Positions 1 to 61,870 of a DNA stretch of 61,870 bases are shown here, one piece after another (positions within the stretch are counted from its first letter, which is position 1; each line of letters starts with the position of its first letter). The notes under the pieces are model-generated. The model did no database searches. It saw only the letters and a list, made by a program, of their open reading frames with translations, and had not been told where the DNA came from. The position numbers and the translations under genes were made by a program. The stretch comes from Candidatus Helarchaeota archaeon (lineage in GTDB: Archaea; Asgardarchaeota; Lokiarchaeia; Helarchaeales; RDOG01): contig JALGVI010000008.1 in the NCBI GenBank assembly GCA_029838215.1, positions 1-61,870 on the forward strand. The letters are read 5' to 3'.

Positions 1-566
1 GAACCATCCGACATTGCCGTGTGCCCGTGTATGTCTCCCCAATAAATGCGCTGGTCGGGAGTTCCTTCCGTGACAATAATGGGGTTCGAATAAGCAGAAT
101 GTCCGAAATTGTCTAGGACTTGCAAGTAATGAATTCCGGGCGTGTTTAATTGTAAGTTTGGAAACACGTGCATTCCATCATCGCAAATTTCAAGTCCTGT
201 CCTTGGAAAAAGATAAGAAAATATCCCAAATACCGTGAACTGATAAGGATTGCCCAAAATATTTGAACTTAAAATGTCTAACTGCCGCGTGGTCGTGTTG
301 TAGACATAATCACGGACCCAAATTCGCCCATTGTAACTGGTTGATAATCTCTCGTAAATGTCCCATGCTTGAACCGATACCTCAAACGACTCTCCTTGCT
401 GGACAATTGAAGGACCCTTTATCCAAAATTGGCTAAATGCATTGGATTCTAAAGTCGTGTAATTGATCATGTTTGGATCGGCTGTCCAAACAAACATGGA
501 GCCAATGATGATTACCAATGGGACGAGAAATCCCGCGTTTTTTAAAGTAATATTAATGCTAACCAC
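1..566 (-). CDS. Partial (runs off window) DUF3604/PHP-like metal-dependent hydrolase with N-terminal membrane anchor
   Basis: Not in ORF track. Manual minus-strand translation gives an open frame ...KNAGFLVPLVIIIGSMFVW...GPSIVQQGESFEVSVQAWD...YSNPIIVTEGTPDQRIYWGDIHGHTAMSDG; the WGDxHxHT..SDG motif is typical of PHP-like/DUF3604 proteins. Start uncertain (GTG at 566). Confidence 0.55.
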   Translation of the reverse strand, partial: MVSINITLKNAGFLVPLVIIIGSMFVWTADPNMINYTTLESNAFSQFWIKGPSIVQQGESFEVSVQAWDIYERLSTSYNGRIWVRDYVYNTTTRQLDILSSNILGNPYQFTVFGIFSYLFPRTGLEICDDGMHVFPNLQLNTPGIHYLQVLDNFGHSAYSNPIIVTEGTPDQRIYWGDIHGHTAMSDG

Positions 567-1123
567 AACAATAATAATTGTGCAAATAATAAATTGAAAA
601 TTGCATTTGCTATGATCAAGATTCCGAAAACCTTTCCTCTTAAATCCCTGGAGTATAACAAGTATCCCCCAATACCGAAGGAAAGCAGGTTAAAATATGG
701 CAATATTGATGCAAAAAATCCAACAAGCGTTAAAATCAAGTAATGATAGGAAATGCTACTGATCTTTTTAGCACTTTCCTCTAACGAGTCCTGAAAATCA
801 TCGATGTCATGAAGTGCTGTTGTAACATCATCCGAAAATGACACGTGGTTTTTGATTTTTAGGATTTCATTCATGCGATCTTTTATGATGCTCCGACCCA
901 AATCAGTATTTTTCTTTTTTTTCCCATCCAAATCTCTAATTTTTTCCTTAATCTGCATTTTTTTGTCTTTCAATTCCGTCAGAAACTGATTTGCACTCGA
1001 TTCTTTTTCAAATAGACCAATTTCTACGATTTTTTTCTCTAAATTCGCAAATATTTGGTCATTGGCTTCATCAATCAACTGCAAGGATGCGTTTTTTAAT
1101 TGTTGCGGAGCTTTTTTTACCAT
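542..1123 (-). CDS. Hypothetical protein, coiled-coil N-terminus plus C-terminal TM helices
   Basis: 193 aa ORF; charged heptad-like N-half, hydrophobic C-terminal third. Confidence 0.5.
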   Translation of the reverse strand: MVKKAPQQLKNASLQLIDEANDQIFANLEKKIVEIGLFEKESSANQFLTELKDKKMQIKEKIRDLDGKKKKNTDLGRSIIKDRMNEILKIKNHVSFSDDVTTALHDIDDFQDSLEESAKKISSISYHYLILTLVGFFASILPYFNLLSFGIGGYLLYSRDLRGKVFGILIIANAIFNLLFAQLLLLWLALILL

Positions 1124-1230
1124 GTGGAGTCCATCCTATCGTATACCAACTTTTTTACACAATACTTTATAATCTTTCAGTTTAAATTATAGTTTCAACT
1201 GTTGAGCGAGTCAGAAAGGAAGTCAAAATC

Positions 1231-1776
1231 GTGAGTTGTAGAAAAGCCGAAGACAAAGATATTGATTCCATGGTCAATTTATGGTGGAAACTGCACGAAT
1301 ATAATAGCAAGTTTGATAAGAATTATTATGCCATTTCATCTAAAGAAGATGCACTTGAATACAAGAGAAAGTATTATAAAAATATCATTAATGATGAAAA
1401 TTTCTTCATTTCGATTATTGAAAGTGAAGACGAAAGGGTGGTCGGCTATATTCTTGGCGAGGTAAGGGAGCGAGATCCTTTTTACGTGGCAAATAAATTC
1501 GGAAGACTTCATGAAGCGAGCGTCGATCCTAATTTTCAACAAAAGGGGCTTTTTATCAAGGCTTATCTTGGTTTCCTGAAGTTTCTCAAAGAGAAGGATA
1601 TCGATTTGGTCGATGCTGAAATGGATTTGGAGAATTCGGCATTGGCAGCATACTGGAAATTGAATTATTATAAGAGGAGTTTCAAGCTCATCTCTTGGAT
1701 AAAGAAAACGGAATACTTCATAAGGAGACTGGAGAAAAGGAAGAAATCGAAAAAGAAGGGGAGTATAGTTGATTAA
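1231..1776 (+). CDS. GNAT family N-acetyltransferase
   Basis: CRKAEDKDIDSM start, VVGYILG, GRLHEASVDPNFQQKG acetyl-CoA binding motif A, N..ALAAYWKLNY motif B. Confidence 0.75.
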   Translation: MSCRKAEDKDIDSMVNLWWKLHEYNSKFDKNYYAISSKEDALEYKRKYYKNIINDENFFISIIESEDERVVGYILGEVRERDPFYVANKFGRLHEASVDPNFQQKGLFIKAYLGFLKFLKEKDIDLVDAEMDLENSALAAYWKLNYYKRSFKLISWIKKTEYFIRRLEKRKKSKKKGSIVD

Positions 1777-1924
1777 AAATAAACGAACAAAACGAGCTAC
1801 GGTCCTTTTTAATGGTTTAAATTATTTTAAATGTTTCCCGTTAATTATTTGAAAAAATATTCGAGAGCATTATGGTATATAACAGCGTGATGAGGGTAAA
1901 ATCGGAAATATTATATTTTAACTA

Positions 1925-2425
1925 GTGAATAGGAAAACTGAGAAGAAAATGGTGTTATTTTATACTAAAAACAAAGAAGTCCACGTATTTGAAGGACCCG
2001 ACAACACACAAAGAATCCTTGCTCGCATGACTGATTTCTGTTTTGATGGAGAAATTGAAGTTATTGCTTCAAAATCCATGGAAATCTTAGAAATATCGGG
2101 AAAAATAAAGAACCAACACAATGATTCCTGCTTGCAAGCCTTGCCACTTTTAGAAAAGTTTAAAGGTCGAAGAATTGGGGGTGGCATTACCAAGATGGTG
2201 TATGGCACTATCGGTAGAAGATGTCCGTGCTTGGCAAGTTTAGTAATGGAGTGTTTCGAAGGTGCCATATTGGGAATGACTGCGGGACCATTGGAAAAGG
2301 CAGTTCCTCATTTATTTAAATCACCCGGTGAATTTACAAAGAAGAAACTCATCAAATTTATGCCGCATTTAAAGAATTCTTGTTGTGCCTATACCATGAA
2401 TCCGGACGAGCAAGGAGGAAGATGA
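1925..2425 (+). CDS. DUF2889-like protein (Cys-containing)
   Basis: ~160 aa, YGTIGRRCPCLASLVMEC and C-terminal NSCCAY; paralogous to next ORF. Probable ATG start at 1952. Confidence 0.6.
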   Translation: MNRKTEKKMVLFYTKNKEVHVFEGPDNTQRILARMTDFCFDGEIEVIASKSMEILEISGKIKNQHNDSCLQALPLLEKFKGRRIGGGITKMVYGTIGRRCPCLASLVMECFEGAILGMTAGPLEKAVPHLFKSPGEFTKKKLIKFMPHLKNSCCAYTMNPDEQGGR

Positions 2426-2426
2426 G

Positions 2427-2903
2427 ATGCTAAAGTTTTGCAGGACAAAGTTTGTAGGATACGAAAAAGTAGATGATGAGACTTTCAAGGTTTTTGGCAC
2501 GTTAGATGACACTATTTACTCGATGAAGGTTGATTTAATTATCAAGCTTCCAAACTTGGAAATTTCTGCCATTCAAGGTGAAATGAGACGATTCACCACT
2601 CCTTTTTGCGAAGAAGGCAAAGCTTTTCTAAAAAAAGCCATTGGTTTAAAAATTGAACCGGGTTTTCAAAGCAAAGTGAAGAGATTGATAGCGCGACCGG
2701 GATGTCGGCACTTTGGGAACCTGATTAATGAGTGTTGTGAGGCAATTATTCCCGCACTCTTGACACAGACTTATAGGGATCGGAAATTCGACGATCCCAG
2801 CATTACATTTGATACGATTATCCAAGATTTGTCTGAAAAATATCCCGCGATTAAAAATTATTGTTCAGGTTTCTCAAAAATTCTTGAGGAGAAGTCCGCG
2901 TGA
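2427..2903 (+). CDS. DUF2889-like protein
   Basis: GTLDDTIYSMKVDLIIKLPNLEISAIQGEMRRFTTPFC...GCRHFGNLINECC...NYCSGF pattern. Confidence 0.65.
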   Translation: MLKFCRTKFVGYEKVDDETFKVFGTLDDTIYSMKVDLIIKLPNLEISAIQGEMRRFTTPFCEEGKAFLKKAIGLKIEPGFQSKVKRLIARPGCRHFGNLINECCEAIIPALLTQTYRDRKFDDPSITFDTIIQDLSEKYPAIKNYCSGFSKILEEKSA

Positions 2904-3529
2904 AAATCGATTTGCACGTGCATACCAAACCGAAATCCCCTTGTTCGAACATGACACCAGAGGGAGCAATTGCAGAGGCCAAAAAAATCGGAATTGACGG
3001 TATTTGTTTCACGGAACACGATGTTTTATGGTCTGATGAGGAAATTGAGCAATTAAGAAAAGATGAAGACTTTCTTATCCTGCGTGGTTGTGAGATTTCG
3101 AGCATGGATGGTCATTTTTTAATATTTGGTCTTGAGCAACAGATGGAACCCTTTCTCACGATTCAGGAGATTGCAGAACTTCGCAAGAAACCTACTTCGT
3201 TTTTAGCAATTGCCCATCCATTTCGTGAATTCTTGGTAGTTGGACTGGATCAACTCAATTTAAACATTGAAGAGGAATCACGAAAGGATTATTTCGTTTA
3301 TTTAGATGGGATTGAGATCAAGAATGGGCGCTCTTCAAAAAAAGCCAACCGTTTTGCAGAAAGAATTGCAAACAAGTTAGAATTACGGGGTATTGGAGGA
3401 AGTGATGCCCATGAATATCACGAGATTGGTAAGGTCGTCACGGAATTTCAATCAGAAATTACTAATGAGACTGATCTCATTAAAGAACTTAAAAATGGAA
3501 CATTTAAAGTAGAATATTTTAGAGATTAA
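2900..3529 (+). CDS. PHP domain metal-dependent phosphoesterase
   Basis: DLHVHT, FTEHD, IAHPF, GGSDAH motifs; 4-nt overlap with upstream gene. Confidence 0.85.
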   Translation: MKIDLHVHTKPKSPCSNMTPEGAIAEAKKIGIDGICFTEHDVLWSDEEIEQLRKDEDFLILRGCEISSMDGHFLIFGLEQQMEPFLTIQEIAELRKKPTSFLAIAHPFREFLVVGLDQLNLNIEEESRKDYFVYLDGIEIKNGRSSKKANRFAERIANKLELRGIGGSDAHEYHEIGKVVTEFQSEITNETDLIKELKNGTFKVEYFRD

Positions 3530-3548
3530 TGATAAAAAGTGAGAAAAA

Positions 3549-4349
3549 ATGACAGATTGGAGTCTTTTTACAAAAAAATTGGAGCAATACTTGCGCCTTA
3601 AAACATTTCCCGTTGCGTTCAAACTTTTAGAAGATGAAAACGACTTGCGGGCTAATAAATGGTGTCGAATACCTGATAAAAATGCCACGCTATGTCAATT
3701 AATAACTCGAGTCCGGTGTTTTGATTGGACAATTGGTGCCACTGTTGAAAACTTTGCAACGCCAATTTGTCCTTACATGCTTGGACTTACGGAAAAACCT
3801 CAAATGGTCAAGGACGGCACGTATCGGGCAATTAAATGGTTTAAAAACATTGAAGATTCAAAAAAGTTCGAAGAAAAATTTCCTACTGTTCCTTTTGGAA
3901 AATATAAAGCAGTAATGCTGGCTCCTCTTCAGTACAATCCTTTTGAACCTGACATCATTTTGATATATGGAAACCCAGCGCAAATGATATTGATGATTAA
4001 TGCCCTTCAATACAAGGATTATGAACGTTTTGAATTCTTTTGCGTTGGGGAATCGTCTTGCACTGACTTCATAGCCCAATGTTATCTCACGAAAAAACCA
4101 TCTCTTTCCATTCCGTGCTACGGTGAAAGACGCTTTGGACATGCTCAAGATGATGAGATGGTAATGGCAATACCTGCAGATTATCATAGAAAACTGATTA
4201 AAGGTTTAGAATTTCTTTACAAGCGAGGAATTCGATATCCAATTCCTTACTTTGGGGCTGAGGTGGATCCTACACCCGGTCTCTTTGATGCCTATGGTGG
4301 ATCTCGCAAGTATAAGAAACAACGAGTAAAATATAAAGACCCGGATTAG
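3549..4349 (+). CDS. DUF169 family protein
   Basis: LRLKTFPVAFK, TLCQ, FEPDIILIYGNPAQM, GESSC, SIPCYGERRFG motifs characteristic of DUF169. Confidence 0.8.
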   Translation: MTDWSLFTKKLEQYLRLKTFPVAFKLLEDENDLRANKWCRIPDKNATLCQLITRVRCFDWTIGATVENFATPICPYMLGLTEKPQMVKDGTYRAIKWFKNIEDSKKFEEKFPTVPFGKYKAVMLAPLQYNPFEPDIILIYGNPAQMILMINALQYKDYERFEFFCVGESSCTDFIAQCYLTKKPSLSIPCYGERRFGHAQDDEMVMAIPADYHRKLIKGLEFLYKRGIRYPIPYFGAEVDPTPGLFDAYGGSRKYKKQRVKYKDPD

Positions 4350-4375
4350 AAAAGAGCTCCTGTTAGATTCAAGTT

Positions 4376-5836
4376 TTGATAATTTTTTCGGTGAAAACGA
4401 TGGTTTCGGAATCATGGAAAGAGATCGATGACATTTTTCATCCAAGAGGCGTTGCAATCTTCGGCGTTAGCAGGAAAGGTGGGCTTGGAACGCTCTTGCT
4501 TCAAGGTTATATTGACATGGAGTTTCCCAATATTTATCCAATCAATCCTAAAGCAGCAGAATCAGGTAATAAGATCTTAGGACTTGATGTCTTTCCTGAT
4601 TTAAAATCCATTCCCGGTCCTGTGGATTTAGTCGTGATGTCCGTGCATCCAAAACTCGTCAAGGAGCTTCTAATACAATGCGGGGAGAAATCGGTTCGTG
4701 CCGTGATTTTGTTTACTGCAGGGTTTGGAGAATTTGATGAATCGGGTAAGGAACGTGAACGCGAGCTTGTAGAAATTGCACGAAAATATAACATGAGATT
4801 GATCGGTCCAAATTGTATGGGGATCTATTGTCCTGCTACAAGAGTTTCATTCTTCCCAGCACTTCCCAAAGAGAGTGGTCCTGTCGGATTCATCAGTCAA
4901 AGCGGCTCTATTGCCAACCTGCTTTGTTTTGCATCAATTTTACGAGGGATTCGATATTCAAAAATGATTAGTTTTGGAAATGCTGCGGATTTGAATTTCA
5001 ACGACTTTTTTGAATACTTGGGAGATGATCCTGAAACAAGAGTAATTGCTTGTTATTTGGAAGGAATCAAGGATGGACAGCACTTCATCAAGTTAGCTGA
5101 ACGAATTTCAAAGAAAAAGCCAATAATAATTTGGAAGGTTGGGGAGACATCTTCAGGAGCTCGAGCCGCTGCTTCACATACAGGCTCCTTAGTTGGTAAT
5201 TATTCGCTTTGGACGAAAATCTTTGACAAAAATGGAATCGTTGTCGTAAAAAATCACCAAGAATTAATAGAAACTATAGGCGCCTTCACGAATCCTTGTT
5301 ATCCGCAGGGGAATTCCGTGGCAATAATATCCGGACCGGGTGGTCCTGCGGTTTCTTCAGCAGATGCTTGTGAAATGAATGGTTTAAAATTAGCAAAGAT
5401 CTCTCCCGAAACGGTACAAGAATTGAGCAAAATTATTCCTGAATTTGGCACGAGTTCAAAGAATCCCATTGATTTAGGATTACAAATTTCTTTTGACAGT
5501 AATTTGGAACGGAAGGCAATCGAGGCGGTTGCCAGGGACCCAAAAGTTGACATGCTTTTAATTTACTTGGGCGTGATTAAAAAAGAACACGTGAAAAATC
5601 TCTTGAGAATTCAAAAAGAGGTCCAAAAACCGATAGCCATCGTGACAGCAATTGATATATTGACGTCATCAAAAGGAATGGGTCCTGTTCGCAACTTATT
5701 TACTCCCGTTCCCACGAGAAAGGCATCCCGTTTCCTAGCAGAGATGAACGCGAATGGAATATCGCTCCACATGACTGAACAAAATGCAGCTAAGACACTC
5801 TGGCATTTATATCATTATGGAATAAAAAAAGGATGA
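4376..5836 (+). CDS. Acyl-CoA synthetase (NDP-forming), alpha-type subunit
   Basis: CoA-binding domain (IYPINP, VDLVV), LIGPNCMG, FISQSG, SFGNAAD, phospho-His motif AASHTG, NPIDL. Confidence 0.85.
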   Translation: MIIFSVKTMVSESWKEIDDIFHPRGVAIFGVSRKGGLGTLLLQGYIDMEFPNIYPINPKAAESGNKILGLDVFPDLKSIPGPVDLVVMSVHPKLVKELLIQCGEKSVRAVILFTAGFGEFDESGKERERELVEIARKYNMRLIGPNCMGIYCPATRVSFFPALPKESGPVGFISQSGSIANLLCFASILRGIRYSKMISFGNAADLNFNDFFEYLGDDPETRVIACYLEGIKDGQHFIKLAERISKKKPIIIWKVGETSSGARAAASHTGSLVGNYSLWTKIFDKNGIVVVKNHQELIETIGAFTNPCYPQGNSVAIISGPGGPAVSSADACEMNGLKLAKISPETVQELSKIIPEFGTSSKNPIDLGLQISFDSNLERKAIEAVARDPKVDMLLIYLGVIKKEHVKNLLRIQKEVQKPIAIVTAIDILTSSKGMGPVRNLFTPVPTRKASRFLAEMNANGISLHMTEQNAAKTLWHLYHYGIKKG

Positions 5837-5841
5837 TGTTT

Positions 5842-7143
5842 TTATCGGGTAATTTTATTCTCAAATCTTTTCATTTTCTTTCTGTATTTGATAATTTTTC
5901 TACTTATTTTCTCTTGGCTCTTCCAGTGTCCAAAAAGAACACCCTTGGATGCCAGCGTATTCAACATTCTCTCAATGTCTTTATCGAGAAAATAAACGGG
6001 ATTTTCTAGGTCCCAATAAGGTGTTCCTGGGAGTGGAATGAAAAAGTGCATGTGAATGCGAGCTCCGTTCCTGTGTAGATCTTGAAATACTTCTATACTT
6101 TTCACTTGATCTTCTTTAGTTTCCATGGGAAATCCAAAGATAAAATCGAGAATTGGTTGAAAATCGTATTTTTTACATAGGTTTACAGCATCATAAACTG
6201 CTTGTAACGAATGACCTCTACCTATTTCCTTAAGAATATGCGGGCTTCCTGATTGTGCTCCTATGACGAGATTATCATTATTCACGTATTTTTTTAAGAT
6301 ATCAAGGGTATCTTCTCGGACGAATTCAGGGCGAACCTCTGAGGGAAATGTTCCGAAGAATATCCTTCCTTTATTCTGTATTTCGTCTCGGATAGATTTT
6401 AAGAGCGTATCTATTGCTCCTAGGTTGATACTTTTTCCATCTACGCTCCCATATCCCAGAGCATTTGGCGAAATGAATCGAAAATCCGTCTTTTCATTAC
6501 TCTTCATAAATTTTACGTCTTTCATGATGGTTTCGATCGATTTATGACGTGGTTTTATTCCAAAAATTCTTGATGTTTGACAATACTTGCATTGAAAAGG
6601 ACATCCTCGCGTGATTTCCAAGTGATTATATAATTTTAATTTTCTTGAAATCGATGAATACTCATTAATATCGACCATTGCCCTTGCTTCTGTTTGAATA
6701 AAACCCGTTTCTTTGAAAAGAGAAATTCCTTTTACTTGCTCAAGTGGTGTTTCATCTTTATAAGCTCTAATTAATTCGGGTAGTGTTTCTTCTGCTTCTC
6801 CATTAACAATGAGATCAAATCCCATTTTTAACGTCCCGTAAGGATCTCCTGAAGCGTGTGAACCGCCTGCAATCATTTGAATGGGTAAATTGGCATGCTT
6901 TCTTCTTATGTACTTTAACATCCTTTGAATTTTCTTGATTTCTGCGGATGTGAATGAAAATCCGAGAATGGTCAGGTCAGATGAATTAAAACTCGAGATC
7001 TTCTCCAATTGGTCTTCACGTAACAAATTCACGTCAAGATCGGGAAAAGAACGTTCAATTATGCTGCAAAGGGTCGCTATGCTAGAATTGTTGTGTCTTG
7101 TATGGATTAAGACAATGTCTATTGATTTGGTCATGAGCAACAC
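5842..7143 (-). CDS. B12-binding domain/radical SAM protein (TIGR04013/MJ1487-like)
   Basis: AGGSHASGDP, EITRGCPFQCKYCQT (CxxxCxxC), FGTFPSEVRPE, IGAQSGS, FFIPLPGTP. Confidence 0.85.
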   Translation of the reverse strand: MLLMTKSIDIVLIHTRHNNSSIATLCSIIERSFPDLDVNLLREDQLEKISSFNSSDLTILGFSFTSAEIKKIQRMLKYIRRKHANLPIQMIAGGSHASGDPYGTLKMGFDLIVNGEAEETLPELIRAYKDETPLEQVKGISLFKETGFIQTEARAMVDINEYSSISRKLKLYNHLEITRGCPFQCKYCQTSRIFGIKPRHKSIETIMKDVKFMKSNEKTDFRFISPNALGYGSVDGKSINLGAIDTLLKSIRDEIQNKGRIFFGTFPSEVRPEFVREDTLDILKKYVNNDNLVIGAQSGSPHILKEIGRGHSLQAVYDAVNLCKKYDFQPILDFIFGFPMETKEDQVKSIEVFQDLHRNGARIHMHFFIPLPGTPYWDLENPVYFLDKDIERMLNTLASKGVLFGHWKSQEKISRKIIKYRKKMKRFENKITR

Positions 7144-7161
7144 GGCGTTTTTGAAATATCT

Positions 7162-8232
7162 TCATTTCTGTGAGTTCAAAGCATTTATTCTTTTTATTAT
7201 AATGTCATTTGCTATTTTTAATTGATTTAAAAAGATGATGGAGTTTGGACTCAAAATATTTACTTTTTGAGAACCAATATATTCTTCCTTGTATGTTTGA
7301 TTCCAAGAAAGTAATTCATCGGCTGAACGGTGAACGCTTATCATTCCATGGCTATATTTACCGGAAGAAACTTTATAGAGAAGTGGAACATGATGGTCGG
7401 CTTGAATTTTATCAACGAAATCTTTACGAATGGAATCATCAATTTCAATGAGGGAGAATACCAAAAAGAATCCAACGGGTGCAAAAAAATTCTGGAAATA
7501 ACACCGGGGAAACTCGATGATGTCGTGTTCAATTAATTTTTTGATATGTTGTTCGATGGTTTTTCTGTGCTTACGGAGTTTTTGTGCAATGCTATTTTCA
7601 TTAATTCGAATATAGTCTGTTTCGTTGATCTTTCCGTGAATCACGTATTTTAATAGTTCATAACTCGTGTAATCAATTTCATAGTTGTTAATTTCGATGG
7701 TTTTTTTTCTCCCTTTTTCAAATTCCTCTTCAATCAAATATAGAACTGAAGTCAAGTCATATTTTTGGATGAGATCATTTGATAGATAATAACTCGTGGA
7801 TGGCTCTCGATTTGAGCGAGAAGGAATCTTTTTCTCTCCCGTCAAGCTTTCGCGCCAGATTTGATAGGAATGAACCGTTTTATGGTATTCGAATAACAGA
7901 ACATTATAATTTTCGTCAATGATGTAGAAACCTGCGAAAATATTAGGATCATTCTTCATCCATTTTTCTGCTTGATTGGGTAAATCCGCATAAACAATAA
8001 TAAACAAAGGATATTCTTGAAATATGAGTCCTTTTGGGAAGCATATTGGTTGTGTTATGATTTTTTTCTCAAGCAAGTCATTAATTCTTCTAATAACTGT
8101 CGATCTATGTTTTTTTACACCTTGTGATAAATTCGTGTAATTAAATTCAATTCCATTTCCTTGTATTATTTCCTTAAGGATTTTGAAGTCTAAATCATCG
8201 AAATTGAAATTCTTCATGCATATTGTTTTCAA
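7162..8232 (-). CDS. Tandem Lrp/AsnC-like winged-helix regulator
   Basis: Two repeats: DDLDFKILK..KKHRSTVIRRINDLLEKKII and DYTSYELLK..RKHRKTIEQHIKKLIEHDII, each followed by a RAM-like alpha/beta segment. Confidence 0.7.
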   Translation of the reverse strand: MKTICMKNFNFDDLDFKILKEIIQGNGIEFNYTNLSQGVKKHRSTVIRRINDLLEKKIITQPICFPKGLIFQEYPLFIIVYADLPNQAEKWMKNDPNIFAGFYIIDENYNVLLFEYHKTVHSYQIWRESLTGEKKIPSRSNREPSTSYYLSNDLIQKYDLTSVLYLIEEEFEKGRKKTIEINNYEIDYTSYELLKYVIHGKINETDYIRINENSIAQKLRKHRKTIEQHIKKLIEHDIIEFPRCYFQNFFAPVGFFLVFSLIEIDDSIRKDFVDKIQADHHVPLLYKVSSGKYSHGMISVHRSADELLSWNQTYKEEYIGSQKVNILSPNSIIFLNQLKIANDIIIKRINALNSQK

Positions 8233-8343
8233 TTTATTTTATAAAAAATAATACCCTAATGACGTGATTAATATCATTAATGATAATTTATTCCTCTAAA
8301 TCACGAAAAAAAATGAAATAATGAAAAATTTGATTGCAGTTAA

Positions 8344-10170
8344 CTACATTATTATTCTTCGTAGTTCTGTTTGAATGAGATTTCCAAACTGCCCTCTTTG
8401 TTCTGGTGAGAGCCTGCTCAAGAGTTCTTCTAAAACATAAACAGAAATGCAATACGCCAATTGTCTTTTGGATGCTGTCAGTCCTTGCAGAAAAATGTTC
8501 TTGCCCGCTTTATCAAAAATGGCTTCAGCGATCTCTTTCATGTTACGTGATTTTAAGGCTGATTTTAAGATTTCCCGGATTTTCGCTTTGAATGCAGGAT
8601 CATTAGCATCCGTGTAAGCCAAGCCCATTAGATCAAGGGAACAGGTTGCAGTGCAGAATTGACAGGCAACAAATGGCTTTAGTACCATTTTCTCCAATGT
8701 TCTTCGTATATTTTGAGATTCCATTACCATTCCGAGGTTCTCATATGCTTCAATGGCACGTTCGAAATATTTCTTTGCCTTTACGAATTTACCACGTGAA
8801 TAGAGTGTTTTAGCCATCATGTTCAGACTTTCAGCAATACCTCTGTTATCACCCATTGATTTTCTAATTCGAATGGCTTGTTCATACATTGACATTGCTT
8901 CTCCGACTCGCCCAACCAGAACTAACACTTCCCCTAAATCCATGAGAGCAAGTGCTTCTCCCCCTTTATCTTTATTAGCTTGAGTTTGTTCTAAGAGTTG
9001 GCGTCGGATTCGCACCGCTTCATCTTTATTTCCCATTCCAATGTAGCATGCAGATATTTTTTTGAGGACTATTTCTGGAAAATGGTTATATACTTCTTTG
9101 AAATAAGACAGCGCATCTTGATATCTACCAAGTTTCAGCAAGATATTTCCTATTGCAAGATAATTTGTAATTAATTCTGCTGTATTACCTAGTTGATGTA
9201 ATATATTACTTACCATCTGATAGATGTTTAATGCTGTTTCATATTGTTCTAATTCACCATAAGCAGTTCCCATTTTTATTAGAATTTCCATTTCCAAGTT
9301 GGGATCTCCAATTTCGTTTTGAACAATGTTTAGGGCTTTTTGCAAGTATTCTAAAGCATAATCTTGCCGTCGCTGTCCAATCAGAATGGACCCGATGGTG
9401 AGATAATTTTGAACCTCTTGATGCCGGTCATCCGAAGTGCCCAGCGAAACATACGTTATTATCGGAAAGATTGACGTGCCTGCAGGAGCTTGCTCACGAA
9501 CTGGTAATGTGCTTATGTCATTTGGATCTAACACTAGAAGATTCTTTGAGATCCGCTCAAAATCCATTTCGGATTGAAAGAAAAAAATCATTTCTGAATA
9601 GCCCATGGGCAGCGCAAAATAAAAATAATTTTGTTCAAAACCAGGAGATGCCGTGGAATGAAGAGTTACCATGACTTTTGGATTCATTCTAAACGTATGA
9701 ACGCCCATCATGGAATTGATATACTCATAATCGGTATATATTTTCCACTTTACAGAGCGCCCCATCGTGAATGAGATGCGAACTGCAATGTTGCCCAAAT
9801 CTTGTCCTTGAAAAACCTCAATCTTACGAGTGCCCTGCCCTAGATTTTGCGTTAGATTCTTCGTAGGAAGAGCACCAATTGGAAATGGAGATATCGTGAA
9901 GATTTTATCATTTTCTTCAGTAGCAGCTCCAAAGAATGAAGTATCCGAGATTTGAATGGGAACCATTGATTCAAATTCTTCCGTAAATTCAACTTGTTTC
10001 TTAAATAAGCTATCACGGAATTCAACTATCATTCCCTCTTCAATGAAGAGAGCTTGTCCATAATTTTCCCCAAGTAACGACAACTTGATCATTTCCATGC
10101 TTTCATAAAGGGCTTTTTGTCTGTCGAGTTGCGAACTAATTAATATCATTTCTGATTGATTAATAAGCAT
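8344..10170 (-). CDS. Tetratricopeptide repeat protein
   Basis: Multiple 34-40 aa TPR units (MGTAYGELEQYETALNIYQ; IGNILLKLGRYQDALSYF; LGEVLVLVGRVGEAMSMYEQAIRI); beta-rich N-terminal domain; C-terminal CQFC..C. Confidence 0.8.
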   Translation of the reverse strand: MLINQSEMILISSQLDRQKALYESMEMIKLSLLGENYGQALFIEEGMIVEFRDSLFKKQVEFTEEFESMVPIQISDTSFFGAATEENDKIFTISPFPIGALPTKNLTQNLGQGTRKIEVFQGQDLGNIAVRISFTMGRSVKWKIYTDYEYINSMMGVHTFRMNPKVMVTLHSTASPGFEQNYFYFALPMGYSEMIFFFQSEMDFERISKNLLVLDPNDISTLPVREQAPAGTSIFPIITYVSLGTSDDRHQEVQNYLTIGSILIGQRRQDYALEYLQKALNIVQNEIGDPNLEMEILIKMGTAYGELEQYETALNIYQMVSNILHQLGNTAELITNYLAIGNILLKLGRYQDALSYFKEVYNHFPEIVLKKISACYIGMGNKDEAVRIRRQLLEQTQANKDKGGEALALMDLGEVLVLVGRVGEAMSMYEQAIRIRKSMGDNRGIAESLNMMAKTLYSRGKFVKAKKYFERAIEAYENLGMVMESQNIRRTLEKMVLKPFVACQFCTATCSLDLMGLAYTDANDPAFKAKIREILKSALKSRNMKEIAEAIFDKAGKNIFLQGLTASKRQLAYCISVYVLEELLSRLSPEQRGQFGNLIQTELRRIIM

Positions 10171-10190
10171 ATTCTCTTTATTGATTAATA

Positions 10191-11138
10191 ATGTTTTTTC
10201 ATGAGATTAAAACGCCTCTTGACGTTAGTCGCTGCGGTCAGGTCGCTGCATTATTAGAATGTTCTGCATATCCAAAACCCGGGAACGTGCACAGATTAAA
10301 AGATCACCCTACAACAAGGTATGAACATTTTTTAATTGGAGCTTCCATCATTGGAAAGCCTCTAGAAAATTTAGCTGAAAAAGGAAGCCTGTTTAAGTTC
10401 GACAGCACCCATTATTCTAGGTTCCAGATTGGAAAAGAAATCCTCCAAGCAGTAGAAGATACTGCAACGTGGCAAACTGGTGGAAATATTAATCTGGGTG
10501 TTATCCTCTTACAAGCACCTCTCGCTGCCACGGCAGGCACGTACCTACACGTCGGTTATGATGATTTGGATGCTTTTCGCACCACATTACAGAAAATCAT
10601 TCAGGAAACCACCCCTGAAGACAGCTTGAACTTATATAAGGCATTACAAGTTGCTAATCCCGGGGGGATGGGTGAAGTTGAAGATCTTGATATCCACGAT
10701 GAGAGTTCCATGAAAAAAATTCAGGAAGACCAACTAAATCTTCATTCTATCTTTTCAACATGTGCTGATAGAGATGCCGTTGCAAGAGAATGGATTACTT
10801 CATTTGAACTAACTTTTAAATTGGTATATCCATTTCTGGAAAATCGCATCAACGAACTCCAAGACATTAATCTTGCAACCATCGATACTTTTCTTCATGT
10901 TTTATCGAAAGTGCCCGACACGTTGATCATGCGCAAGGCTGGACCCGAAGCAGCACGTGTTATCTCTGAAAAAGCGAGAGAAATAATTATTAAAGGGGGA
11001 ATTACCAAACAAAAAGAAAAGGTTTATGAATTCGATGCATTCCTACAGGAAAAAAAAGGGCTGTATAATCCGGGAACTACTGCAGATCTTATTGCTGCTG
11101 GTTTGATGGTCGCCCTTCTACGGGGATTGCGCATTTGA
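10191..11138 (+). CDS. citG: Triphosphoribosyl-dephospho-CoA synthase (CitG) family protein
   Basis: LECSAYPKPGNVHR, GNINLGVILL, PDTLIMRKAG, NPGTTADL motifs. Confidence 0.85.
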   Translation: MFFHEIKTPLDVSRCGQVAALLECSAYPKPGNVHRLKDHPTTRYEHFLIGASIIGKPLENLAEKGSLFKFDSTHYSRFQIGKEILQAVEDTATWQTGGNINLGVILLQAPLAATAGTYLHVGYDDLDAFRTTLQKIIQETTPEDSLNLYKALQVANPGGMGEVEDLDIHDESSMKKIQEDQLNLHSIFSTCADRDAVAREWITSFELTFKLVYPFLENRINELQDINLATIDTFLHVLSKVPDTLIMRKAGPEAARVISEKAREIIIKGGITKQKEKVYEFDAFLQEKKGLYNPGTTADLIAAGLMVALLRGLRI

Positions 11139-11239
11139 TCTTGTAGTTTTTATCTGTCTGACTCGGCAAAATCTTTTTGGTTCCATTGGAAATGGAGTCA
11201 AGGAATATTATTTTATTGTTGTCAGATGATGTTTTTATC

Positions 11240-11398
11240 ATGAAAACAACCTCAATTCCCCTTACTGAGTTATATTTCAAGAAAATAGAAGAGGTCATGA
11301 AAAAGGAGAATATTCCAACCAAAAGCGAGCTCGTTAGATTGGCCATTCGTGAACTCATTGAAAAAGATAAGAAGTTTCTCGAAGATCATTTTATTTAA
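11240..11398 (+). CDS. Ribbon-helix-helix (CopG-like) protein
   Basis: MKTTSIPLTELYFKKIEEVMKKENIPTKSELVRLAIRELI; ATG at 11240, in frame with track ORF 11177..11398. Confidence 0.75.
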   Translation: MKTTSIPLTELYFKKIEEVMKKENIPTKSELVRLAIRELIEKDKKFLEDHFI

Positions 11399-11420
11399 TA
11401 AGAAGGGGATTTTTTATTCT

Positions 11421-11936
11421 TTATTTCCTTGCTTTTTCAAGGATTTTTTCCAAGTCTTTTTTAGAAAGAGATAATTTTGTTTTTTCATACACGCGTTTGG
11501 TGAGGGAACCCAAGTCTGGATTCTCGTCATGTAATTTGAGTAGTTGTTTAACGAATTTTTGATTAAAATGCGTGAGTGTATTCATTTCAATAATGATGCC
11601 GGATTTCCACTTGCGGAAAAAAGGTCTAACCTCCCACAATCCTGCTCCTGTTATTTCGGCGACCTGTTTATCCGTGATTTTGATGTACTTGCCTTCAAGC
11701 GCATTAATTTTCTTTTTTAATTGATAATGGCTTATTATCCTGTAAATGAAATATGCGAGGGGGTATATCAATCCTAATACGATTAAAACTGTATAAACAA
11801 CAACGTTGATGATCGTGAGTTCCATGGCATTAATTATATTATACGAAACAAATGTAATGACCACAATCATTATTAACAGAATCGAAGCTCCCCATAGTAT
11901 CCAATTTAGCCAACGTAAAACTAACTTCCAGTTCAT
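11421..11936 (-). CDS. Hypothetical membrane protein (2 N-terminal TMs)
   Basis: Two hydrophobic helices followed by a basic soluble domain. Confidence 0.5.
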   Translation of the reverse strand: MNWKLVLRWLNWILWGASILLIMIVVITFVSYNIINAMELTIINVVVYTVLIVLGLIYPLAYFIYRIISHYQLKKKINALEGKYIKITDKQVAEITGAGLWEVRPFFRKWKSGIIIEMNTLTHFNQKFVKQLLKLHDENPDLGSLTKRVYEKTKLSLSKKDLEKILEKARK

Positions 11937-11993
11937 GTAATTGCCTCTAATTGTAGATAAGTCTTATTTCCAAATTTGCATTCGATTTTTCAT

Positions 11994-12359
11994 TCAATAC
12001 CTTTTTGGACGTTTCTGAGGTTTCGCCGTTTTAAGAACTTCATTACCCTTACTTTCTAATTCTTCTTTAGGGGTCATCCAAATTATTCGTAAATCAGACG
12101 GACTTTTTGGCATTTCAATAAATATCTTACCAATTATTCCGTATCCATAGACCCCGTCTTTCAACACGGCAGTTTTATCGATGAGAATCTGAATTGCTTG
12201 CTTGCCACCTTCCAATTCGACCAAACTCGGATGGCAAGGCGTGTAACCAATTCCGAGATTTGTCAAATATTTCGTAATTTCCCAATCTAATTCATCATTG
12301 AGTGCGCCTGTCTCATGAATGACCTTTACTACTTTTGGCTCTTGCGACATATTTGCCAT
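11994..12359 (-). CDS. Hypothetical protein
   Basis: 121 aa ORF with natural globular composition; no family recognised. Confidence 0.55.
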   Translation of the reverse strand: MANMSQEPKVVKVIHETGALNDELDWEITKYLTNLGIGYTPCHPSLVELEGGKQAIQILIDKTAVLKDGVYGYGIIGKIFIEMPKSPSDLRIIWMTPKEELESKGNEVLKTAKPQKRPKRY

Positions 12360-12462
12360 CTCAGTTTCTTAAAAAACGACATGAACAGTCTTTAGATAAC
12401 AATTTGTATTTATTGTCTTTTTATTTTAAGATTTTCGTAAAATGAAATTTCATCATTTGGAG

Positions 12463-13662
12463 TCAGTTACGCATTTTTCTTTTCATTTTTTTTGCTTCTG
12501 AGAGATAACTCAACGTTTCTTCTGTTTCCGTTTCGGTCAGAACTCCCGATTGCAACAAAAAGTTAATTGGAATGATGCCTAGGAAAAGTACAAAAAGCGT
12601 GATGACGGGATTTATGAAAAGAAAGGGTTGGAAGAAAAATAGGCTTAAAACCGCTACCAAGCCGCTGGTGCAGATGAAGACGGAGAAATACTTTGCACGA
12701 TCCTTTGCTTTTAAATAGCTAAAAACCAGAAAAACATTCGGGAAAATGCTTCCAATGGTCAACATTTCCAAAATTTTGAGAGGATATAGTAATACAACCC
12801 TTGCAATCGGGTTTGTGAGCGTCAGGCTATACAATAAGATATGAACTGCAAAAAGCATGAAGGGTATGATGAAAGAGAGCTTTCTTCCGAAGAATACTGA
12901 TATTAAAATGCCTGCTATGAGAAGGCACGCGTTTACTGCAAGATCAATGATGTTAAATTGGAGTGACAAGAAATTTGTATATAATGAGGGAACGTCCGTG
13001 CCAAGAATACAAAAAATCAAGATGGAAATCCATGCAATGAAGTAAATGAACACTTTTTTGCTCAATTCTATTTTTTCAGGGACAACGGGATCAACATTCA
13101 ATTTATTTAGAATTGCTAAAAAAATTCCAAGCAGGATTTGAGCAATTAAAGCAAAAATCACGTAAAAAACTGCCCCGATAAAAGAGTATATTATTGAAGC
13201 AATGCTAAATCCGAGAAGCACGGTCAACAAACATATCCCAATCACGCCTTCACGTTTTTTAAGTCCCAAGGAAATGAAGTTAATCTCATAACTCAACGAA
13301 CTAACAAAATTCAGGAACATTCCAAAAATGATCAAGAAAAGAAGCACGAGGAGTAACGGCAAAGGCATTATTGATAAGAATAAGTTGGAAATCAACACGA
13401 TGATTAACATTACATAAGATAATTGAATTAAAAAAGTCAGACGATTTGCCTTATCTATTAAAAAACCGAGAACAATTAGTCCTGCAACTATGCTACAAAT
13501 GAATATCACGGAGATGAAAAGGTATGAGACATTTAAAAAGAAAAGTAAAAGATCTTGATAAGGTTGGAATGTTAATAATAAAGGAATGGTAAACACGTTA
13601 TGTCCGACAGCATATGAAATGATCAACAACGATAATGTATCGGATTTTTTAATGGACAACAT
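12463..13662 (-). CDS. MFS-like polytopic membrane transporter
   Basis: ~12 hydrophobic segments; GFLIDKANR resembles MFS motif A. Confidence 0.6.
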   Translation of the reverse strand: MLSIKKSDTLSLLIISYAVGHNVFTIPLLLTFQPYQDLLLFFLNVSYLFISVIFICSIVAGLIVLGFLIDKANRLTFLIQLSYVMLIIVLISNLFLSIMPLPLLLVLLFLIIFGMFLNFVSSLSYEINFISLGLKKREGVIGICLLTVLLGFSIASIIYSFIGAVFYVIFALIAQILLGIFLAILNKLNVDPVVPEKIELSKKVFIYFIAWISILIFCILGTDVPSLYTNFLSLQFNIIDLAVNACLLIAGILISVFFGRKLSFIIPFMLFAVHILLYSLTLTNPIARVVLLYPLKILEMLTIGSIFPNVFLVFSYLKAKDRAKYFSVFICTSGLVAVLSLFFFQPFLFINPVITLFVLFLGIIPINFLLQSGVLTETETEETLSYLSEAKKMKRKMRN

Positions 13663-13871
13663 TTCACGCCACGTACCAAACGTTGAAAAACCACGTTTTC
13701 ATTCCTGAATCTTGCTTAATTGATAATTATCTTAAAATAAGTAACGAGAAACTTAAATTTTTTTAAATACCTATTTTTTTAATATTCATGTTTGTAATTA
13801 CTTCATTTTATTAATGACAACAAACTGATCGATAAAAAAATGACTAAACAAGCAAGACGTGAGGAATATAA

Positions 13872-14978
13872 TTGAGATCTCTTAATATCGGCTTAATAGG
13901 AGTTGGCAATATTGCAATAACACACCTGACTTCTTTATCGGAGATTAACTCGAACGAAGTTTTGAGGAAAAAATATAACACGTCGCTTCACATCAAAACC
14001 CTGATTGATATAGAAGAGAAAAAAATACAGCTTCTTCAAAAAAAACGCGCATATGGAGCAGAAGTTTTTTCCACGTCTCCACGAGATCTGTTCGATGATG
14101 ATGACATCGATGTAATATACATAAGTACTCCCACAAGATTTCATTTTGAGCATTTTGAACGAGCTGTAGAGGCAGGAAAGCATGTTTTCGTTGAAAAACC
14201 TCTTGCTTTCGGATTACCTGAGATTAAAAAAATGATCGCTTTACAAAAGCGTCATGATGTCCACGTTCAGGTCGGTTTGGTTCTAAGGCATTGCCCAATT
14301 TTTTGGAAATTAAAAACGATAATGAAGGAACATGAAGATAAATTTGGCGAACCACTTGCAATGATTTTTCGGGATGATCAGGAGTGGCCAATTTCGACTC
14401 TTGCACATCCTTCCGAATGGAGGAAGGATCCTGACTTAGCTCGTGCGGGATGTTTATTTGAACACAGCATCCACGATGTTGATTTGATTGAAAGTATTTG
14501 TGGCGGCACCCTAAAACATTTAAAATCCAACATAAAATATATCTCAAACTTGACAAGTGGTATTTTGGAAGATTCCGCAATGATTCAAATGGAGTATGCT
14601 CCCGAAATTCCCGTGTCTTTGATTAGCATTTGGCATAACGTGGCACGAGATCAGCGCAGGATTGAATTCTTTTTTGAGCGTGCCTTTGTATTACTTGATG
14701 GTTACGAAATTCTTCGATTTAAAACCTTTCGATATCAGATTGGACGGAAAAGAAAATCCTTAAAACTTATAGACATCCAGAAAGAGTATGCTTTATTAAA
14801 TGGTGTCCCTGATATCGTGCCCACTTTTGGGCCATATTTTTATGAGAATCTCGGATTCTTAGAATCAATCATTGAAGATGTCGAGCCACAACCCGGATTA
14901 GAAGTTGGTTTTCGAGCTCACGAAATCATCGAAGCCGCCTATGAATCGTCTCGGAAAAATAAGATAATCACGTTTTAA
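13872..14978 (+). CDS. Gfo/Idh/MocA family oxidoreductase
   Basis: IGLIGVGNIA, DVIYISTPTRFH, GKHVFVEKPLA, GCLFEHSIHDVD. Confidence 0.85.
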   Translation: MRSLNIGLIGVGNIAITHLTSLSEINSNEVLRKKYNTSLHIKTLIDIEEKKIQLLQKKRAYGAEVFSTSPRDLFDDDDIDVIYISTPTRFHFEHFERAVEAGKHVFVEKPLAFGLPEIKKMIALQKRHDVHVQVGLVLRHCPIFWKLKTIMKEHEDKFGEPLAMIFRDDQEWPISTLAHPSEWRKDPDLARAGCLFEHSIHDVDLIESICGGTLKHLKSNIKYISNLTSGILEDSAMIQMEYAPEIPVSLISIWHNVARDQRRIEFFFERAFVLLDGYEILRFKTFRYQIGRKRKSLKLIDIQKEYALLNGVPDIVPTFGPYFYENLGFLESIIEDVEPQPGLEVGFRAHEIIEAAYESSRKNKIITF

Positions 14979-15038
14979 AATAAAAAATGAGATTTCCCAT
15001 TTCTGATTATCGAAATTTTTAGAAAAATGTTCATTTTT

Positions 15039-15797
15039 TCATTCATTTTCTAATGGTTTCCCGCATTGCGTGCAAAATCTAAAAGCTGGATCCACGGGAT
15101 TGCCGCACTCGCACGTGATTCTTTGACCGCATTCCGTACAAAAATTGATTCCTTCCCGAATCGGTGATTCACATTGAGGGCAGATTTTTGGGAATTCTTC
15201 TACAATTTCGGAAGGAATTTCTGAGGTTGGTTTTTCCAATCGAGTTCCACAGGTCATGCAAAATTGTGAGTCTTTGATGACAACCATCGAATTGCATTTT
15301 GGGCATTTTAGGAAACTGCCGCAATTGTCACAGATATTCGGTGCTTGACCTGATGAAATTTCTAATTTGGCATCGCAAAAAGGACATCGCGTTATTGTTT
15401 CGGGTTTTTTCTCTAGTGTTTTTGTTTCTCCTCCAATAATGGTTCTCATGACGTCTATGGGAACAACTTTTAGTCGTCGTCGCTTGCAGTCATTGCACAA
15501 GTATTTTAATTTCACGTGAATGGTGGAAACTCCCTTATATTTACCATAAAGTCTTAGAGGATCCTCATAAAGCTGGACGTTTGGCGAATTGCATACAAAA
15601 CATCGATTTAAACCCGCTTTCATTTCAGCTATATCGTAATCAAAACTATTCAAGATCTGTTTTGTCTTTTTGTTACAAGCCGGACATTTAAAGACAACAT
15701 GTAATTTATTCCCATAACCCGGTTGTCGTACTTTAAGAATATTTAATGCTTCTGAATTATTACAAAACTTGCATTTTAATGCTGTCGAATACGTCAT
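15039..15797 (-). CDS. Multi zinc-ribbon (double zinc ribbon-type) protein
   Basis: About 12 CxxC-type knuckles (CKFC, CPAC, CFVC, CNDC, CPFC, CDNC, CPKC, CMTC, CPQC, CTEC, CEC, CTQC). Confidence 0.8.
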   Translation of the reverse strand: MTYSTALKCKFCNNSEALNILKVRQPGYGNKLHVVFKCPACNKKTKQILNSFDYDIAEMKAGLNRCFVCNSPNVQLYEDPLRLYGKYKGVSTIHVKLKYLCNDCKRRRLKVVPIDVMRTIIGGETKTLEKKPETITRCPFCDAKLEISSGQAPNICDNCGSFLKCPKCNSMVVIKDSQFCMTCGTRLEKPTSEIPSEIVEEFPKICPQCESPIREGINFCTECGQRITCECGNPVDPAFRFCTQCGKPLENE

Positions 15798-15960
15798 TCA
15801 AATCGTCCTCGAATCCGTTTTAAATTTAATATATCGGTGGTTCTTAAAAAATCTATATTTAATGGAATTTTAATTCAAGTTTCGAAAATTTATATATTAG
15901 GAAACGTCATTTTAAATTGAAGTTCTGGAAAATTCACTCAAAGAGATGGTGATTTGAAAT

Positions 15961-16689
15961 TTGGTGACTGAATTACGAGTAGTTTTGGATCCCAAGGCAA
16001 ATGAAACAATGAAAAAACACATGTATCGTTACGCGGGTTCAAGTTTGCCTGAAGATCAGTGGCGGGAAGCCATGGGTGTTTTTATAGGGTATACAAAGAA
16101 GAAAGTGATCTATGTATCTCGTGCGATTCCACTCGTGCATGGAACGGACGTGGATTTTGAATTTGGACCAAAAGAACTCGTCACTTTCGATAAGATAGAT
16201 CGTCGTGCTCAGGAACGAGGGCTCATCATTCAGGGTTGGTATCATTCCCATCCCGGGATCGGCATTTTTTTATCTCCCGATGACATGAAAAACCATTTGG
16301 TATATACCACCTTTAATCCAACTGCCATTGCGCTTGTTTTTGATCATACCGAGCATCGAGAACCTGTCAGTCCCGGTTTTAAGATTTTCATCACTCCTGA
16401 ACCCGGTAGTATTTCTGCTTATGAAGAAGTACCTTTCGAAATTGCAAGCGTAAAAATCAAGAAAAAGAAGATTAAGGGAGAGCCGCCTGATCCGTTTTTC
16501 TTTTTAGAAGAATTTTTAACGGAATTGGATGCCATTACCAAAACGAAACCATCCATTGCCGTGAAAGACCTTGCGGATTTGTTGGGACTGGACGTGGACT
16601 CCGTAAATACGCTTATACTGGAAGCAATTAAGGATAAATCGTTACCCGGAACCCTGGAAAAAGACGTTCTTTTATTTAATAAGACTTAA
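15961..16689 (+). CDS. JAMM/MPN+ metallo-isopeptidase with C-terminal PCI-like winged helix
   Basis: EAMGVFIG and GWYHSHPGIGIFLSPDD (HxH-x7-S-x2-D); C-terminal SIAVKDLADLLGLDVDSVNTLILEAIKDKSLPGTL. Confidence 0.85.
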   Translation: MVTELRVVLDPKANETMKKHMYRYAGSSLPEDQWREAMGVFIGYTKKKVIYVSRAIPLVHGTDVDFEFGPKELVTFDKIDRRAQERGLIIQGWYHSHPGIGIFLSPDDMKNHLVYTTFNPTAIALVFDHTEHREPVSPGFKIFITPEPGSISAYEEVPFEIASVKIKKKKIKGEPPDPFFFLEEFLTELDAITKTKPSIAVKDLADLLGLDVDSVNTLILEAIKDKSLPGTLEKDVLLFNKT

Positions 16690-17960
16690 AGTAACACTCT
16701 ACGCCTGAACTCCTTAAACATGCGACTGAACGTCTTTTTATCGTGTTTCTTCTGTAGTTCATCCACTATTTTCAATTGTAACGCTTCGATGAAAAGGATA
16801 TCTTCTCTGCCTTCCTTTCGACCTTGTTCCAAGAGATCTTCAATTAATTGTTTTTCTTGAAGAACCGTGATGATGGCATCAACGAATTCATCCAAGAATC
16901 CCGAATGATAGTAGAAATGGTGGTCCATGCGAGAAAAGTAAATTGAACGGTCTTCACAGTCGTAAAGATTCTTTATCCACTTATTCTCATAACCGCGAAG
17001 TATTTGAATGGAATAGTCTTGCTTTTTATGTGCTTTTAACAATGTTTCTGCAGCAAGTTGCCCACTTTTTCTAGCATGCCAAATGCCCTCATACGTGAAG
17101 CGGTCAATGAATCCTGCAGCTTCTCCAATGAGCAATATTCGATCATCAAAAGTATATTCAACTATCCGGTCGGCAATTGGATGAGCCCAATACTTCTTTC
17201 CTTCTATTTCTTTTATTTTTGAATCTTTTAGTTTCTCTTTAATGATTGGATGACCTTTTATAATTTCCTTGAATTTATCTACGGAAACCATCTTATCCAA
17301 ATAACCCACGGTCAGTCCTGATTTCTTCGCAAATATCCATGCATATCCATGTTTGGCGATGTGCGCGGTATCGAAATAAAGTTCCCAGCTGCCCCCTCCA
17401 AATCGTTCTTTGATGACATTTTCAGGGAGCTCGAATTCTGCTTGCACGGTATTTACAATGTCCACGGGGCGATCGATGTTCAACTGTCTTTGAAGTCGCG
17501 TGTTATTTGCACCCGTTGCAATCACGAGGCATCGGGTTTTGAGGCGAGATTTATCTTTAAGTTCGAGTTCGACATGATCCTTTGCCCTCTTGGCACTAAT
17601 CACTTCTGAGTTTGTTCTTAGCGTGGCACCTTCTTTTTGTGCTTCTTCCAAAAGGTATTTATCAAATCTGTCTCGATAAACCAGCTTACCGTAATCAATT
17701 CCAGCTTTACTAAATTCAATTGTTGCTATCTTCGAAAAGCTTCCCATTGTAAATGTGTCCACGTCCGCATCGATGACTTCCGCGGGTAAAGACCCAAAAT
17801 CCTTCTCGTTGCGAAACATGACGCCACCTCCACAAGGCTTGTAGCGATCAATGTTACCTTTTTCGAGAAGAACAACATCGATTTCTTTATTGGTTGCAAC
17901 ATGCTTGGCACAGGTTGCCCCTGCTGGTCCTCCGCCAACGATTATGATGTCGTGAATCAT
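16686..17960 (-). CDS. Geranylgeranyl reductase family FAD-dependent oxidoreductase
   Basis: DIIIVGGGPAGATCA, YKPCGGG, GYAWIFAK, LLIGEAAG..EGI. Confidence 0.85.
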   Translation of the reverse strand: MIHDIIIVGGGPAGATCAKHVATNKEIDVVLLEKGNIDRYKPCGGGVMFRNEKDFGSLPAEVIDADVDTFTMGSFSKIATIEFSKAGIDYGKLVYRDRFDKYLLEEAQKEGATLRTNSEVISAKRAKDHVELELKDKSRLKTRCLVIATGANNTRLQRQLNIDRPVDIVNTVQAEFELPENVIKERFGGGSWELYFDTAHIAKHGYAWIFAKKSGLTVGYLDKMVSVDKFKEIIKGHPIIKEKLKDSKIKEIEGKKYWAHPIADRIVEYTFDDRILLIGEAAGFIDRFTYEGIWHARKSGQLAAETLLKAHKKQDYSIQILRGYENKWIKNLYDCEDRSIYFSRMDHHFYYHSGFLDEFVDAIITVLQEKQLIEDLLEQGRKEGREDILFIEALQLKIVDELQKKHDKKTFSRMFKEFRRRVLL

Positions 17961-18021
17961 TTTTTCCTTTACCTCTTTAAAACTTCATTTATACTTTCAG
18001 TTAAATGCTCAAAAATTGATT

Positions 18022-19509
18022 TTATCGTTTTCTTTCACTATATGTTATGCAATTATTAATGGCTTTTGCACAGAAATCTATTAATTCAAATGTCGGTATT
18101 TTTTCTTCATTGTACCATTCCTGCACGGTCCTAACTAATTTCTCGATTCTTATTTCTTTTTTCAGTTTTGAAGTTTGCCTTAGAACGACAAAAATTGGGA
18201 TATGATGTTTTTCCTTAACTTCTTTAAAGATTTTCACGCATTCCCTGAATGAATTCAGGCTAATGTAATTTGCAATCTGGTCAATGATAATGCCGTGGAT
18301 GTTCTCTTCTGCAGCCACTATATTAAGGATATTGCTAAGTCCATCCAATCTAAGATACATTGGATCTCCGAGGTCAATGGGATTACGCGTTCCCACGCCA
18401 CCTCCAGCTAAAAACTGATTAATTTTTATAATTGCTTGTTTTGAAAGTTGAGGCACTCGCAACTGATTGATGTTACATTGATCGACCATTTCGACTCCAA
18501 TGGCACCACCGCCGCCTATTACTGCCATGTTTCTTCCCTTAAGATTACTCACGTGGTGCATTACAACCGTTGTATCGACTAATTCTTCAAGGGAATCGAC
18601 ACCGATAATATTATATTGCTTGAAAAGACCTTGCCATATTTCCTGAGATGATGCCAAAAAACCAGTATGGCTTTGAGCTGCTCTGCATCCGTCTTGCGTG
18701 TGTCCTGCTTTCCAAATTATTAACGGCTTGCGCAATTTAGGTAGTATACCTCGCAACCGTGTTTTATCACTTTCTGTAATTCCTTCAAGATAACCGCCGA
18801 TAATCGTGGTTTCCTCATCTTCATTTAAGTATTCAAGGAAATCTGAAATGCTTAAATCACTGGCATTGCCATAGCTCACGACTTTGTTGAAACGTAGACC
18901 TTTTGTTACTCCTTTTGTGACGAAATAAACGGCATTTCCACCAGATTGCCCTATAAAACTGACAGGTCCTGCATCTTGAGGGAATTCAGCACCCGGTAAT
19001 AATGTGATTCCTCCTTTTGGACAATAAACACCAAAACAATTCGGACCCATTATTCGACAGTTCGTTTCCTTCACTAATTCTTTGATCCTACATTCTAATT
19101 CATGACCTTTCTCATCCATCTCTTTAAATCCTGCAGTTACGATGATGATTGAGTTTATATTCTTCTGAATACATTTTTCAAGCTCGGAAATGACGCTTTT
19201 TGCTGGCACTGTTATGTATGCTAAATCAATGGGCTCTGGAACTGCTTCCAGAGTTGGCACAGATTGCAAGCCGAGTATTTCTTCTCCAGAAGCATTAATT
19301 GGATAGATTTTTCCTTTTTCAGGATATTTAAACTGCAGGAGTGAAAATAAATAAGTATTGCCGAATTTCCCCGGTTTCCGGGACGCGCCTATCATTACAA
19401 TGCTTTTCGGAAAAAAGAATTTGTCTAAAGTCATTGTTAAATCCTCTGAATGAGTTTCTAAACGGACACAAATTTTATTATTTAAAATTCGAGAAGGACT
19501 ATTTAACAA
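18022..19509 (-). CDS. Acyl-CoA synthetase (NDP-forming), alpha-type subunit
   Basis: IGASRKPGKFG, IMGPNCFG, FIGQSGG, SYGNASD, AQSHTG phospho-His, NPIDL. Confidence 0.85.
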   Translation of the reverse strand: MLNSPSRILNNKICVRLETHSEDLTMTLDKFFFPKSIVMIGASRKPGKFGNTYLFSLLQFKYPEKGKIYPINASGEEILGLQSVPTLEAVPEPIDLAYITVPAKSVISELEKCIQKNINSIIIVTAGFKEMDEKGHELECRIKELVKETNCRIMGPNCFGVYCPKGGITLLPGAEFPQDAGPVSFIGQSGGNAVYFVTKGVTKGLRFNKVVSYGNASDLSISDFLEYLNEDEETTIIGGYLEGITESDKTRLRGILPKLRKPLIIWKAGHTQDGCRAAQSHTGFLASSQEIWQGLFKQYNIIGVDSLEELVDTTVVMHHVSNLKGRNMAVIGGGGAIGVEMVDQCNINQLRVPQLSKQAIIKINQFLAGGGVGTRNPIDLGDPMYLRLDGLSNILNIVAAEENIHGIIIDQIANYISLNSFRECVKIFKEVKEKHHIPIFVVLRQTSKLKKEIRIEKLVRTVQEWYNEEKIPTFELIDFCAKAINNCITYSERKR

Positions 19510-19540
19510 ATTCTGAGCTCCTTAAAGAAAGAGTTTTATC

Positions 19541-20806
19541 GTGTATTCTAAGATTAGTCGAATGGAGACGAAAGAAAAAATGAGAGACGTTGCGATCATT
19601 GGAGTTGGACATACAAAATTTGGTGTATTAAAAGAGAAAAACATTTTGGATTTGGCTTGCGAATCTTCATTACAAGCCATTGAGAATTCTGGGTGTTCAA
19701 ATAAGAAATTTGATGCTGTATATGTTGGAAACATGTGTGCGGAGTCCCTAAATCACTTTACGGGACTTGCAAGTGCGCTCGTGGACCGAATTAATTTAAT
19801 TCCTGCGGCTGCAGATCAAATAAAAAATGGTCCCGCTAGTGGTGGTTCCGCCATCAAAGCAGGGTTCCAAGCGATTAAAGCAGGGACATGTGATTTGGTT
19901 TTGGTGACTGGTGTTGAAAAAATGACACACGTAAAAGAACGCGGTCGTGTGACTTCAACTGTTGCCACCATCACGCATCATGCTGGTGAGCGCTTGCACG
20001 GTGTTTCCTTGCCTGCAATGGCAGGAATGCTCACGCGTTATTATCTTCATGAGTATAATGCTACAATGAAATATCTGGATGATATTGCGATTAAAAATCA
20101 TCGAAATGGTGTTCATAATCCTAATGCACACTTTCAACGTGAAATATCCGAATTCATGAAAAGAGCAGAACAAAAAGGAAAGGGGTCTTGGAGTGATGAA
20201 TACGAATTTCTTCATGATGACAAAGTCAATCCCATAATCGCCGATCCATTAAGATTGTTTCACGTTTGTCCTGTTTCAGATGGTGCAGCATCTGTTATTT
20301 TATGTGAAGGCGCGCTTGCGAAGAAAATGACCGATAAACCCATTTACATCCGTGGTGTTGGACAGGCAACCGACACGCATCTCGTCACTGAGCGTAAAAC
20401 GCTTCGTGAACTCGAGGCAGTTCGGTGGGCTTGTAATCAGGCCTATAAGATGGCAGGCAAGTCTTCAAAAGATATTGACGTTGGAGAGCTTCATGATGCC
20501 TTTGAAATTCTCGAAATAATGCAAAGCGAAGCGGCAGGATTCTTTCCACTGGGTGAAGGGGGAAAAGCAGCCGAAGCAGGTAAAACAACCATAGACGGTG
20601 AAATTCCAATCAATCCTTCAGGAGGGTTAAAAGCAAGAGGTCACCCATTAGGAGCAACAGGTGTAGCACAAGTCGTCGAATTATATTGGCAGCTACGAGA
20701 AGAAGCCGGAAAAAGACAGGTATCTAATCCGAAAGTAGGAATCACCGTGAATTTTGGAGGATTTGGAAATAATATCGTTTCGATAATTGTTGAGCGAGGT
20801 TTTTAA
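19541..20806 (+). CDS. Thiolase-superfamily protein (archaeal/SCP2 type)
   Basis: VAIIGVGHTKFG, PVSDGAA, ELHDAF, GGLKARGHPLGATG; nucleophile loop reads NGPASGG (no Cys). Probable start ATG 19580. Confidence 0.9.
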   Translation: MYSKISRMETKEKMRDVAIIGVGHTKFGVLKEKNILDLACESSLQAIENSGCSNKKFDAVYVGNMCAESLNHFTGLASALVDRINLIPAAADQIKNGPASGGSAIKAGFQAIKAGTCDLVLVTGVEKMTHVKERGRVTSTVATITHHAGERLHGVSLPAMAGMLTRYYLHEYNATMKYLDDIAIKNHRNGVHNPNAHFQREISEFMKRAEQKGKGSWSDEYEFLHDDKVNPIIADPLRLFHVCPVSDGAASVILCEGALAKKMTDKPIYIRGVGQATDTHLVTERKTLRELEAVRWACNQAYKMAGKSSKDIDVGELHDAFEILEIMQSEAAGFFPLGEGGKAAEAGKTTIDGEIPINPSGGLKARGHPLGATGVAQVVELYWQLREEAGKRQVSNPKVGITVNFGGFGNNIVSIIVERGF

Positions 20807-20808
20807 AC

Positions 20809-21159
20809 ATGACCGAGGAAAAAGTAACGTGGAAAACATGTCAAAAGTGCGGATATCTTCAGCACCTCGACCATCATCGTTGTTTAAATTGCAATAACGC
20901 CGACTTTAAGGAAATAGACGGGCAAGGACCTTTGGAATTAATAACTTATACGATTCTACGCGCTCCCCCAAAAGAATTCGTGGGGCAAGAACCCTATGCA
21001 TTGGGCATTGCGAAATTTGAAAACGGCATTAAAATCCTGGGACAGCTTACAACGAAAGAAAACCTTAGCATTGGGATGCAATTGAAACTCGTGGCATCAA
21101 AATTGTGTGATAATCTCAACGGACAACCCGTTAACGGATATAAATTAGCTCCCCTTTAA
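20809..21159 (+). CDS. DUF35 Zn-ribbon/OB-fold protein
   Basis: CQKCG...CLNC rubredoxin-like ribbon followed by OB-fold (PYALGIAKFENGIKILGQL); directly follows the thiolase gene. Confidence 0.85.
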   Translation: MTEEKVTWKTCQKCGYLQHLDHHRCLNCNNADFKEIDGQGPLELITYTILRAPPKEFVGQEPYALGIAKFENGIKILGQLTTKENLSIGMQLKLVASKLCDNLNGQPVNGYKLAPL

Positions 21160-21181
21160 TTTTTATAAAAAAAAGAGAGAA

Positions 21182-21991
21182 TTAATCTCGTTTGTAGCCA
21201 TACCAACACAAGATAAGCCCAATGATGATAATCAATGGCAAGAGTGGTTCAAAAAGCCACATGCTGAAATTCATCCAGGCTTCATGTCGGATGATGCTCG
21301 TCACCGGATCGCTTCCGGGAAAGAGACCTGTTGGAATCGTTCCAATCGGAACGCCGAGGAAGACATTCAAGAGACTCCAGACGAAATCCATTGCACGAGT
21401 TAAAATATGGATGTTTAAAGCCTCGCCTCCAAATATACTAACATATCCAAAAAATGTTAGAATTGCCTTTCTTCGGATATCTCCTTCTGATTTCATTCCA
21501 ATATACAGGTATAGAAGTGGTACAACTGCGACAGTCAGCGCGATCAAATATTGTGGAAGTTCAATTATGAATGATCCCGTAACGAGAACGAGTATTGCCA
21601 GCGAAAATGGGACTATTGAAATAAGACCCTTGGTCTTAAGGATGGAATAACGTTCAACTCCAACGCTGAGAAATCCCAGTCCTATAAAACCGAGAAAATA
21701 TATGAAAGATTCTCCATTAAATCTAAGAAGAATGCCCAAAAATGGAATTGATACATGATAACCAAGAGTATACCACGAACTTATTCCATAATCCGCCCAA
21801 AGCATCCACACTACTTCAAGTATTGACCCAAGACTCATGCAAAGAAAAAAAGCGCCTGCAAACCATCCGATTGTTTCGTCATCAACTTTTGCTCTCCTGA
21901 AGAATAGGATTACGAAGAAGATGTAAAAACCAAACTTAATGAGCTTTAGGACAATAGTCAAGTCATTGAATATTAGTGGTAGTATCGACAT
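21182..21991 (-). CDS. Polytopic (~7 TM) membrane protein
   Basis: Seven hydrophobic segments; YIGMKSEGDIRRKA motif shared with 29557..30255. Confidence 0.65.
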   Translation of the reverse strand: MSILPLIFNDLTIVLKLIKFGFYIFFVILFFRRAKVDDETIGWFAGAFFLCMSLGSILEVVWMLWADYGISSWYTLGYHVSIPFLGILLRFNGESFIYFLGFIGLGFLSVGVERYSILKTKGLISIVPFSLAILVLVTGSFIIELPQYLIALTVAVVPLLYLYIGMKSEGDIRRKAILTFFGYVSIFGGEALNIHILTRAMDFVWSLLNVFLGVPIGTIPTGLFPGSDPVTSIIRHEAWMNFSMWLFEPLLPLIIIIGLILCWYGYKRD

Positions 21992-22431
21992 GCTCTACTC
22001 ACCTATTTTTTCACCGCATGGCTTTGTTTCTTCTAACCAATGCGATCTTTTTTCAGAATTTATACCATCTGTAATGGTCTTTTTGTGAAGAGTTCTTTTC
22101 ATCAAATATAAAAATATATTGCTAATTGAAAGATTAAAGTCAAAAAGCTAATTCATTTATAAAGTTCTGACACGAAATAGGAAAGAGAATTTAAAACAAG
22201 TAATTTAAAATTCGAGTTCAAGCTATAAATTCAAGAAATTTATGATGAACTTTTACGACAAACCAAATTTAAACGTTGAATTATTGATTTTTGAGCATCC
22301 CCTGCAAAACTTTTTAATATCCTATTACTGGCTCATCAGGATGTAACAGACGTAGAAATTTTTATGATGTCCATATCGAACAAACAAATTCTTTAAATTA
22401 AATGACGTTATACAGATCAATGTTTCATGTT

Positions 22432-22576
22432 GAACGAACCTTCTTACGGGGAGACCCGAGAAGGAAAGAGTTCCACTTCACGGTCATGAGAATGACACCT
22501 CTCGAGGCATGCGGTTTCGCCTCTGGATTCGTAGAACAACGGACAAGCTTTTAAGGAAGAATGTCGATGTTTGTCC
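22432..22576 (+). ncRNA. Candidate structured RNA (5' leader or sRNA)
   Basis: Four stem-loops, two with GAGA (GNRA) tetraloops, and a kink-turn-like internal loop; TATA-like TTTAAATT at ~22392. Confidence 0.35.
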
Positions 22577-22666
22577 ATAAAAAAGAAATTGTTTCAAGCA
22601 AACGTGTAACTTGTAGCCATGAAAGAAAGGGAATATAGATTTCAATGAATGGAAGTATGATGCGCA

Positions 22667-23185
22667 ATGACGATCATATTTAAGACCGTTATCGCCGGTG
22701 AAGGCGGTGTTGGAAAAACAGCATTGACGATCCGTTTTACAAAAGGCGTATTTATTGAAGGAACAAAAATGACCATTGGCGTGGACTTTTCTGCCGTAAA
22801 AGTAACGCTGGGAGACGAATCCGTAACCTTGCAGCTTTGGGACTTTGGTGGTGAATCACGATTTCGATTTATTTTACCTGGTTATTGTAAAGGGGCAAGT
22901 GGAGCACTATTAGTTTTTGACTTGACTCAAGAATACACTTTTAAATCTCTTCCCGAATGGCTTGAATTAATTCGCACCAATACACCGCCGGAAACTCCAA
23001 TCGTGCTAGTGGGAACTAAGATGGACCTTCCAAATCGAGTCATCACACGGGAAATGGCTGAAGCATTCAAGGATGAAAAAGGTTTAGCCGGATATATTGA
23101 ATGTTCATCAAAAACTGGAACAAATGTCGGTCATGTCTTTGGTCTAATGACACAGGCAATGTTAAAAGCAAGTCGAGGTAGTTAA
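22667..23185 (+). CDS. Rab-like small GTPase (Ras superfamily)
   Basis: G1 GEGGVGKT, TIGVDF, G3 WDFGGE, G4 GTKMD, G5 ECSSK; no C-terminal Cys prenylation motif. Confidence 0.9.
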   Translation: MTIIFKTVIAGEGGVGKTALTIRFTKGVFIEGTKMTIGVDFSAVKVTLGDESVTLQLWDFGGESRFRFILPGYCKGASGALLVFDLTQEYTFKSLPEWLELIRTNTPPETPIVLVGTKMDLPNRVITREMAEAFKDEKGLAGYIECSSKTGTNVGHVFGLMTQAMLKASRGS

Positions 23186-23197
23186 TTTAAAATTCGA

Positions 23198-24013
23198 TCA
23201 GGAACGAACGAGAATATTATTTTTTTTAAGATATTTTTTAACGTCTTCACAAGTATACTCTCCATAATGGAAGATACTTGCAGCAAGGGCGGCACTCACG
23301 CTTGTTTCTTTAAAAACTTCAAGGAAATGTTCAAGATTACCCACGCCTCCCGAGGCGATAACCGGAATTCTCACGCTTTCTGAAACGGCACGATTAAGCG
23401 GTATGTCAAATCCGATTTTTGTTCCATCACGATCCATTGATGTCAATAGTATTTCTCCAGCACCCAATTCTTCGACTTGTTTTGCCCATTTTAAAGCATC
23501 TTTGCCCGTTCCTTTTCGTCCACCGTATATGTAAACTTCCCACCAACAAAGACCGTCAGGAGTTTCAATTATTATCTTGTCTTTTGGGACATCATCGGGA
23601 GTGACGTAAACTCGTTTCGCATCGATCGCAACCACGATGCATTGTCTCCCAAAAATTTCTGACGATTCTTTGATCAGGGCGTGATTTTTTACTGCCGCAG
23701 TATTTATCGCTATTTTATCGGCTCCAGCAAGGAGAATGGTCCGGACGTCTTCTACGGTTCGAATTCCGCCACCGACTGTAAAAGGGATAAACACTTGTTC
23801 TGCCGTACGATGAACGACATCGAGCAAAATATCTCTTTTATCGGAAGAAGCCGTTATATCTAAAAAAGTAAGTTCGTCTGCACCCTGCTTGTCGTATTGT
23901 GCTGCCAACTCTGGCGGATCGCCTGCTTCCCGGATATTCACGAATTTAATGCCCTTTACGACCTTGCCTTCCGTCATGTCTAAACAGGGGATGATGCGTC
24001 TTGCCAATGGCAT
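23198..24013 (-). CDS. hisF: Imidazole glycerol phosphate synthase cyclase subunit
   Basis: [55 protein letters not shown]. Confidence 0.95.
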
Positions 24014-24150
24014 GATAATAACTCCAAGATTTTTCTAAAAATCGGTTCGAAACCTGATGACTTCTTAAATTTCTAAACCAAAAATTCCATTAAAGAATTC
24101 TTCATGATGGAAATGATAAAATTTTTATTAAATATATCTAATGGATTTCG

Positions 24151-24573
24151 GTGATTGAACTGTCTGAGCGTAAAATTTTCGATGAAAAAAGAATTTCAGA
24201 AATTGTTGAAATGTTGGATTTTACAAAAGCTAATGGATTGATTACTGTTGTTACTCAGGATTACAAGACCAATGAAATCCTAATGGTCGCTTATGCAAAC
24301 GAAGAAGCCGTTCATGAAACTCTCGCAACAGGAAAAGCGCATTATTGGAGTCGAAGTCGGAAGACTCTATGGGAAAAAGGAGGTCATTCAGGTCATTTCC
24401 AATACATCAAGGAAATTTTCGTTGATTGTGATGCTGACTGCCTAATTTATAAAGTCGAGCAGGTAAAGGCCGCTTGCCATACCGGATATTATAGTTGTTT
24501 TTATCGAAAAATCGAAAAAGACGGTATTACAATTATCGGAAAGCAAATTTTTGATCCCAAATCGGTTTATTAA
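24151..24573 (+). CDS. hisI: Phosphoribosyl-AMP cyclohydrolase
   Basis: ILMVAYAN, HYWSRSRKTLWEKGGHSG, DCDADC, ACHTGYYSCF. Confidence 0.92.
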   Translation: MIELSERKIFDEKRISEIVEMLDFTKANGLITVVTQDYKTNEILMVAYANEEAVHETLATGKAHYWSRSRKTLWEKGGHSGHFQYIKEIFVDCDADCLIYKVEQVKAACHTGYYSCFYRKIEKDGITIIGKQIFDPKSVY

Positions 24574-24613
24574 CTAGTTAGTTTCCGTGTGAATAAAAAA
24601 AATTGAAAAAAAG

Positions 24614-25159
24614 TTATTTCTTGTATGTACTTTTCTTTTTTATCCGCAATTTCTTCCAGAACGCCGTTTCTAAAACGCTTCTCAAGAAATTAATACATAC
24701 TGCAACCAGTAGTAGCGTCCCATACCAAAAGAACGTTCCATATCCGAATAAAAAGAATGCCCCTACTGCATATCGAACATTTATTCCGAGACCGAGCAAG
24801 TCGTTGAGTTGGAGTGGGATTTCAAGGAATAACAAGAAGAACATTAGCGTGTCAATCAGGACGAAAGAGTATCGAAAGATGCCAATCACGCCTGCATATA
24901 AAGGATATGCCTTATATAATAAATTATAGAGGAACACACAGGTAACCAGACAAACTCCAATGATTAATACGAACAATTTATATGAAGGATTGAAATTTCC
25001 TATATTAAATCCTTCAATTACTGCTGTAGAACTGAGTGGAAGGATTAACGTTGAGAAAAGTGTTATCCCTGAATATAAAATGGCTTCACCGACTGCTTTT
25101 CCCCCTATCTTGTATATTTCATCTTGAACTTCAACTATTTCTTCATCCATCTTCGGCAT
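24614..25159 (-). CDS. Hypothetical membrane protein (~4 TM)
   Basis: 181 aa, four hydrophobic segments. Confidence 0.55.
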   Translation of the reverse strand: MPKMDEEIVEVQDEIYKIGGKAVGEAILYSGITLFSTLILPLSSTAVIEGFNIGNFNPSYKLFVLIIGVCLVTCVFLYNLLYKAYPLYAGVIGIFRYSFVLIDTLMFFLLFLEIPLQLNDLLGLGINVRYAVGAFFLFGYGTFFWYGTLLLVAVCINFLRSVLETAFWKKLRIKKKSTYKK

Positions 25160-25174
25160 TTTATCGCATCCTCC

Positions 25175-25675
25175 TTAAGGCGTTGGAATGTCAAATCCTC
25201 CTGTCGCATAGATACCAAACCAATTAAAATAAGGACCAATAGATACATAACCCGTAAAATAGAACTGCGCACTCAAGTTATGATAGGCGAAAGGTATGGC
25301 TGAGATACTTATATTTACTACTACGAAGTTATTAACGCTAAACGGAAGTATTAAAACTGGTGTGCTATAAACATCTATATACGTGTAACCATTTTCAGAA
25401 ACCCACGTATCATTCGCAAGGTCATCAATTGTTCCATTTTGGATTCTTACCGTTACCATTGAATTTACCGTAAAAGGTGCTGCTGGATAGCTAATCGGAC
25501 CGACCGTTACGACATAGTCCGGATGACTGCCCGTAAATGCGGGTGTAAAAATTGACGAATTTGTAGAAATAGCGATAACACTCCATGTCATGAATACACC
25601 AAGAACAGAACATACCAAATTGACAATGATTGCAGAATATTTTACTGCCTTTACCAATTTTTTTTGCCAGACCAC
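25175..25675 (-). CDS. Hypothetical membrane-anchored beta-rich protein
   Basis: N-terminal TM, then T/S/N/V-rich extracellular-like domain. Confidence 0.5.
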   Translation of the reverse strand: MVWQKKLVKAVKYSAIIVNLVCSVLGVFMTWSVIAISTNSSIFTPAFTGSHPDYVVTVGPISYPAAPFTVNSMVTVRIQNGTIDDLANDTWVSENGYTYIDVYSTPVLILPFSVNNFVVVNISISAIPFAYHNLSAQFYFTGYVSIGPYFNWFGIYATGGFDIPTP

Positions 25676-25768
25676 ATTATCACCACGTTGTTTTTTTCAT
25701 GGATAATTTTGATTTCTGATGGTAAAAAAATATGAAAATTATGCGGTTTAAAGCTTTTTAAAAATAAA

Positions 25769-25948
25769 TCACGAAGCTCTTATTAATTCTCTAGGACGTC
25801 CTTTTCCTGCTTTTACCTGTGATATGTGAATTTTATTTTCCTCTTGAAGCTTTTTAAGAAGAGTATTTAGGCTTTTTCCTGAAAGTCCCGCATTTTTACT
25901 CAATTCCTTTTTAGAGAGTGTGCCATTTGACTTTAATCGTCTATCCAT
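25769..25948 (-). CDS. Small winged-helix DNA-binding protein (59 aa)
   Basis: Not in track. MDRRLKSNGTLSKKELSKNAGLSGKSLNTLLKKLQEENKIHISQVKAGKGRPRELIRAS; classic wHTH with GRP wing. Confidence 0.55.
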   Translation of the reverse strand: MDRRLKSNGTLSKKELSKNAGLSGKSLNTLLKKLQEENKIHISQVKAGKGRPRELIRAS

Positions 25949-26037
25949 TAATCGTTCCTGGGGCCGTGCTTTGCGGATTTGTCATCTATAAGATTTTCGG
26001 GCAAGAATGATTTCATTCTTTTTTTTTAATTAAAAGA

Positions 26038-26151
26038 TTATTGGATGTAATCGACTTCGAATGGTGTTTTTGGAAGAACCTCTGCTCCTTTATTTGTGAC
26101 GAGTGTTGGCGACTCCAATCTCAATCCTCCAAGCCCGGGTCTATTAAACAT
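26038..26151 (-). pseudogene. C-terminal remnant of an M24 (Xaa-Pro) aminopeptidase
   Basis: PGLGGLRLESPTLVTNKGAEVLPKTPFEV resembles the M24 C-terminal GG.R.E...LVT..G.E.L motif; no upstream catalytic domain. Confidence 0.5.
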
Positions 26152-26251
26152 TATTAATTTTTAGAGTTTTCAAAATCGGACTTTTTTTACTTTCACGGAC
26201 CTCTCTCGGTTCCATTAGTTTTTTCCCTCTCTCTTTCCTCGTTTAAATACC

Positions 26252-27049
26252 TTGTTCACGTTTTACTTCGTAGAAGACAGCGGTGATGATGTCAAGATGA
26301 CTCGAGACGATTCAATGTTAATAACGCATCCCGCATCTCACGAGTATCAGCGAAGGCGAAGGAATGCCCGTTTACCCACGGGTACTCCTGAACTGGATGA
26401 GTTACTTGGAGGTGGAGTTTTGCCCGATCGTTTTTACCTCCTTTGGGGTCAGCGCAAGACACTAGCATGCATTCTTCATCAGCTCGTGATTCGAGCATTC
26501 CTACCACCTGAATCGGGGGGCATCGTTCCATCTCCCAAGATCGTGTTCGTGGACGGTGACTTCTCGTTTGATCCGTATTTTATCACGCGACAGGCAATCT
26601 TGCATCGGTTGAACCCCTCTTTAATCCTTGATCGCATTCAGGTTGCTCGGGCGTTTGATTGGCAAAACATGGTGGAACTCGTGAGCGAGCGACTCAAGAA
26701 ACTCGATGCCCGGCTTTACATCATCACGGGATTGACCGTGCATTTTAATCCGGCGGTTCAAAATAGTTACCGTGAGCTTCTAAAGATCGTGGGTGCCTTC
26801 AAATCCGTGCTCCTTGCCAGAAATGCCATTGGCGTGGTGACAACTCGGCAAGATCCTCATTCGTTTTTTAAACCCATGGGAGGAAAAATCCTGTCGCATT
26901 TCGCTACCGTGATGGTACAGGTCATCGTGCGGTCGAAGTTCACGGAATACCGTCTCTTGAAGGGAGGCAAGCCCCACAAGACCTATCAATGGCACGTGCA
27001 GGATCTGCCATTGCAGACATCACTTGATCATTTCTGGAGGAAAGGTTGA
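26252..27049 (+). CDS. RadA/RecA-like protein with degenerate Walker A
   Basis: LPTGTPELDELLGGGV followed by LLWGQRKT instead of GxxGxGKT; VFVDGDFSFDPY, LDRIQVARAF, MGGKILSHFA. Confidence 0.75.
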   Translation: MFTFYFVEDSGDDVKMTRDDSMLITHPASHEYQRRRRNARLPTGTPELDELLGGGVLPDRFYLLWGQRKTLACILHQLVIRAFLPPESGGIVPSPKIVFVDGDFSFDPYFITRQAILHRLNPSLILDRIQVARAFDWQNMVELVSERLKKLDARLYIITGLTVHFNPAVQNSYRELLKIVGAFKSVLLARNAIGVVTTRQDPHSFFKPMGGKILSHFATVMVQVIVRSKFTEYRLLKGGKPHKTYQWHVQDLPLQTSLDHFWRKG

Positions 27050-27294
27050 TGGGACGCACGTTACCGACATTTCGCCGTCTTCTTGAGAATGAGATAGAAA
27101 CGTGGAAGGACTTTCGAAGGGCTCTTCGTCCTGCTGATCAGGAACGATTCGATGAACTGATGAATGCCGCCCGCAAGAGGGCAGATGCAGGTAGCTATGC
27201 AACGCGAATGAGCATCAATGAAATCCTCTTTGCGTGCATCCTTCTCGAACTCAAGGAAGAAATTCAAGAATTAAAAAAGAAAAACAACGGTTAG
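27046..27294 (+). CDS. Small helical protein of archaeal PolB2-associated (arCOG07300-like) type
   Basis: MGRTLPTFRRLLENEIETWKDFRRALRPADQERFDELM; overlaps the stop of the RadA-like gene. Confidence 0.65.
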   Translation: MMGRTLPTFRRLLENEIETWKDFRRALRPADQERFDELMNAARKRADAGSYATRMSINEILFACILLELKEEIQELKKKNNG

Positions 27295-27805
27295 AACAAA
27301 TCTAATCCTTTAAACGCCATTCTCTGAAAACTTATCTTCAATCTCTGTTATGAATCGTTGCAGTGAAGGTGTCAGCGAGAGACCGAGTTTTTTTAGTTTC
27401 ATGTTGAGCTCTTTTCTTTTTTCATCCGACAATTTATTGATCGTGGGTCGTTTATTCGTCTCTCATTCCTCCACGAAGATCCTTGCATAAGGCTCCTACG
27501 GGAATTTTATTTCAACTTCAAGCAGTTAGTGATCGCATCGACTATTTTAAATGGAATAATACATGCAAGGGTAACTAAAGTTTTCGAGAATGGTAACCAA
27601 TATTCAACGAAAACGTTTCCTTCGACTCTCCTTAAAGAGATCATGCTTATATTACTTATATATATCTATGTATCACGACAATTTGAAGTTTAAAAGGAGA
27701 ATTTGATGCAAAATTTTTAGAAGTGAAACAAACGAGGCTTGTGAAAGTCGACATGGTCATCTTTAGATGTCTGAGAAGGAAATATTGAAAAGTGAAAAAC
27801 ATGTG

Positions 27806-27925
27806 TGGTGCCGAGACCGCGACTTGAACGCGGGTCCAGGGGATGCTGCCGCACTGGTTCCATTTCATTAAGCTGGACCTGAGAAACGTCCACAGCCCCT
27901 TAGTCTACCACTAACCTATCTCGGC
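27806..27925 (-). tRNA. tRNA-His(GUG) with 46-nt intron at 37/38 (27844-27889), CCA encoded
   Basis: Acceptor GCCGAGA/TCTCGGC, T-arm CCGCG-TTCAAGT-CGCGG, anticodon stem AGGGG/CCCCT, bulge-helix-bulge (CTGT/GCAG helix, GGA and CAT bulges). Confidence 0.95.
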
Positions 27926-28028
27926 TTGTTTTTCTGGCTTTGTTTTTTCAGATACAAGTTATTCAACACAAAGATATTTTAAAATTTTCTTCTCATTATG
28001 TTTAACAAATGAATTTTGAGGTTTTGCG

Positions 28029-29426
28029 TTGAAGAACTTGGATTTAGACAAGCCTTCGGGAACTCGAGATTTTCTCCCGAAAGAGATGCGGTTGCGAAGT
28101 TCTATCTTGAAAACGATTCGAGAAAAAATAGAATCAATGGGTTATCAGGAAGTCCAAACACCAACATTTGAATTTTTAAATCTATTTGAAATTCGATCTG
28201 GAGAAAAATTTCGTGATGACGTTTTTGTTTTCCAAGATCCGACTAAATACTTGAAAGATGAAGATAAAGTTGTTGATTACGTCTTACGACCTGAGTTTAC
28301 TGCTCCGATATGTCGTTTATACGTGACGAGTGATTTATGCGTGCAACCCAAGCCCGTGAAAATTTATTATGTCGGATCCTGTTACCGTTATGAAACGCCC
28401 CAGCCCGGACGATATCGCGAGTTTACTCAAGTCGGCGTGGAATTGATTGGTTCTTCTCATCCCGAAGCGGATGTAGAACTCATTCTGGTGGCTGTTGAGG
28501 CATTAGAAGCCTTAGGACTTGATGATCTTTTAGTCCGAATCAATGACTTGAACATATTACGCGGTTTATTGAGCGATTTCAATTATGATTTTGATTTTCA
28601 GAATAGAATCTTCAATGTCATTGATGGTGCATCGAGCGATTTACGGAAATTGGAACTCGGCGTTCCCATAAACAAAGTTCGTGATGAAGTACTTGAAGAA
28701 GTCCGAGAAGAGTTATCAGAGCTGAATCTTGCCACAGACCTGATTTCCATTCTCATGATGTTTTTAGATCTTCAGGGTGACCTTAATGTCATTCTTCCCG
28801 AAATCAAGACTCAGATTAAAAAATATCCCAATGCAATTAAAGCTCTCGAAGAATCCCCGCTTGAGTTTGTCATTAAACGATTAAAGACACAAGACATGAC
28901 GAAATATAAGATCGATCTTGGGATTGCGCGAGGTTTGGATTATTATACGAACATTGTTTTTGAAATTGACCTTCCCATTTTGGGAAATCAAAAACAGGTC
29001 TGTGGTGGCGGGCGATACAACCGATTGATCCAAGAGTTCGGAGGAGAAGATACTCCAGCAACGGGTTTTGCATTTGGTTTTGATCGTCTTGTTCTTGCAT
29101 GGCAAAAGATACATCAAGAAAGTGAAACGAATAATAATGTTGACGTGATGATCGTCCCATATAGTCTTGCAGAACAGGACTGGGCATTTAAAATCTCTAA
29201 ACAATTGCGGCTCAAGGGATTTAAGGTTGAAATCGACTTAATGCGTCGCAAATTCAGGAAGAGCTTGGATCATGCAAATAAAAAACAAATTCCCTTTACG
29301 ATTATTATCGGACCGGATGAAGTCCAAAAGTGCCAGTTGTCTGTAAAAAACATGAAAACTGGAGAGCAAAAGCAATTATCTCTGAATGAAACCGTGCTTG
29401 AGTTGAAAAAGAACCAAATGAAATGA
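28029..29426 (+). CDS. hisS: Histidyl-tRNA synthetase
   Basis: PSGTRDFLP, LRPEFTAP, YRYETPQPGRYREFTQ (motif 2), RGLDYY, GGGRYN, GFAFGFDRL, C-terminal anticodon-binding domain. Confidence 0.93.
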   Translation: MKNLDLDKPSGTRDFLPKEMRLRSSILKTIREKIESMGYQEVQTPTFEFLNLFEIRSGEKFRDDVFVFQDPTKYLKDEDKVVDYVLRPEFTAPICRLYVTSDLCVQPKPVKIYYVGSCYRYETPQPGRYREFTQVGVELIGSSHPEADVELILVAVEALEALGLDDLLVRINDLNILRGLLSDFNYDFDFQNRIFNVIDGASSDLRKLELGVPINKVRDEVLEEVREELSELNLATDLISILMMFLDLQGDLNVILPEIKTQIKKYPNAIKALEESPLEFVIKRLKTQDMTKYKIDLGIARGLDYYTNIVFEIDLPILGNQKQVCGGGRYNRLIQEFGGEDTPATGFAFGFDRLVLAWQKIHQESETNNNVDVMIVPYSLAEQDWAFKISKQLRLKGFKVEIDLMRRKFRKSLDHANKKQIPFTIIIGPDEVQKCQLSVKNMKTGEQKQLSLNETVLELKKNQMK

Positions 29427-29556
29427 ATTTATTATTAAATTCTTTTTATTTATATAAAAAAAGAGGGATTTCTTCAATTTAGATAAAAGTCAAAAAGATT
29501 TATATTTTATCTGAAGCTATTGTTTCATCCTGATATTCAGAAGAGGTCCGATTATT

Positions 29557-30255
29557 ATGGTCGTTGAAATCATAATTTCTGTAGTCATAACGATTTTGAT
29601 GATATACGTTCAAGTTTTGGATTTGTATTTCATTTACTATTTCTTTCGTAAGTACCTTGAGAAGAGAAAAGAAGTACAGGCATACTTTGAACTCGGTTTG
29701 GCATTATTCTTTCTAATGAACATGGTGGGTCTATGGTTTCGACTCATATTTGCGATGATTTTCGTCTCTCTGGCGGCTCAGGGACAATTTGTCTACTCTG
29801 TCATCTCCGTCATATCACTGATCATTCTGATGTTTGTCGTAGAACATCAATTCTGGAAGAAAAAGACGCGATATGTCATAACCATTGTCTATTTAGCATA
29901 TTTGGTCATTGTGACTATCATAGCACTTACCACGCAGTTTCAAATAACTTTCGTTACATCTCCCATAAGTTACATAAATCTCGTTTTAGTTAGTGCTGTT
30001 CCAATTGCATATTTTTACCTTGCAGGTAAAAGCACCGGAGAACTAAGAACCATTGCACTCGCATTCGGAATTGGATTCGCCTTCATATTATTGGGTGGGA
30101 GCATCCAACCTGAAAACGTGATGCAATATTACACTCCTGCGGCACTTCTATATCTAGTAAATCCCATTTCCTATTTCGTAAATTACTTGTTGGCAATCGT
30201 GTGTTTGGCAGTTGGATTCTCAACCGTGCTTGTTGGAATTATCAAGTCCCAATAA
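29557..30255 (+). CDS. Polytopic (~7 TM) membrane protein
   Basis: Hydrophobic throughout; YLAGKSTGELRTIA motif shared with 21182..21991. Confidence 0.65.
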   Translation: MVVEIIISVVITILMIYVQVLDLYFIYYFFRKYLEKRKEVQAYFELGLALFFLMNMVGLWFRLIFAMIFVSLAAQGQFVYSVISVISLIILMFVVEHQFWKKKTRYVITIVYLAYLVIVTIIALTTQFQITFVTSPISYINLVLVSAVPIAYFYLAGKSTGELRTIALAFGIGFAFILLGGSIQPENVMQYYTPAALLYLVNPISYFVNYLLAIVCLAVGFSTVLVGIIKSQ

Positions 30256-30316
30256 TTATCTCTTTTTTTTATAGCTCCCGAGAAAAAAAAATTAAGGAAA
30301 GGGAATTATTCTAGAG

Positions 30317-31117
30317 TCATTTCCCGTTAGTTCTTCGTTCCAGATGGTTCTTTTTAAAGATTATGACAAAAACAAGCGACATGATCCATGCCATGATCAT
30401 GAAATACATTATCCACTCGAATGTTGCCAATGCTCCTAAGAAACCGAGAACTGGTATCAGATACTTGGTCAATGGTGCAAGAATGAAGTTCAACACGACT
30501 GGCATTGCAATTCCATAAAGACCGATAATCTTCGGAAATGGTGTCTCTAGTCCCAATATCAAGATTCCAAATAGAAGAGCATTCAACTCAAAGCCATAAA
30601 AAGCCATTAGTGCTGCAATTACATGGATAAACAGGATACCGTCTTCGCTGAAGATTCCTATGAATAAAAATCCAATGCTTGCAATAAATCCGAACAAGAA
30701 GCCTATGCTAGCTAACTGAATTCTTATTCGATGTGCAAAAATCTTTCGAATCTCCTCCGTTTTTTCAGGAATTGGCGCAAGAATTTTTTCAACGTAAAAT
30801 GCCAAAAGAATCGTTAAAATTCCTCCGATAATGCAGGAGACGTTGAAGAGAAATGGAGCTGGAGTATACAAGTTGCTACCTAGATGGCTGACAAAATGCG
30901 TGACCATTGTATAGATGCCCGCGGTGTAGATTCCCGGAAGAATTATCGGTGCAACTATGGCAACGCACAAAGCCGTTATCAATAATGGCAGATAGACCAC
31001 GATCAATGCAATTATGCTAATTCGTACGGTATTGTATGACGTTAACAACTCGTATATTAATTTGTACAGGTTAATCACGTATATCCGAGTTTGATTTAAA
31101 AAATCCTTTGCGCTCAC
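30317..31117 (-). CDS. DUF998-like membrane protein
   Basis: SHLGS..TPAPFLFN, IGIFSED..IH..AA..AF, FEW motifs. Confidence 0.65.
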   Translation of the reverse strand: MSAKDFLNQTRIYVINLYKLIYELLTSYNTVRISIIALIVVYLPLLITALCVAIVAPIILPGIYTAGIYTMVTHFVSHLGSNLYTPAPFLFNVSCIIGGILTILLAFYVEKILAPIPEKTEEIRKIFAHRIRIQLASIGFLFGFIASIGFLFIGIFSEDGILFIHVIAALMAFYGFELNALLFGILILGLETPFPKIIGLYGIAMPVVLNFILAPLTKYLIPVLGFLGALATFEWIMYFMIMAWIMSLVFVIIFKKNHLERRTNGK

Positions 31118-31123
31118 TCATTC

Positions 31124-31894
31124 TCACCCTTCTTTTTCTCCACGTAATAATATCACTAGAGATACGGGAACAATCCAGCCAATAATCACGAAAAGAAGCA
31201 TCCATTCAAGCAAGTAAGTGTTTATATTTCTCATTCCAAGCATGATCAGGATTGTGAATAGCATGATAAAGAAAGGACCGAAGATACCATAAAGACCAAG
31301 GCTTTTTGGGTAAATTGATTTTGAGAGAACTATCAGGAGACCATAGAAAATCGTGCTGAAAAAGAACCCGCCAAATGCAAGAACGGAAGCAATTCCGTGG
31401 AGAATATCCATTCCACCTGTTAACGGTGCTAAAAGACTCGAAACGTCTTCACTCCACGCGCCCACGAGGATGAGACCGATATTTCCAATAATCGCAAATA
31501 AGTATCCATAACTGGCCAATTGAAATTTTATTCGAGGTGCTAAAATCTTACGCATCTCTTCTTCTGTCGTTGGAATCGGTGCGAGAGTTTTTTCAAGATA
31601 GTGCGTCGTTGGAATTAGAAGTATTCCTGAGATGATGAAGTTAATGTCAAGAAGAAACGGTGCAGGCGTGTGATTAAAAGATCCGAGATCACTAATCCAA
31701 TTCGTGAGAATCGTGTAATGACTGGGGCTAAACGCCGCGACAATCACTGCGATGATCAAGAACGGAAAAAAAACGCACAAAGCCGCATAGAGTGAATATT
31801 TTACGGTTGTATAGTTCGTTATGAAGTCATACGCACTTTTATGTGCCTTGACTAAAACTTCTCGAGTGTCCAATAACCATTCTTCAATTCCCAT
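31124..31894 (-). CDS. DUF998-like membrane protein (tandem paralog)
   Basis: NWISDLGS..TPAPFLL, VGAWSED..LHGIASVLAF, LLEW. Confidence 0.65.
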   Translation of the reverse strand: MGIEEWLLDTREVLVKAHKSAYDFITNYTTVKYSLYAALCVFFPFLIIAVIVAAFSPSHYTILTNWISDLGSFNHTPAPFLLDINFIISGILLIPTTHYLEKTLAPIPTTEEEMRKILAPRIKFQLASYGYLFAIIGNIGLILVGAWSEDVSSLLAPLTGGMDILHGIASVLAFGGFFFSTIFYGLLIVLSKSIYPKSLGLYGIFGPFFIMLFTILIMLGMRNINTYLLEWMLLFVIIGWIVPVSLVILLRGEKEG

Positions 31895-31984
31895 TTTTTC
31901 GCTCTCCTTATAAAAAGCGGTATTTATTTAATAATTCTAGAATTGAAAAATCTTTTTCAGATTTTGAAAAAAAGCAAATTTTAA

Positions 31985-32227
31985 CTATTGTGCCCACACG
32001 TCAAAGAAATGCAGTCTTGTATCCGCTTTTTCAGCTATTTTCACGCTTTCAAGCAGTCGCTGGAGGTTCTCTTTTTCCTCGAGACAAGTTTTTCGTTGTT
32101 CTTCGGATATTTTATCATTCTTTAGTTTTGATTTGATATTATCAATGTCCTGCTCGATTTCCTTGATGAGCTCTTCGATTTTTTTGCCGGGTTTTGGAGA
32201 TCTTCCACAATGCTGGGCAACCATCAT
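31985..32227 (-). CDS. Small coiled-coil hypothetical protein
   Basis: 80 aa, highly charged heptad pattern. Confidence 0.5.
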   Translation of the reverse strand: MMVAQHCGRSPKPGKKIEELIKEIEQDIDNIKSKLKNDKISEEQRKTCLEEKENLQRLLESVKIAEKADTRLHFFDVWAQ

Positions 32228-32293
32228 GCATCACGTTCGATTTTTTTTATAATTCTGTTATTATCAATTGCTTAAAAAACTTGATAATCCTCA

Positions 32294-33127
32294 TCAGGTT
32301 TTCTTTTTCCGTGCTTTAGACATCAAATCATCCAGATACTTACGTTGTTTGGTCCAGTCACACCAAATCGCTTTAGTAGGGCACTTTAGCTCACAAATAT
32401 AACATCGATCGCAGTCCTTTGTCCACGTGGGAAACGGATCTAAGACAATTGAATCAACAGGACAAATTTCAGCACAATAGCCGCATTTCGTGCATTTTTC
32501 TTCTTCAAGATGAAATTCTGGGAACCATTCCTGCATGTATTCGAAAGTCCACATCTTTGCTGATGGATTATCTTTCTCCCAAAATTGTTTTTCGGGCGTG
32601 CTTTGGTTCAAGCATTTTTGGACCATGGTTCTTCCAAATTCATGAGCCTCATTAAGCTCCTGCTCGTCGGGGTGTCCGCGTGAACTGGGCAGCCATCCTC
32701 CCATGTGCCCATACATCTGGTGGACGTCCCATCCAATCCAATCATCCCGACCATCAATGACCTGAAGTCCCTTGTTCTTCAATATGACTTTCATCTGGTG
32801 CAATGTTGAACCGGGATTTCCACCACTGGTGCAAAAGAGAAAACCTTTTAGACCATTCAAAGATGGATATTCTTTTAATTCGAATAAAATATGATATGGA
32901 GGATGGAAGTAATAAACGGGAACCCCCAAGCCGATTAGATCATATTGATGAAAATCCATTTTTTTAATTATACCCAAATCGTCTTTGAATTTTTTCAAGT
33001 GAACCAATTCACACGTGCTACCGGTAGACCTGATTCCTTCAGCTATTTTCTCAGCGATCCTTTTTGTATTTCCTGTAACTACCTGTGAAAAGTATAAAAT
33101 AACGGATTTAATTGACAGGGTGAGCAC
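32294..33127 (-). CDS. Flavodoxin-ferredoxin fusion (EFR1-like)
   Basis: YFSQVTGNTKRIA flavodoxin N-terminus; CTKCGYCAEICP and CDRCYICELKCP 4Fe-4S motifs. Confidence 0.85.
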   Translation of the reverse strand: MLTLSIKSVILYFSQVVTGNTKRIAEKIAEGIRSTGSTCELVHLKKFKDDLGIIKKMDFHQYDLIGLGVPVYYFHPPYHILFELKEYPSLNGLKGFLFCTSGGNPGSTLHQMKVILKNKGLQVIDGRDDWIGWDVHQMYGHMGGWLPSSRGHPDEQELNEAHEFGRTMVQKCLNQSTPEKQFWEKDNPSAKMWTFEYMQEWFPEFHLEEEKCTKCGYCAEICPVDSIVLDPFPTWTKDCDRCYICELKCPTKAIWCDWTKQRKYLDDLMSKARKKKT

Positions 33128-33284
33128 CGTCTTTTTTGCAAAAAGAGGAAAAATTCGTTTATCAATTTTTTTTAAAATTTCTTTCTCGTGCTTTTTAAGG
33201 CACGATGATGTCTTGGCAATGTATTTATAGGAAAGTTCTGGTTGAAGTTAGAATTGAGAAAAATAGAAAGGGAGAAATGGTGCT

Positions 33285-34298
33285 CTAACTAATTTTATCT
33301 TCTGCCAGAACCAAAAGAATATCGTCTTTCTGAATGGTAAGATCGAATTTCGGATTTAAAAGAACGTTTTCTCCTCTTATCATTCCAATTAGGAGACCAT
33401 CATATTTCTCCTTGATCGGGGTGATTGTTTCCCTGAAAGTTTTACCCACATGGTCTTCAATTTCTTCAACGTTATAGATTTCCGTACCTTCAAGTGAGAG
33501 AAGATCGTGGTAAGCCGGATAAATGCTCGGTGCTTGCAAAGTAACACTCAGAAAATTTCCGATTAGTTCGTCCCTGCAGATGATGAGATCACAGTTCACT
33601 CGCTTGAAATGTTGAATATTTTTCTTGTTTTTCACGTCTACGATTGATATACACTCAGGATTTATGTTTTCTATGGATAGAACTGATAATAACGTTGCTC
33701 CATCATCTTTTAGTGAGACCACCGCTCTCGACGCTTTTTTCACTCCTGCGGCTATTAAAGTGTCTCCATCCGTGGGATTGCCTTGAATATAGGCTCCCCA
33801 AGAATCATCCCAATCATCCGGAATTGGATCTTCGTTTAATACTACTACTTTTATGTGTTCTTTTGATAATTGTACAATTAAGGTGCGTGTGATTTCGTTT
33901 AATCCGCAAATTAAAATTATATCATTCATCTTTTTCACCATTTTCAGGTATTTTCTCTTTTTAAAAAGTTTTGATTCTATAATTGAGTCAATAATCGTGG
34001 CCATGGCAAGTGAAACCAGAGCCACACCGAAAAATGCAAGAATCATTGCAAGGATCTTCCCTCCCATGGTACTTGGCGTGATGTCGCCAAATCCAATGGT
34101 AGTAATTGTAATGACAGTCCAGTAAAAGCTATCTAGTAGTTTGGATGGTACAAATACCAACGAATATGGTGGCTCAAGAATGTAAAAGCCAACCGTACCA
34201 ATAAAGATGAAAAGTATCGTCAGGGTAATGGCCATGCCTAAAACAGTCATGGATTTTTTGCGAAGTATCTGAAGGAATCGTTTAAACATGAAGATCAC
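33285..34298 (-). CDS. 2-TM potassium channel with RCK (TrkA-N/C) domain, MthK-like
   Basis: SFYWTVITITTIGFGDITP pore motif; IILICG, IQGNPTD RCK domain. Confidence 0.9.
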   Translation of the reverse strand: MIFMFKRFLQILRKKSMTVLGMAITLTILFIFIGTVGFYILEPPYSLVFVPSKLLDSFYWTVITITTIGFGDITPSTMGGKILAMILAFFGVALVSLAMATIIDSIIESKLFKKRKYLKMVKKMNDIILICGLNEITRTLIVQLSKEHIKVVVLNEDPIPDDWDDSWGAYIQGNPTDGDTLIAAGVKKASRAVVSLKDDGATLLSVLSIENINPECISIVDVKNKKNIQHFKRVNCDLIICRDELIGNFLSVTLQAPSIYPAYHDLLSLEGTEIYNVEEIEDHVGKTFRETITPIKEKYDGLLIGMIRGENVLLNPKFDLTIQKDDILLVLAEDKIS

Positions 34299-34331
34299 GT
34301 CCGGTCACCCAATATTTTTATCTTTTACGAC

Positions 34332-34946
34332 TCATTCATTGATTCTTTTTTTAATTCGAATTGGAAAATCATGTCCAGGAATGATAACATCGGCTCGTTT
34401 CACGATTTTTTTCATTGATTCAAGAGCTTTTTTTCGATCCACGTTAATAAATGGAATTATCCCGTTCAAATAGTTATTTCTGATAGGAATTGCATCCCCT
34501 GAAATGGCAAATACTTGTCTTCTTTTCACGAGTATTGCGATGCTATCCCAAGAATGACCCGGAGTATCAATGATTTCGATATTATCTTCTAGATGGAATG
34601 GGAACTCTTGGATTTTAACATCTGCTTCTTTTTTTTCACCGTGACAATGCATGTAAATGCGAGCCGAAGGAAAAAGTGAATTATTCTCGACGTGATCTTT
34701 GTGACAATGAGTGTTTATGATTATATTGATGTCATCCGGTTTTAGATCGTGTTGCCTCAGGGCATTAATGATGTATTTTTCATCATCTTCTCTAGACGTG
34801 TCGATCAAGATGTTGTTTGCTTCGGTTTGGATTAGCGTGACGGTGGATCGCGCATCTTTTATCATTCCGCTGGGATGAAGGATCAATATTCCCGGACGAA
34901 TAATTTTGAATTTTTTAATCACGTTTCTCTTTTCCATAAATTTCAT
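34332..34946 (-). CDS. Metallo-beta-lactamase fold hydrolase
   Basis: THCHKDH, TPGHS, ISGDA, IIPGHD. Confidence 0.85.
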   Translation of the reverse strand: MKFMEKRNVIKKFKIIRPGILILHPSGMIKDARSTVTLIQTEANNILIDTSREDDEKYIINALRQHDLKPDDINIIINTHCHKDHVENNSLFPSARIYMHCHGEKKEADVKIQEFPFHLEDNIEIIDTPGHSWDSIAILVKRRQVFAISGDAIPIRNNYLNGIIPFINVDRKKALESMKKIVKRADVIIPGHDFPIRIKKRINE

Positions 34947-35471
34947 CGTATAGGATCCGGTTTAATGGAATGCGTTTTGGTGGTCTTGGTTGTTCTGCCG
35001 GTTTTCCGATTGGAATTATTGCCACCGGTCTGATTCCTTGATTCATTGGAATTTCTAGTGCTTCTGCCACGAGATCATCTCGGAATGCGCCTATCCAACA
35101 TGCTCCCAACCCACGTGCTGAAAGTAATAATAAAAGCGTCTGGATGTATGCGGCGGTATCTTGTAGAGCATAAAGATTTGCTCCTCGATCGCCATAAATT
35201 TTTGCGGTTCTTGGCATGTTTGCACAAACCACTAAGACGAATGGTGCTTCTGCTATAAATGTTTGATTAAGTGCGGCTTTTACGAGGGCTTCTTTTCGTT
35301 CTCGTGATTTTATTAAAATTATATCCCAGCTTTGCAAATTTCCTGCACTGGGTGCCCAGCGCGCTTCGTCAAGTAGATTAATAATCGTTTTCTCGTCAAT
35401 ATCTCCACTAAATCTTCTTATGCTTCGTCTTTCTCTTATTATTTTTGCAATATCTTGTTGATAAATTTCAT
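34915..35471 (-). CDS. Nitroreductase family protein (5' end apparently frameshifted or non-AUG start)
   Basis: Main frame extends upstream of the track ORF as IIRERRSIRRF...ARWAPSAGNLQSW, plus GLGACWIG. The SD-preceded ATG at 35471 is in another frame. Confidence 0.8.
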
Positions 35472-35513
35472 TTCACTCCAAGTCTTTAAATTAGGATAAA
35501 AAATGGTCAAATT

Positions 35514-36722
35514 TTAGGAAGCAAATGACCCATTTCCTTGGTATTTCACGAGCAATCCTTCAAACGTGCGTTCCGTGGCGATATTTATCGTGAACAACTG
35601 ATAATCTGCGGAGAATATGTCTTGAAAGTAGTCTGAAAGAGTTTTAATGGCACTAGCAATGAACAAAAATTCGAACCGTCCTTCTTGGTAATCTGTCTTG
35701 TATTTTTCCGCAAGTTCTTTTATCAGGAAGACATTTCTAGTGCTGAAAAGATATGTTATGTTCACTCGAATATCGATGGATGAAATGCTCGGGGGACACT
35801 CGACGTTTATCCGGGCAGGGTCCATGGAAAAAATTTGAACAAACCATTCCTTGATCATGGAAGTGCCGTGACTTATAAAAAAGTTGGCGATATTTTCAGT
35901 AGAAAAGGAATCCTCAAAAATGTTTTGATATTTCTTGATGATTTTTACACGTTTATCGACTTCTTCCAGCGCAATTTTTTGAATGATATCTTCGAAAATG
36001 CCATCCTCAAGTTTAAATTGGGATTTAAATGCAATCTTGCCGAGGAGATTTTCAAATTTTCCCATTTCTTGTTCATGTTCACCGCGCAGTTTCAAGTATT
36101 TGTCGCACAATTTGATTTTCTCGTGGATCCACTCTAAACCCTCTTTATATTTCAATTTTTTAGCCCAAAATTCTGCCTTTTCGAGATACATGCGACCGTC
36201 ATAGTAATCGTCTTCATCCAAATTTACTTGAGCGGCTTCAGCAAGAGAATAGTATTTTTCATATAATTCGTCCCTTGTCATGCTTTCGGCTTGATAGTTC
36301 CAATATTCTTGTTCGGATTGTATGTCCAAGCGTCTTTGATATTCTGAGATTATTTCTTCTTTTGTATTTCCTGAATATGTCGGCTCTATTTTTTTAATTG
36401 CTGAGACTGATTCTTGTACGACCACATCATCCATGTCGTCGAGTGCTCGGATTAGAAATCCGATGCTTTTTTTTGCAGGAGGTCCCAATTTTCCAAGTGA
36501 AGCCGCCACCCATGACCTCACGTTTGGATTTTTATCATTTAGTGCAATGATGAGGTGGTCCACGACGCCCAGTTCTAAGCCATCTTGTCCCGAATTTCCC
36601 AAGAGCATTGCGGCTTTGGTTCTTTTCTTTTCATCTTTGTTTGAAAGATCTTTTATTGCTTTTTTAATTTCTTTTTCCTTCAAATATGGCTCTCTCCACG
36701 ATTGAGCTTGTAAAGCTTCCAA
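35514..36722 (-). CDS. HEAT/PBS-lyase repeat protein
   Basis: LSNKDEKKRTKAAMLLG, LNDKNPNVRSWVAASLGKLG, LDDMDDVVVQESVSAIKKI repeats. Confidence 0.7.
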   Translation of the reverse strand: MEALQAQSWREPYLKEKEIKKAIKDLSNKDEKKRTKAAMLLGNSGQDGLELGVVDHLIIALNDKNPNVRSWVAASLGKLGPPAKKSIGFLIRALDDMDDVVVQESVSAIKKIEPTYSGNTKEEIISEYQRRLDIQSEQEYWNYQAESMTRDELYEKYYSLAEAAQVNLDEDDYYDGRMYLEKAEFWAKKLKYKEGLEWIHEKIKLCDKYLKLRGEHEQEMGKFENLLGKIAFKSQFKLEDGIFEDIIQKIALEEVDKRVKIIKKYQNIFEDSFSTENIANFFISHGTSMIKEWFVQIFSMDPARINVECPPSISSIDIRVNITYLFSTRNVFLIKELAEKYKTDYQEGRFEFLFIASAIKTLSDYFQDIFSADYQLFTINIATERTFEGLLVKYQGNGSFAS

Positions 36723-36824
36723 AAATTACCAGAAACATTCAAATTTTTCTAGAATGGTTTTTCCAAAATAATATGTCAGCCATGGTTTAAAAGAATTTAA
36801 CATGATTTAAAAGATTAAATTCCC

Positions 36825-38297
36825 TTATTTTTTTGTTTGTTCGCCAATAAAGAAATCCCGAATAATTCTTGCTTGATTGTTGCTTATTAAAGGTGTTTCT
36901 TCAAGTTCTTCCAACGATGCGGCTTTTATATTTTGAATGCTTCCGAATTTTTTAAGTAAAGCTTGCTTTCGTTTTTTTCCGATTCCTGGTATTCCATCCA
37001 AAATGCTTTCAAAAGTGCCTTTTCGTCGTAATTTCTTATAATATGAAATGGCAAATCTATGGGCTTCGTCCCTGACTCGTTGAAGTAAAAAAAGTGCTTT
37101 AGAATTCAAGGGTAAAGTCATCGGATCGTTTTTAAAAGGAAAATAAATGAAATCGTGTTCTTTTGCCAATCCACATATTTGGATTTTGTTCAAACCGAGT
37201 TGGTTTAGGACTTCTTTTGCCATATTAACTTGTCCCAGTCCTCCATCAATCAGAATTAAATCGGGTTTCCTCAATTTTTCGGTTAATACTCTCTGGTAGC
37301 GACGCTTTATTAATTCTGCCATCATTGCATAATCATTTGGTCCTTGAGAACGCATTCGATAACGCCTATATTCTTCTTTCATTGGTAAACCATTCTCAAA
37401 AATCACGCACGCTCCCGTTGCAAGACCCGTCTCGCTTCCGCCGATGTCGAAACCCGCGATTCTCATCGGGGTTTTCGGCAATTTTAGAAGCTTTTTAAGT
37501 TCCTTGACACTTTCAGACAGGAAAAATGTCTTCGTTTCAGGAGATAGACGAACATTTTGCACCACGCGTTCCAAAGCCCGTATTTTATCTCTGTATTCGG
37601 CAGCAATTTCGAATTGCAAGTTCTTAGATGCGGCATCCATTTTATCATGGAGGTCTTTAAGTAGTTCTTCTTTTTTCCCTGAGAGAAATAAGATTATATT
37701 TTTAACATTTTCATCATATTCTTCTTTGGAAATCTCACCAATGCAAGGACCCGGGCATTTCTTATACTGAAACCTTGTACAAAATCTATCATTTTCCTTG
37801 ATTGGTCTTTTACAATCTGATGCCGGAAAAACTCTAAGAAGGTAATCAATGCTTCTCTCTAACAATTTCATGTCCATGAATGGTCCAAAATAGACACCTG
37901 GTTCACGGGGCTCATTTTTTGTGAGTCGCATTATTAAAATTCTGGGAAATTTTTCGTTTGTCGTAATGTGGACGTATGGATGGCTCTTGTCATCCTTCAT
38001 TAATGAATTGAATTTTGGCTTGATTTTCTTAATGAGGTTCGTTTCCAGAATGAGTGCTTCAATTTCTGAGTCTGCTTTTTGAATTTCAACATCTCGGATT
38101 TGAGCGACAAGTTGTTTCAATTTTGGATATGATTCGAAATTCAGGTTTGATCTGAAATAGGAACTCACTCTCTTTTTCAAGGAAATTGCCTTTCCAACGT
38201 AGATTATTTCATCTTTCTCATTTTTAAATAGGTAACAACCAGGAGAAAGCGGCAATTTATTGATTTTTTTCATTAACTCTTCATTTTTTACGTTCAA
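36825..38297 (-). CDS. uvrC: Excinuclease ABC subunit C
   Basis: GIY-YIG (PGCYLF..IIYVGKA), UVR domain, RNase H-like domain (YAMM.E...RRY, DLILIDGG, QRVRDEAHRFAI), HhH (IPGIGKKR). Confidence 0.92.
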   Translation of the reverse strand: MNVKNEELMKKINKLPLSPGCYLFKNEKDEIIYVGKAISLKKRVSSYFRSNLNFESYPKLKQLVAQIRDVEIQKADSEIEALILETNLIKKIKPKFNSLMKDDKSHPYVHITTNEKFPRILIMRLTKNEPREPGVYFGPFMDMKLLERSIDYLLRVFPASDCKRPIKENDRFCTRFQYKKCPGPCIGEISKEEYDENVKNIILFLSGKKEELLKDLHDKMDAASKNLQFEIAAEYRDKIRALERVVQNVRLSPETKTFFLSESVKELKKLLKLPKTPMRIAGFDIGGSETGLATGACVIFENGLPMKEEYRRYRMRSQGPNDYAMMAELIKRRYQRVLTEKLRKPDLILIDGGLGQVNMAKEVLNQLGLNKIQICGLAKEHDFIYFPFKNDPMTLPLNSKALFLLQRVRDEAHRFAISYYKKLRRKGTFESILDGIPGIGKKRKQALLKKFGSIQNIKAASLEELEETPLISNNQARIIRDFFIGEQTKK

Positions 38298-38829
38298 GGT
38301 GATCTCCTAACTCCTTGACGATTTTCAACATTAAAGGAAAGATTTTTTTCTTGTATCTTTTCATGCCGATATTCATGTATTGGTGAAATCGGTCATTCAT
38401 GACTCTTGCTAAATCTGAGTTTTCAAAAAATCGATAATAGACATGATGCTCCTTCCTCTTTCTATCAAAGACCGTCAAATTTGGCTCTACTCGAAGATCC
38501 CGTGCTTGGATTTGAATTTCTCTGAAAGGATGCTCGGGATAATCTTCTTCAAGAGAAATTCCGTATCGTTTCATATATTCTTCATCTGAAAACGGATGGA
38601 TTATGTAAAAAGTTGGCGAATACGTGTCGTCCTTCCCAAATTCGAAGAAATAGCCTGCTTGTCGAAATAATTCTCTATAGAAATCGAATTTACTTGCGAG
38701 ATATGAATTACCGGCTAATCGCAAATTCATTGCAGTTAATAATCGTTTTTCATTTTTCTCCTTCAAAATGATCTTTCTATAGGACATGCCAAGAAAAATA
38801 TGATAGCGATCTTCTTTTATTTTATTCAA
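38281..38829 (-). CDS. Hypothetical protein
   Basis: 182 aa ORF coupled to neighbours by overlap or 1-nt gap. Confidence 0.55.
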   Translation of the reverse strand: MNKIKEDRYHIFLGMSYRKIILKEKNEKRLLTAMNLRLAGNSYLASKFDFYRELFRQAGYFFEFGKDDTYSPTFYIIHPFSDEEYMKRYGISLEEDYPEHPFREIQIQARDLRVEPNLTVFDRKRKEHHVYYRFFENSDLARVMNDRFHQYMNIGMKRYKKKIFPLMLKIVKELGDHLERKK

Positions 38830-38830
38830 T

Positions 38831-40606
38831 CTAAAGCGACTGGTCGGGCAAAGTGAATAATTCTTTTTCTCTTCGTTTTTTCTCGAATTCTCTTTTTAGG
38901 ATGTAATAAATTGAGCCAAAACAAACGCCGCCTGCGGTTATGAGAAAGATGTTCCTAAATGTCATGTTGAACGTGAATTGTTGAGCAACAGCAGGAATGA
39001 AAAATGCGAATGGTATTTGAACGAAGTAATCTCCAATAAACCAGATCTCAACGGTTCCGAAAAGAAGAAGCGTGATATAACCGCTATATTTTAGGAGAAC
39101 AAGTCCATCAAAAGTTCCCGGGAGAAACTTGTCGGGAGGAATTTCATTCAATAATGAGATGGAATGCCAGAAGTCATGAACGCTTTGAAACAGTATCCAG
39201 ATTACATAGCCGAGATGTAACCCAAATACGGCCAATAGCGAATAATTTAGAACTTGCCAAAGGAGACCTGCCAGACCTGTTACCATGAAAATTGTTCCAA
39301 ACCGGAGAATAGCAGAACCATGAATCAACGAGAAAAAGCTCATCATTACAGCAACAGCAAAGAAGAAAGAGTGGGGTGAATTGAATGTACTCCAAAAATG
39401 GAACTTTTGCTCTTCTACTTTATCTGGCTTCAAATAGGGTAAGAATTCTCCTACAAAATCGTGCGTGATTGTCTTCAATTTTCTTGCCACGATCATGATA
39501 ATTACGACAGCACTTGCCTCGAGAAAAAGAAAAACCAAAATGTAAGGGTAGATAAAATGAATGATTAAATTGCCTGCTAACATTTCCGTGAAATAACAGA
39601 AAAGAGGAATGCAGACCATTAGGCCACTCATTATGATGAAAAATGTCCAAGATAATGTTAGAAAAGGGCTGAGTTGTTCCATGTCTTTGAAGTTTAGGCT
39701 TTCACCATTAAAGATCTTATAATAATAGATCATTAAAGCGATTATACCCATTAAATCAAGGACCAAGACGATCACGTCAACTTCCCATTCATACGTGGAG
39801 CCGAGAATCATGAATTTATCAAAAATATCTTTCATTAAAAGCAAGAACGGTATTAAGAAGAAGGCAAATGTAGAGATTGTAGCAATTTTTTGCAAGCTTG
39901 ATGCATTTCTAGAATAGTTGCCATTCTTTATTGAATTTGCAAGAAAAACTACAAGCGGCAATGTAAAAAATATGCCTTCAGTAAAAAGGAAAATCAAAAT
40001 CCCTAAAAAAGTCAAGATATTTAATGCTAATAATTCTCCTAATGGGTTCTTGTCTATTTTAGTATTATCTACTTCCCAAAATGAAAAGTGATGAATCATG
40101 CTACTAATGTTCATGCATTGAAAAATCACGAAGAAAGATTGAAGAAATAGGATGGCAGTTGCGCCCCAATACACGACAAAATACGGTATGATGAAAGGAT
40201 TTTCGAGAATTGCTACAGGTATTAATGTCCAGCGATTCATGACGAAAAATGGAAGAAATAAGAAAAAAAATAGGAAGGAAATATTAATGAACTTATCCTT
40301 TTTTTTCTTAAACGTTTTATTTAGCCATTTCTTTGTATCGTCGATGTACTCATTTTTCACGTGTTCGTCAATGGTCGTATTTGAAATCAAGATATCATGA
40401 GTCTTTGTAATGCGTGACTTGAGAATTTTTGGCATGATGAACGTAAAAGGTAATACCAATGGAAGAAAAAATACGCTATAGGATGTAAAAAATAAAAATC
40501 GAACGTTTTCCAAGATGAAAAACATGGGAAATGAGCTGATAAAATAAAAAATGGTCGCAATGGCAACGATAACGATGCGATTTCTCATTTTTTTGGTGTT
40601 CCTCAT
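38831..40606 (-). CDS. Polytopic membrane protein (~13-14 TM)
   Basis: 591 aa, very hydrophobic; overlaps the upstream gene by 4 nt. Confidence 0.65.
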   Translation of the reverse strand: MRNTKKMRNRIVIVAIATIFYFISSFPMFFILENVRFLFFTSYSVFFLPLVLPFTFIMPKILKSRITKTHDILISNTTIDEHVKNEYIDDTKKWLNKTFKKKKDKFINISFLFFFLFLPFFVMNRWTLIPVAILENPFIIPYFVVYWGATAILFLQSFFVIFQCMNISSMIHHFSFWEVDNTKIDKNPLGELLALNILTFLGILIFLFTEGIFFTLPLVVFLANSIKNGNYSRNASSLQKIATISTFAFFLIPFLLLMKDIFDKFMILGSTYEWEVDVIVLVLDLMGIIALMIYYYKIFNGESLNFKDMEQLSPFLTLSWTFFIIMSGLMVCIPLFCYFTEMLAGNLIIHFIYPYILVFLFLEASAVVIIMIVARKLKTITHDFVGEFLPYLKPDKVEEQKFHFWSTFNSPHSFFFAVAVMMSFFSLIHGSAILRFGTIFMVTGLAGLLWQVLNYSLLAVFGLHLGYVIWILFQSVHDFWHSISLLNEIPPDKFLPGTFDGLVLLKYSGYITLLLFGTVEIWFIGDYFVQIPFAFFIPAVAQQFTFNMTFRNIFLITAGGVCFGSIYYILKREFEKKRREKELFTLPDQSL

Positions 40607-41616
40607 TTATTATTAGAAAATTCCTGTTCAGATGCGAGTTTAGCTAGCTTTGATTTTTTACTTTTAATTTTTACGATTGGATGAAGCCGCCAGATATCCA
40701 TTAGATATCCTCCGAATTGAGATCCAGCCAGTGTCATGATGATGATTAGAGGAAAAAGTGCTGCGAAAGTGAAAAGACTTGAAACTCCCAAATAGACAAG
40801 TGAAAGTCCAAATATTCGAATGGAGCTATCATTCGCAAGGAACGTGAAGAGAATCCAATTCTGAACGATTAAGAACCCAATTTGCGTGAATGCAATGGTA
40901 TATCCCCGCTTTCGGTTTCCAGCAATGAAGCCCGCTATGAAAGCACTAGGTAAATACATGATCAGCACGGGGAAATTCAAAGCAAATATCAGGATGAGAG
41001 TCGAGATCATGAAATGCGTGAAAAGCCAATCTGCCCAAATTTGCCATTCTGAAGGGTTTATCGTGATTTTTTGGAAAAAAACTTGGAGATATGCTGAATA
41101 ACTCTGGATATAAGTATATAATAACGTCAACGTGATATTATCTGTTGTCCAGAAAAAAAGAAACGTTAATAACGCCAACCCTACAATAATTGCGAATGAT
41201 AACGTTAATTTATTTCGTGGATAGGTTCTCAATCGAACTATTTTATCCAGTTGACGTGTAAAAATCTGAAATTTTTCTATGTTTGAAGACAAGTGAGCAT
41301 CCGGAAATTTGGATAGAAATGAATCGTGAATTTTTCGGAGAATTTTTTGAACGTGATTTAGGTTATCACGTGGATCGCAAATAGCCGCAATGGTCAAGTG
41401 CGAATCGGGATGCTTGTAAAGCACGAGTTGTCCAATATCTAGATCAAGGCTATTCAAATGAGAACCACGAATTGCTTCCTTTGAGAAATCAGATATGGCA
41501 GTTAAGAACCCTGTAATGAGTTGTTCATCGAGTCCAAAGGCACCTCCCCAGTTATGCGTGTAAATGGCGAGTCCTGCTTCATTTATGATGTAAAGGTCCA
41601 TCAGCATTGTAAGCAA
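40603..41616 (-). CDS. Longin-like N-terminal domain fused to multi-pass membrane domain
   Basis: DLYIINEAGLAIY..LDEQLITGFLTAISDFSKE..LNSLDL..LVLY..LRKIHDSFLSKF, then 4-5 TMs. Confidence 0.7.
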   Translation of the reverse strand: MLTMLMDLYIINEAGLAIYTHNWGGAFGLDEQLITGFLTAISDFSKEAIRGSHLNSLDLDIGQLVLYKHPDSHLTIAAICDPRDNLNHVQKILRKIHDSFLSKFPDAHLSSNIEKFQIFTRQLDKIVRLRTYPRNKLTLSFAIIVGLALLTFLFFWTTDNITLTLLYTYIQSYSAYLQVFFQKITINPSEWQIWADWLFTHFMISTLILIFALNFPVLIMYLPSAFIAGFIAGNRKRGYTIAFTQIGFLIVQNWILFTFLANDSSIRIFGLSLVYLGVSSLFTFAALFPLIIIMTLAGSQFGGYLMDIWRLHPIVKIKSKKSKLAKLASEQEFSNNK

Positions 41617-41631
41617 CCAGCGACATTCTTG

Positions 41632-42561
41632 TTATTTTTGTTTTTTTCCGGAACTATATAAAATCTCTTTTTCAGGAGGTATGGGATAAAAGTATCTTTT
41701 TTCCAACGATAGCCCACCAATGTAAATAAAAATGAAACACGATAAGAGGTATAGGGGGAGGTATAAGATTATTATGAGATTGATTGTTATGGCATTTATT
41801 GACAATTCAAAGACTCTAGCACGTTGGGCCTGCCCTGCAACAAATCCTAATAACCAGTTGCTGACTAAGAATGTCCCCACGAGGATTAGTGTCAATCCAA
41901 ATGCATGCTTCCACTTTGAACTCCCTGAAATATATCCTATTGCAATTGCACTGGGCACGATTCCGATAAGGAGAAAAAATTGGAGTCGAGCGGTAATGCT
42001 TGCAAAATTAAAAAGATTCGTAAGGGGTTCGTAAGATGTTCCACCCGTGAAAAAATATCTACTTAGAAAATCACTTAAGAAATTTATCGTGATAAAAGAG
42101 AAGAGGACTAAAATTAATCCTCCAATGGCAAGACCCAGCAAATCCATTTGCCAACCACGCTTGCGGATTTTATTTTCCACGATTTGCTCTATCGTGGGAT
42201 CGAATTTTTCCCGAATTACTGAGATATCTAACTTTCCTTTGAGTAAATAATCCTTAAATTGCAAATAGAATGCTTCTGCAATTTCCATCAAGGTTTTTTT
42301 GATTAGAGAGAGATTGTCTTTTTGAGATGCCAATGCGGCAATAGTTATCTTTAGGGTCCGATCGAAGTGAATGACAAGTTGTTCGGTCTGAACATCTATT
42401 TTTGAGAGTTTTTCTCCCATTGTTTCTTTTGAGAAATCTGAAATTGCAGTCAAAAACCCCGAAAGTAGTTGATCATCGATTGTTGAATGAGCGAAGGATT
42501 TGTGGTATATTCCAAGACCACCTTCCGTGATAATAAACAAGTCGTAGATCATTCGGTTCAC
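41632..42561 (-). CDS. Longin-like N-terminal domain fused to multi-pass membrane domain (paralog)
   Basis: DLFIITEGGLGIY..IDDQLLSGFLTAISDFSKE..LSKIDV..LMEIAEAFYLQF, then ~4 TMs. Confidence 0.7.
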   Translation of the reverse strand: MNRMIYDLFIITEGGLGIYHKSFAHSTIDDQLLSGFLTAISDFSKETMGEKLSKIDVQTEQLVIHFDRTLKITIAALASQKDNLSLIKKTLMEIAEAFYLQFKDYLLKGKLDISVIREKFDPTIEQIVENKIRKRGWQMDLLGLAIGGLILVLFSFITINFLSDFLSRYFFTGGTSYEPLTNLFNFASITARLQFFLLIGIVPSAIAIGYISGSSKWKHAFGLTLILVGTFLVSNWLLGFVAGQAQRARVFELSINAITINLIIILYLPLYLLSCFIFIYIGGLSLEKRYFYPIPPEKEILYSSGKKQK

Positions 42562-42934
42562 TACATGTTATCGTTTTTCCTGCAGACATAAATCTATGGA
42601 AACGGATTTATTTTATTCTTTTCGTGGATGCAAAAGTCCTTTTATGTAAATATTGTTGGTGAAATCAAAAAACTTGGGAGCTGATTTTCATAAATAATGG
42701 GGAAAATTCATTTTTTGGTCGAAATCATTAATATTTCCATTCATCAGGAAGATTTCACGTATTTAATCGCTTATTCTAGTGAAATTCCTTCATTGATCTT
42801 CGTTATTAGAAAGATTTTTCTTATGGTTTTGCATGAAAGAATTGGAGATAAAATATCTTTTCGTATCTCAAGAAGACAATTAATTCCGAAAAGATCCAAC
42901 AAATTTATTTAAAATGGACATATTTTTTCGTTAG

Positions 42935-43762
42935 TTGGACGTGTATGCTCGTGAAAAAGGAAAGCGAAGATGGTTTTCAATGGTTGGTTTAATATCTGGC
43001 AAAAATATGCTCGTTACTGGTGCTGGTAGTGGAATTGGGCGGGCTATCGCCGTGCGAGGTGCAAGAGAGGGTGCAAACGTGATCGTGGTTGATATAAATT
43101 CACAAGGTGCTCGGGAAACGGCAGAATTAGTCAAAAAAGAAAACCAAAAAGCGATTACCATCATTCGTGATGTAAGCACGGCTGAAAACGTAAAGGAAAT
43201 CGTGAAGATTACCTATGAAAATTTTGATCGATTGGATATTTTAGTAAATAATGCTGGAATTGGGGGAACAAATCTCTCTCCCGTCATCAAGCTGGATGAA
43301 AAAGATTGGGATCGCATATTTCAAGTAAACATTCGGGCTGTCTTCTTGATGTGCAAGTATTTCTTGCGACACATGATTAAAAATGAGACTCCCCGGGATC
43401 AGATCCGTGGAAAAGTAATAAATATTGCTTCGCAGCGTGGCAAGACGGGAGGAGCAGGCCTTAGTGCTTATAGTGCTTCCAAAGCGGCTGTAATCAGCTT
43501 TACTCAATCTCTCGCTAAAGAAATGGGGCGAAAACGAATCACGGTGAATTGCATTTGTCCCGGAACGATTTATACGGGGATTTGGGGCGGTGCGACCATT
43601 GACCAAATAAAAGGTTTTGGTGGTGAAGTTCCTCTCAAGTATAAAAAAGTGGGTCTTCCTGAAGATGTGGCAGGCGTGGTCATGTTTTTAGCCTCGAAAG
43701 ATGCTGATTGGATGACGGGGCAAGCGGTTAATATTACCGGTGGCATGATCATGACTCGTTGA
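42935..43762 (+). CDS. Short-chain dehydrogenase/reductase
   Basis: TGAGSGIG, NNAG, YSASK, ITVNCICPG; probable start ATG 42980. Confidence 0.9.
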   Translation: MDVYAREKGKRRWFSMVGLISGKNMLVTGAGSGIGRAIAVRGAREGANVIVVDINSQGARETAELVKKENQKAITIIRDVSTAENVKEIVKITYENFDRLDILVNNAGIGGTNLSPVIKLDEKDWDRIFQVNIRAVFLMCKYFLRHMIKNETPRDQIRGKVINIASQRGKTGGAGLSAYSASKAAVISFTQSLAKEMGRKRITVNCICPGTIYTGIWGGATIDQIKGFGGEVPLKYKKVGLPEDVAGVVMFLASKDADWMTGQAVNITGGMIMTR

Positions 43763-43780
43763 TTTTTCTTATAAAAAAAA

Positions 43781-45508
43781 ATGGTAATGAAAATGACCGA
43801 AGAAATTAAAACTGGTGGAGATTTATTTATTGAAGCCATGTTGGCTGAAAATGTTCGTTATCTCTTTGGAATTCCAGGGGGACAAATGTTACCCATGTAT
43901 GATGCGGTACAAAGATGGGGACGAGAACAAGGCATAGATACGATTAATTTTCGGCATGAACAGGCGGCAGCTCATGCTGCTGATGCTTGGTCTCGATTGA
44001 CTGGCAAGCCCGGCGTGTGTTTTGGGACTGTCGGTCCCGGGACGACTCATTTGGTGCCGGGAGTTGCTTGTGCTCAGGCAGATAATATTCCAATGGTTGT
44101 GGTTGCTCCAACCGTGGCATATAACTTGAGTGATAGTTTTGGCTTACAAAGCGGATTAGATCAGATGAATTTAATGAAACCAATAACAAAATATCAGAAA
44201 CACGTTGAAAAAACGGATGAAATACCAACGTCCATTCAAAAAGCATTTCGACAAACCACGACAGGTCGACCGGGTCCTGTTTTTCTGGAAATCACGAAGG
44301 AAGCTTTTTATGGTCGCACGGAACTGAAACATCCCATTTCTGAGCCATCTGATTATCGTCCTGTTCTTGGAGGCGAAGGTCACCCTGAATTGATCAAGCA
44401 GGCTGCGAAACTCATCATTAAGAGCAAGGAGCCCGTGATGATTGCAGGCGGTGGCGTGATCATGGCGGGAGCATGGGAGGAATTTCGTGCGCTTTCAGCA
44501 TATTGCAAGATTCCTGCCATGACTACTTTCATGGGAATTGGTGCAATTTCAAGTGAGAGTGATACTTTTATTGGGGCAACAATGAGTTCACCTGCAGCAC
44601 AAAATGCTGGTCAATCGGATTTGGTTCTCGCTTTTGGGTGCAAGTTTTCGCACACGCTTGCTCTCGGAAGAGAACCGATGTGGAAGATTGATAAACAAAA
44701 ATTGGTTCACGTCGATATTGATCCGACCATGATCGGTCATAATAGGCCTGTGGATGTTGCCATTGTTGGTGATTGCAAGCTGGTTCTCAAGCAACTACTT
44801 GAAGAAATAAAAAGACTACAACCTGCTCCTGTTGAAAAACGCCCTTGGTTATCCGAGTTGAGAAGGGTAAGAGCGAATTCAATTGAGAGCGTGAATAAAC
44901 GAGCAATGAAAGAAGCACGTCCAATGCTTCCCGAAAGAATGTTAAAGGAAGTACTCGAATTCATCAATGAAGACGCGATTATCGTGATTGATGGTGGAGA
45001 TATTGTTCTTTATACACTTTTGCAGATTGATTTTTACAAGCCCCGCCCTCCTCGTTCAACATTAAATAGCGTATCAATGGGACATTTAGGTACAATCATT
45101 CCTTATGCGGTTGGTGCATGTCTTGCAAGACCTGATAAGCAAGTGGTTGGAATTACAGGAGACGGGTCATTTTTGTTCAACATACAAGAATTAGAAACAG
45201 CGGTTCGATATGATCTACCATTTATCATTATAGTTGCCAACAACTCGGCATGGGGCATGATAAAAGCCAATCAACAGCTCAACTTTAAAAAGAGATTCAT
45301 TGACACTGATTTTCCAGATATAAATTATGCTGATATTGCGAGGGGATTTGGTTGTCATGCTGAACGAATAAGTGATCCTGCGGAAATCAAGCCTGCACTT
45401 AAAAGAGCTGTTGATTCAAAAAAGCCATCAGTTCTTGACATTATCATTGATTTCAAAATTCCTAAAATCCGAAAATTACTTGCAAGTATTGGTTTGTCGC
45501 TCGGCTAA
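43781..45508 (+). CDS. Thiamine diphosphate-binding enzyme (acetolactate synthase large subunit-like)
   Basis: FGIPGG, RHEQAAAHAADA, GPG, GRPGPV, GDGSF..NNSAWGM. Confidence 0.88.
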   Translation: MVMKMTEEIKTGGDLFIEAMLAENVRYLFGIPGGQMLPMYDAVQRWGREQGIDTINFRHEQAAAHAADAWSRLTGKPGVCFGTVGPGTTHLVPGVACAQADNIPMVVVAPTVAYNLSDSFGLQSGLDQMNLMKPITKYQKHVEKTDEIPTSIQKAFRQTTTGRPGPVFLEITKEAFYGRTELKHPISEPSDYRPVLGGEGHPELIKQAAKLIIKSKEPVMIAGGGVIMAGAWEEFRALSAYCKIPAMTTFMGIGAISSESDTFIGATMSSPAAQNAGQSDLVLAFGCKFSHTLALGREPMWKIDKQKLVHVDIDPTMIGHNRPVDVAIVGDCKLVLKQLLEEIKRLQPAPVEKRPWLSELRRVRANSIESVNKRAMKEARPMLPERMLKEVLEFINEDAIIVIDGGDIVLYTLLQIDFYKPRPPRSTLNSVSMGHLGTIIPYAVGACLARPDKQVVGITGDGSFLFNIQELETAVRYDLPFIIIVANNSAWGMIKANQQLNFKKRFIDTDFPDINYADIARGFGCHAERISDPAEIKPALKRAVDSKKPSVLDIIIDFKIPKIRKLLASIGLSLG

Positions 45509-45517
45509 CAAGGAGAA

Positions 45518-46807
45518 TTGGTGTGGTTCATGAAAACAAGATCAATTTCAGAGATACAAGACAAAATCAAGCGTGGAACTGCCGTAGTGATGACTGCACA
45601 AGAGTTGGCAGAGGCCGTTGAAGATGGACAGCGTTTTACATTTGATGATATTGACGTGGTAACAACTGCCACTAAAGGAATCATGAGTGGAACCTCTGCA
45701 ATATTTTCGTTTCGTGTGGCAGGGAAAGGTGTTTTCAAGCGAGCTCTTGAGACTAAGATGAATGGAATTCGATGTTTTGTTGGTCCCTGTCCAAATGAAA
45801 CTTTAGGGATGGTCGATTTAATCGTTCATGGCACGTCTAAAAGCATTGAAAAACCTCGATATGGAGGAGGTCATCTTTTTAGAGACTTGGTTGAAGGAAA
45901 AACCATTGATGTAGAAGTCTTGCCTACAGACGGTGACATAATTAAAACAACCATTACTCTCGACGAAATGTTTTATGCAAAAATGTTAGGCATTCGACAA
46001 TCCTTCCGGAATTATAACGCTTTCATGAACCCTCAGAAGGACCCTGTAGATACCATTTTTAGCATAACAAAAATGCCCGGCAAGTGTCAGGGCATTACGT
46101 TTTGCGGTTGCGGGATCATTAATCCGCTTCAGAATGATCCAAATCTGGAAGTCATCGGTGTTGGAACACCCATCTTGATGAATGGAGCTTTGGGTCGCGT
46201 CATTGGTGAGGGCACGCGCAGTTCATGGGCAAAACCAAATTTGATGTCCTTAGCCAACATGTTTGACATGAAACCGCAATATCTCGGAGGGTTCAACACG
46301 AGCGAAGGTCCTGAGACAATCTGTACTTGGGCAGTACCCATTCCCATTGTCAATGAAAGAATCTTTAAAGGTCTGAAATTCGTGGATTCAAATGTTCCCC
46401 TAAACGTTGTAAATGTTTTAGGACGTAATCCCATCTTCCAGATCGACTACGGAAAAGTATGGAAAAGAAATTTCTACGTTTCTTTTGAACCTGACAAGTG
46501 TCTTAAATGTGAACCGTGTCCAATAGAAACAATTTGTCCAACAAGTTGTTTTACGGTCGAGGGCGGAATTGACAAGAATTACTGCTTTAATTGTGGAACT
46601 TGTGTTAGAAATTGCCCTGAAAATGCTTTTAAAGGAGACCTCGGTGAAATAAAACACGAAAACAAGCTCATCAAGATCGTTGGACGGCAAAGTGATCGTC
46701 ATGGTGCAATTCAAATCATGGATGAATTGAAACACCGCATTCTAAATGGTGAGTTTCCATTAAATCTTCCTATCGAGCGTCTATCATTCAAGGTCGATAA
46801 TTATTGA
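45518..46807 (+). CDS. Methanogenesis marker 16-like metalloprotein (DUF39/homocysteine-synthesis related, with ferredoxin insert)
   Basis: VDVVTTAT.GIMSGT, GPCPNE.LG.VD, YGGGHLFRDL, NPLQNDP; CLKCEPCP..CP and CFNCGTCVRNCP clusters. Confidence 0.8.
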   Translation: MVWFMKTRSISEIQDKIKRGTAVVMTAQELAEAVEDGQRFTFDDIDVVTTATKGIMSGTSAIFSFRVAGKGVFKRALETKMNGIRCFVGPCPNETLGMVDLIVHGTSKSIEKPRYGGGHLFRDLVEGKTIDVEVLPTDGDIIKTTITLDEMFYAKMLGIRQSFRNYNAFMNPQKDPVDTIFSITKMPGKCQGITFCGCGIINPLQNDPNLEVIGVGTPILMNGALGRVIGEGTRSSWAKPNLMSLANMFDMKPQYLGGFNTSEGPETICTWAVPIPIVNERIFKGLKFVDSNVPLNVVNVLGRNPIFQIDYGKVWKRNFYVSFEPDKCLKCEPCPIETICPTSCFTVEGGIDKNYCFNCGTCVRNCPENAFKGDLGEIKHENKLIKIVGRQSDRHGAIQIMDELKHRILNGEFPLNLPIERLSFKVDNY

Positions 46808-47002
46808 GTTCAATTTATCTCCTTAAAACGTGAAGATAAAGCATTTTCTATAAAGTTAATAACTTTTCCTTCTATTTTTATTAAGTTTTAGAAGAAAATT
46901 CCGTTTTGGTTGTTTTAGTATTCCTTGAAAGCTTTTTTTCTGTTCAGCAAGTATTAATAATCTTAAATCGAAAAAGTTTCCCATTCAATTCATTTCAAGA
47001 CG

Positions 47003-47956
47003 ATGATTTGCATGACTCTAAGTGAAAACTCAATTTTGAAGGCATTGACTCCAGATAACGTCAAACGTGCTATTCCTCTAGGATTTGGACTATTAAAGCG
47101 TGCTGCTAAGAAACGACCTCTTGCCGTGAATTATGATCTAACATATTCCTGTAATCTAAGATGTGAACATTGTTATTTTTCACGTGCTGTAGAAGAGAAG
47201 CGACTTCAAAACCAATCGTTAGATGAATTGACTGACGAACAATGGATTAAGACTTTCCGTTATCACCACTCATTAGGAATTAACTCTGCGGCTTTAACAG
47301 GTGGTGAGCCTACTCTCCGCATGAACCTCATCAAAGAAGCCGTTGACATATTTCCAATGGTTCAGATTGCCACGAATGGGCTCATCAAGATGCCAAAATT
47401 TCCCGGAAAACAACCCGTGATATGGACATCACTTGATGGTCGTCCTGAAACTCATAATGCAATTCGTGGGGCTGAAGTATTTGACCGAGTGATCGAAAAC
47501 ATCCAAAATGACAAGCGAATTTTCATTTCAATGGCGGTTAGTGCCTCAAATTATGATGAAATTGACGTGGTTGCTAAAATTGCCCACGATGCTAATGTTC
47601 GAGGGCTTTTCTTCCTTTTCTACACGGGCTATCCGGGAGACCCATTGCTTCTTAAAGGAAAAAGTCTTCGCAAAGCCGTGAAAGGAATTTCTAAAGCAAT
47701 GATGGAATATGGCGATTTTATCGTTATTTCGAAAAAAATGATCGAAACATATGTCACGAAATCTCACGTCCCGACTTGCATTTTCAAGAATGGCGGCGTC
47801 CAAAGTTTTTACCCAAATGGAAAACGAAAATATTGCGTGATGGGGAACAGTCCCGCCTTGTGTGCTAATTGTGGGTGCATAGTTCCCGTGGCATCTCATT
47901 GTCTCGCCAAATTCGATCCGGAAACGATTGAGAAATTAAAGAAATTTCCGTTTTAA
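47003..47956 (+). CDS. Radical SAM protein
   Basis: CNLRCEHC, LTGGEP, SLDG; C-terminal Cys cluster (YCVMG..CANCGC). Confidence 0.85.
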   Translation: MICMTLSENSILKALTPDNVKRAIPLGFGLLKRAAKKRPLAVNYDLTYSCNLRCEHCYFSRAVEEKRLQNQSLDELTDEQWIKTFRYHHSLGINSAALTGGEPTLRMNLIKEAVDIFPMVQIATNGLIKMPKFPGKQPVIWTSLDGRPETHNAIRGAEVFDRVIENIQNDKRIFISMAVSASNYDEIDVVAKIAHDANVRGLFFLFYTGYPGDPLLLKGKSLRKAVKGISKAMMEYGDFIVISKKMIETYVTKSHVPTCIFKNGGVQSFYPNGKRKYCVMGNSPALCANCGCIVPVASHCLAKFDPETIEKLKKFPF

Positions 47957-48017
47957 TTTTTTTAATTCATGCAATTAAAGCAGTTAAATTAACATGAAAG
48001 ACAAAATAAGAAAGAAA

Positions 48018-48446
48018 TTAATCGATAATTACATTTTCTTCTGAGATATATCCATTTCTTTGAAGCCAACGGGCTTGAGATTTCGTGTATCGCAAGATTA
48101 TATCGCCCCTTTCATCGCTTTGCATTTCTGCCCACGGTTCAACTAAAACCCAGTCGTCTATTCGAATCCACATTCTTTTACGAATTTTTCCTCTTATACG
48201 ACAATTTCTGATCTTTTCATCCATGCATTGGACTTTTAACCAACCCGCTCCAAGTAATTGGATCACGATGCCCAGCACTTGATTCTCATTCGGGACGGTA
48301 ACACGCCGTTGGATGGTAGTAGGAGCATTATGACCGGCTCCTCCTCTATTTTTCTTTTTTCCAGCTTTCTTTTTTGGTATTATAACACTTCCTAAATTAA
48401 AACTCATGCACGTAATTTTTATCGGTGAAAATAAGCAAGACTTCAT
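48018..48446 (-). CDS. eif1a: Translation initiation factor aIF-1A
   Basis: VLGIVIQLLGAGWLKVQCMDEKIRNCRIRGKIRKRMWI..DWVLVEPW..GDIILRY; true start likely downstream of 48446. Confidence 0.92.
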   Translation of the reverse strand: MKSCLFSPIKITCMSFNLGSVIIPKKKAGKKKNRGGAGHNAPTTIQRRVTVPNENQVLGIVIQLLGAGWLKVQCMDEKIRNCRIRGKIRKRMWIRIDDWVLVEPWAEMQSDERGDIILRYTKSQARWLQRNGYISEENVIID

Positions 48447-48545
48447 TTAATGAAGATTATCTTAGCTCATGTTTAATTTTAATTATTTTTACTTTAATTT
48501 TTATTAAATGTTGTGCTTATTTTTTAATTCTTTATAAGTAAAAAG

Positions 48546-49100
48546 TCATCCAATCCGACCATCGTAAGTAAGAGCTATCTTGATGCAACCATCATCAAGT
48601 GATTCAATGTTGACGCTAGAAGTATACAGCCTATATGACGTGGTCAAGATTGGCGTGAAGAATCGTGAGAGAATCTTCGTTGCATTAGATAGGAATAATT
48701 TGGCAACATCTTTTGGGGATTCTGCAATGACACCATGCTTCGATAGGCAATTATTGATGATTTCTAATTCTTGCGGTTCAAAAACGTAATTTATCTTGAT
48801 GATTGCATCCACATTTGAACGACCGATTTCACAAACGGTGCCCAATTTTTTCTGATCAAATGCAAACAAGTAGCATAGAAATGTTCCGAAGAGGGCTTTC
48901 CCGATCCATTTTAGAAATGGCGATATCGTATGATTTCCATATTTTTTCGTCCATTGCTTGTATGCTTGATTAAACTTTGTAATAAATGAATCTATCGGAC
49001 CTCTTTTCGCCTCTTCAAGGAATGCTAGAACGCCCCCAGTTATCTCCATTTTACTTGCTTGAATGATTCTATCGACCATTCCTTCAAATCGTTCATTCAT
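48546..49100 (-). CDS. Hypothetical protein
   Basis: 184 aa ORF, no family recognised. Confidence 0.5.
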   Translation of the reverse strand: MNERFEGMVDRIIQASKMEITGGVLAFLEEAKRGPIDSFITKFNQAYKQWTKKYGNHTISPFLKWIGKALFGTFLCYLFAFDQKKLGTVCEIGRSNVDAIIKINYVFEPQELEIINNCLSKHGVIAESPKDVAKLFLSNATKILSRFFTPILTTSYRLYTSSVNIESLDDGCIKIALTYDGRIG

Positions 49101-49214
49101 TAAAGCATCAACTCATTTTTATTTTGAATTGAACCACTGAGTTTTATATTTTTATGCTTTCAAAAACGATTATTTCTTGATAGAAAATTAAGTTTTTTCA
49201 AGGAAGAATGATTA

Positions 49215-49697
49215 ATGAAGCAAATAAGCGTGATAGGAGCTGGTGTATTGCAGGATCGTAGAATATATGAATTCACGCGTGAATTGGGACGCGCTTTGGC
49301 GAAAAACGGGTATATCGTGGTCTGTGGCGGAAAAGGTGGTGTAATGGAAGCTGTTTGCAGGGGAGTTCATGACGAAAATGGTATTTCTGTCGCAATTTTG
49401 CCAAGCATTAATGATGAAGAAGCTAACGAATATGCCTTCATAAGAATTCCCACGGGTCTTGGAGAAGAACGGAACAGGTTAGTCGTCCAATCTGCTTCCG
49501 TGATCATTTGCATTGCAGGTGAACGCGGCACGCGAATGGAGGCAAAATATGCGCTAAAATTGAAAAAACCCCTAATAACGGTTCCACATACAGGTGGTGT
49601 TTCGGAAGAATTTAGCACTTTGGTTTCCGATAACATGCATGTTGCTAATGATATTAAAGAAATTCTGACACTTCTTAAAGAGATCACGAAAAATTGA
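49215..49697 (+). CDS. LOG/SLOG family protein (TIGR00725-like)
   Basis: ISVIGA, VVCGGKGGVMEAVCRG, IPTGLGEERN, GTRMEA. Confidence 0.85.
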   Translation: MKQISVIGAGVLQDRRIYEFTRELGRALAKNGYIVVCGGKGGVMEAVCRGVHDENGISVAILPSINDEEANEYAFIRIPTGLGEERNRLVVQSASVIICIAGERGTRMEAKYALKLKKPLITVPHTGGVSEEFSTLVSDNMHVANDIKEILTLLKEITKN

Positions 49698-50253
49698 CTT
49701 GCTTTTTCTCACCACGCCAATGACGGATTAACTGTTCGTACATTTTTTCTAGACTCTCATTGGCATTAATATAAATAATGTCATCAAGATGTTCCCTCCA
49801 AGTTGGTAACTCAATTTTTTCAAAATATTCCGTTATTATTTCTTCGGGAACCTGACGGTGATTTCGTTCTTGATTTCTTTTTAGAGCGATTTCCAAGCGG
49901 GCTTGCAGGAAGATGATCCAAACGGCACCTTTTTCATACTTTGCTAAGGAAATGAATCTTTTTCTGTATGAGCGCAAATAATTCGTGCTATCTAAAATGA
50001 CGATCTTTTCTTTTTGCAATTCTTCAGCAACTCGGTCTTCAATGGTCTGCCATGTATTTTCCTCATCGACCATCTCATAAGTTCCTGTTAATTCCTTACG
50101 TGTTTCATCGGAAGAAATTAGAGAAATGCGATCTTTAAACACGCTTTCGAGTTTTTCTTTCAATAATTTCGAGAACGTTGTTTTTCCGCTGGCTTGAATG
50201 CCCGCTATTAGTAGGAGGGCGCAGTCACCCCTAGGCATGGAATAAATCACCAT
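49684..50253 (-). CDS. P-loop kinase, PSTK/KTI12-like catalytic domain
   Basis: GIQASGKTT, SSDETR, ILDSTNYLRSYR, KRNQER..QVPEEII. Confidence 0.7.
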   Translation of the reverse strand: MVIYSMPRGDCALLLIAGIQASGKTTFSKLLKEKLESVFKDRISLISSDETRKELTGTYEMVDEENTWQTIEDRVAEELQKEKIVILDSTNYLRSYRKRFISLAKYEKGAVWIIFLQARLEIALKRNQERNHRQVPEEIITEYFEKIELPTWREHLDDIIYINANESLEKMYEQLIRHWRGEKKQVNFS

Positions 50254-50351
50254 TTTTTATAGAGATAAATCAGAGATACAGATTTTTATGATGTGATAAT
50301 ATAAAAACATAAAGAAAAAAAACCGGTGTTTTTTAAAGATTTTAGACGAAT

Positions 50352-50957
50352 TTATTTTACAAGAGCTTCTGCAAGGGTGCGAAATGCATCTTCAACATTT
50401 TCTCCGCTTTTTGCGGATGTCTCAATAAAGCGAAGGGCTCCAATCAATTGCTTCATTTCTTCACCTTTTTTTGTTTCGATTGGTTCGAGACCTTCTTTCA
50501 GTAAATTTTTATCGACACCTTTCAATTCGTCCTTGATGTCCTTCTTGTTTCCGATTAAGATCATTGGTATGTCTTTTCCGCCGATGGCTGCTTTCAAGTC
50601 GTCATGAAAATCACCGACATCAAGATAGGTCGAAGGACGGGTCAAATCGAATACAAGCAAGGCACCTTGAGCACCACGATAATACATGTTTCTGACTTTG
50701 CCGAAATGTGTCTGTCCAGCCACGTCCCAGCAGGAAAGTTGAACTGTTTTATTGTCAATTTTTAATTCTTTCAACAGGATATTGACACCTATTGTTTCGA
50801 TGTACTTTTCTTTGAAGCTATTTGCTACAAAACGATTAATCAATGACGTTTTTCCAACGGCTGGACTTCCGATGCACACGATTTTAAAACTATAGACTTC
50901 TTTATCTCTGGACACTGTAAACCCTCTAAAAAATTTTAGTTGTAGGTTTTTGGACAT
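50352..50957 (-). CDS. Ras-superfamily small GTPase (Rab-like switch regions, Rho-like insert)
   Basis: GSPAVGKT, TIGV, WDVAGQ, YYRGA, GNKKD, ETSAK. Confidence 0.9.
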   Translation of the reverse strand: MSKNLQLKFFRGFTVSRDKEVYSFKIVCIGSPAVGKTSLINRFVANSFKEKYIETIGVNILLKELKIDNKTVQLSCWDVAGQTHFGKVRNMYYRGAQGALLVFDLTRPSTYLDVGDFHDDLKAAIGGKDIPMILIGNKKDIKDELKGVDKNLLKEGLEPIETKKGEEMKQLIGALRFIETSAKSGENVEDAFRTLAEALVK

Positions 50958-51122
50958 GATTTTTCTAACTGACGCATGGACTCGTCTCGTAATTGGAATA
51001 TTATTTGTCTTTATATTTTAAGCTTATTGAGCATGAAAAACCTGACAAGATTGTTTCGTTTTGAAGCGAAATTCAAAAACGAATTCAAAAAAAGAATTAC
51101 AGATTGAAGAAAATACTCTTTT

Positions 51123-52310
51123 TCAGTCTTCTTCTTCCATAACTTCACTTTGAGTAAAACCGTCTTCGTCTAATTCTTCTAAAGTTTCTCCTATTCCATC
51201 CTTGATCGATTTTACCGGGACATCTACAAATCCGCTTCGCAAGGACTTTACCATTGCTAATGAAATTTGCAATATATCGCGAGCATCTTTTCCATTTAGA
51301 ATCGGCTCGGCATCGTCTTTGACGCATTTAATAAAATGTCTCGTGCAATTTATGAAACTCCACTTCCAATCTGTTTGTTCTGGTAATTCTTGATGCCATT
51401 CTCCATCCCGATCAATCCAAAATAGACCCGGTTGTCCGGGACCTCCTTGATGGCAATTCTCAAACATCCTTCCTGTCAAGCCGTTAATCCATAAAATGCC
51501 ATTTGCACCATGAATCTCTACTTGTTCATCTTCACCATAATAATTCGAGCGAATCGGAGCAAAAGGTGTTTGGGAAATAACCCACGTGCCAAATTTATCG
51601 TGGCTCTTTTTATATAGAATCACGGCAGGAACATCTGCCTTGAGAACCTTTTTCATCCGATAGCCGCCTTTCCAGGCTTGCACGCTCTTAATTTTCTTGA
51701 GGAACATGTGAATGATGCTGTGCTTATGGTAACCATCATCATAAAGCCAGGGCATCTTATAATTCTCACGTTCCGTTATGCGCCAATAGTATGACCGAAG
51801 ATAATCCAGCTTCCAACTACTCAAAACATCATCAGCCGCCCAAGTACGTATGTTCACTGCATAAGGCTTACCAATAATTCCGCTTTCAACGAGTTCCAGT
51901 GCTCGAAGGTAAGGAGGATGAAATCGTGAGTTCTCAAAAACTTGAAATTTTACTCCTGCCTTTCTTGCGGCGCTTATCATTGCATCCATGTCACTCAACG
52001 TATTCGCAGGAACTTTTTGCAAGTTCACGTGTTTACCTGCTTCACACGCTTCGACTACCATCTTTGCATGTAAAGAATGTGGTGTCAGGACCTCAATTAT
52101 ATCCAAATCAGGATCCCTCAGCATCTCGTGATAATCCGTAAATGTATTTTTTATACCATATTCCGCGGCAGTTTTTTTCAAGCGACGCTTATTTTTATCG
52201 CAAATTGCATGTACTTCTGCATCAGGATTATCCAGATATCCCATGACGTTCAACGTAAATATCCTCCCGACGCCAACGATTCCGACTTTCAATTTTGTAA
52301 TTTTAATCAT
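51123..52310 (-). CDS. Gfo/Idh/MocA family oxidoreductase
   Basis: VGIVGVGRI, DIIEVLTPHSLH, GKHVNLQKVPA, YDDGYH. Confidence 0.85.
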   Translation of the reverse strand: MIKITKLKVGIVGVGRIFTLNVMGYLDNPDAEVHAICDKNKRRLKKTAAEYGIKNTFTDYHEMLRDPDLDIIEVLTPHSLHAKMVVEACEAGKHVNLQKVPANTLSDMDAMISAARKAGVKFQVFENSRFHPPYLRALELVESGIIGKPYAVNIRTWAADDVLSSWKLDYLRSYYWRITERENYKMPWLYDDGYHKHSIIHMFLKKIKSVQAWKGGYRMKKVLKADVPAVILYKKSHDKFGTWVISQTPFAPIRSNYYGEDEQVEIHGANGILWINGLTGRMFENCHQGGPGQPGLFWIDRDGEWHQELPEQTDWKWSFINCTRHFIKCVKDDAEPILNGKDARDILQISLAMVKSLRSGFVDVPVKSIKDGIGETLEELDEDGFTQSEVMEEED

Positions 52311-52443
52311 CTCTTAAAACATGTCAAATTCCTTGATAATATTTAAAACTATGTCACGAAGTATTCAAAAAAATAATTCAAGTAATTTATCTTTTGAACC
52401 GGATTAGAAGAACAATTATGCAGCGTTATAATACCAAAACTAA

Positions 52444-55400
52444 TTACCATTCGTTTCTCTCTTCTCTCATTTTAGCTCTATCTATATATTGATCCAACTC
52501 TGCGAGATATTCATTAAGCCATTGTAGAACATTATTATTAGTTTCATCTAGTTTCAATTTAGAGAATTTTTCCTTCTTTTTTTGATAGTGAAGACTAGCT
52601 GGTGGTCTATAAATCTCTGTTCCTGTTGTAAAATTGATTAATAATTCTATACGGACATCTTCCAAATGTCCATATCGTTTTAACACTTTGTAGGACAATG
52701 TGGGATTATTATTGTCATCATAAAGAGCACGTGGAGCATATCTCGCAATAAGTGATGCTCTATTTTGCTCATCCTCATCAATCCAACCCCATATTAATTT
52801 TAAGGGTATTAAAGAAAGAAAGTTCTTTCTTTGCATCCAATTTAATAACCAGAAAGATCTAGAGTCATGTTGGTATTTATCGATAATAAAATACTGCGTT
52901 ATTGATTTCCAAATTTGCTCTGGGAATTTTTTTCCAAAATCTATCAAAAAATTATTTATATAAGAGTCATATCCTTCAATGATTGTTCCCTCTTCACGAA
53001 AATGCTGGAATATAATTTCAACAATTGTAATACTTTCATTTGGATATAATTCAAAGAATTTAGAAGCGATCCTATACCAATAGAAAGAATCCATGTTGCT
53101 GAATTTATATTCAATATTCTTTCGAAACAACCGTTCATCTGTAAGTAATTTTAATGTTAATTCCTTCGGAAGTATTTTCTCTGAATCATGTTGTACATAA
53201 TAGGAAAAATAAAAATCGAGAATTAATGCAATTGCTTCAGTTCTAGGTGTTTCAATTAATAATTTCAACCATTTATTGAATGTATCTTCTGACATTGCCT
53301 GAGATCTGTGTCCAAGATATGAATCCTGTAATTGTTTGAGTGTAATGGCACCATTCTTATAGAGATTTAAAATCCTAAGAACAGATCTATCAGTTACACC
53401 TGATCGTTGAGAAAGTTGAAAAACCAACTCAAAATATTTTTCCTGTTTATATAAATCATCCAGAATTTTTTCCCATTCCTCTCTATTTCTTTCAAAGATT
53501 GAACGAAAATAGCCGTTTATTAGGGAATAATTAATCGGTTCCTCTTTAGATTCTATGAATTTAAGAAGATTTGGTAAAAGTGAAAGAATTTCATCCTTTT
53601 TACCCAATTCATAGCCAAAAAAATAAGCTTTATTTGCTTGATCTGTTAATAACCAAGTTAATTCGGACCTTAATAAAGCAGGATTCTTTATTGCATCCTT
53701 TGCTAATTGTTGAATTTGGTTTCTAGCTTCACCTATTGGTAAACCATCTCGATCAATATCGTCTTCAAAAAGCAGACTCATACCGACATATCGTTTTAAA
53801 AGGGAGGGAAAATCGTTTCCTGTCAGTTCTTCCTTCAATTTAGTCCATCTGACCAGAATGTCATCTGTTAACAAGCCCTTTTCAAAATGTAAGAGTTCAC
53901 TAATGCGATTAAGTAACATTTCCCTATTGCAGAATTTTCTTTTCGAGAGAGTTTTGATGGTCTTAAAAACAATCGTTTGGAATTCTGATTTAGTTCCTAG
54001 ACTTCTGATTTTATTAATTAATATATTACAAGCTTCAGCTTGCAAATTTTCTTCTAGTTTGTCAATCTCACTTTCTAATAGACTCCAGATAGCGCGATGT
54101 CCTTGAATCCACTCTTCATAGGATTTAGGAGTCCAAAATTGTTCGTCTTTTGGGAAGCCGTAATTAATATTATCGATTACTCTAACAAATCTACGGACCT
54201 GTAAAGCTCTTTCACAGGCTTTAAGAACTAACATTTGGCGATCCTTTATGCCTGAATTGAATGCATCTTTAATAATTGGTAACCTTTCGAGGGGTGAAGC
54301 CGCAGTTGGAGCGACTTTTCCCGGTCCTGGAGAGAAAAGATCAATGAATACACCTGTTGCATTATTTGCATAGCTTTCATTTTCTGCTTCGGCCAGTAAT
54401 AGGAGAATTCTTGCTGCACCAAGAAATAGTTCCTTTTTTCTGGCGAGCTTTTGAAGAGCCCAAATGATTTCTCTTCGACCATTTTTATATTCGAGTCTTT
54501 CTTCCTTAGTCCATTTACCAATTGTATTATTTAGGCATTTCAAAGCGGATTCTGGATCAGCCTCAGTGAGAATTAAAAAAAAATTTGCGCCTAATTTACT
54601 TTTCAAGAATTCCTTATTAGCCCCTTGAAATGGTCCAGCTTCCCCGAGTATTTCTCTAACCTTTTTCATCGCAACTTCAGACTTCTTAGCATAAGCAAAC
54701 ATCTCAAAAAACCATTCGCGCAGTTTTGGTTTTAGTTTCTTTGAGAAATCTTCTAATTCTATACCTAAACCATAACGATCCCAAAATTCAGTCCAAAGCC
54801 ACACGTGAAATAGCTTTGGAGTTATATAGAGTGTAATATCTCCTTGAAGGATCTTTCTTTTCCTAAGAGTAGATATTATCTCTTGAAATCTCATCCATGT
54901 AATTTGTGGATCTGTTTCTTCTATCAGTTTAGCGATATATCTCGCTTCATTAATTAAATCACGTCCAAATCCAAATCTCTTAAAAATTGAAAGATATCTT
55001 AGAGTTAATTCTCTTTGGACTACTTTTTGGTCGTTAGGATCATCTCCACCTGTGATAAAACGTTTCCATAGATTTGTGTAGTCCACTTCTTTCAAAACAT
55101 CTTCAGGGTTTTCAGGATCTTCTCTTAAATTCATACCAATGATATGAGCCACTCTTGGGTTACCATCACAATAACTGGCCCATTTTTTAGCTAAATCTTT
55201 ACTTACTCTATAATTTTCTATGATCTCAACGATCTTCTCAAGCTCTAAAGGCTTTAAGCTGTAGTACCTTGTAGTACCCGCTCTATACTCTTCTTCTTCT
55301 GGATAAATACTGATAAGTTTTATTCTAGGTCCCCGATTTCTCAATTTATTCCAAAGATTTGAACTCGTTGATACATCTAAATCATCAACAACTAAAATAA

Positions 55401-56253
55401 CATAAAAATCATTATCAACTCTTAAAATCTCATTTAAAAGAGGATTTTCTAAGAAATTACTAGGACGGGAAACATAAATCACCAAAGGGGAAAGATCCTC
55501 TCTCCGAGTGGCTTCATAAATAAGTTTAGTTTTCCCGATCCCTGGTTCTCCCAATATTCGGATATGAATGGAATCGTCAGCTCCTCTTAACTCACCCTGG
55601 AGAGCTGATACCAGCTGGTCCTCATTTTGATCTGGCATATATTCATTTCTCATATCTTCGTCTTGACCCCAACTCTTATGGGTTTGAAACTGTATTTTTT
55701 CAGTTCCTTTAATTAATAAGCATAAAGAAGGATATGGTTTAAAAAATCCAATCAGACCCGTCTGATCAAAAATATCTATCTGAGGATCTTCATAGTCACA
55801 ATCGTTGTGCAGGATGTCCCTTAAATTTGATTCTGCCAAAACACGTTGCTCCTTAAGTAATTCTATTCCAAAACAAACAATAACATATCTTCCACCACCA
55901 TCAAGACAGTGTTTTATCATTTTTTTAAGGTTATTTTTATTTGGTTCTTTTCTTTCACCAAATAATTCGTTTCTGAGCTCTGCTAGCTGCCATGGCTCAA
56001 ATGTTTTGCCAGATTTTATTTGAAACCCCGTTTGTCCCTTCTTTATTAGACCACTTTCATTTTCAGTATCGTTCTCAATATAAGCATCAATTCCTCCATC
56101 CTTCACGGAACTATCTGTCTTTATTGTAATCTTGGAGGGAGGGATCTCTAATCTTGTAGATTCAGCATACAATAATTCGCGGAATATGATATGAGATTCA
56201 TCAGGAGAGTACCTATCTAACTCTTCCTTTTTAATTGTAAACATTGTTTCCAT
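52444..56253 (-). CDS. PD-(D/E)xK nuclease-STAND NTPase-helical repeat protein (Avs-like)
   Basis: N-terminal DGGIDAYIE..GFQIKSG (Mrr/Cap4-like), Walker A GEPGIGKT, Walker B ILVVDD, STAND GxP (CDGNPR), long alpha-helical C-terminus. Confidence 0.75.
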   Translation of the reverse strand: METMFTIKKEELDRYSPDESHIIFRELLYAESTRLEIPPSKITIKTDSSVKDGGIDAYIENDTENESGLIKKGQTGFQIKSGKTFEPWQLAELRNELFGERKEPNKNNLKKMIKHCLDGGGRYVIVCFGIELLKEQRVLAESNLRDILHNDCDYEDPQIDIFDQTGLIGFFKPYPSLCLLIKGTEKIQFQTHKSWGQDEDMRNEYMPDQNEDQLVSALQGELRGADDSIHIRILGEPGIGKTKLIYEATRREDLSPLVIYVSRPSNFLENPLLNEILRVDNDFYVILVVDDLDVSTSSNLWNKLRNRGPRIKLISIYPEEEEYRAGTTRYYSLKPLELEKIVEIIENYRVSKDLAKKWASYCDGNPRVAHIIGMNLREDPENPEDVLKEVDYTNLWKRFITGGDDPNDQKVVQRELTLRYLSIFKRFGFGRDLINEARYIAKLIEETDPQITWMRFQEIISTLRKRKILQGDITLYITPKLFHVWLWTEFWDRYGLGIELEDFSKKLKPKLREWFFEMFAYAKKSEVAMKKVREILGEAGPFQGANKEFLKSKLGANFFLILTEADPESALKCLNNTIGKWTKEERLEYKNGRREIIWALQKLARKKELFLGAARILLLLAEAENESYANNATGVFIDLFSPGPGKVAPTAASPLERLPIIKDAFNSGIKDRQMLVLKACERALQVRRFVRVIDNINYGFPKDEQFWTPKSYEEWIQGHRAIWSLLESEIDKLEENLQAEACNILINKIRSLGTKSEFQTIVFKTIKTLSKRKFCNREMLLNRISELLHFEKGLLTDDILVRWTKLKEELTGNDFPSLLKRYVGMSLLFEDDIDRDGLPIGEARNQIQQLAKDAIKNPALLRSELTWLLTDQANKAYFFGYELGKKDEILSLLPNLLKFIESKEEPINYSLINGYFRSIFERNREEWEKILDDLYKQEKYFELVFQLSQRSGVTDRSVLRILNLYKNGAITLKQLQDSYLGHRSQAMSEDTFNKWLKLLIETPRTEAIALILDFYFSYYVQHDSEKILPKELTLKLLTDERLFRKNIEYKFSNMDSFYWYRIASKFFELYPNESITIVEIIFQHFREEGTIIEGYDSYINNFLIDFGKKFPEQIWKSITQYFIIDKYQHDSRSFWLLNWMQRKNFLSLIPLKLIWGWIDEDEQNRASLIARYAPRALYDDNNNPTLSYKVLKRYGHLEDVRIELLINFTTGTEIYRPPASLHYQKKKEKFSKLKLDETNNNVLQWLNEYLAELDQYIDRAKMREERNEW

Positions 56254-56277
56254 TCTATTTCATTCCCAATTAGTACT

Positions 56278-57279
56278 CTATTTAGTTCCTTTTCTTTTTT
56301 TCCTTTCTTGGATCATCTCATATGTTTTAGAACTGAAGAATTTTTCTTTATTCTTCATTGCTTCTTTGCCAATTCTTTGTATTTCATTCTGATCCCATTC
56401 ATATGAGTCTATTTCTTTAATTCTTGTAAAGATGAAGTTTAATAGTCCTAATCCATTGATTAATCCATCTTGAATTCCTTGGTCTGTCATTAAAACACCC
56501 TTTTCAAAAACCTCTGCGCCCTCAAATCCTAGAAATGAAGTAGGTTTAATAGCAGAAACAATAGAAATTGATGGAATATGGCAAAAAACAAACATTTGTG
56601 TCCTATCGTCATTAGATGCAAAAGTAGCATCAACTGTCCGTCTTATATATGGTTCAAATCCATCTGGTAAATCCAATTGTCTAGAAATTAATTCTGAAAT
56701 TCCTTTTCTCCAAATAATAATGTAATGAGAATTAATTTCGTTCCAGTTTGCATGTTGAAGTATATAACGCTTCCATTCAACCAAACAATTTTTAATATCC
56801 TCTCTATTAGAATTGAATACCTCATCTTTTAGGCCTAAATTATAACAATCATTATATAAAATTCTCCAAGATTGAGAAATTACATATTTTAATAGACGAG
56901 AATCATATTTAATATTAGTTGGTACCCCTTTTTCATTTATCTGGTAGAAAATTGTCCGAGCAAAATAGTTTTCAAATTTTCCGATTGATTGTTCACAAGA
57001 ATTGCATAACATGGGAGTTTTTACTAAATCTTGAACTCTTTGCTTTGGATTTTCAGCTTTTCTTAAAAATTTAGTTGCACCAGTCTTCTTTATCCATTTT
57101 CCAACAAAATTTGGAATTATGTGACTGATTTGTAGAGTATTTTGTTTTCCACAAAGAGGACATTTAGCAAAGGTACTTTTCCTTTTGTACCTCATAGTTA
57201 TCTTCAACTCTTCGGATTTATTAACGAATTTATCATAAATAATTCCAATCTTTGTTCTTTTTGAATCTATGGTTTTCAC
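56278..57279 (-). CDS. HNH-like (His-Me finger) nuclease domain protein
   Basis: CPLCG..SHIIP...LCNSCE Zn/HNH-type N-terminus, then an unknown domain. Confidence 0.6.
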   Translation of the reverse strand: MKTIDSKRTKIGIIYDKFVNKSEELKITMRYKRKSTFAKCPLCGKQNTLQISHIIPNFVGKWIKKTGATKFLRKAENPKQRVQDLVKTPMLCNSCEQSIGKFENYFARTIFYQINEKGVPTNIKYDSRLLKYVISQSWRILYNDCYNLGLKDEVFNSNREDIKNCLVEWKRYILQHANWNEINSHYIIIWRKGISELISRQLDLPDGFEPYIRRTVDATFASNDDRTQMFVFCHIPSISIVSAIKPTSFLGFEGAEVFEKGVLMTDQGIQDGLINGLGLLNFIFTRIKEIDSYEWDQNEIQRIGKEAMKNKEKFFSSKTYEMIQERKKRKGTK

Positions 57280-57688
57280 AAAATAACTCTAGAAATATTT
57301 CTGAAGCTTCTAATGATTTTGGAGTCTCGAAATATTCGAAAATCTCATAAAAAATACTATTTCCTTCTGGGATATACTGAATGACTTTTATTTGATTCCC
57401 GGTCAATTTAAGCTTATTTGGAAACGATTTGTCAATTTTTTGATATCTTCGCTTCGTGTTTGGTAATTTTGCGTCCTCTGAAACATGAATGGGTTCAAAT
57501 TCCCACCTAAGGTTCTGACGACATTCCCAGAATTTTAAACACTCGGGATCATTATATATCGGATATAAAAATCCCATTAAAATTGTCTGCATTTCACTTA
57601 ATTTATTTTCTAATACGAAAGAATTAATAATATCATTTTTTAAAATGGTTTCCAAATAATTTTTTATCGAAAAATTCTTCTCAATCAT
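57233..57688 (-). CDS. Hypothetical protein
   Basis: 151 aa, overlaps both neighbours. Confidence 0.45.
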   Translation of the reverse strand: MIEKNFSIKNYLETILKNDIINSFVLENKLSEMQTILMGFLYPIYNDPECLKFWECRQNLRWEFEPIHVSEDAKLPNTKRRYQKIDKSFPNKLKLTGNQIKVIQYIPEGNSIFYEIFEYFETPKSLEASEIFLELFCENHRFKKNKDWNYL

Positions 57689-58845
57689 TAAATAATTGCC
57701 TCCTGACTATTTCTTTGATTAATTGACTGTTGCTTCATTTTTAAAGGGATGAAATCATCCAACCAAGTAACGAACTTAGGATTGGAAGCAAATTCTTTGG
57801 TAAAAATTAGAAAACCTACTGGTGTCTGGATTTTAAAAAAGAGAAACTTAGAATCAAGAGTATCCGTATTTATTTGGGTTATTAATCCATTTTCTTGTAT
57901 TTTTTCTTGAGGCATGCTAATTTCCAAGAGAGATTTCGATACGTATCCATATTTCATATTTTTAGGTATTTTTGGTATCCAGAAATACCCTTTTTTAGAA
58001 ATTTGATTTATGCGGGAAATTAAAGCATCTCTAATTGAAGAATTATGCTTAGAACATGCTCTATATTTTTCAATCTTAAAGATCCAAGAACCTTGGCTTA
58101 AATTTTTTAATTGTTGCTCCATAACTAAGCTATGAAAATATTTGATAATCTTATATCCTTTATATAAAGTGGTTTTTTGCCTGATAATTCTTCTTTGCTT
58201 TATTAAATCACTAATTGCTCTTCTTAAAGATGCATCTGAGCAAAAATTCGTTTCAAGAAAAACCTGTTCTAATAATAACTTTGTTAGACCATATTTACTA
58301 AAATAAATAATCAGTTCGATTATTTCTCTTCGATTTTTCCCTAAATGAAAGATAATAGGTTCATCTTTAATATCGCAAATATAAAATCCTAAGTTATCCA
58401 TTTTTTGAGAAACAACTTCTGAATTAAGGTAAAATTTACCATCTAGGGATTTTTGAGATATTCGGGCAATAAAATTTTCAAGATATTTTCTGCTGATAGT
58501 ATTTTTTGCTTGATAAGCATCTAAAATCTCATAAACTTCTTTTTTTGAGCGCGGTTTATTAAGAAATTCAAAAATTTGATAACATTTTTCAGACTGATCT
58601 GGCTTATAATAATAAATCGAAATGCTATTTCGAGTTAATTCAATCCGATTGGGAAATGATTTATAGAGATCTGGGTATGATTTTAAAGAAGTTCCTTTAC
58701 TGGATTGTTTAATTGCTGTCTCTAAATGTAAAATTCGCGAAATTTCCCTATTTTCCCAAAAAGCACTGGCTTCATCACTATTATAAAGGTTCTTTGTTTT
58801 TTCGATTAAAATCGTTCTGAATTCTTCCATTTCTTTTATCACCAA
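57688..58845 (-). CDS. Hypothetical basic protein, possible winged-helix repeats
   Basis: 385 aa, K/R-rich; segments such as SDASLRRAISDLIKQRRIIR are wHTH-like. Confidence 0.5.
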   Translation of the reverse strand: MVIKEMEEFRTILIEKTKNLYNSDEASAFWENREISRILHLETAIKQSSKGTSLKSYPDLYKSFPNRIELTRNSISIYYYKPDQSEKCYQIFEFLNKPRSKKEVYEILDAYQAKNTISRKYLENFIARISQKSLDGKFYLNSEVVSQKMDNLGFYICDIKDEPIIFHLGKNRREIIELIIYFSKYGLTKLLLEQVFLETNFCSDASLRRAISDLIKQRRIIRQKTTLYKGYKIIKYFHSLVMEQQLKNLSQGSWIFKIEKYRACSKHNSSIRDALISRINQISKKGYFWIPKIPKNMKYGYVSKSLLEISMPQEKIQENGLITQINTDTLDSKFLFFKIQTPVGFLIFTKEFASNPKFVTWLDDFIPLKMKQQSINQRNSQEAII

Positions 58846-58941
58846 TAGGTCGAGATTTTAAGGTTAGTGTTTCTCACTAGTCTGTGGCTAGGTACGCTTT
58901 TAAAGTCGGACATTTTTCCTCGATAATATAATGAGCGTAAT

Positions 58942-59340
58942 CTAGTGAGTCTCGCCATTTTTCCTTTCTCCTCTTTTCATTTCTTCATATTGACCCTTCA
59001 ATAAGCGGATTTGGAACCTCCAAAACTCTGCCGAAGTCATGAACCCCGCCTTTTTTAAGCACTCCTTAAATTCCATGTTCACGTCCTCTGGAACCGTAAA
59101 AGAATACATCTTCCACTCGATTTCGGGCGAATCTCGACACTCTCGAATGAATTCCTTGATTGTCGCATGAATCCACTTCGAAATTTTCGTATGATCTTTT
59201 TTTATCGCCCGAACTAACGCTTTCAAATCTAATTCTTTGGGAATCTTAAACCCATTCTTGACTTTTTCAGGCTGATTTTCGACCTTAATGGGTTCTGAAA
59301 TGAAGAAGTCCTTCAAGGATTTATGTCGTTTAGAATCCAC
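58942..59340 (-). CDS. Tandem ribbon-helix-helix protein
   Basis: GFKIPKELD...ISKWIHATIKEFI and YSFTVPEDVNMEF...TSAEFWRFQIRLL. Confidence 0.6.
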   Translation of the reverse strand: MDSKRHKSLKDFFISEPIKVENQPEKVKNGFKIPKELDLKALVRAIKKDHTKISKWIHATIKEFIRECRDSPEIEWKMYSFTVPEDVNMEFKECLKKAGFMTSAEFWRFQIRLLKGQYEEMKRGERKNGETH

Positions 59341-59522
59341 GTGTGAAATTTTTCATCAACTCCTAACGCGATGTGCGTTAAAATAATCTTCAGAAGGTAT
59401 TTTTCCCGCATTAATCAAAACCTCCCTCTCTCTTTTAAAAGAGTTAGTTGTAAAATCATTGGTAAAATTATGAAATTCTAATAAAAGAACTTTGCATTAT
59501 GTCCATTATGAAAAAGTAATGA

Positions 59523-59550
59523 AATAGTAAGCATTAAATAGTAAGCATTA
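59523..59550. repeat. Perfect tandem 14-bp direct repeat AATAGTAAGCATTA x2
   Basis: 59523-59536 and 59537-59550 identical; degenerate third copy follows. Confidence 0.85.
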
Positions 59551-59600
59551 TATAGTCTGCTAAAGATTACTTAAATCAAAATAAGCGTGGGGATAATTTT

Positions 59601-60533
59601 TTGATGCGAAAAAATTTAGCGATAACTTGTGAATCGATTTGGCAAGAATGGGCAAGTGCTTTTGAATTATCGTTTAAAAAGGGAAGCATGGATCCAGCAA
59701 TTTTCAAGAAGCTACGGTGTTTAGACTGTCCAGCACTAAATCATAAAAATCTAAGACCTCCTGCATATGGAATGAATGATGAACTTGCTGATGCATATAA
59801 AAGTATTGTAGTGTTTAATGAACCGATGGATTATACGGATCCTGATGATACTCTTTACGAAAATTTGACCGAAGCACTTATTAATCGCTCCAGCACCTAC
59901 GAACAATTCATGGCACCGCTAAGAGCTACTAATTCATTTCAAAACATGGAAACCATTAAAGAGGTCGAGACGATTCTCAAAGACCTGCAAAATAAGATCT
60001 TTTATCCTGCCTACTACACGAATGCGGTTAAATGTTATGATGAAGCGGTTAAAGATAAGAAGACTAAGATTAAAGAAGCCCTCGAACATTGTTATGATTA
60101 TTTCATTCGAGAGCTGAAAGTCATCGATTCACCAGTTGTTCTTACATTTGGAAATGCCAGCTACCTGTTAATGCAAAAACTATACGAAGATGAACTTCGA
60201 GCTGGGAACTTTCAGTTTGAGCTAAGTCCTGTGGAGAATCCGAGTGGATGGCCCCTATCTAAATCGAAATTTAGTTCAAATCACACGAATATTATAATCA
60301 TTGAAGATAATTTGCAGGGGCAATTTAAAAAGAGAATTTGGGGGGTATTTCTTCACTCCGTTCCATATAGAGCGAGTGCGAACATTAAAGGTGTTAAAAC
60401 TGACCTTCTCGAGAAGGTGAGCAACAGGACGCATAAGCCAGATCCAGAACTAGAAGGCGTAGAGTTCTATCGTGATTCAGTGCGGACCACGCTGCTCGAA
60501 ATAAAGGAATTAATTCCAAAAGTACAACTTTAA
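59601..60533 (+). CDS. Uracil-DNA glycosylase superfamily-like protein
   Basis: YYTNAVKC...EALEHCYDYFIRELKVIDSPVVLTFGN and late FLH match the UDG family-4/5-like core. Confidence 0.65.
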   Translation: MMRKNLAITCESIWQEWASAFELSFKKGSMDPAIFKKLRCLDCPALNHKNLRPPAYGMNDELADAYKSIVVFNEPMDYTDPDDTLYENLTEALINRSSTYEQFMAPLRATNSFQNMETIKEVETILKDLQNKIFYPAYYTNAVKCYDEAVKDKKTKIKEALEHCYDYFIRELKVIDSPVVLTFGNASYLLMQKLYEDELRAGNFQFELSPVENPSGWPLSKSKFSSNHTNIIIIEDNLQGQFKKRIWGVFLHSVPYRASANIKGVKTDLLEKVSNRTHKPDPELEGVEFYRDSVRTTLLEIKELIPKVQL

Positions 60534-60672
60534 TTAAAAAAAGGAGTAGAGTTATTTTCTCTCGGTGGCATTTTGGACTTTATCAACCGTCCTTTGATAC
60601 CAAGAGAATAGATCTCCATCATCAGATAATTCCATGGGAAGATTCTCAACAAATTTTCTTTTGGAAGGAATG

Positions 60673-61113
60673 CTAATAACCGTGGACATGGATTTTCCCC
60701 CAAAAAATGATTTTCATGACACACCGAGCTTGAATGGTGCGTGACCAATCGCAGAAAATGAACCAAGGTACGAAAAGTACCTGACAAAGAATTTCAAACA
60801 TGAAATTTTGGCGGTATAGTAGTAAAGATATTGTAGAAATACAACTGAGGGCGAAGTTAAAACTGAGGAGACAAGATATTCCATATTTCTTGTTTAATAT
60901 ATAATTCTTTATTTCATTTTCAGTTAAATTAAAGGTAAGAATTATTGATATTCCAAGAATAAATAGACAAAAAAAAATCAAAGAAAAGAATCCCGGATTA
61001 AGAAAAGAAATTAATAAAAATACCATAAAGAAAAAGGAAGCACTAAATATAAATGCTCCACATATGTATCGAATTAATTTCTCCTTATCCATAATACTTT
61101 TCCTTTGACTCAT
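60673..61113 (-). CDS. Small membrane protein (~4 TM)
   Basis: Hydrophobic 146 aa ORF. Confidence 0.5.
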   Translation of the reverse strand: MSQRKSIMDKEKLIRYICGAFIFSASFFFMVFLLISFLNPGFFSLIFFCLFILGISIILTFNLTENEIKNYILNKKYGISCLLSFNFALSCISTISLLLYRQNFMFEILCQVLFVPWFIFCDWSRTIQARCVMKIIFWGKIHVHGY

Positions 61114-61114
61114 A

Positions 61115-61594
61115 TCACCATTTGTCCTTATTTTTTTGATAATAGAAGTAAAAGCTAATACTGAGAACGGAAGAGAATAAAATAATAATAATAACGAATA
61201 TCATATTGAGTAGATATAAATCGATCCCGAAAAACGGTAATAAGGGATCGCGAATCCAAGGAAGAAAGATATTGAAACTTGAGAATGACGCAAATAAAAT
61301 CAAAAAACTTAGGCAAACCCATCCGAATTGACCCTTGGAAGTCCAAAACTGAAACCGTGATTTTCGTTCTCCTTTAGGAACTCGAAATAAAACATCAATA
61401 AAAAATAACATTATTAAATTGAAATATAGAGCAATGCACCAACCCACCGTTATTGAAGTTTTAGAAATGAAGGGAGGTATCAGATCAGGGCGAGAATAAA
61501 CCACAGAAAGAATAATGAGTGGAATAATAAGAACTATAATACAAATGAAAATACTGATGTCTAATGGTGTCATTCTTCGTTTCTTTTTTTCCAT
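61115..61594 (-). CDS. Small membrane protein (~4 TM)
   Basis: Hydrophobic 159 aa ORF, 1 nt from neighbour. Confidence 0.55.
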   Translation of the reverse strand: MEKKKRRMTPLDISIFICIIVLIIPLIILSVVYSRPDLIPPFISKTSITVGWCIALYFNLIMLFFIDVLFRVPKGERKSRFQFWTSKGQFGWVCLSFLILFASFSSFNIFLPWIRDPLLPFFGIDLYLLNMIFVIIIILFSSVLSISFYFYYQKNKDKW

Positions 61595-61644
61595 TCTAAC
61601 ACATTCTAATTTTCTCTATCCTATCTTGATGCAAATTATCTCTG

Positions 61645-61785
61645 CTAAGAGGGAGGAAATGGTGGCTCAAAAATAAAGAAGGAAATTATAGTTAATAAAA
61701 TCATTGCAACCTCGACTCCTGCAATTAGACCAGCGATTGAACAAATTGCACCGATTTTTTTTCTTTGGACAAACTTGGACAACAC
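61645..61785 (-). CDS. Possible 46-aa single-TM protein
   Basis: Manual translation VLSKFVQRKKIGAICSIAGLIAGVEVAMILLTIISFFIFEPPFPPS; GTG/TTG start. Confidence 0.3.
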   Translation of the reverse strand: MLSKFVQRKKIGAICSIAGLIAGVEVAMILLTIISFFIFEPPFPPS

Positions 61786-61800
61786 CCGTAAAGAATGTTT

Positions 61801-61870
61801 CCTAGCGTCTTCGTGGGGCGGATCGGCACGCCCCGGGCGTGCTGGTGAGTGTCAGGTGACTTCACGGAGC
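61801..61870. ncRNA. GC-rich structured segment truncated by window edge (possible stable RNA, e.g. SRP RNA 5' Alu domain)
   Basis: Abrupt GC rise; GGGGCG/CGCCCC hairpin and CTTCGT/ACGGAG closing helix. Confidence 0.3.

Follow-up and report, generated by a model that had tools for sequence, protein, structure and literature searches.

In eukaryotes, to our knowledge, MPN proteases and PCI scaffolds always reside on separate subunits, as in the lid of the proteasome, CSN, and eIF3. Among archaeal enzymes, CsRpn11 from Caldiarchaeum subterraneum is a monomer that cleaves the ubiquitin (Ub) precursor as well as conjugates without a lid (PMC6043591), and a Helarchaeota E1/E2/RING cascade ubiquitinates UEV-Vps23 in vitro (bioRxiv 10.1101/2023.07.25.550441). 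Here, we describe a 242-amino-acid protein encoded in a 61,870-nucleotide stretch of a Candidatus Helarchaeota archaeon genome (hereafter, the window), in which an Asgard lineage did join an Rpn11-type protease and a PCI-class winged helix (WH) in one chain. No description of an MPN-WH fusion was found in the literature on Asgard PCI domains, on Rpn11 with a winged helix, or on JAMM. This short MPN-WH form adds a new architecture to an enzyme kind that is already known.

The gene for the MPN+ isopeptidase, linker, and winged helix extends from position 15961 to 16689 of the forward strand, with the stop codon at 16687 to 16689, and forms a clean open reading frame of 242 codons from a TTG start. 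Alternative gene calls yielded 241 amino acids from the GTG at 15964 (P0002) and 222 amino acids from M21 (P0155). A start at M21, within the segment 15961 to 16023, would strip the MPN fold of its first strand and helix. Since residues 1 to 20 align in all homologs and are modeled by AlphaFold2 as this first MPN strand and helix (pLDDT 85 to 96), TTG 15961 or GTG 15964 is the right start. Reading the upstream DNA, we noticed a Shine-Dalgarno-like GGTGAT (15948 to 15953, + strand), 7 nt ahead of the TTG and 10 nt ahead of the GTG, and a TATA-like box, TTTATATATTA (15888 to 15899, + strand), which may serve as a promoter element. Both lie within the 163-bp intergenic region shared with the divergent gene. 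The MPN-WH gene is real and constrained.

Residues 1 to 165 (15961 to 16455, + strand) constitute the JAMM/MPN+ catalytic domain. Its match to Pfam JAB (PF01398; residues 6 to 120, E = 1.3e-9) scored 38.3 bits and was above the curated threshold of 22.5. The motif GWYHSHPGIGIFLSPDD, residues 92 to 108 (16234 to 16284), contains the zinc-binding residues H95-S-H97-x7-S105-x2-D108 (16243 to 16284, + strand) and, together with the general-base glutamate E36 (codon 16066 to 16068, + strand), completes the JAMM signature E..HxHx7Sx2D. In an alignment of 67 homologs, H95, H97, and D108 were invariant, and S105 and E36 were nearly so; the JAMM positions, E36 included, were invariant or nearly invariant in a 14-sequence alignment too. 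The nearest solved structure by sequence was CsRpn11 (6fjv/6fju, E = 1e-11), which aligned to residues 23 to 150 with small gaps only, followed in the PDB ranking by plant, yeast, and human Rpn11 and then by CSN5, BRCC36, and AMSH. The AlphaFold2 model of the whole protein (pLDDT 88.3, pTM 0.83) has the MPN fold, and a Foldseek search with it reproduced this ranking, with 6fnn at E = 8e-12 and a target-normalized score (TMt) of 0.75 to 0.79 (0.69 to 0.79 for 6fnn and 6fju together). As in CsRpn11, the protein would carry an Ins-1-type loop (residues ~60 to 70, pLDDT 68) without an insertion of the size of Ins-2. The sequence-only reading had described an intact, Rpn11/CSN5-like JAMM motif, and this description holds: the set E36/H95/H97/S105/D108 is complete, and CsRpn11, Rpn11, and CSN5 are the top relatives in the PDB. 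The catalytic assignment is well supported, and the motif and the model predict what is apparently an active ubiquitin-cleaving enzyme of the Rpn11 type.

The catalytic domain is followed by a flexible, Lys-rich linker (KIKKKKIKGEPPD..., residues 166 to 181; 16456 to 16503, + strand), where pLDDT drops to 60 to 71. The linkers of the two other short-form proteins, P0003 and P0004, have the same Lys-rich character in the alignment. Residues 182 to 240 (16504 to 16680, + strand) were assigned to a C-terminal winged helix of the PCI/DDRGK1/UFL1 class by AlphaFold2, Pfam, a PDB profile search, Foldseek, VIA, and charge. In the AlphaFold2 model, helices at 182 to 193, 201 to 208, and 212 to 224 and strands at 198 to 200, 230 to 233, and 236 to 239 form a canonical winged helix. 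The topology was unchanged when residues 176 to 242 were modeled separately (pLDDT 82.7). The model contains no TPR-like helical-repeat arm contiguous with the WH, which is preceded by one helix (182 to 193), the disordered linker, and the MPN domain. Neither does it contain a C-terminal bundle helix after the WH, as the chain ends 3 residues past the last strand (236 to 239). In the absence of both the helical-repeat arm and the bundle helix, the tail as modeled is the WH subdomain alone and not a full PCI domain. The WH of about 60 residues is acidic (pI 4.29) and lacks arginine, and its helix 3 (VDSVNTLILEAIK) has a single lysine. These charge properties argue against DNA binding, and the WH probably does not bind DNA.

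Several searches addressed the subtype of this winged helix. Pfam PCI (PF01399) matched the tail alone at profile positions 33 to 73 of 84 (E = 5e-4) and was the sole Pfam family with E < 0.01 for it; the match reached 20.3 to 20.6 bits with the tail and 17.8 bits with the whole protein, below the gathering cutoff of 22 bits. The same family was the commonest top Pfam match among 13 family members (5/13, best E = 6e-5), one long paralog scored above the cutoff (30.3 bits), and the PCI model run over the whole genome of the window gave no match above it. It should be noted that subthreshold PCI scores were not taken as proof, because, of 14 well-known prokaryotes used as a control, six, including E. 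coli and B. subtilis, also had matches to the model at E ≤ 0.1 (above cutoff in 1/14). A profile built from the three short-form tails and run against all PDB sequences retrieved the PCI winged helices of human and yeast eIF3c (E = 0.03 to 0.07) and nothing else recognizable, and a mixed profile of short and long forms retrieved DDRGK1/UFL1 first (E = 2.8e-4) and then DtxR, MarR, and Lrp regulators (E = 0.005 to 0.1). The best 50 Foldseek matches of the WH model in the PDB were almost all winged helices of CSN2, CSN3, eIF3, Rpn subunits (e.g., Rpn6), and DDRGK1/UFL1, and also included the "PCI domain" nuclear magnetic resonance structures 1wi9 and 1ufm, with query-normalized scores (TMq) of 0.7 to 0.84, rmsd of 1.0 to 1.9 Å, and E values of 8e-4 to 2e-2. 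VIA scores were 10.4 for DDRGK1 and 9.6 for both CSN3 and PCID2, with generic wHTHs (NiaR, the SelB WH, Z-alpha, and MarR types) about 1 to 2 Z units from the PCI winged helices. No usable match to the isolated WH came from a feature search of the ESM Atlas, and the window protein (P0001) had no Pfam match to DDRGK or E3_UFM1_ligase. The proposal that the tail fits the PCI winged-helix pattern therefore stands in part: the fold is a winged helix and the PCI class is its best match, but the Pfam cutoff is not reached and the repeat arm and bundle helix are absent. "PCI-like winged helix" is quite likely the best description of the subtype.

Winged helices of this type were also found elsewhere in Asgard proteins. 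Weaker matches of the WH profile (E = 1e-6 to 1e-9) were proteins of 726 to 812 amino acids with tandem PCI/UFL1/DDRGK-like winged helices and the Vps28 C-domain, which are the ESCRT-linked "HTH/PCI" proteins treated in PMC10936438. As these tandem-WH proteins score for PCI, the PCI-type WH can be considered common in Asgard ESCRT-linked proteins. Four loci from other genomes of Lokiarchaeia and Helarchaeales (L026, L043, L030, and L045) encode tandem winged helices that match Pfam PCI at E = 1e-13 to 1e-26 in addition to E3_UFM1_ligase and DDRGK; all but L045 have the Vps28 C-terminal domain. A Pfam-PCI-positive WH repeat of the Asgard multi-WH proteins aligned with the short-form tail in hhalign at 82.7% probability. 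In the window's own genome, we also observed a 482-amino-acid protein with several PCI/UFL1/DDRGK-like winged helices (PCI, 28 bits; L134:466-1911:-, G000 contig C85) and two copies of a DDRGK/PCI-like single-WH protein of about 85 to 91 amino acids (L132:1474-1728:- on contig C116 and C141:131-295), all of which are possible partners. A 201-amino-acid protein (L130:1402-2004:-, contig C44) was considered as a small PCI-fold partner and rejected, since it consists of predicted membrane helices and a WH and has no relative in the PDB. Its hydrophobic, membrane-like helices lie at the N terminus, ahead of a PCI-like WH (E = 0.0016), and the protein could thus be a winged helix anchored in the membrane.

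The genome context of the short form is one of many MPN paralogs, of which there are 2 to 8 per genome in 41/41 related genomes and 8 in that of the window. Most are 470 to 600 amino acids long, with coiled-coil or TPR extensions. One class of 483 to 555 amino acids has the layout TPR (~250 amino acids)-MPN-linker-WH1(-WH2) and is collinear with the short form from the MPN domain across the linker to WH1, as judged from the 14-sequence alignment and from phmmer matches that extend to query residues 226 to 228 in P0006, P0013, and P0015. When 400 genomes across the phylum were searched with the WH profile, TPR-MPN-WH proteins were found in the window's genome and in each of the six further genomes from its order, the Helarchaeales (E = 1e-16 to 1e-32), whose members include Candidatus Helarchaeota Hel_GB_B; nothing comparable was retrieved from the remaining genomes. 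Among the 400 genomes, recurrence of an MPN-WH fusion is thus a matter of the TPR-MPN-WH form within this order, and the short form is present in 1/400. The copy in the window's own genome is a TPR-MPN-WH-WH protein of 555 amino acids (L014:3885-5549:-, contig C82). A Ras-family small GTPase gene (L014:5574-6119:-) ends 22 bp before it on the same strand, and a second MPN gene (330 amino acids) lies 1.2 kb away on the opposite strand. Another paralog, of 493 amino acids (L042:675-2153:-, G003 contig C186), is a TPR-MPN-WH protein whose N terminus is above the Pfam MIT cutoff (32.9 versus 30 bits). Its layout is that of AMSH-like MIT plus JAMM; MIT and TPR helices are easily confused.

In a tree of MPN domains, the three short forms grouped together (SH-aLRT 99) at the end of a long branch and apart from the TPR-MPN-WH clade, and a joint clade of short and long MPNs was not rejected by the AU test (p = 0.4). 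The long-form WH1 profile retrieved the window WH at E = 0.005 and only at rank 4 in the genome, and is thus not specific, and the reverse search, from the short WH to long-form WH1, failed. In hhalign, the short WH was matched to WH1 with 93.9% probability (score, 40.8) and to WH2 with 44% (score, 24.5), and WH1 was matched to WH2 with 95% (score, 43.6). A single origin of the MPN-WH junction in the short and long forms is likely. Orthology of the short WH and long-form WH1 is not proven, and we do not claim it, because the WH1 profile does not specifically retrieve the window WH. In comparison with the Helarchaeales TPR-MPN-WH(-WH) proteins, the window protein comes from the same archaeal order and has the same collinear MPN-linker-WH1 arrangement, but it starts at the MPN domain, lacks the ~250-amino-acid TPR arm and the second WH, and has an MPN domain that fell into a separate, long-branched clade in the tree. 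Unlike the TPR-MPN-WH-WH gene of its own genome, it is not adjoined by a Ras/Rab-like GTPase gene.

The short form is rare. When 1.84 billion cluster representatives were searched exhaustively with HMMER, the result was 526 MPN relatives and just two short-form clusters, the window's own and that of P0004 (240 amino acids, 36% identity to the window protein). A word-indexed homolog search found two near relatives only and added P0003 (261 amino acids, 60% identity), which brings the short form to three sequence clusters overall. Of the 400 Asgard genomes, one has it. In the ESM Atlas, no cluster of at least 50 members had the two-domain shape, and a shape search with the whole model matched the MPN part only (residues 1 to 164/178). 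Compared with the 60% ortholog, pN and pS were 0.21 and 0.87 for the MPN domain and 0.37 and 0.81 for the WH; synonymous sites were saturated, and dN/dS proper was therefore not computable. Both domains are under purifying selection, with the WH less constrained than the MPN domain. All catalytic residues are kept in the three short-form lineages, which are 36 to 60% identical. So narrow a distribution speaks for an invention within this lineage and against an ancestor.

A 252-amino-acid multi-zinc-ribbon (DZR) protein is encoded divergently upstream (15039 to 15797, - strand; Pfam DZR, E = 9e-20). It is kept in the contig of the 60% ortholog (L127), where it is 45% identical, and could be a ubiquitin-binding partner or reflect mere synteny. 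The P0003 contig shares with the window the upstream membrane protein, the GFO/IDH/MocA oxidoreductase, and the divergent zinc-ribbon genes. The short contig of P0004 has no gene in common with the window; its single neighbor is unrelated to the convergent gene of the window and has an HxHxDH-like motif. Besides the DZR protein and the oxidoreductase, the neighbors in the window are a convergent FAD-dependent reductase, an ADP-forming acyl-CoA synthetase-like protein, and a thiolase with its OB-fold partner, and no pathway is indicated by these metabolic genes and the zinc-ribbon protein. Elsewhere in the genome, we found a Ub-E2-E1 cassette (C112:18436-19884), a ubiquitin-like (Ubl)-E1-E2 cassette (C122:25079-27512), an E1/E2-like pair (C155:19297-20797), and a UQ_con (E2) gene directly upstream of an MPN-coiled-coil paralog (C161:8783-9223 and 9372-9842; L013). 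Among the paralogs of this genome, the latter, an apolipoprotein-like protein, has the MPN domain nearest to that of the window protein (45% identity). There are also eight ThiF-type E1-like genes. Given the C112 and C122 cassettes and the eight MPN paralogs, Ub or Ubl substrates are plausible in this genome.

The explanation that we favor, and that we regard as fairly probable, is a soluble CsRpn11-type isopeptidase for Ub or Ub-like proteins, with an acidic PCI/DDRGK-class WH that docks to a protein partner or to another WH. The MPN+ domain would remove or mature ubiquitin-like modifiers made by the genome's own E1/E2 cassettes, and the flexible Lys-rich linker would tether it to the WH. The latter may act as a protein-protein docking module that pairs with another WH or a scaffold, or dimerizes, and so brings the protease to its substrates; substrate, docking role, and partner are all proposed on this basis. 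In evolution, its kin would be the TPR-MPN-WH(-WH) deubiquitinases specific to this order, from which it would differ as a rare form that evolves fast and has no TPR arm. A different set of substrates, namely, SAMP/Urm1/MoaD-type modifiers as for the desampylase HvJAMM1, or a role in Ubl-precursor maturation only, seems unlikely. Precursor maturation would accord with the processing of the Ub precursor by CsRpn11 (PMC6043591), and several of the eight ThiF-type genes lie outside the Ub cassettes; however, SAMP precursors are not processed by CsRpn11 (PMC6043591), the NCBIfam desampylase match is weak (23 bits, far under its cutoff of 130 bits), and the likeness to CsRpn11, Rpn11, and CSN5 is much stronger. 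It is very unlikely that the tail is an ordinary nucleic-acid-binding wHTH and the protein a DNA-associated protease or regulator, e.g., an autoregulated or chromatin-targeted JAMM enzyme. A pI of 4.29, the absence of arginine, and one lysine in helix 3 speak against this role, as does the short-form profile, which matches eIF3c only. Generic wHTHs do score within ~1 to 2 Z units of the PCI winged helices in VIA, and the mixed-family profile does extend to DtxR, MarR, and Lrp (E = 0.005 to 0.1), but no DNA-binding HTH family of Pfam matched the tail at E ≤ 1 except a PhyR_sigma-like one (0.1), compared with 5e-4 for PCI.

The sequence-only reading had gone further and viewed the single chain as a possible minimal precursor of the lid, CSN, and eIF3, a claim that the present data do not support. 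Put in full, an MPN-WH chain would oligomerize through WH-WH β-sheets into a horseshoe and represent, or descend from, the ancestor of these complexes. The MPN domain is indeed Rpn11/CSN5-like, the WH is closest to those of CSN, eIF3, and Rpn subunits, and the host, an Asgard archaeon, possesses Ub machinery of the eukaryote type. However, the short fusion occurs in 1/400 Asgard genomes and TPR-MPN-WH is confined to Helarchaeales; the PCI-defining elements are absent, with no repeat arm contiguous with the WH, no C-terminal helix for a lid-type bundle, and a Pfam PCI score under the cutoff; the ESM Atlas holds no cluster of at least 50 members with the two-domain shape; and the WH class is equally near DDRGK1/UFL1 and the Asgard ESCRT-linked multi-WH proteins. 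We consider an ancestral role highly improbable because of this distribution, the missing PCI-defining elements, and a WH class that is a general Asgard interaction module. That a long TPR-MPN-WH-WH gene was truncated at both ends and survives here as a decaying, functionless piece can hardly be maintained either. Such decay would fit an architecture that is a subset of the long form, its rarity, and the long branch of its MPN domain, but not the retention of all catalytic residues in three lineages, pN well under pS in both domains, the confident AlphaFold2 fold, or the gene's own promoter-like and Shine-Dalgarno-like signals in a clean upstream intergenic region. A docked CsRpn11-type isopeptidase thus remains our preferred reading. 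In a further reading, which we regard as improbable, a multisubunit deubiquitinase scaffold would be built through WH-WH β-sheets from the short MPN-WH protein together with the TPR-MPN-WH-WH paralog and other PCI/DDRGK-like WH proteins of Helarchaeales. If true, this archaeal scaffold would correspond in structure, by homology or by convergence, to the PCI horseshoe and MPN module of lid, CSN, and eIF3, but its MPN and WH would have stayed on one chain.

Because its distribution is narrow, the protein is chiefly useful as an Asgard model for the modular targeting of deubiquitinases rather than as an ancestor. With 242 amino acids, it is a small, tractable object for asking whether PCI-type winged helices already mediated protease targeting or oligomerization in archaea, and it may tell which Helarchaeales ubiquitin-like system an MPN-WH enzyme serves. 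CsRpn11 (6FJU/6FJV/6FNN) is its best match in both sequence and structure: both are soluble archaeal MPN+ proteins of similar core size, and the window protein would share the Ins-1-type loop and the lack of an Ins-2-sized insertion. However, CsRpn11 ends in helices H4/H5 and is encoded within a Ub/E1/E2/RING operon, whereas the window gene has a WH tail and is an orphan beside unrelated genes. Eukaryotic Rpn11 and CSN5 have the JAMM motif and MPN fold in common with it, but they carry Ins-2 and C-terminal bundle helices, pair with an MPN- partner, and depend on separate PCI subunits, whereas the window protein has its WH in cis and lacks these elements. Its WH appears to resemble the PCI winged helices of CSN2, CSN3, eIF3c, Rpn6, and PCID2 in geometry (rmsd of 1.2 to 2.0 Å over ~60 to 67 residues) and in the pattern I-x-hxxLaxxLxLxxxxVxxhIxxaIxxxxLxGxL, but differs from PCI domains in the absence of preceding TPR-like helical repeats and of a trailing helix, and in its Pfam score under the cutoff. 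A difference from the winged helices that DDRGK1 and UFL1 contribute to the UFM1 E3 ligase (8C0D, 8B9X) is the lack of a DDRGK or E3_UFM1_ligase match in Pfam. In design logic, the protein is similar to AMSH/STAMBP (MIT plus JAMM), in that a JAMM protease is targeted by a small protein-interaction domain; in AMSH, this part is played by an MIT domain at the N terminus, which binds ESCRT-III, whereas in the window protein it would be played by the C-terminal WH.

Follow-up and report, generated by a model that had tools for sequence, protein, structure and literature searches.

Does a small GTPase of a Helarchaeota archaeon carry a prokaryotic precursor of the Rho insert, or did this protein acquire its own insert at the same position? 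The gene lies at 50352–50957 on the minus strand of the window, i.e., the whole stretch of 61,870 nucleotides that was analysed, and its product combines Rab-type switches with an insert at the Rho position. The Rho insert counts as the Rho-family hallmark, and its function is still described as unknown (PMC12969783, 2026). We propose, with a probability of roughly four in five, that one Asgard RasL GTPase gained its Rho-insert-like protrusion independently (by convergence) and in a lineage-specific manner.

The open reading frame encodes 201 aa from its ATG (coordinates including the stop codon) and matches Pfam Ras (PF00071; E = 1.3e-47) over residues 25–199. In the databases, the protein is present as P0002 in a 187-aa form, and this length fits a GTG start at 50915. 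AGAGGG was located 7 nt upstream of this in-frame GTG, homologues begin approximately 8 residues ahead of beta1, and residues 1–17 of the long form were disordered in the AF2 model, with pLDDT below 50. GTG at 50915 is probably the true start, and the 201-aa reading frame is then 14 codons too long. A TATA-like AAAATATAAAG was observed approximately 55–65 nt upstream of the ATG (within 50913–51025, minus strand).

All of the nucleotide-binding motifs G1–G5 were intact in the translation and lie on the minus strand. The G1 motif or P-loop, GSPAVGKT (50847–50870; residues 30–37), has G30, G35, K36, and T37 invariant in alignment A1. Switch I with G2 reads ETIGVN (50784–50801; residues 53–58, including T55), which was Rab-type and not Rho-type PTVFxN when aligned side by side with Rho and Rab sequences. 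G3 reads DVAGQ (50712–50726; residues 78–82, with the catalytic Q82); the switch II that comes next is Rab-type and ends in YYRGA. G4 reads NKKD (50538–50549; residues 137–140), of which N137, K138, and D140 are conserved in A1, and G5 reads SAK (50409–50417; residues 181–183), with S181 invariant and A182 and K183 nearly so in A1. The earlier note on this DNA had reported Rab-type switches (TIGV, YYRGA, and WDVAGQ), and ETIGVNI, DVAGQ, and YYRGA were indeed read from the translation. The intact motifs, the Pfam Ras match, and the small-GTPase fold place the protein in the Ras superfamily. Because the five nucleotide-binding motifs and the catalytic Gln are intact, the protein would be expected, from sequence and fold, to bind and hydrolyse GTP and to toggle its Rab-type switch I/II; i.e., it would be a working Ras-superfamily switch of the Asgard RasL (Rab-like) group.

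Among solved structures, the closest in sequence were Rabs (Ypt6, Ypt51, Rab43, and Rab1) and a Thorarchaeota Rab (PDB 7EZB, PMC10933270; E = 8e-31), all at E values of about 1e-31. Eukaryotic Rabs (Rab43, Rab1, Rab8, Ypt6, and Ypt51) share the switch motifs of the GTPase and are 33–39% identical to it. Among the 120 best matches listed, all those with a named source were Asgard proteins called 'Rab family GTPase' or 'GTP-binding protein'. Together with an MCR gene beside one orthologue, the source names of the nearest database proteins indicate Helarchaeales. The C-terminus (...EALVK) ends straight after alpha5. Unlike eukaryotic Rabs, the GTPase contains no Cys and no hypervariable tail at its C-terminus, and hence no CC/CXC geranylgeranylation motif; a CAAX box is likewise absent, as the last 12 residues contain no Cys. 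With no C-terminal Cys motif, any membrane association of the GTPase would come through partners. The Asgard origin of the nearest relatives, the Rab-type switches, and the absence of a lipidation motif assign the protein to the Asgard 'RasL' or Rab-like group (Klinger et al. 2016, as cited in bioRxiv 10.1101/2024.02.28.582541), with which it shares the G-domain, the TIGV switch I, the YYRGA switch II, the lack of a prenylation motif, and a large paralogue family. Its own genome (3.6 Mb, 94% complete) yielded 72 Ras-family matches, about 45 of them strong. The difference is the insert of 13–14 residues, which the Thorarchaeota Rab, the proteins P0014–P0019, and all other RasL examined lack, as do the eukaryotic Rabs.

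The insert region ELKGVDKNLLKEGLEP was placed at 50481–50528 (minus strand; residues 144–159) from the translation and the position of the alignment gap. It adds 13–14 residues directly after G4 (NKKD) when compared with Rabs and insert-less orthologues, and the HMMER alignments to Rab structures open a 13-residue gap immediately after NKKDIKDE. N of G4 and S of G5 were 44 residues apart, compared with 30–32 in most of 269 related proteins and 43 in Rho-family sequences, for which we used P0190, a fish RhoB-like model, and P0132, and then 14 Rho/Rac/Cdc42 representatives. The Rho insert and the archaeal insert shared the same columns in the MAFFT alignment; the Rho-position insert that had been claimed after G4 is therefore real, at a Rho-like length. 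The second GTPase in the window (22667–23185), described earlier as insert-less, was confirmed by alignment to have no insert. Other relatives with a long G4–G5 distance (40–43) were rejected as further cases, as their extra residues follow alpha4 and are not at the Rho-insert site.

Across 12 clade members (56–85% identical), residues E144, K154, and P159 did not vary and L152 hardly did, and substitutions between orthologues in the insert stretch were concentrated at third codon positions. These third-position changes and conserved residues indicate that the stretch is translated and under constraint. We accordingly rejected an untranslated BHB-type mini-intron or an annotation artefact; the stretch is in frame, its four residues are conserved, and third-position changes dominate.

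We then counted the Asgard homologues that carry the insert. Twelve protein clusters with the insert (P0001/P0002 and P0003–P0013) were present among the matches listed from a search of 5.8 billion proteins (120 best listed) and a search of representatives (150 best listed). The next group, P0014–P0019, was 54–61% identical and had no insert, and the same was true of all other matches inspected. A profile of the 12 members was compared with 400 Asgard species genomes, and the insert was detected in only two, the genome of the window (G000) and one other (G128), both of the same family (f1). The two insert genes scored 326 and 354 bits and everything else scored 184 bits or less; the lower-scoring loci retrieved were all insert-less. 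P0014-type proteins were not detected in 161 genomes of the class, save for cross-hits to the two insert genes. A search of the 5.8-billion set with residues 131–186 alone returned four candidates sharing words and two matches, and was uninformative on other insert-bearing clades. The 'Hodarchaeota' label of P0005 was rejected as a sign of wider distribution, because the gene order on its contig (PAP2-BacA-284 aa-GGACT-GTPase-radical SAM) matches that of Helarchaeota loci; P0005 is probably from the lineage of those loci. Full-text literature searches did not bring up any previous report of an Asgard GTPase with an insert of this kind.

Within its own genome, the GTPase was the one among about 45 paralogues to have this insert. 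Two paralogues carry a different, Gly/Pro-rich insert of 12 residues (SGQVDSRTGRPYEK type) in the same G4–alpha4 loop. Both are located outside the window (contig C82, 8525–9451, plus strand; contig C131, 35433–36374, minus strand) and were sisters with 99% SH-aLRT in a quick tree. That these two paralogues have an unrelated insert there indicates that the loop accepts insertions, and suggests that the G4–alpha4 loop is an insertion hotspot in Asgard GTPases.

The genes around the GTPase were compared among insert-bearing and insert-less loci. The window contains an SLOG cluster-4 (LDcluster4) protein gene (49215–49697, plus strand) and, divergent from it, a gene for a 184-aa protein with no Pfam match (48546–49100, minus strand). 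An SLOG gene and a gene for a 184–188 aa protein also adjoin the GTPase at the insert-less P0015 locus (L037), with identities of 56% and 41%, respectively. The P0008-type locus (L001) contains a pair of the same layout within 5 kb, comprising a Pfam LDcluster4 gene and a 181-aa gene; the 181-aa protein shares a short motif with the 184-aa protein of the window, and the two were compared by this motif only. The shared linked gene pair suggests that the forms with and without the insert probably represent one gene, which differs between related lineages by an indel.

Directly downstream of the GTPase, the window contains a KTI12/AAA_33-type P-loop kinase gene (49684–50253, minus strand; Pfam KTI12, E = 6e-22). 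This gene overlaps the end of the SLOG gene on the opposite strand by 14 nt and is not conserved beside the orthologues examined. A GFO/IDH/MocA oxidoreductase is also among the neighbours in the window, and two genes upstream of the GTPase is one for a 1269-aa protein (52444–56253, minus strand) that matches no Pfam family at an E value of 0.001 or below. The neighbourhood, in the window and at P0008-type loci, contained no roadblock, longin, GAP, GEF, or effector candidate. We therefore rejected it as a clue to the partners of the GTPase, and the genes were usable as synteny markers only. RhoGEF (PF00621) and RhoGAP (PF00620) gave zero matches in the 94%-complete own genome, a count to be read beside control genomes that also gave zero and the lack of a positive control.

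A tree was inferred from 103 G-domains, comprising 12 insert-bearing sequences, 23 other Asgard sequences, 42 own paralogues, 14 Rho-family sequences, and 12 eukaryotic Rab-like sequences; its eukaryotic part covered Rho-family and Rab-like proteins, not Ras, Ran, Miro, or further families. We stripped out the insert columns and applied LG+C20+F+G4 by PMSF with ultrafast bootstrap and SH-aLRT. The insert-bearing sequences and the insert-less P0014–P0019 formed a clade with a support of 99/97, and the insert-less P0020/21 adjoined it. Outside the insert, the GTPase was 58% identical to this insert-less sister group, 45% to other Asgard relatives, 37% to eukaryotic Rabs, and 27% to Rho. The earlier note had taken the insert for a possible prokaryotic precursor of the Rho insert, and this nesting among insert-less Asgard GTPases argues against that claim, as does the occurrence of the insert in 2 of 400 Asgard genomes and one family.

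The time at which the insert was gained within this clade could differ from what we propose. The insert may have been present in the ancestor of the insert-bearing clade and P0014–P0019, lost in P0014–P0019, and unrelated to Rho. The monophyly of the 12 insert-bearing sequences was weak (62/29; 64% of bootstrap trees), and the quick tree left two insert subgroups and the insert-less group unresolved, as such a loss would allow. However, the outgroup P0020/21 and all other relatives are insert-less, and a gain followed by a loss is then no more parsimonious than a single gain. We consider this older insert unlikely; it alters only the timing within one narrow lineage.

A different question is whether the archaeal and Rho inserts derive from one event, in which case the insert-bearing clade would be a surviving relative of the Asgard GTPase behind Rho. 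The two inserts coincide in site, i.e., the same loop after NKxD-L/I and before alpha4, and nearly in length (44 vs 43 residues from G4 to G5), when RhoA, Rac1, and Cdc42 are compared. The archaeal insert is also partly helical and K/E/L-rich, and a central Leu and a terminal Pro-Val/Ile are common to both. We compared the block of 18 residues that follows D-L/I and precedes the V/I ahead of alpha4 with a profile of 11 Rho-family blocks. The full block scored above chance (column shuffle z 3.8, p = 3e-4) and ranked in the top 0.004–0.1% of 281,000 windows from the own proteome, a likeness beyond shuffles that favours a single event. However, when the flanks were removed, the 13–14 residue core gave p = 0.02–0.17 against proteome windows and p = 0.03–0.41 against composition-matched shuffles; judged by sequence, the insert core is not significantly Rho-like. 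The above-chance score of the block is due to its flanks, R/K-N/D-D/E after G4 and the terminal Pro, and the acidic pattern after G4 is also present in insert-less relatives. The stretch after the insert, I-G-A-x-x-F/Y-h-E-x-SAK, is one residue longer than in Rabs and occurs in insert-less sister proteins too, indicating that the post-insert similarity is not insert-specific. The close alignment with RhoA that had been noted earlier thus extends to the block as a whole and not to its core.

The remainder of the protein differs from Rho. Switch I reads YIETIGVNI in place of the Rho YxPTVF[DE]NY (PTVFxN, one residue shorter in Rho), and switch II reads QTHFGKVRNMYYRGA in place of the Rho QEDYDRLRPLSYP (DYDRLRPLSYP). 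There is no CAAX box, and the switch regions and the overall identity are Rab-like and not Rho-like, which counts against a single event. R89 (50689–50691) corresponds in position to RhoA R70, and the acidic D120 (50596–50598) to RhoA E102; the RhoA pair is described as the conserved 'Rho salt bridge' (PMC12969783). This pair could be cited in favour of homology; R89 is nearly invariant in Asgard relatives and is Thr in eukaryotic Rabs, and R89 with the acidic D120 may be an ancestral RasL feature.

The AF2 model of the GTPase had a mean pLDDT of 85, with 80–86 across the insert. In this model, the insert region comprises the end of a helix at 139–146, a break at G147, a helical turn at 150–152, and a loop ending at P159, with alpha4 at 162–172. 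Rho1 folded with the same pipeline has a turn at 119–121, a helix at 125–133, and alpha4 at 141–150. In the models, the archaeal and Rho inserts are therefore at the same site and both helical, whereas their helical segments are arranged differently. In the VIA comparison of the model, Rab and Rho-family structures tied (Z 27–28.5), and Rho, Rac, and RhoG aligned over 172–179 residues (of about 183 ordered) compared with 166–170 for Rabs. The longer alignments with Rho-family structures, which are compatible with homology, indicate that part of the insert superposes. In Foldseek, Rac structures had the top query-normalised TM-score (0.82) and Rabs led the ranking with the best E values. AF2 may have modelled the insert by analogy with Rho structures in its training. 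The RhoA-like insert helix of the earlier note is thus upheld as a partly helical insert at the Rho site, of which part superposes, but not in the arrangement of its segments.

In the free tree, Rho formed a 100/99 clade with a long stem and was located elsewhere. When Rho and the insert clade were constrained together and the topology was re-optimised, the dlnL was 25.2 and the arrangement was not rejected (two-tree AU p = 0.17). We then regrafted the Rho clade on each of 176 backbone branches under LG+F+G4 with a fixed backbone. Of these placements, 64 were not rejected, indicating that the position of Rho is poorly resolved. The stem of the insert clade ranked 116 of 176 as the Rho attachment (dlnL 29.2, p-AU = 0.005); the stem of the insert clade plus its sister group ranked 51 (p = 0.066) and the eukaryotic Rab stem ranked 60 (p = 0.095). 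Under the full LG+C20+F+G4 model with five chosen trees, Rho at the insert-clade stem was rejected (dlnL 23.7, p-AU = 0.0014), as was the stem of the insert clade plus its sister group (p = 0.0125); the Rab stem was not (p = 0.12). The best Rho placements adjoin long-branch sequences, i.e., the tree shows where Rho fits badly and not where it belongs. Sister placement of Rho to the insert clade costs 24–29 lnL in these comparisons.

In a published phylogeny, eukaryotic Rab, Ras, and Rho form one clade within Asgard RasL, and no Asgard sequence is specifically sister to eukaryotic Rabs (bioRxiv 10.1101/2024.02.28.582541). Given this joint clade, the Rho insert would date after that split. A common origin is also opposed by the nesting of the insert clade with insert-less proteins, one of which (P0015) shares neighbouring genes, by the restriction of the insert to one family in 2 of 400 genomes, and by the fixed-backbone tests. 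One AU test that failed to reject homology, together with the coinciding site, length, Leu, and Pro, leaves it a small residual probability; the precursor claim is not supported, although the phylogenetic exclusion is not absolute. In a milder version, the RasL loop may have been predisposed, and the same Pro-terminated helical insert may have been fixed twice for the same structural reason.

A partial internal duplication of the alpha4 start, suggested by the double occurrence of EM..L.KSL in several members, is a highly improbable source of the insert; the alpha4 segment was the best internal match of the insert profile (RDEMEGLSKSL vs GEEMKKLIKAI), but this match was not above column shuffles (p = 0.23), and the copy offset of 21 residues differs from the insert length, so that a simple tandem duplication does not apply.

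We therefore return to an independent gain as the preferred explanation. The G4/beta5–alpha4 loop would have gained 13–14 residues in a narrow lineage of orthologues, which was observed in one family only. The insert is predicted to form a short, partly helical, K/E/L-rich protrusion beside the guanine-binding loops, on a side of the protein that points away from the switches, and would have arisen independently of the Rho insert, by convergence or parallelism, rather than as its ancestor. By analogy with the Rho insert, it would most likely offer this paralogue an additional surface on which a lineage-specific partner or regulator could dock, or would tune nucleotide handling via G4/G5.

If the origin is independent, an insert at the G4–alpha4 position cannot alone call Rho ancestry in Asgard genomes. 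The close relatives with and without the insert (54–61% identity) would then provide a natural comparison, and they allow a test of the effect of the insert on nucleotide handling and partner binding; one insert-less relative shares the linked genes. The finding leaves intact the picture of Rho arising within the eukaryotic Rab/Ras/Rho radiation. If the inserts were instead of common origin, the Rho insert would predate eukaryotes.

In the second insert-bearing subgroup (L001 with P0008, L002 with P0011, and L036 with P0005), the GTPase gene is located within a conserved block. VTT/DedA, PAP2, (BacA), the 284-aa protein, and GGACT genes precede it, and radical SAM, cupin, and CLP1_P genes follow. 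An MCR alpha gene and IS605 OrfB are also located near the L002 block, as expected for alkane-oxidising Helarchaeota.
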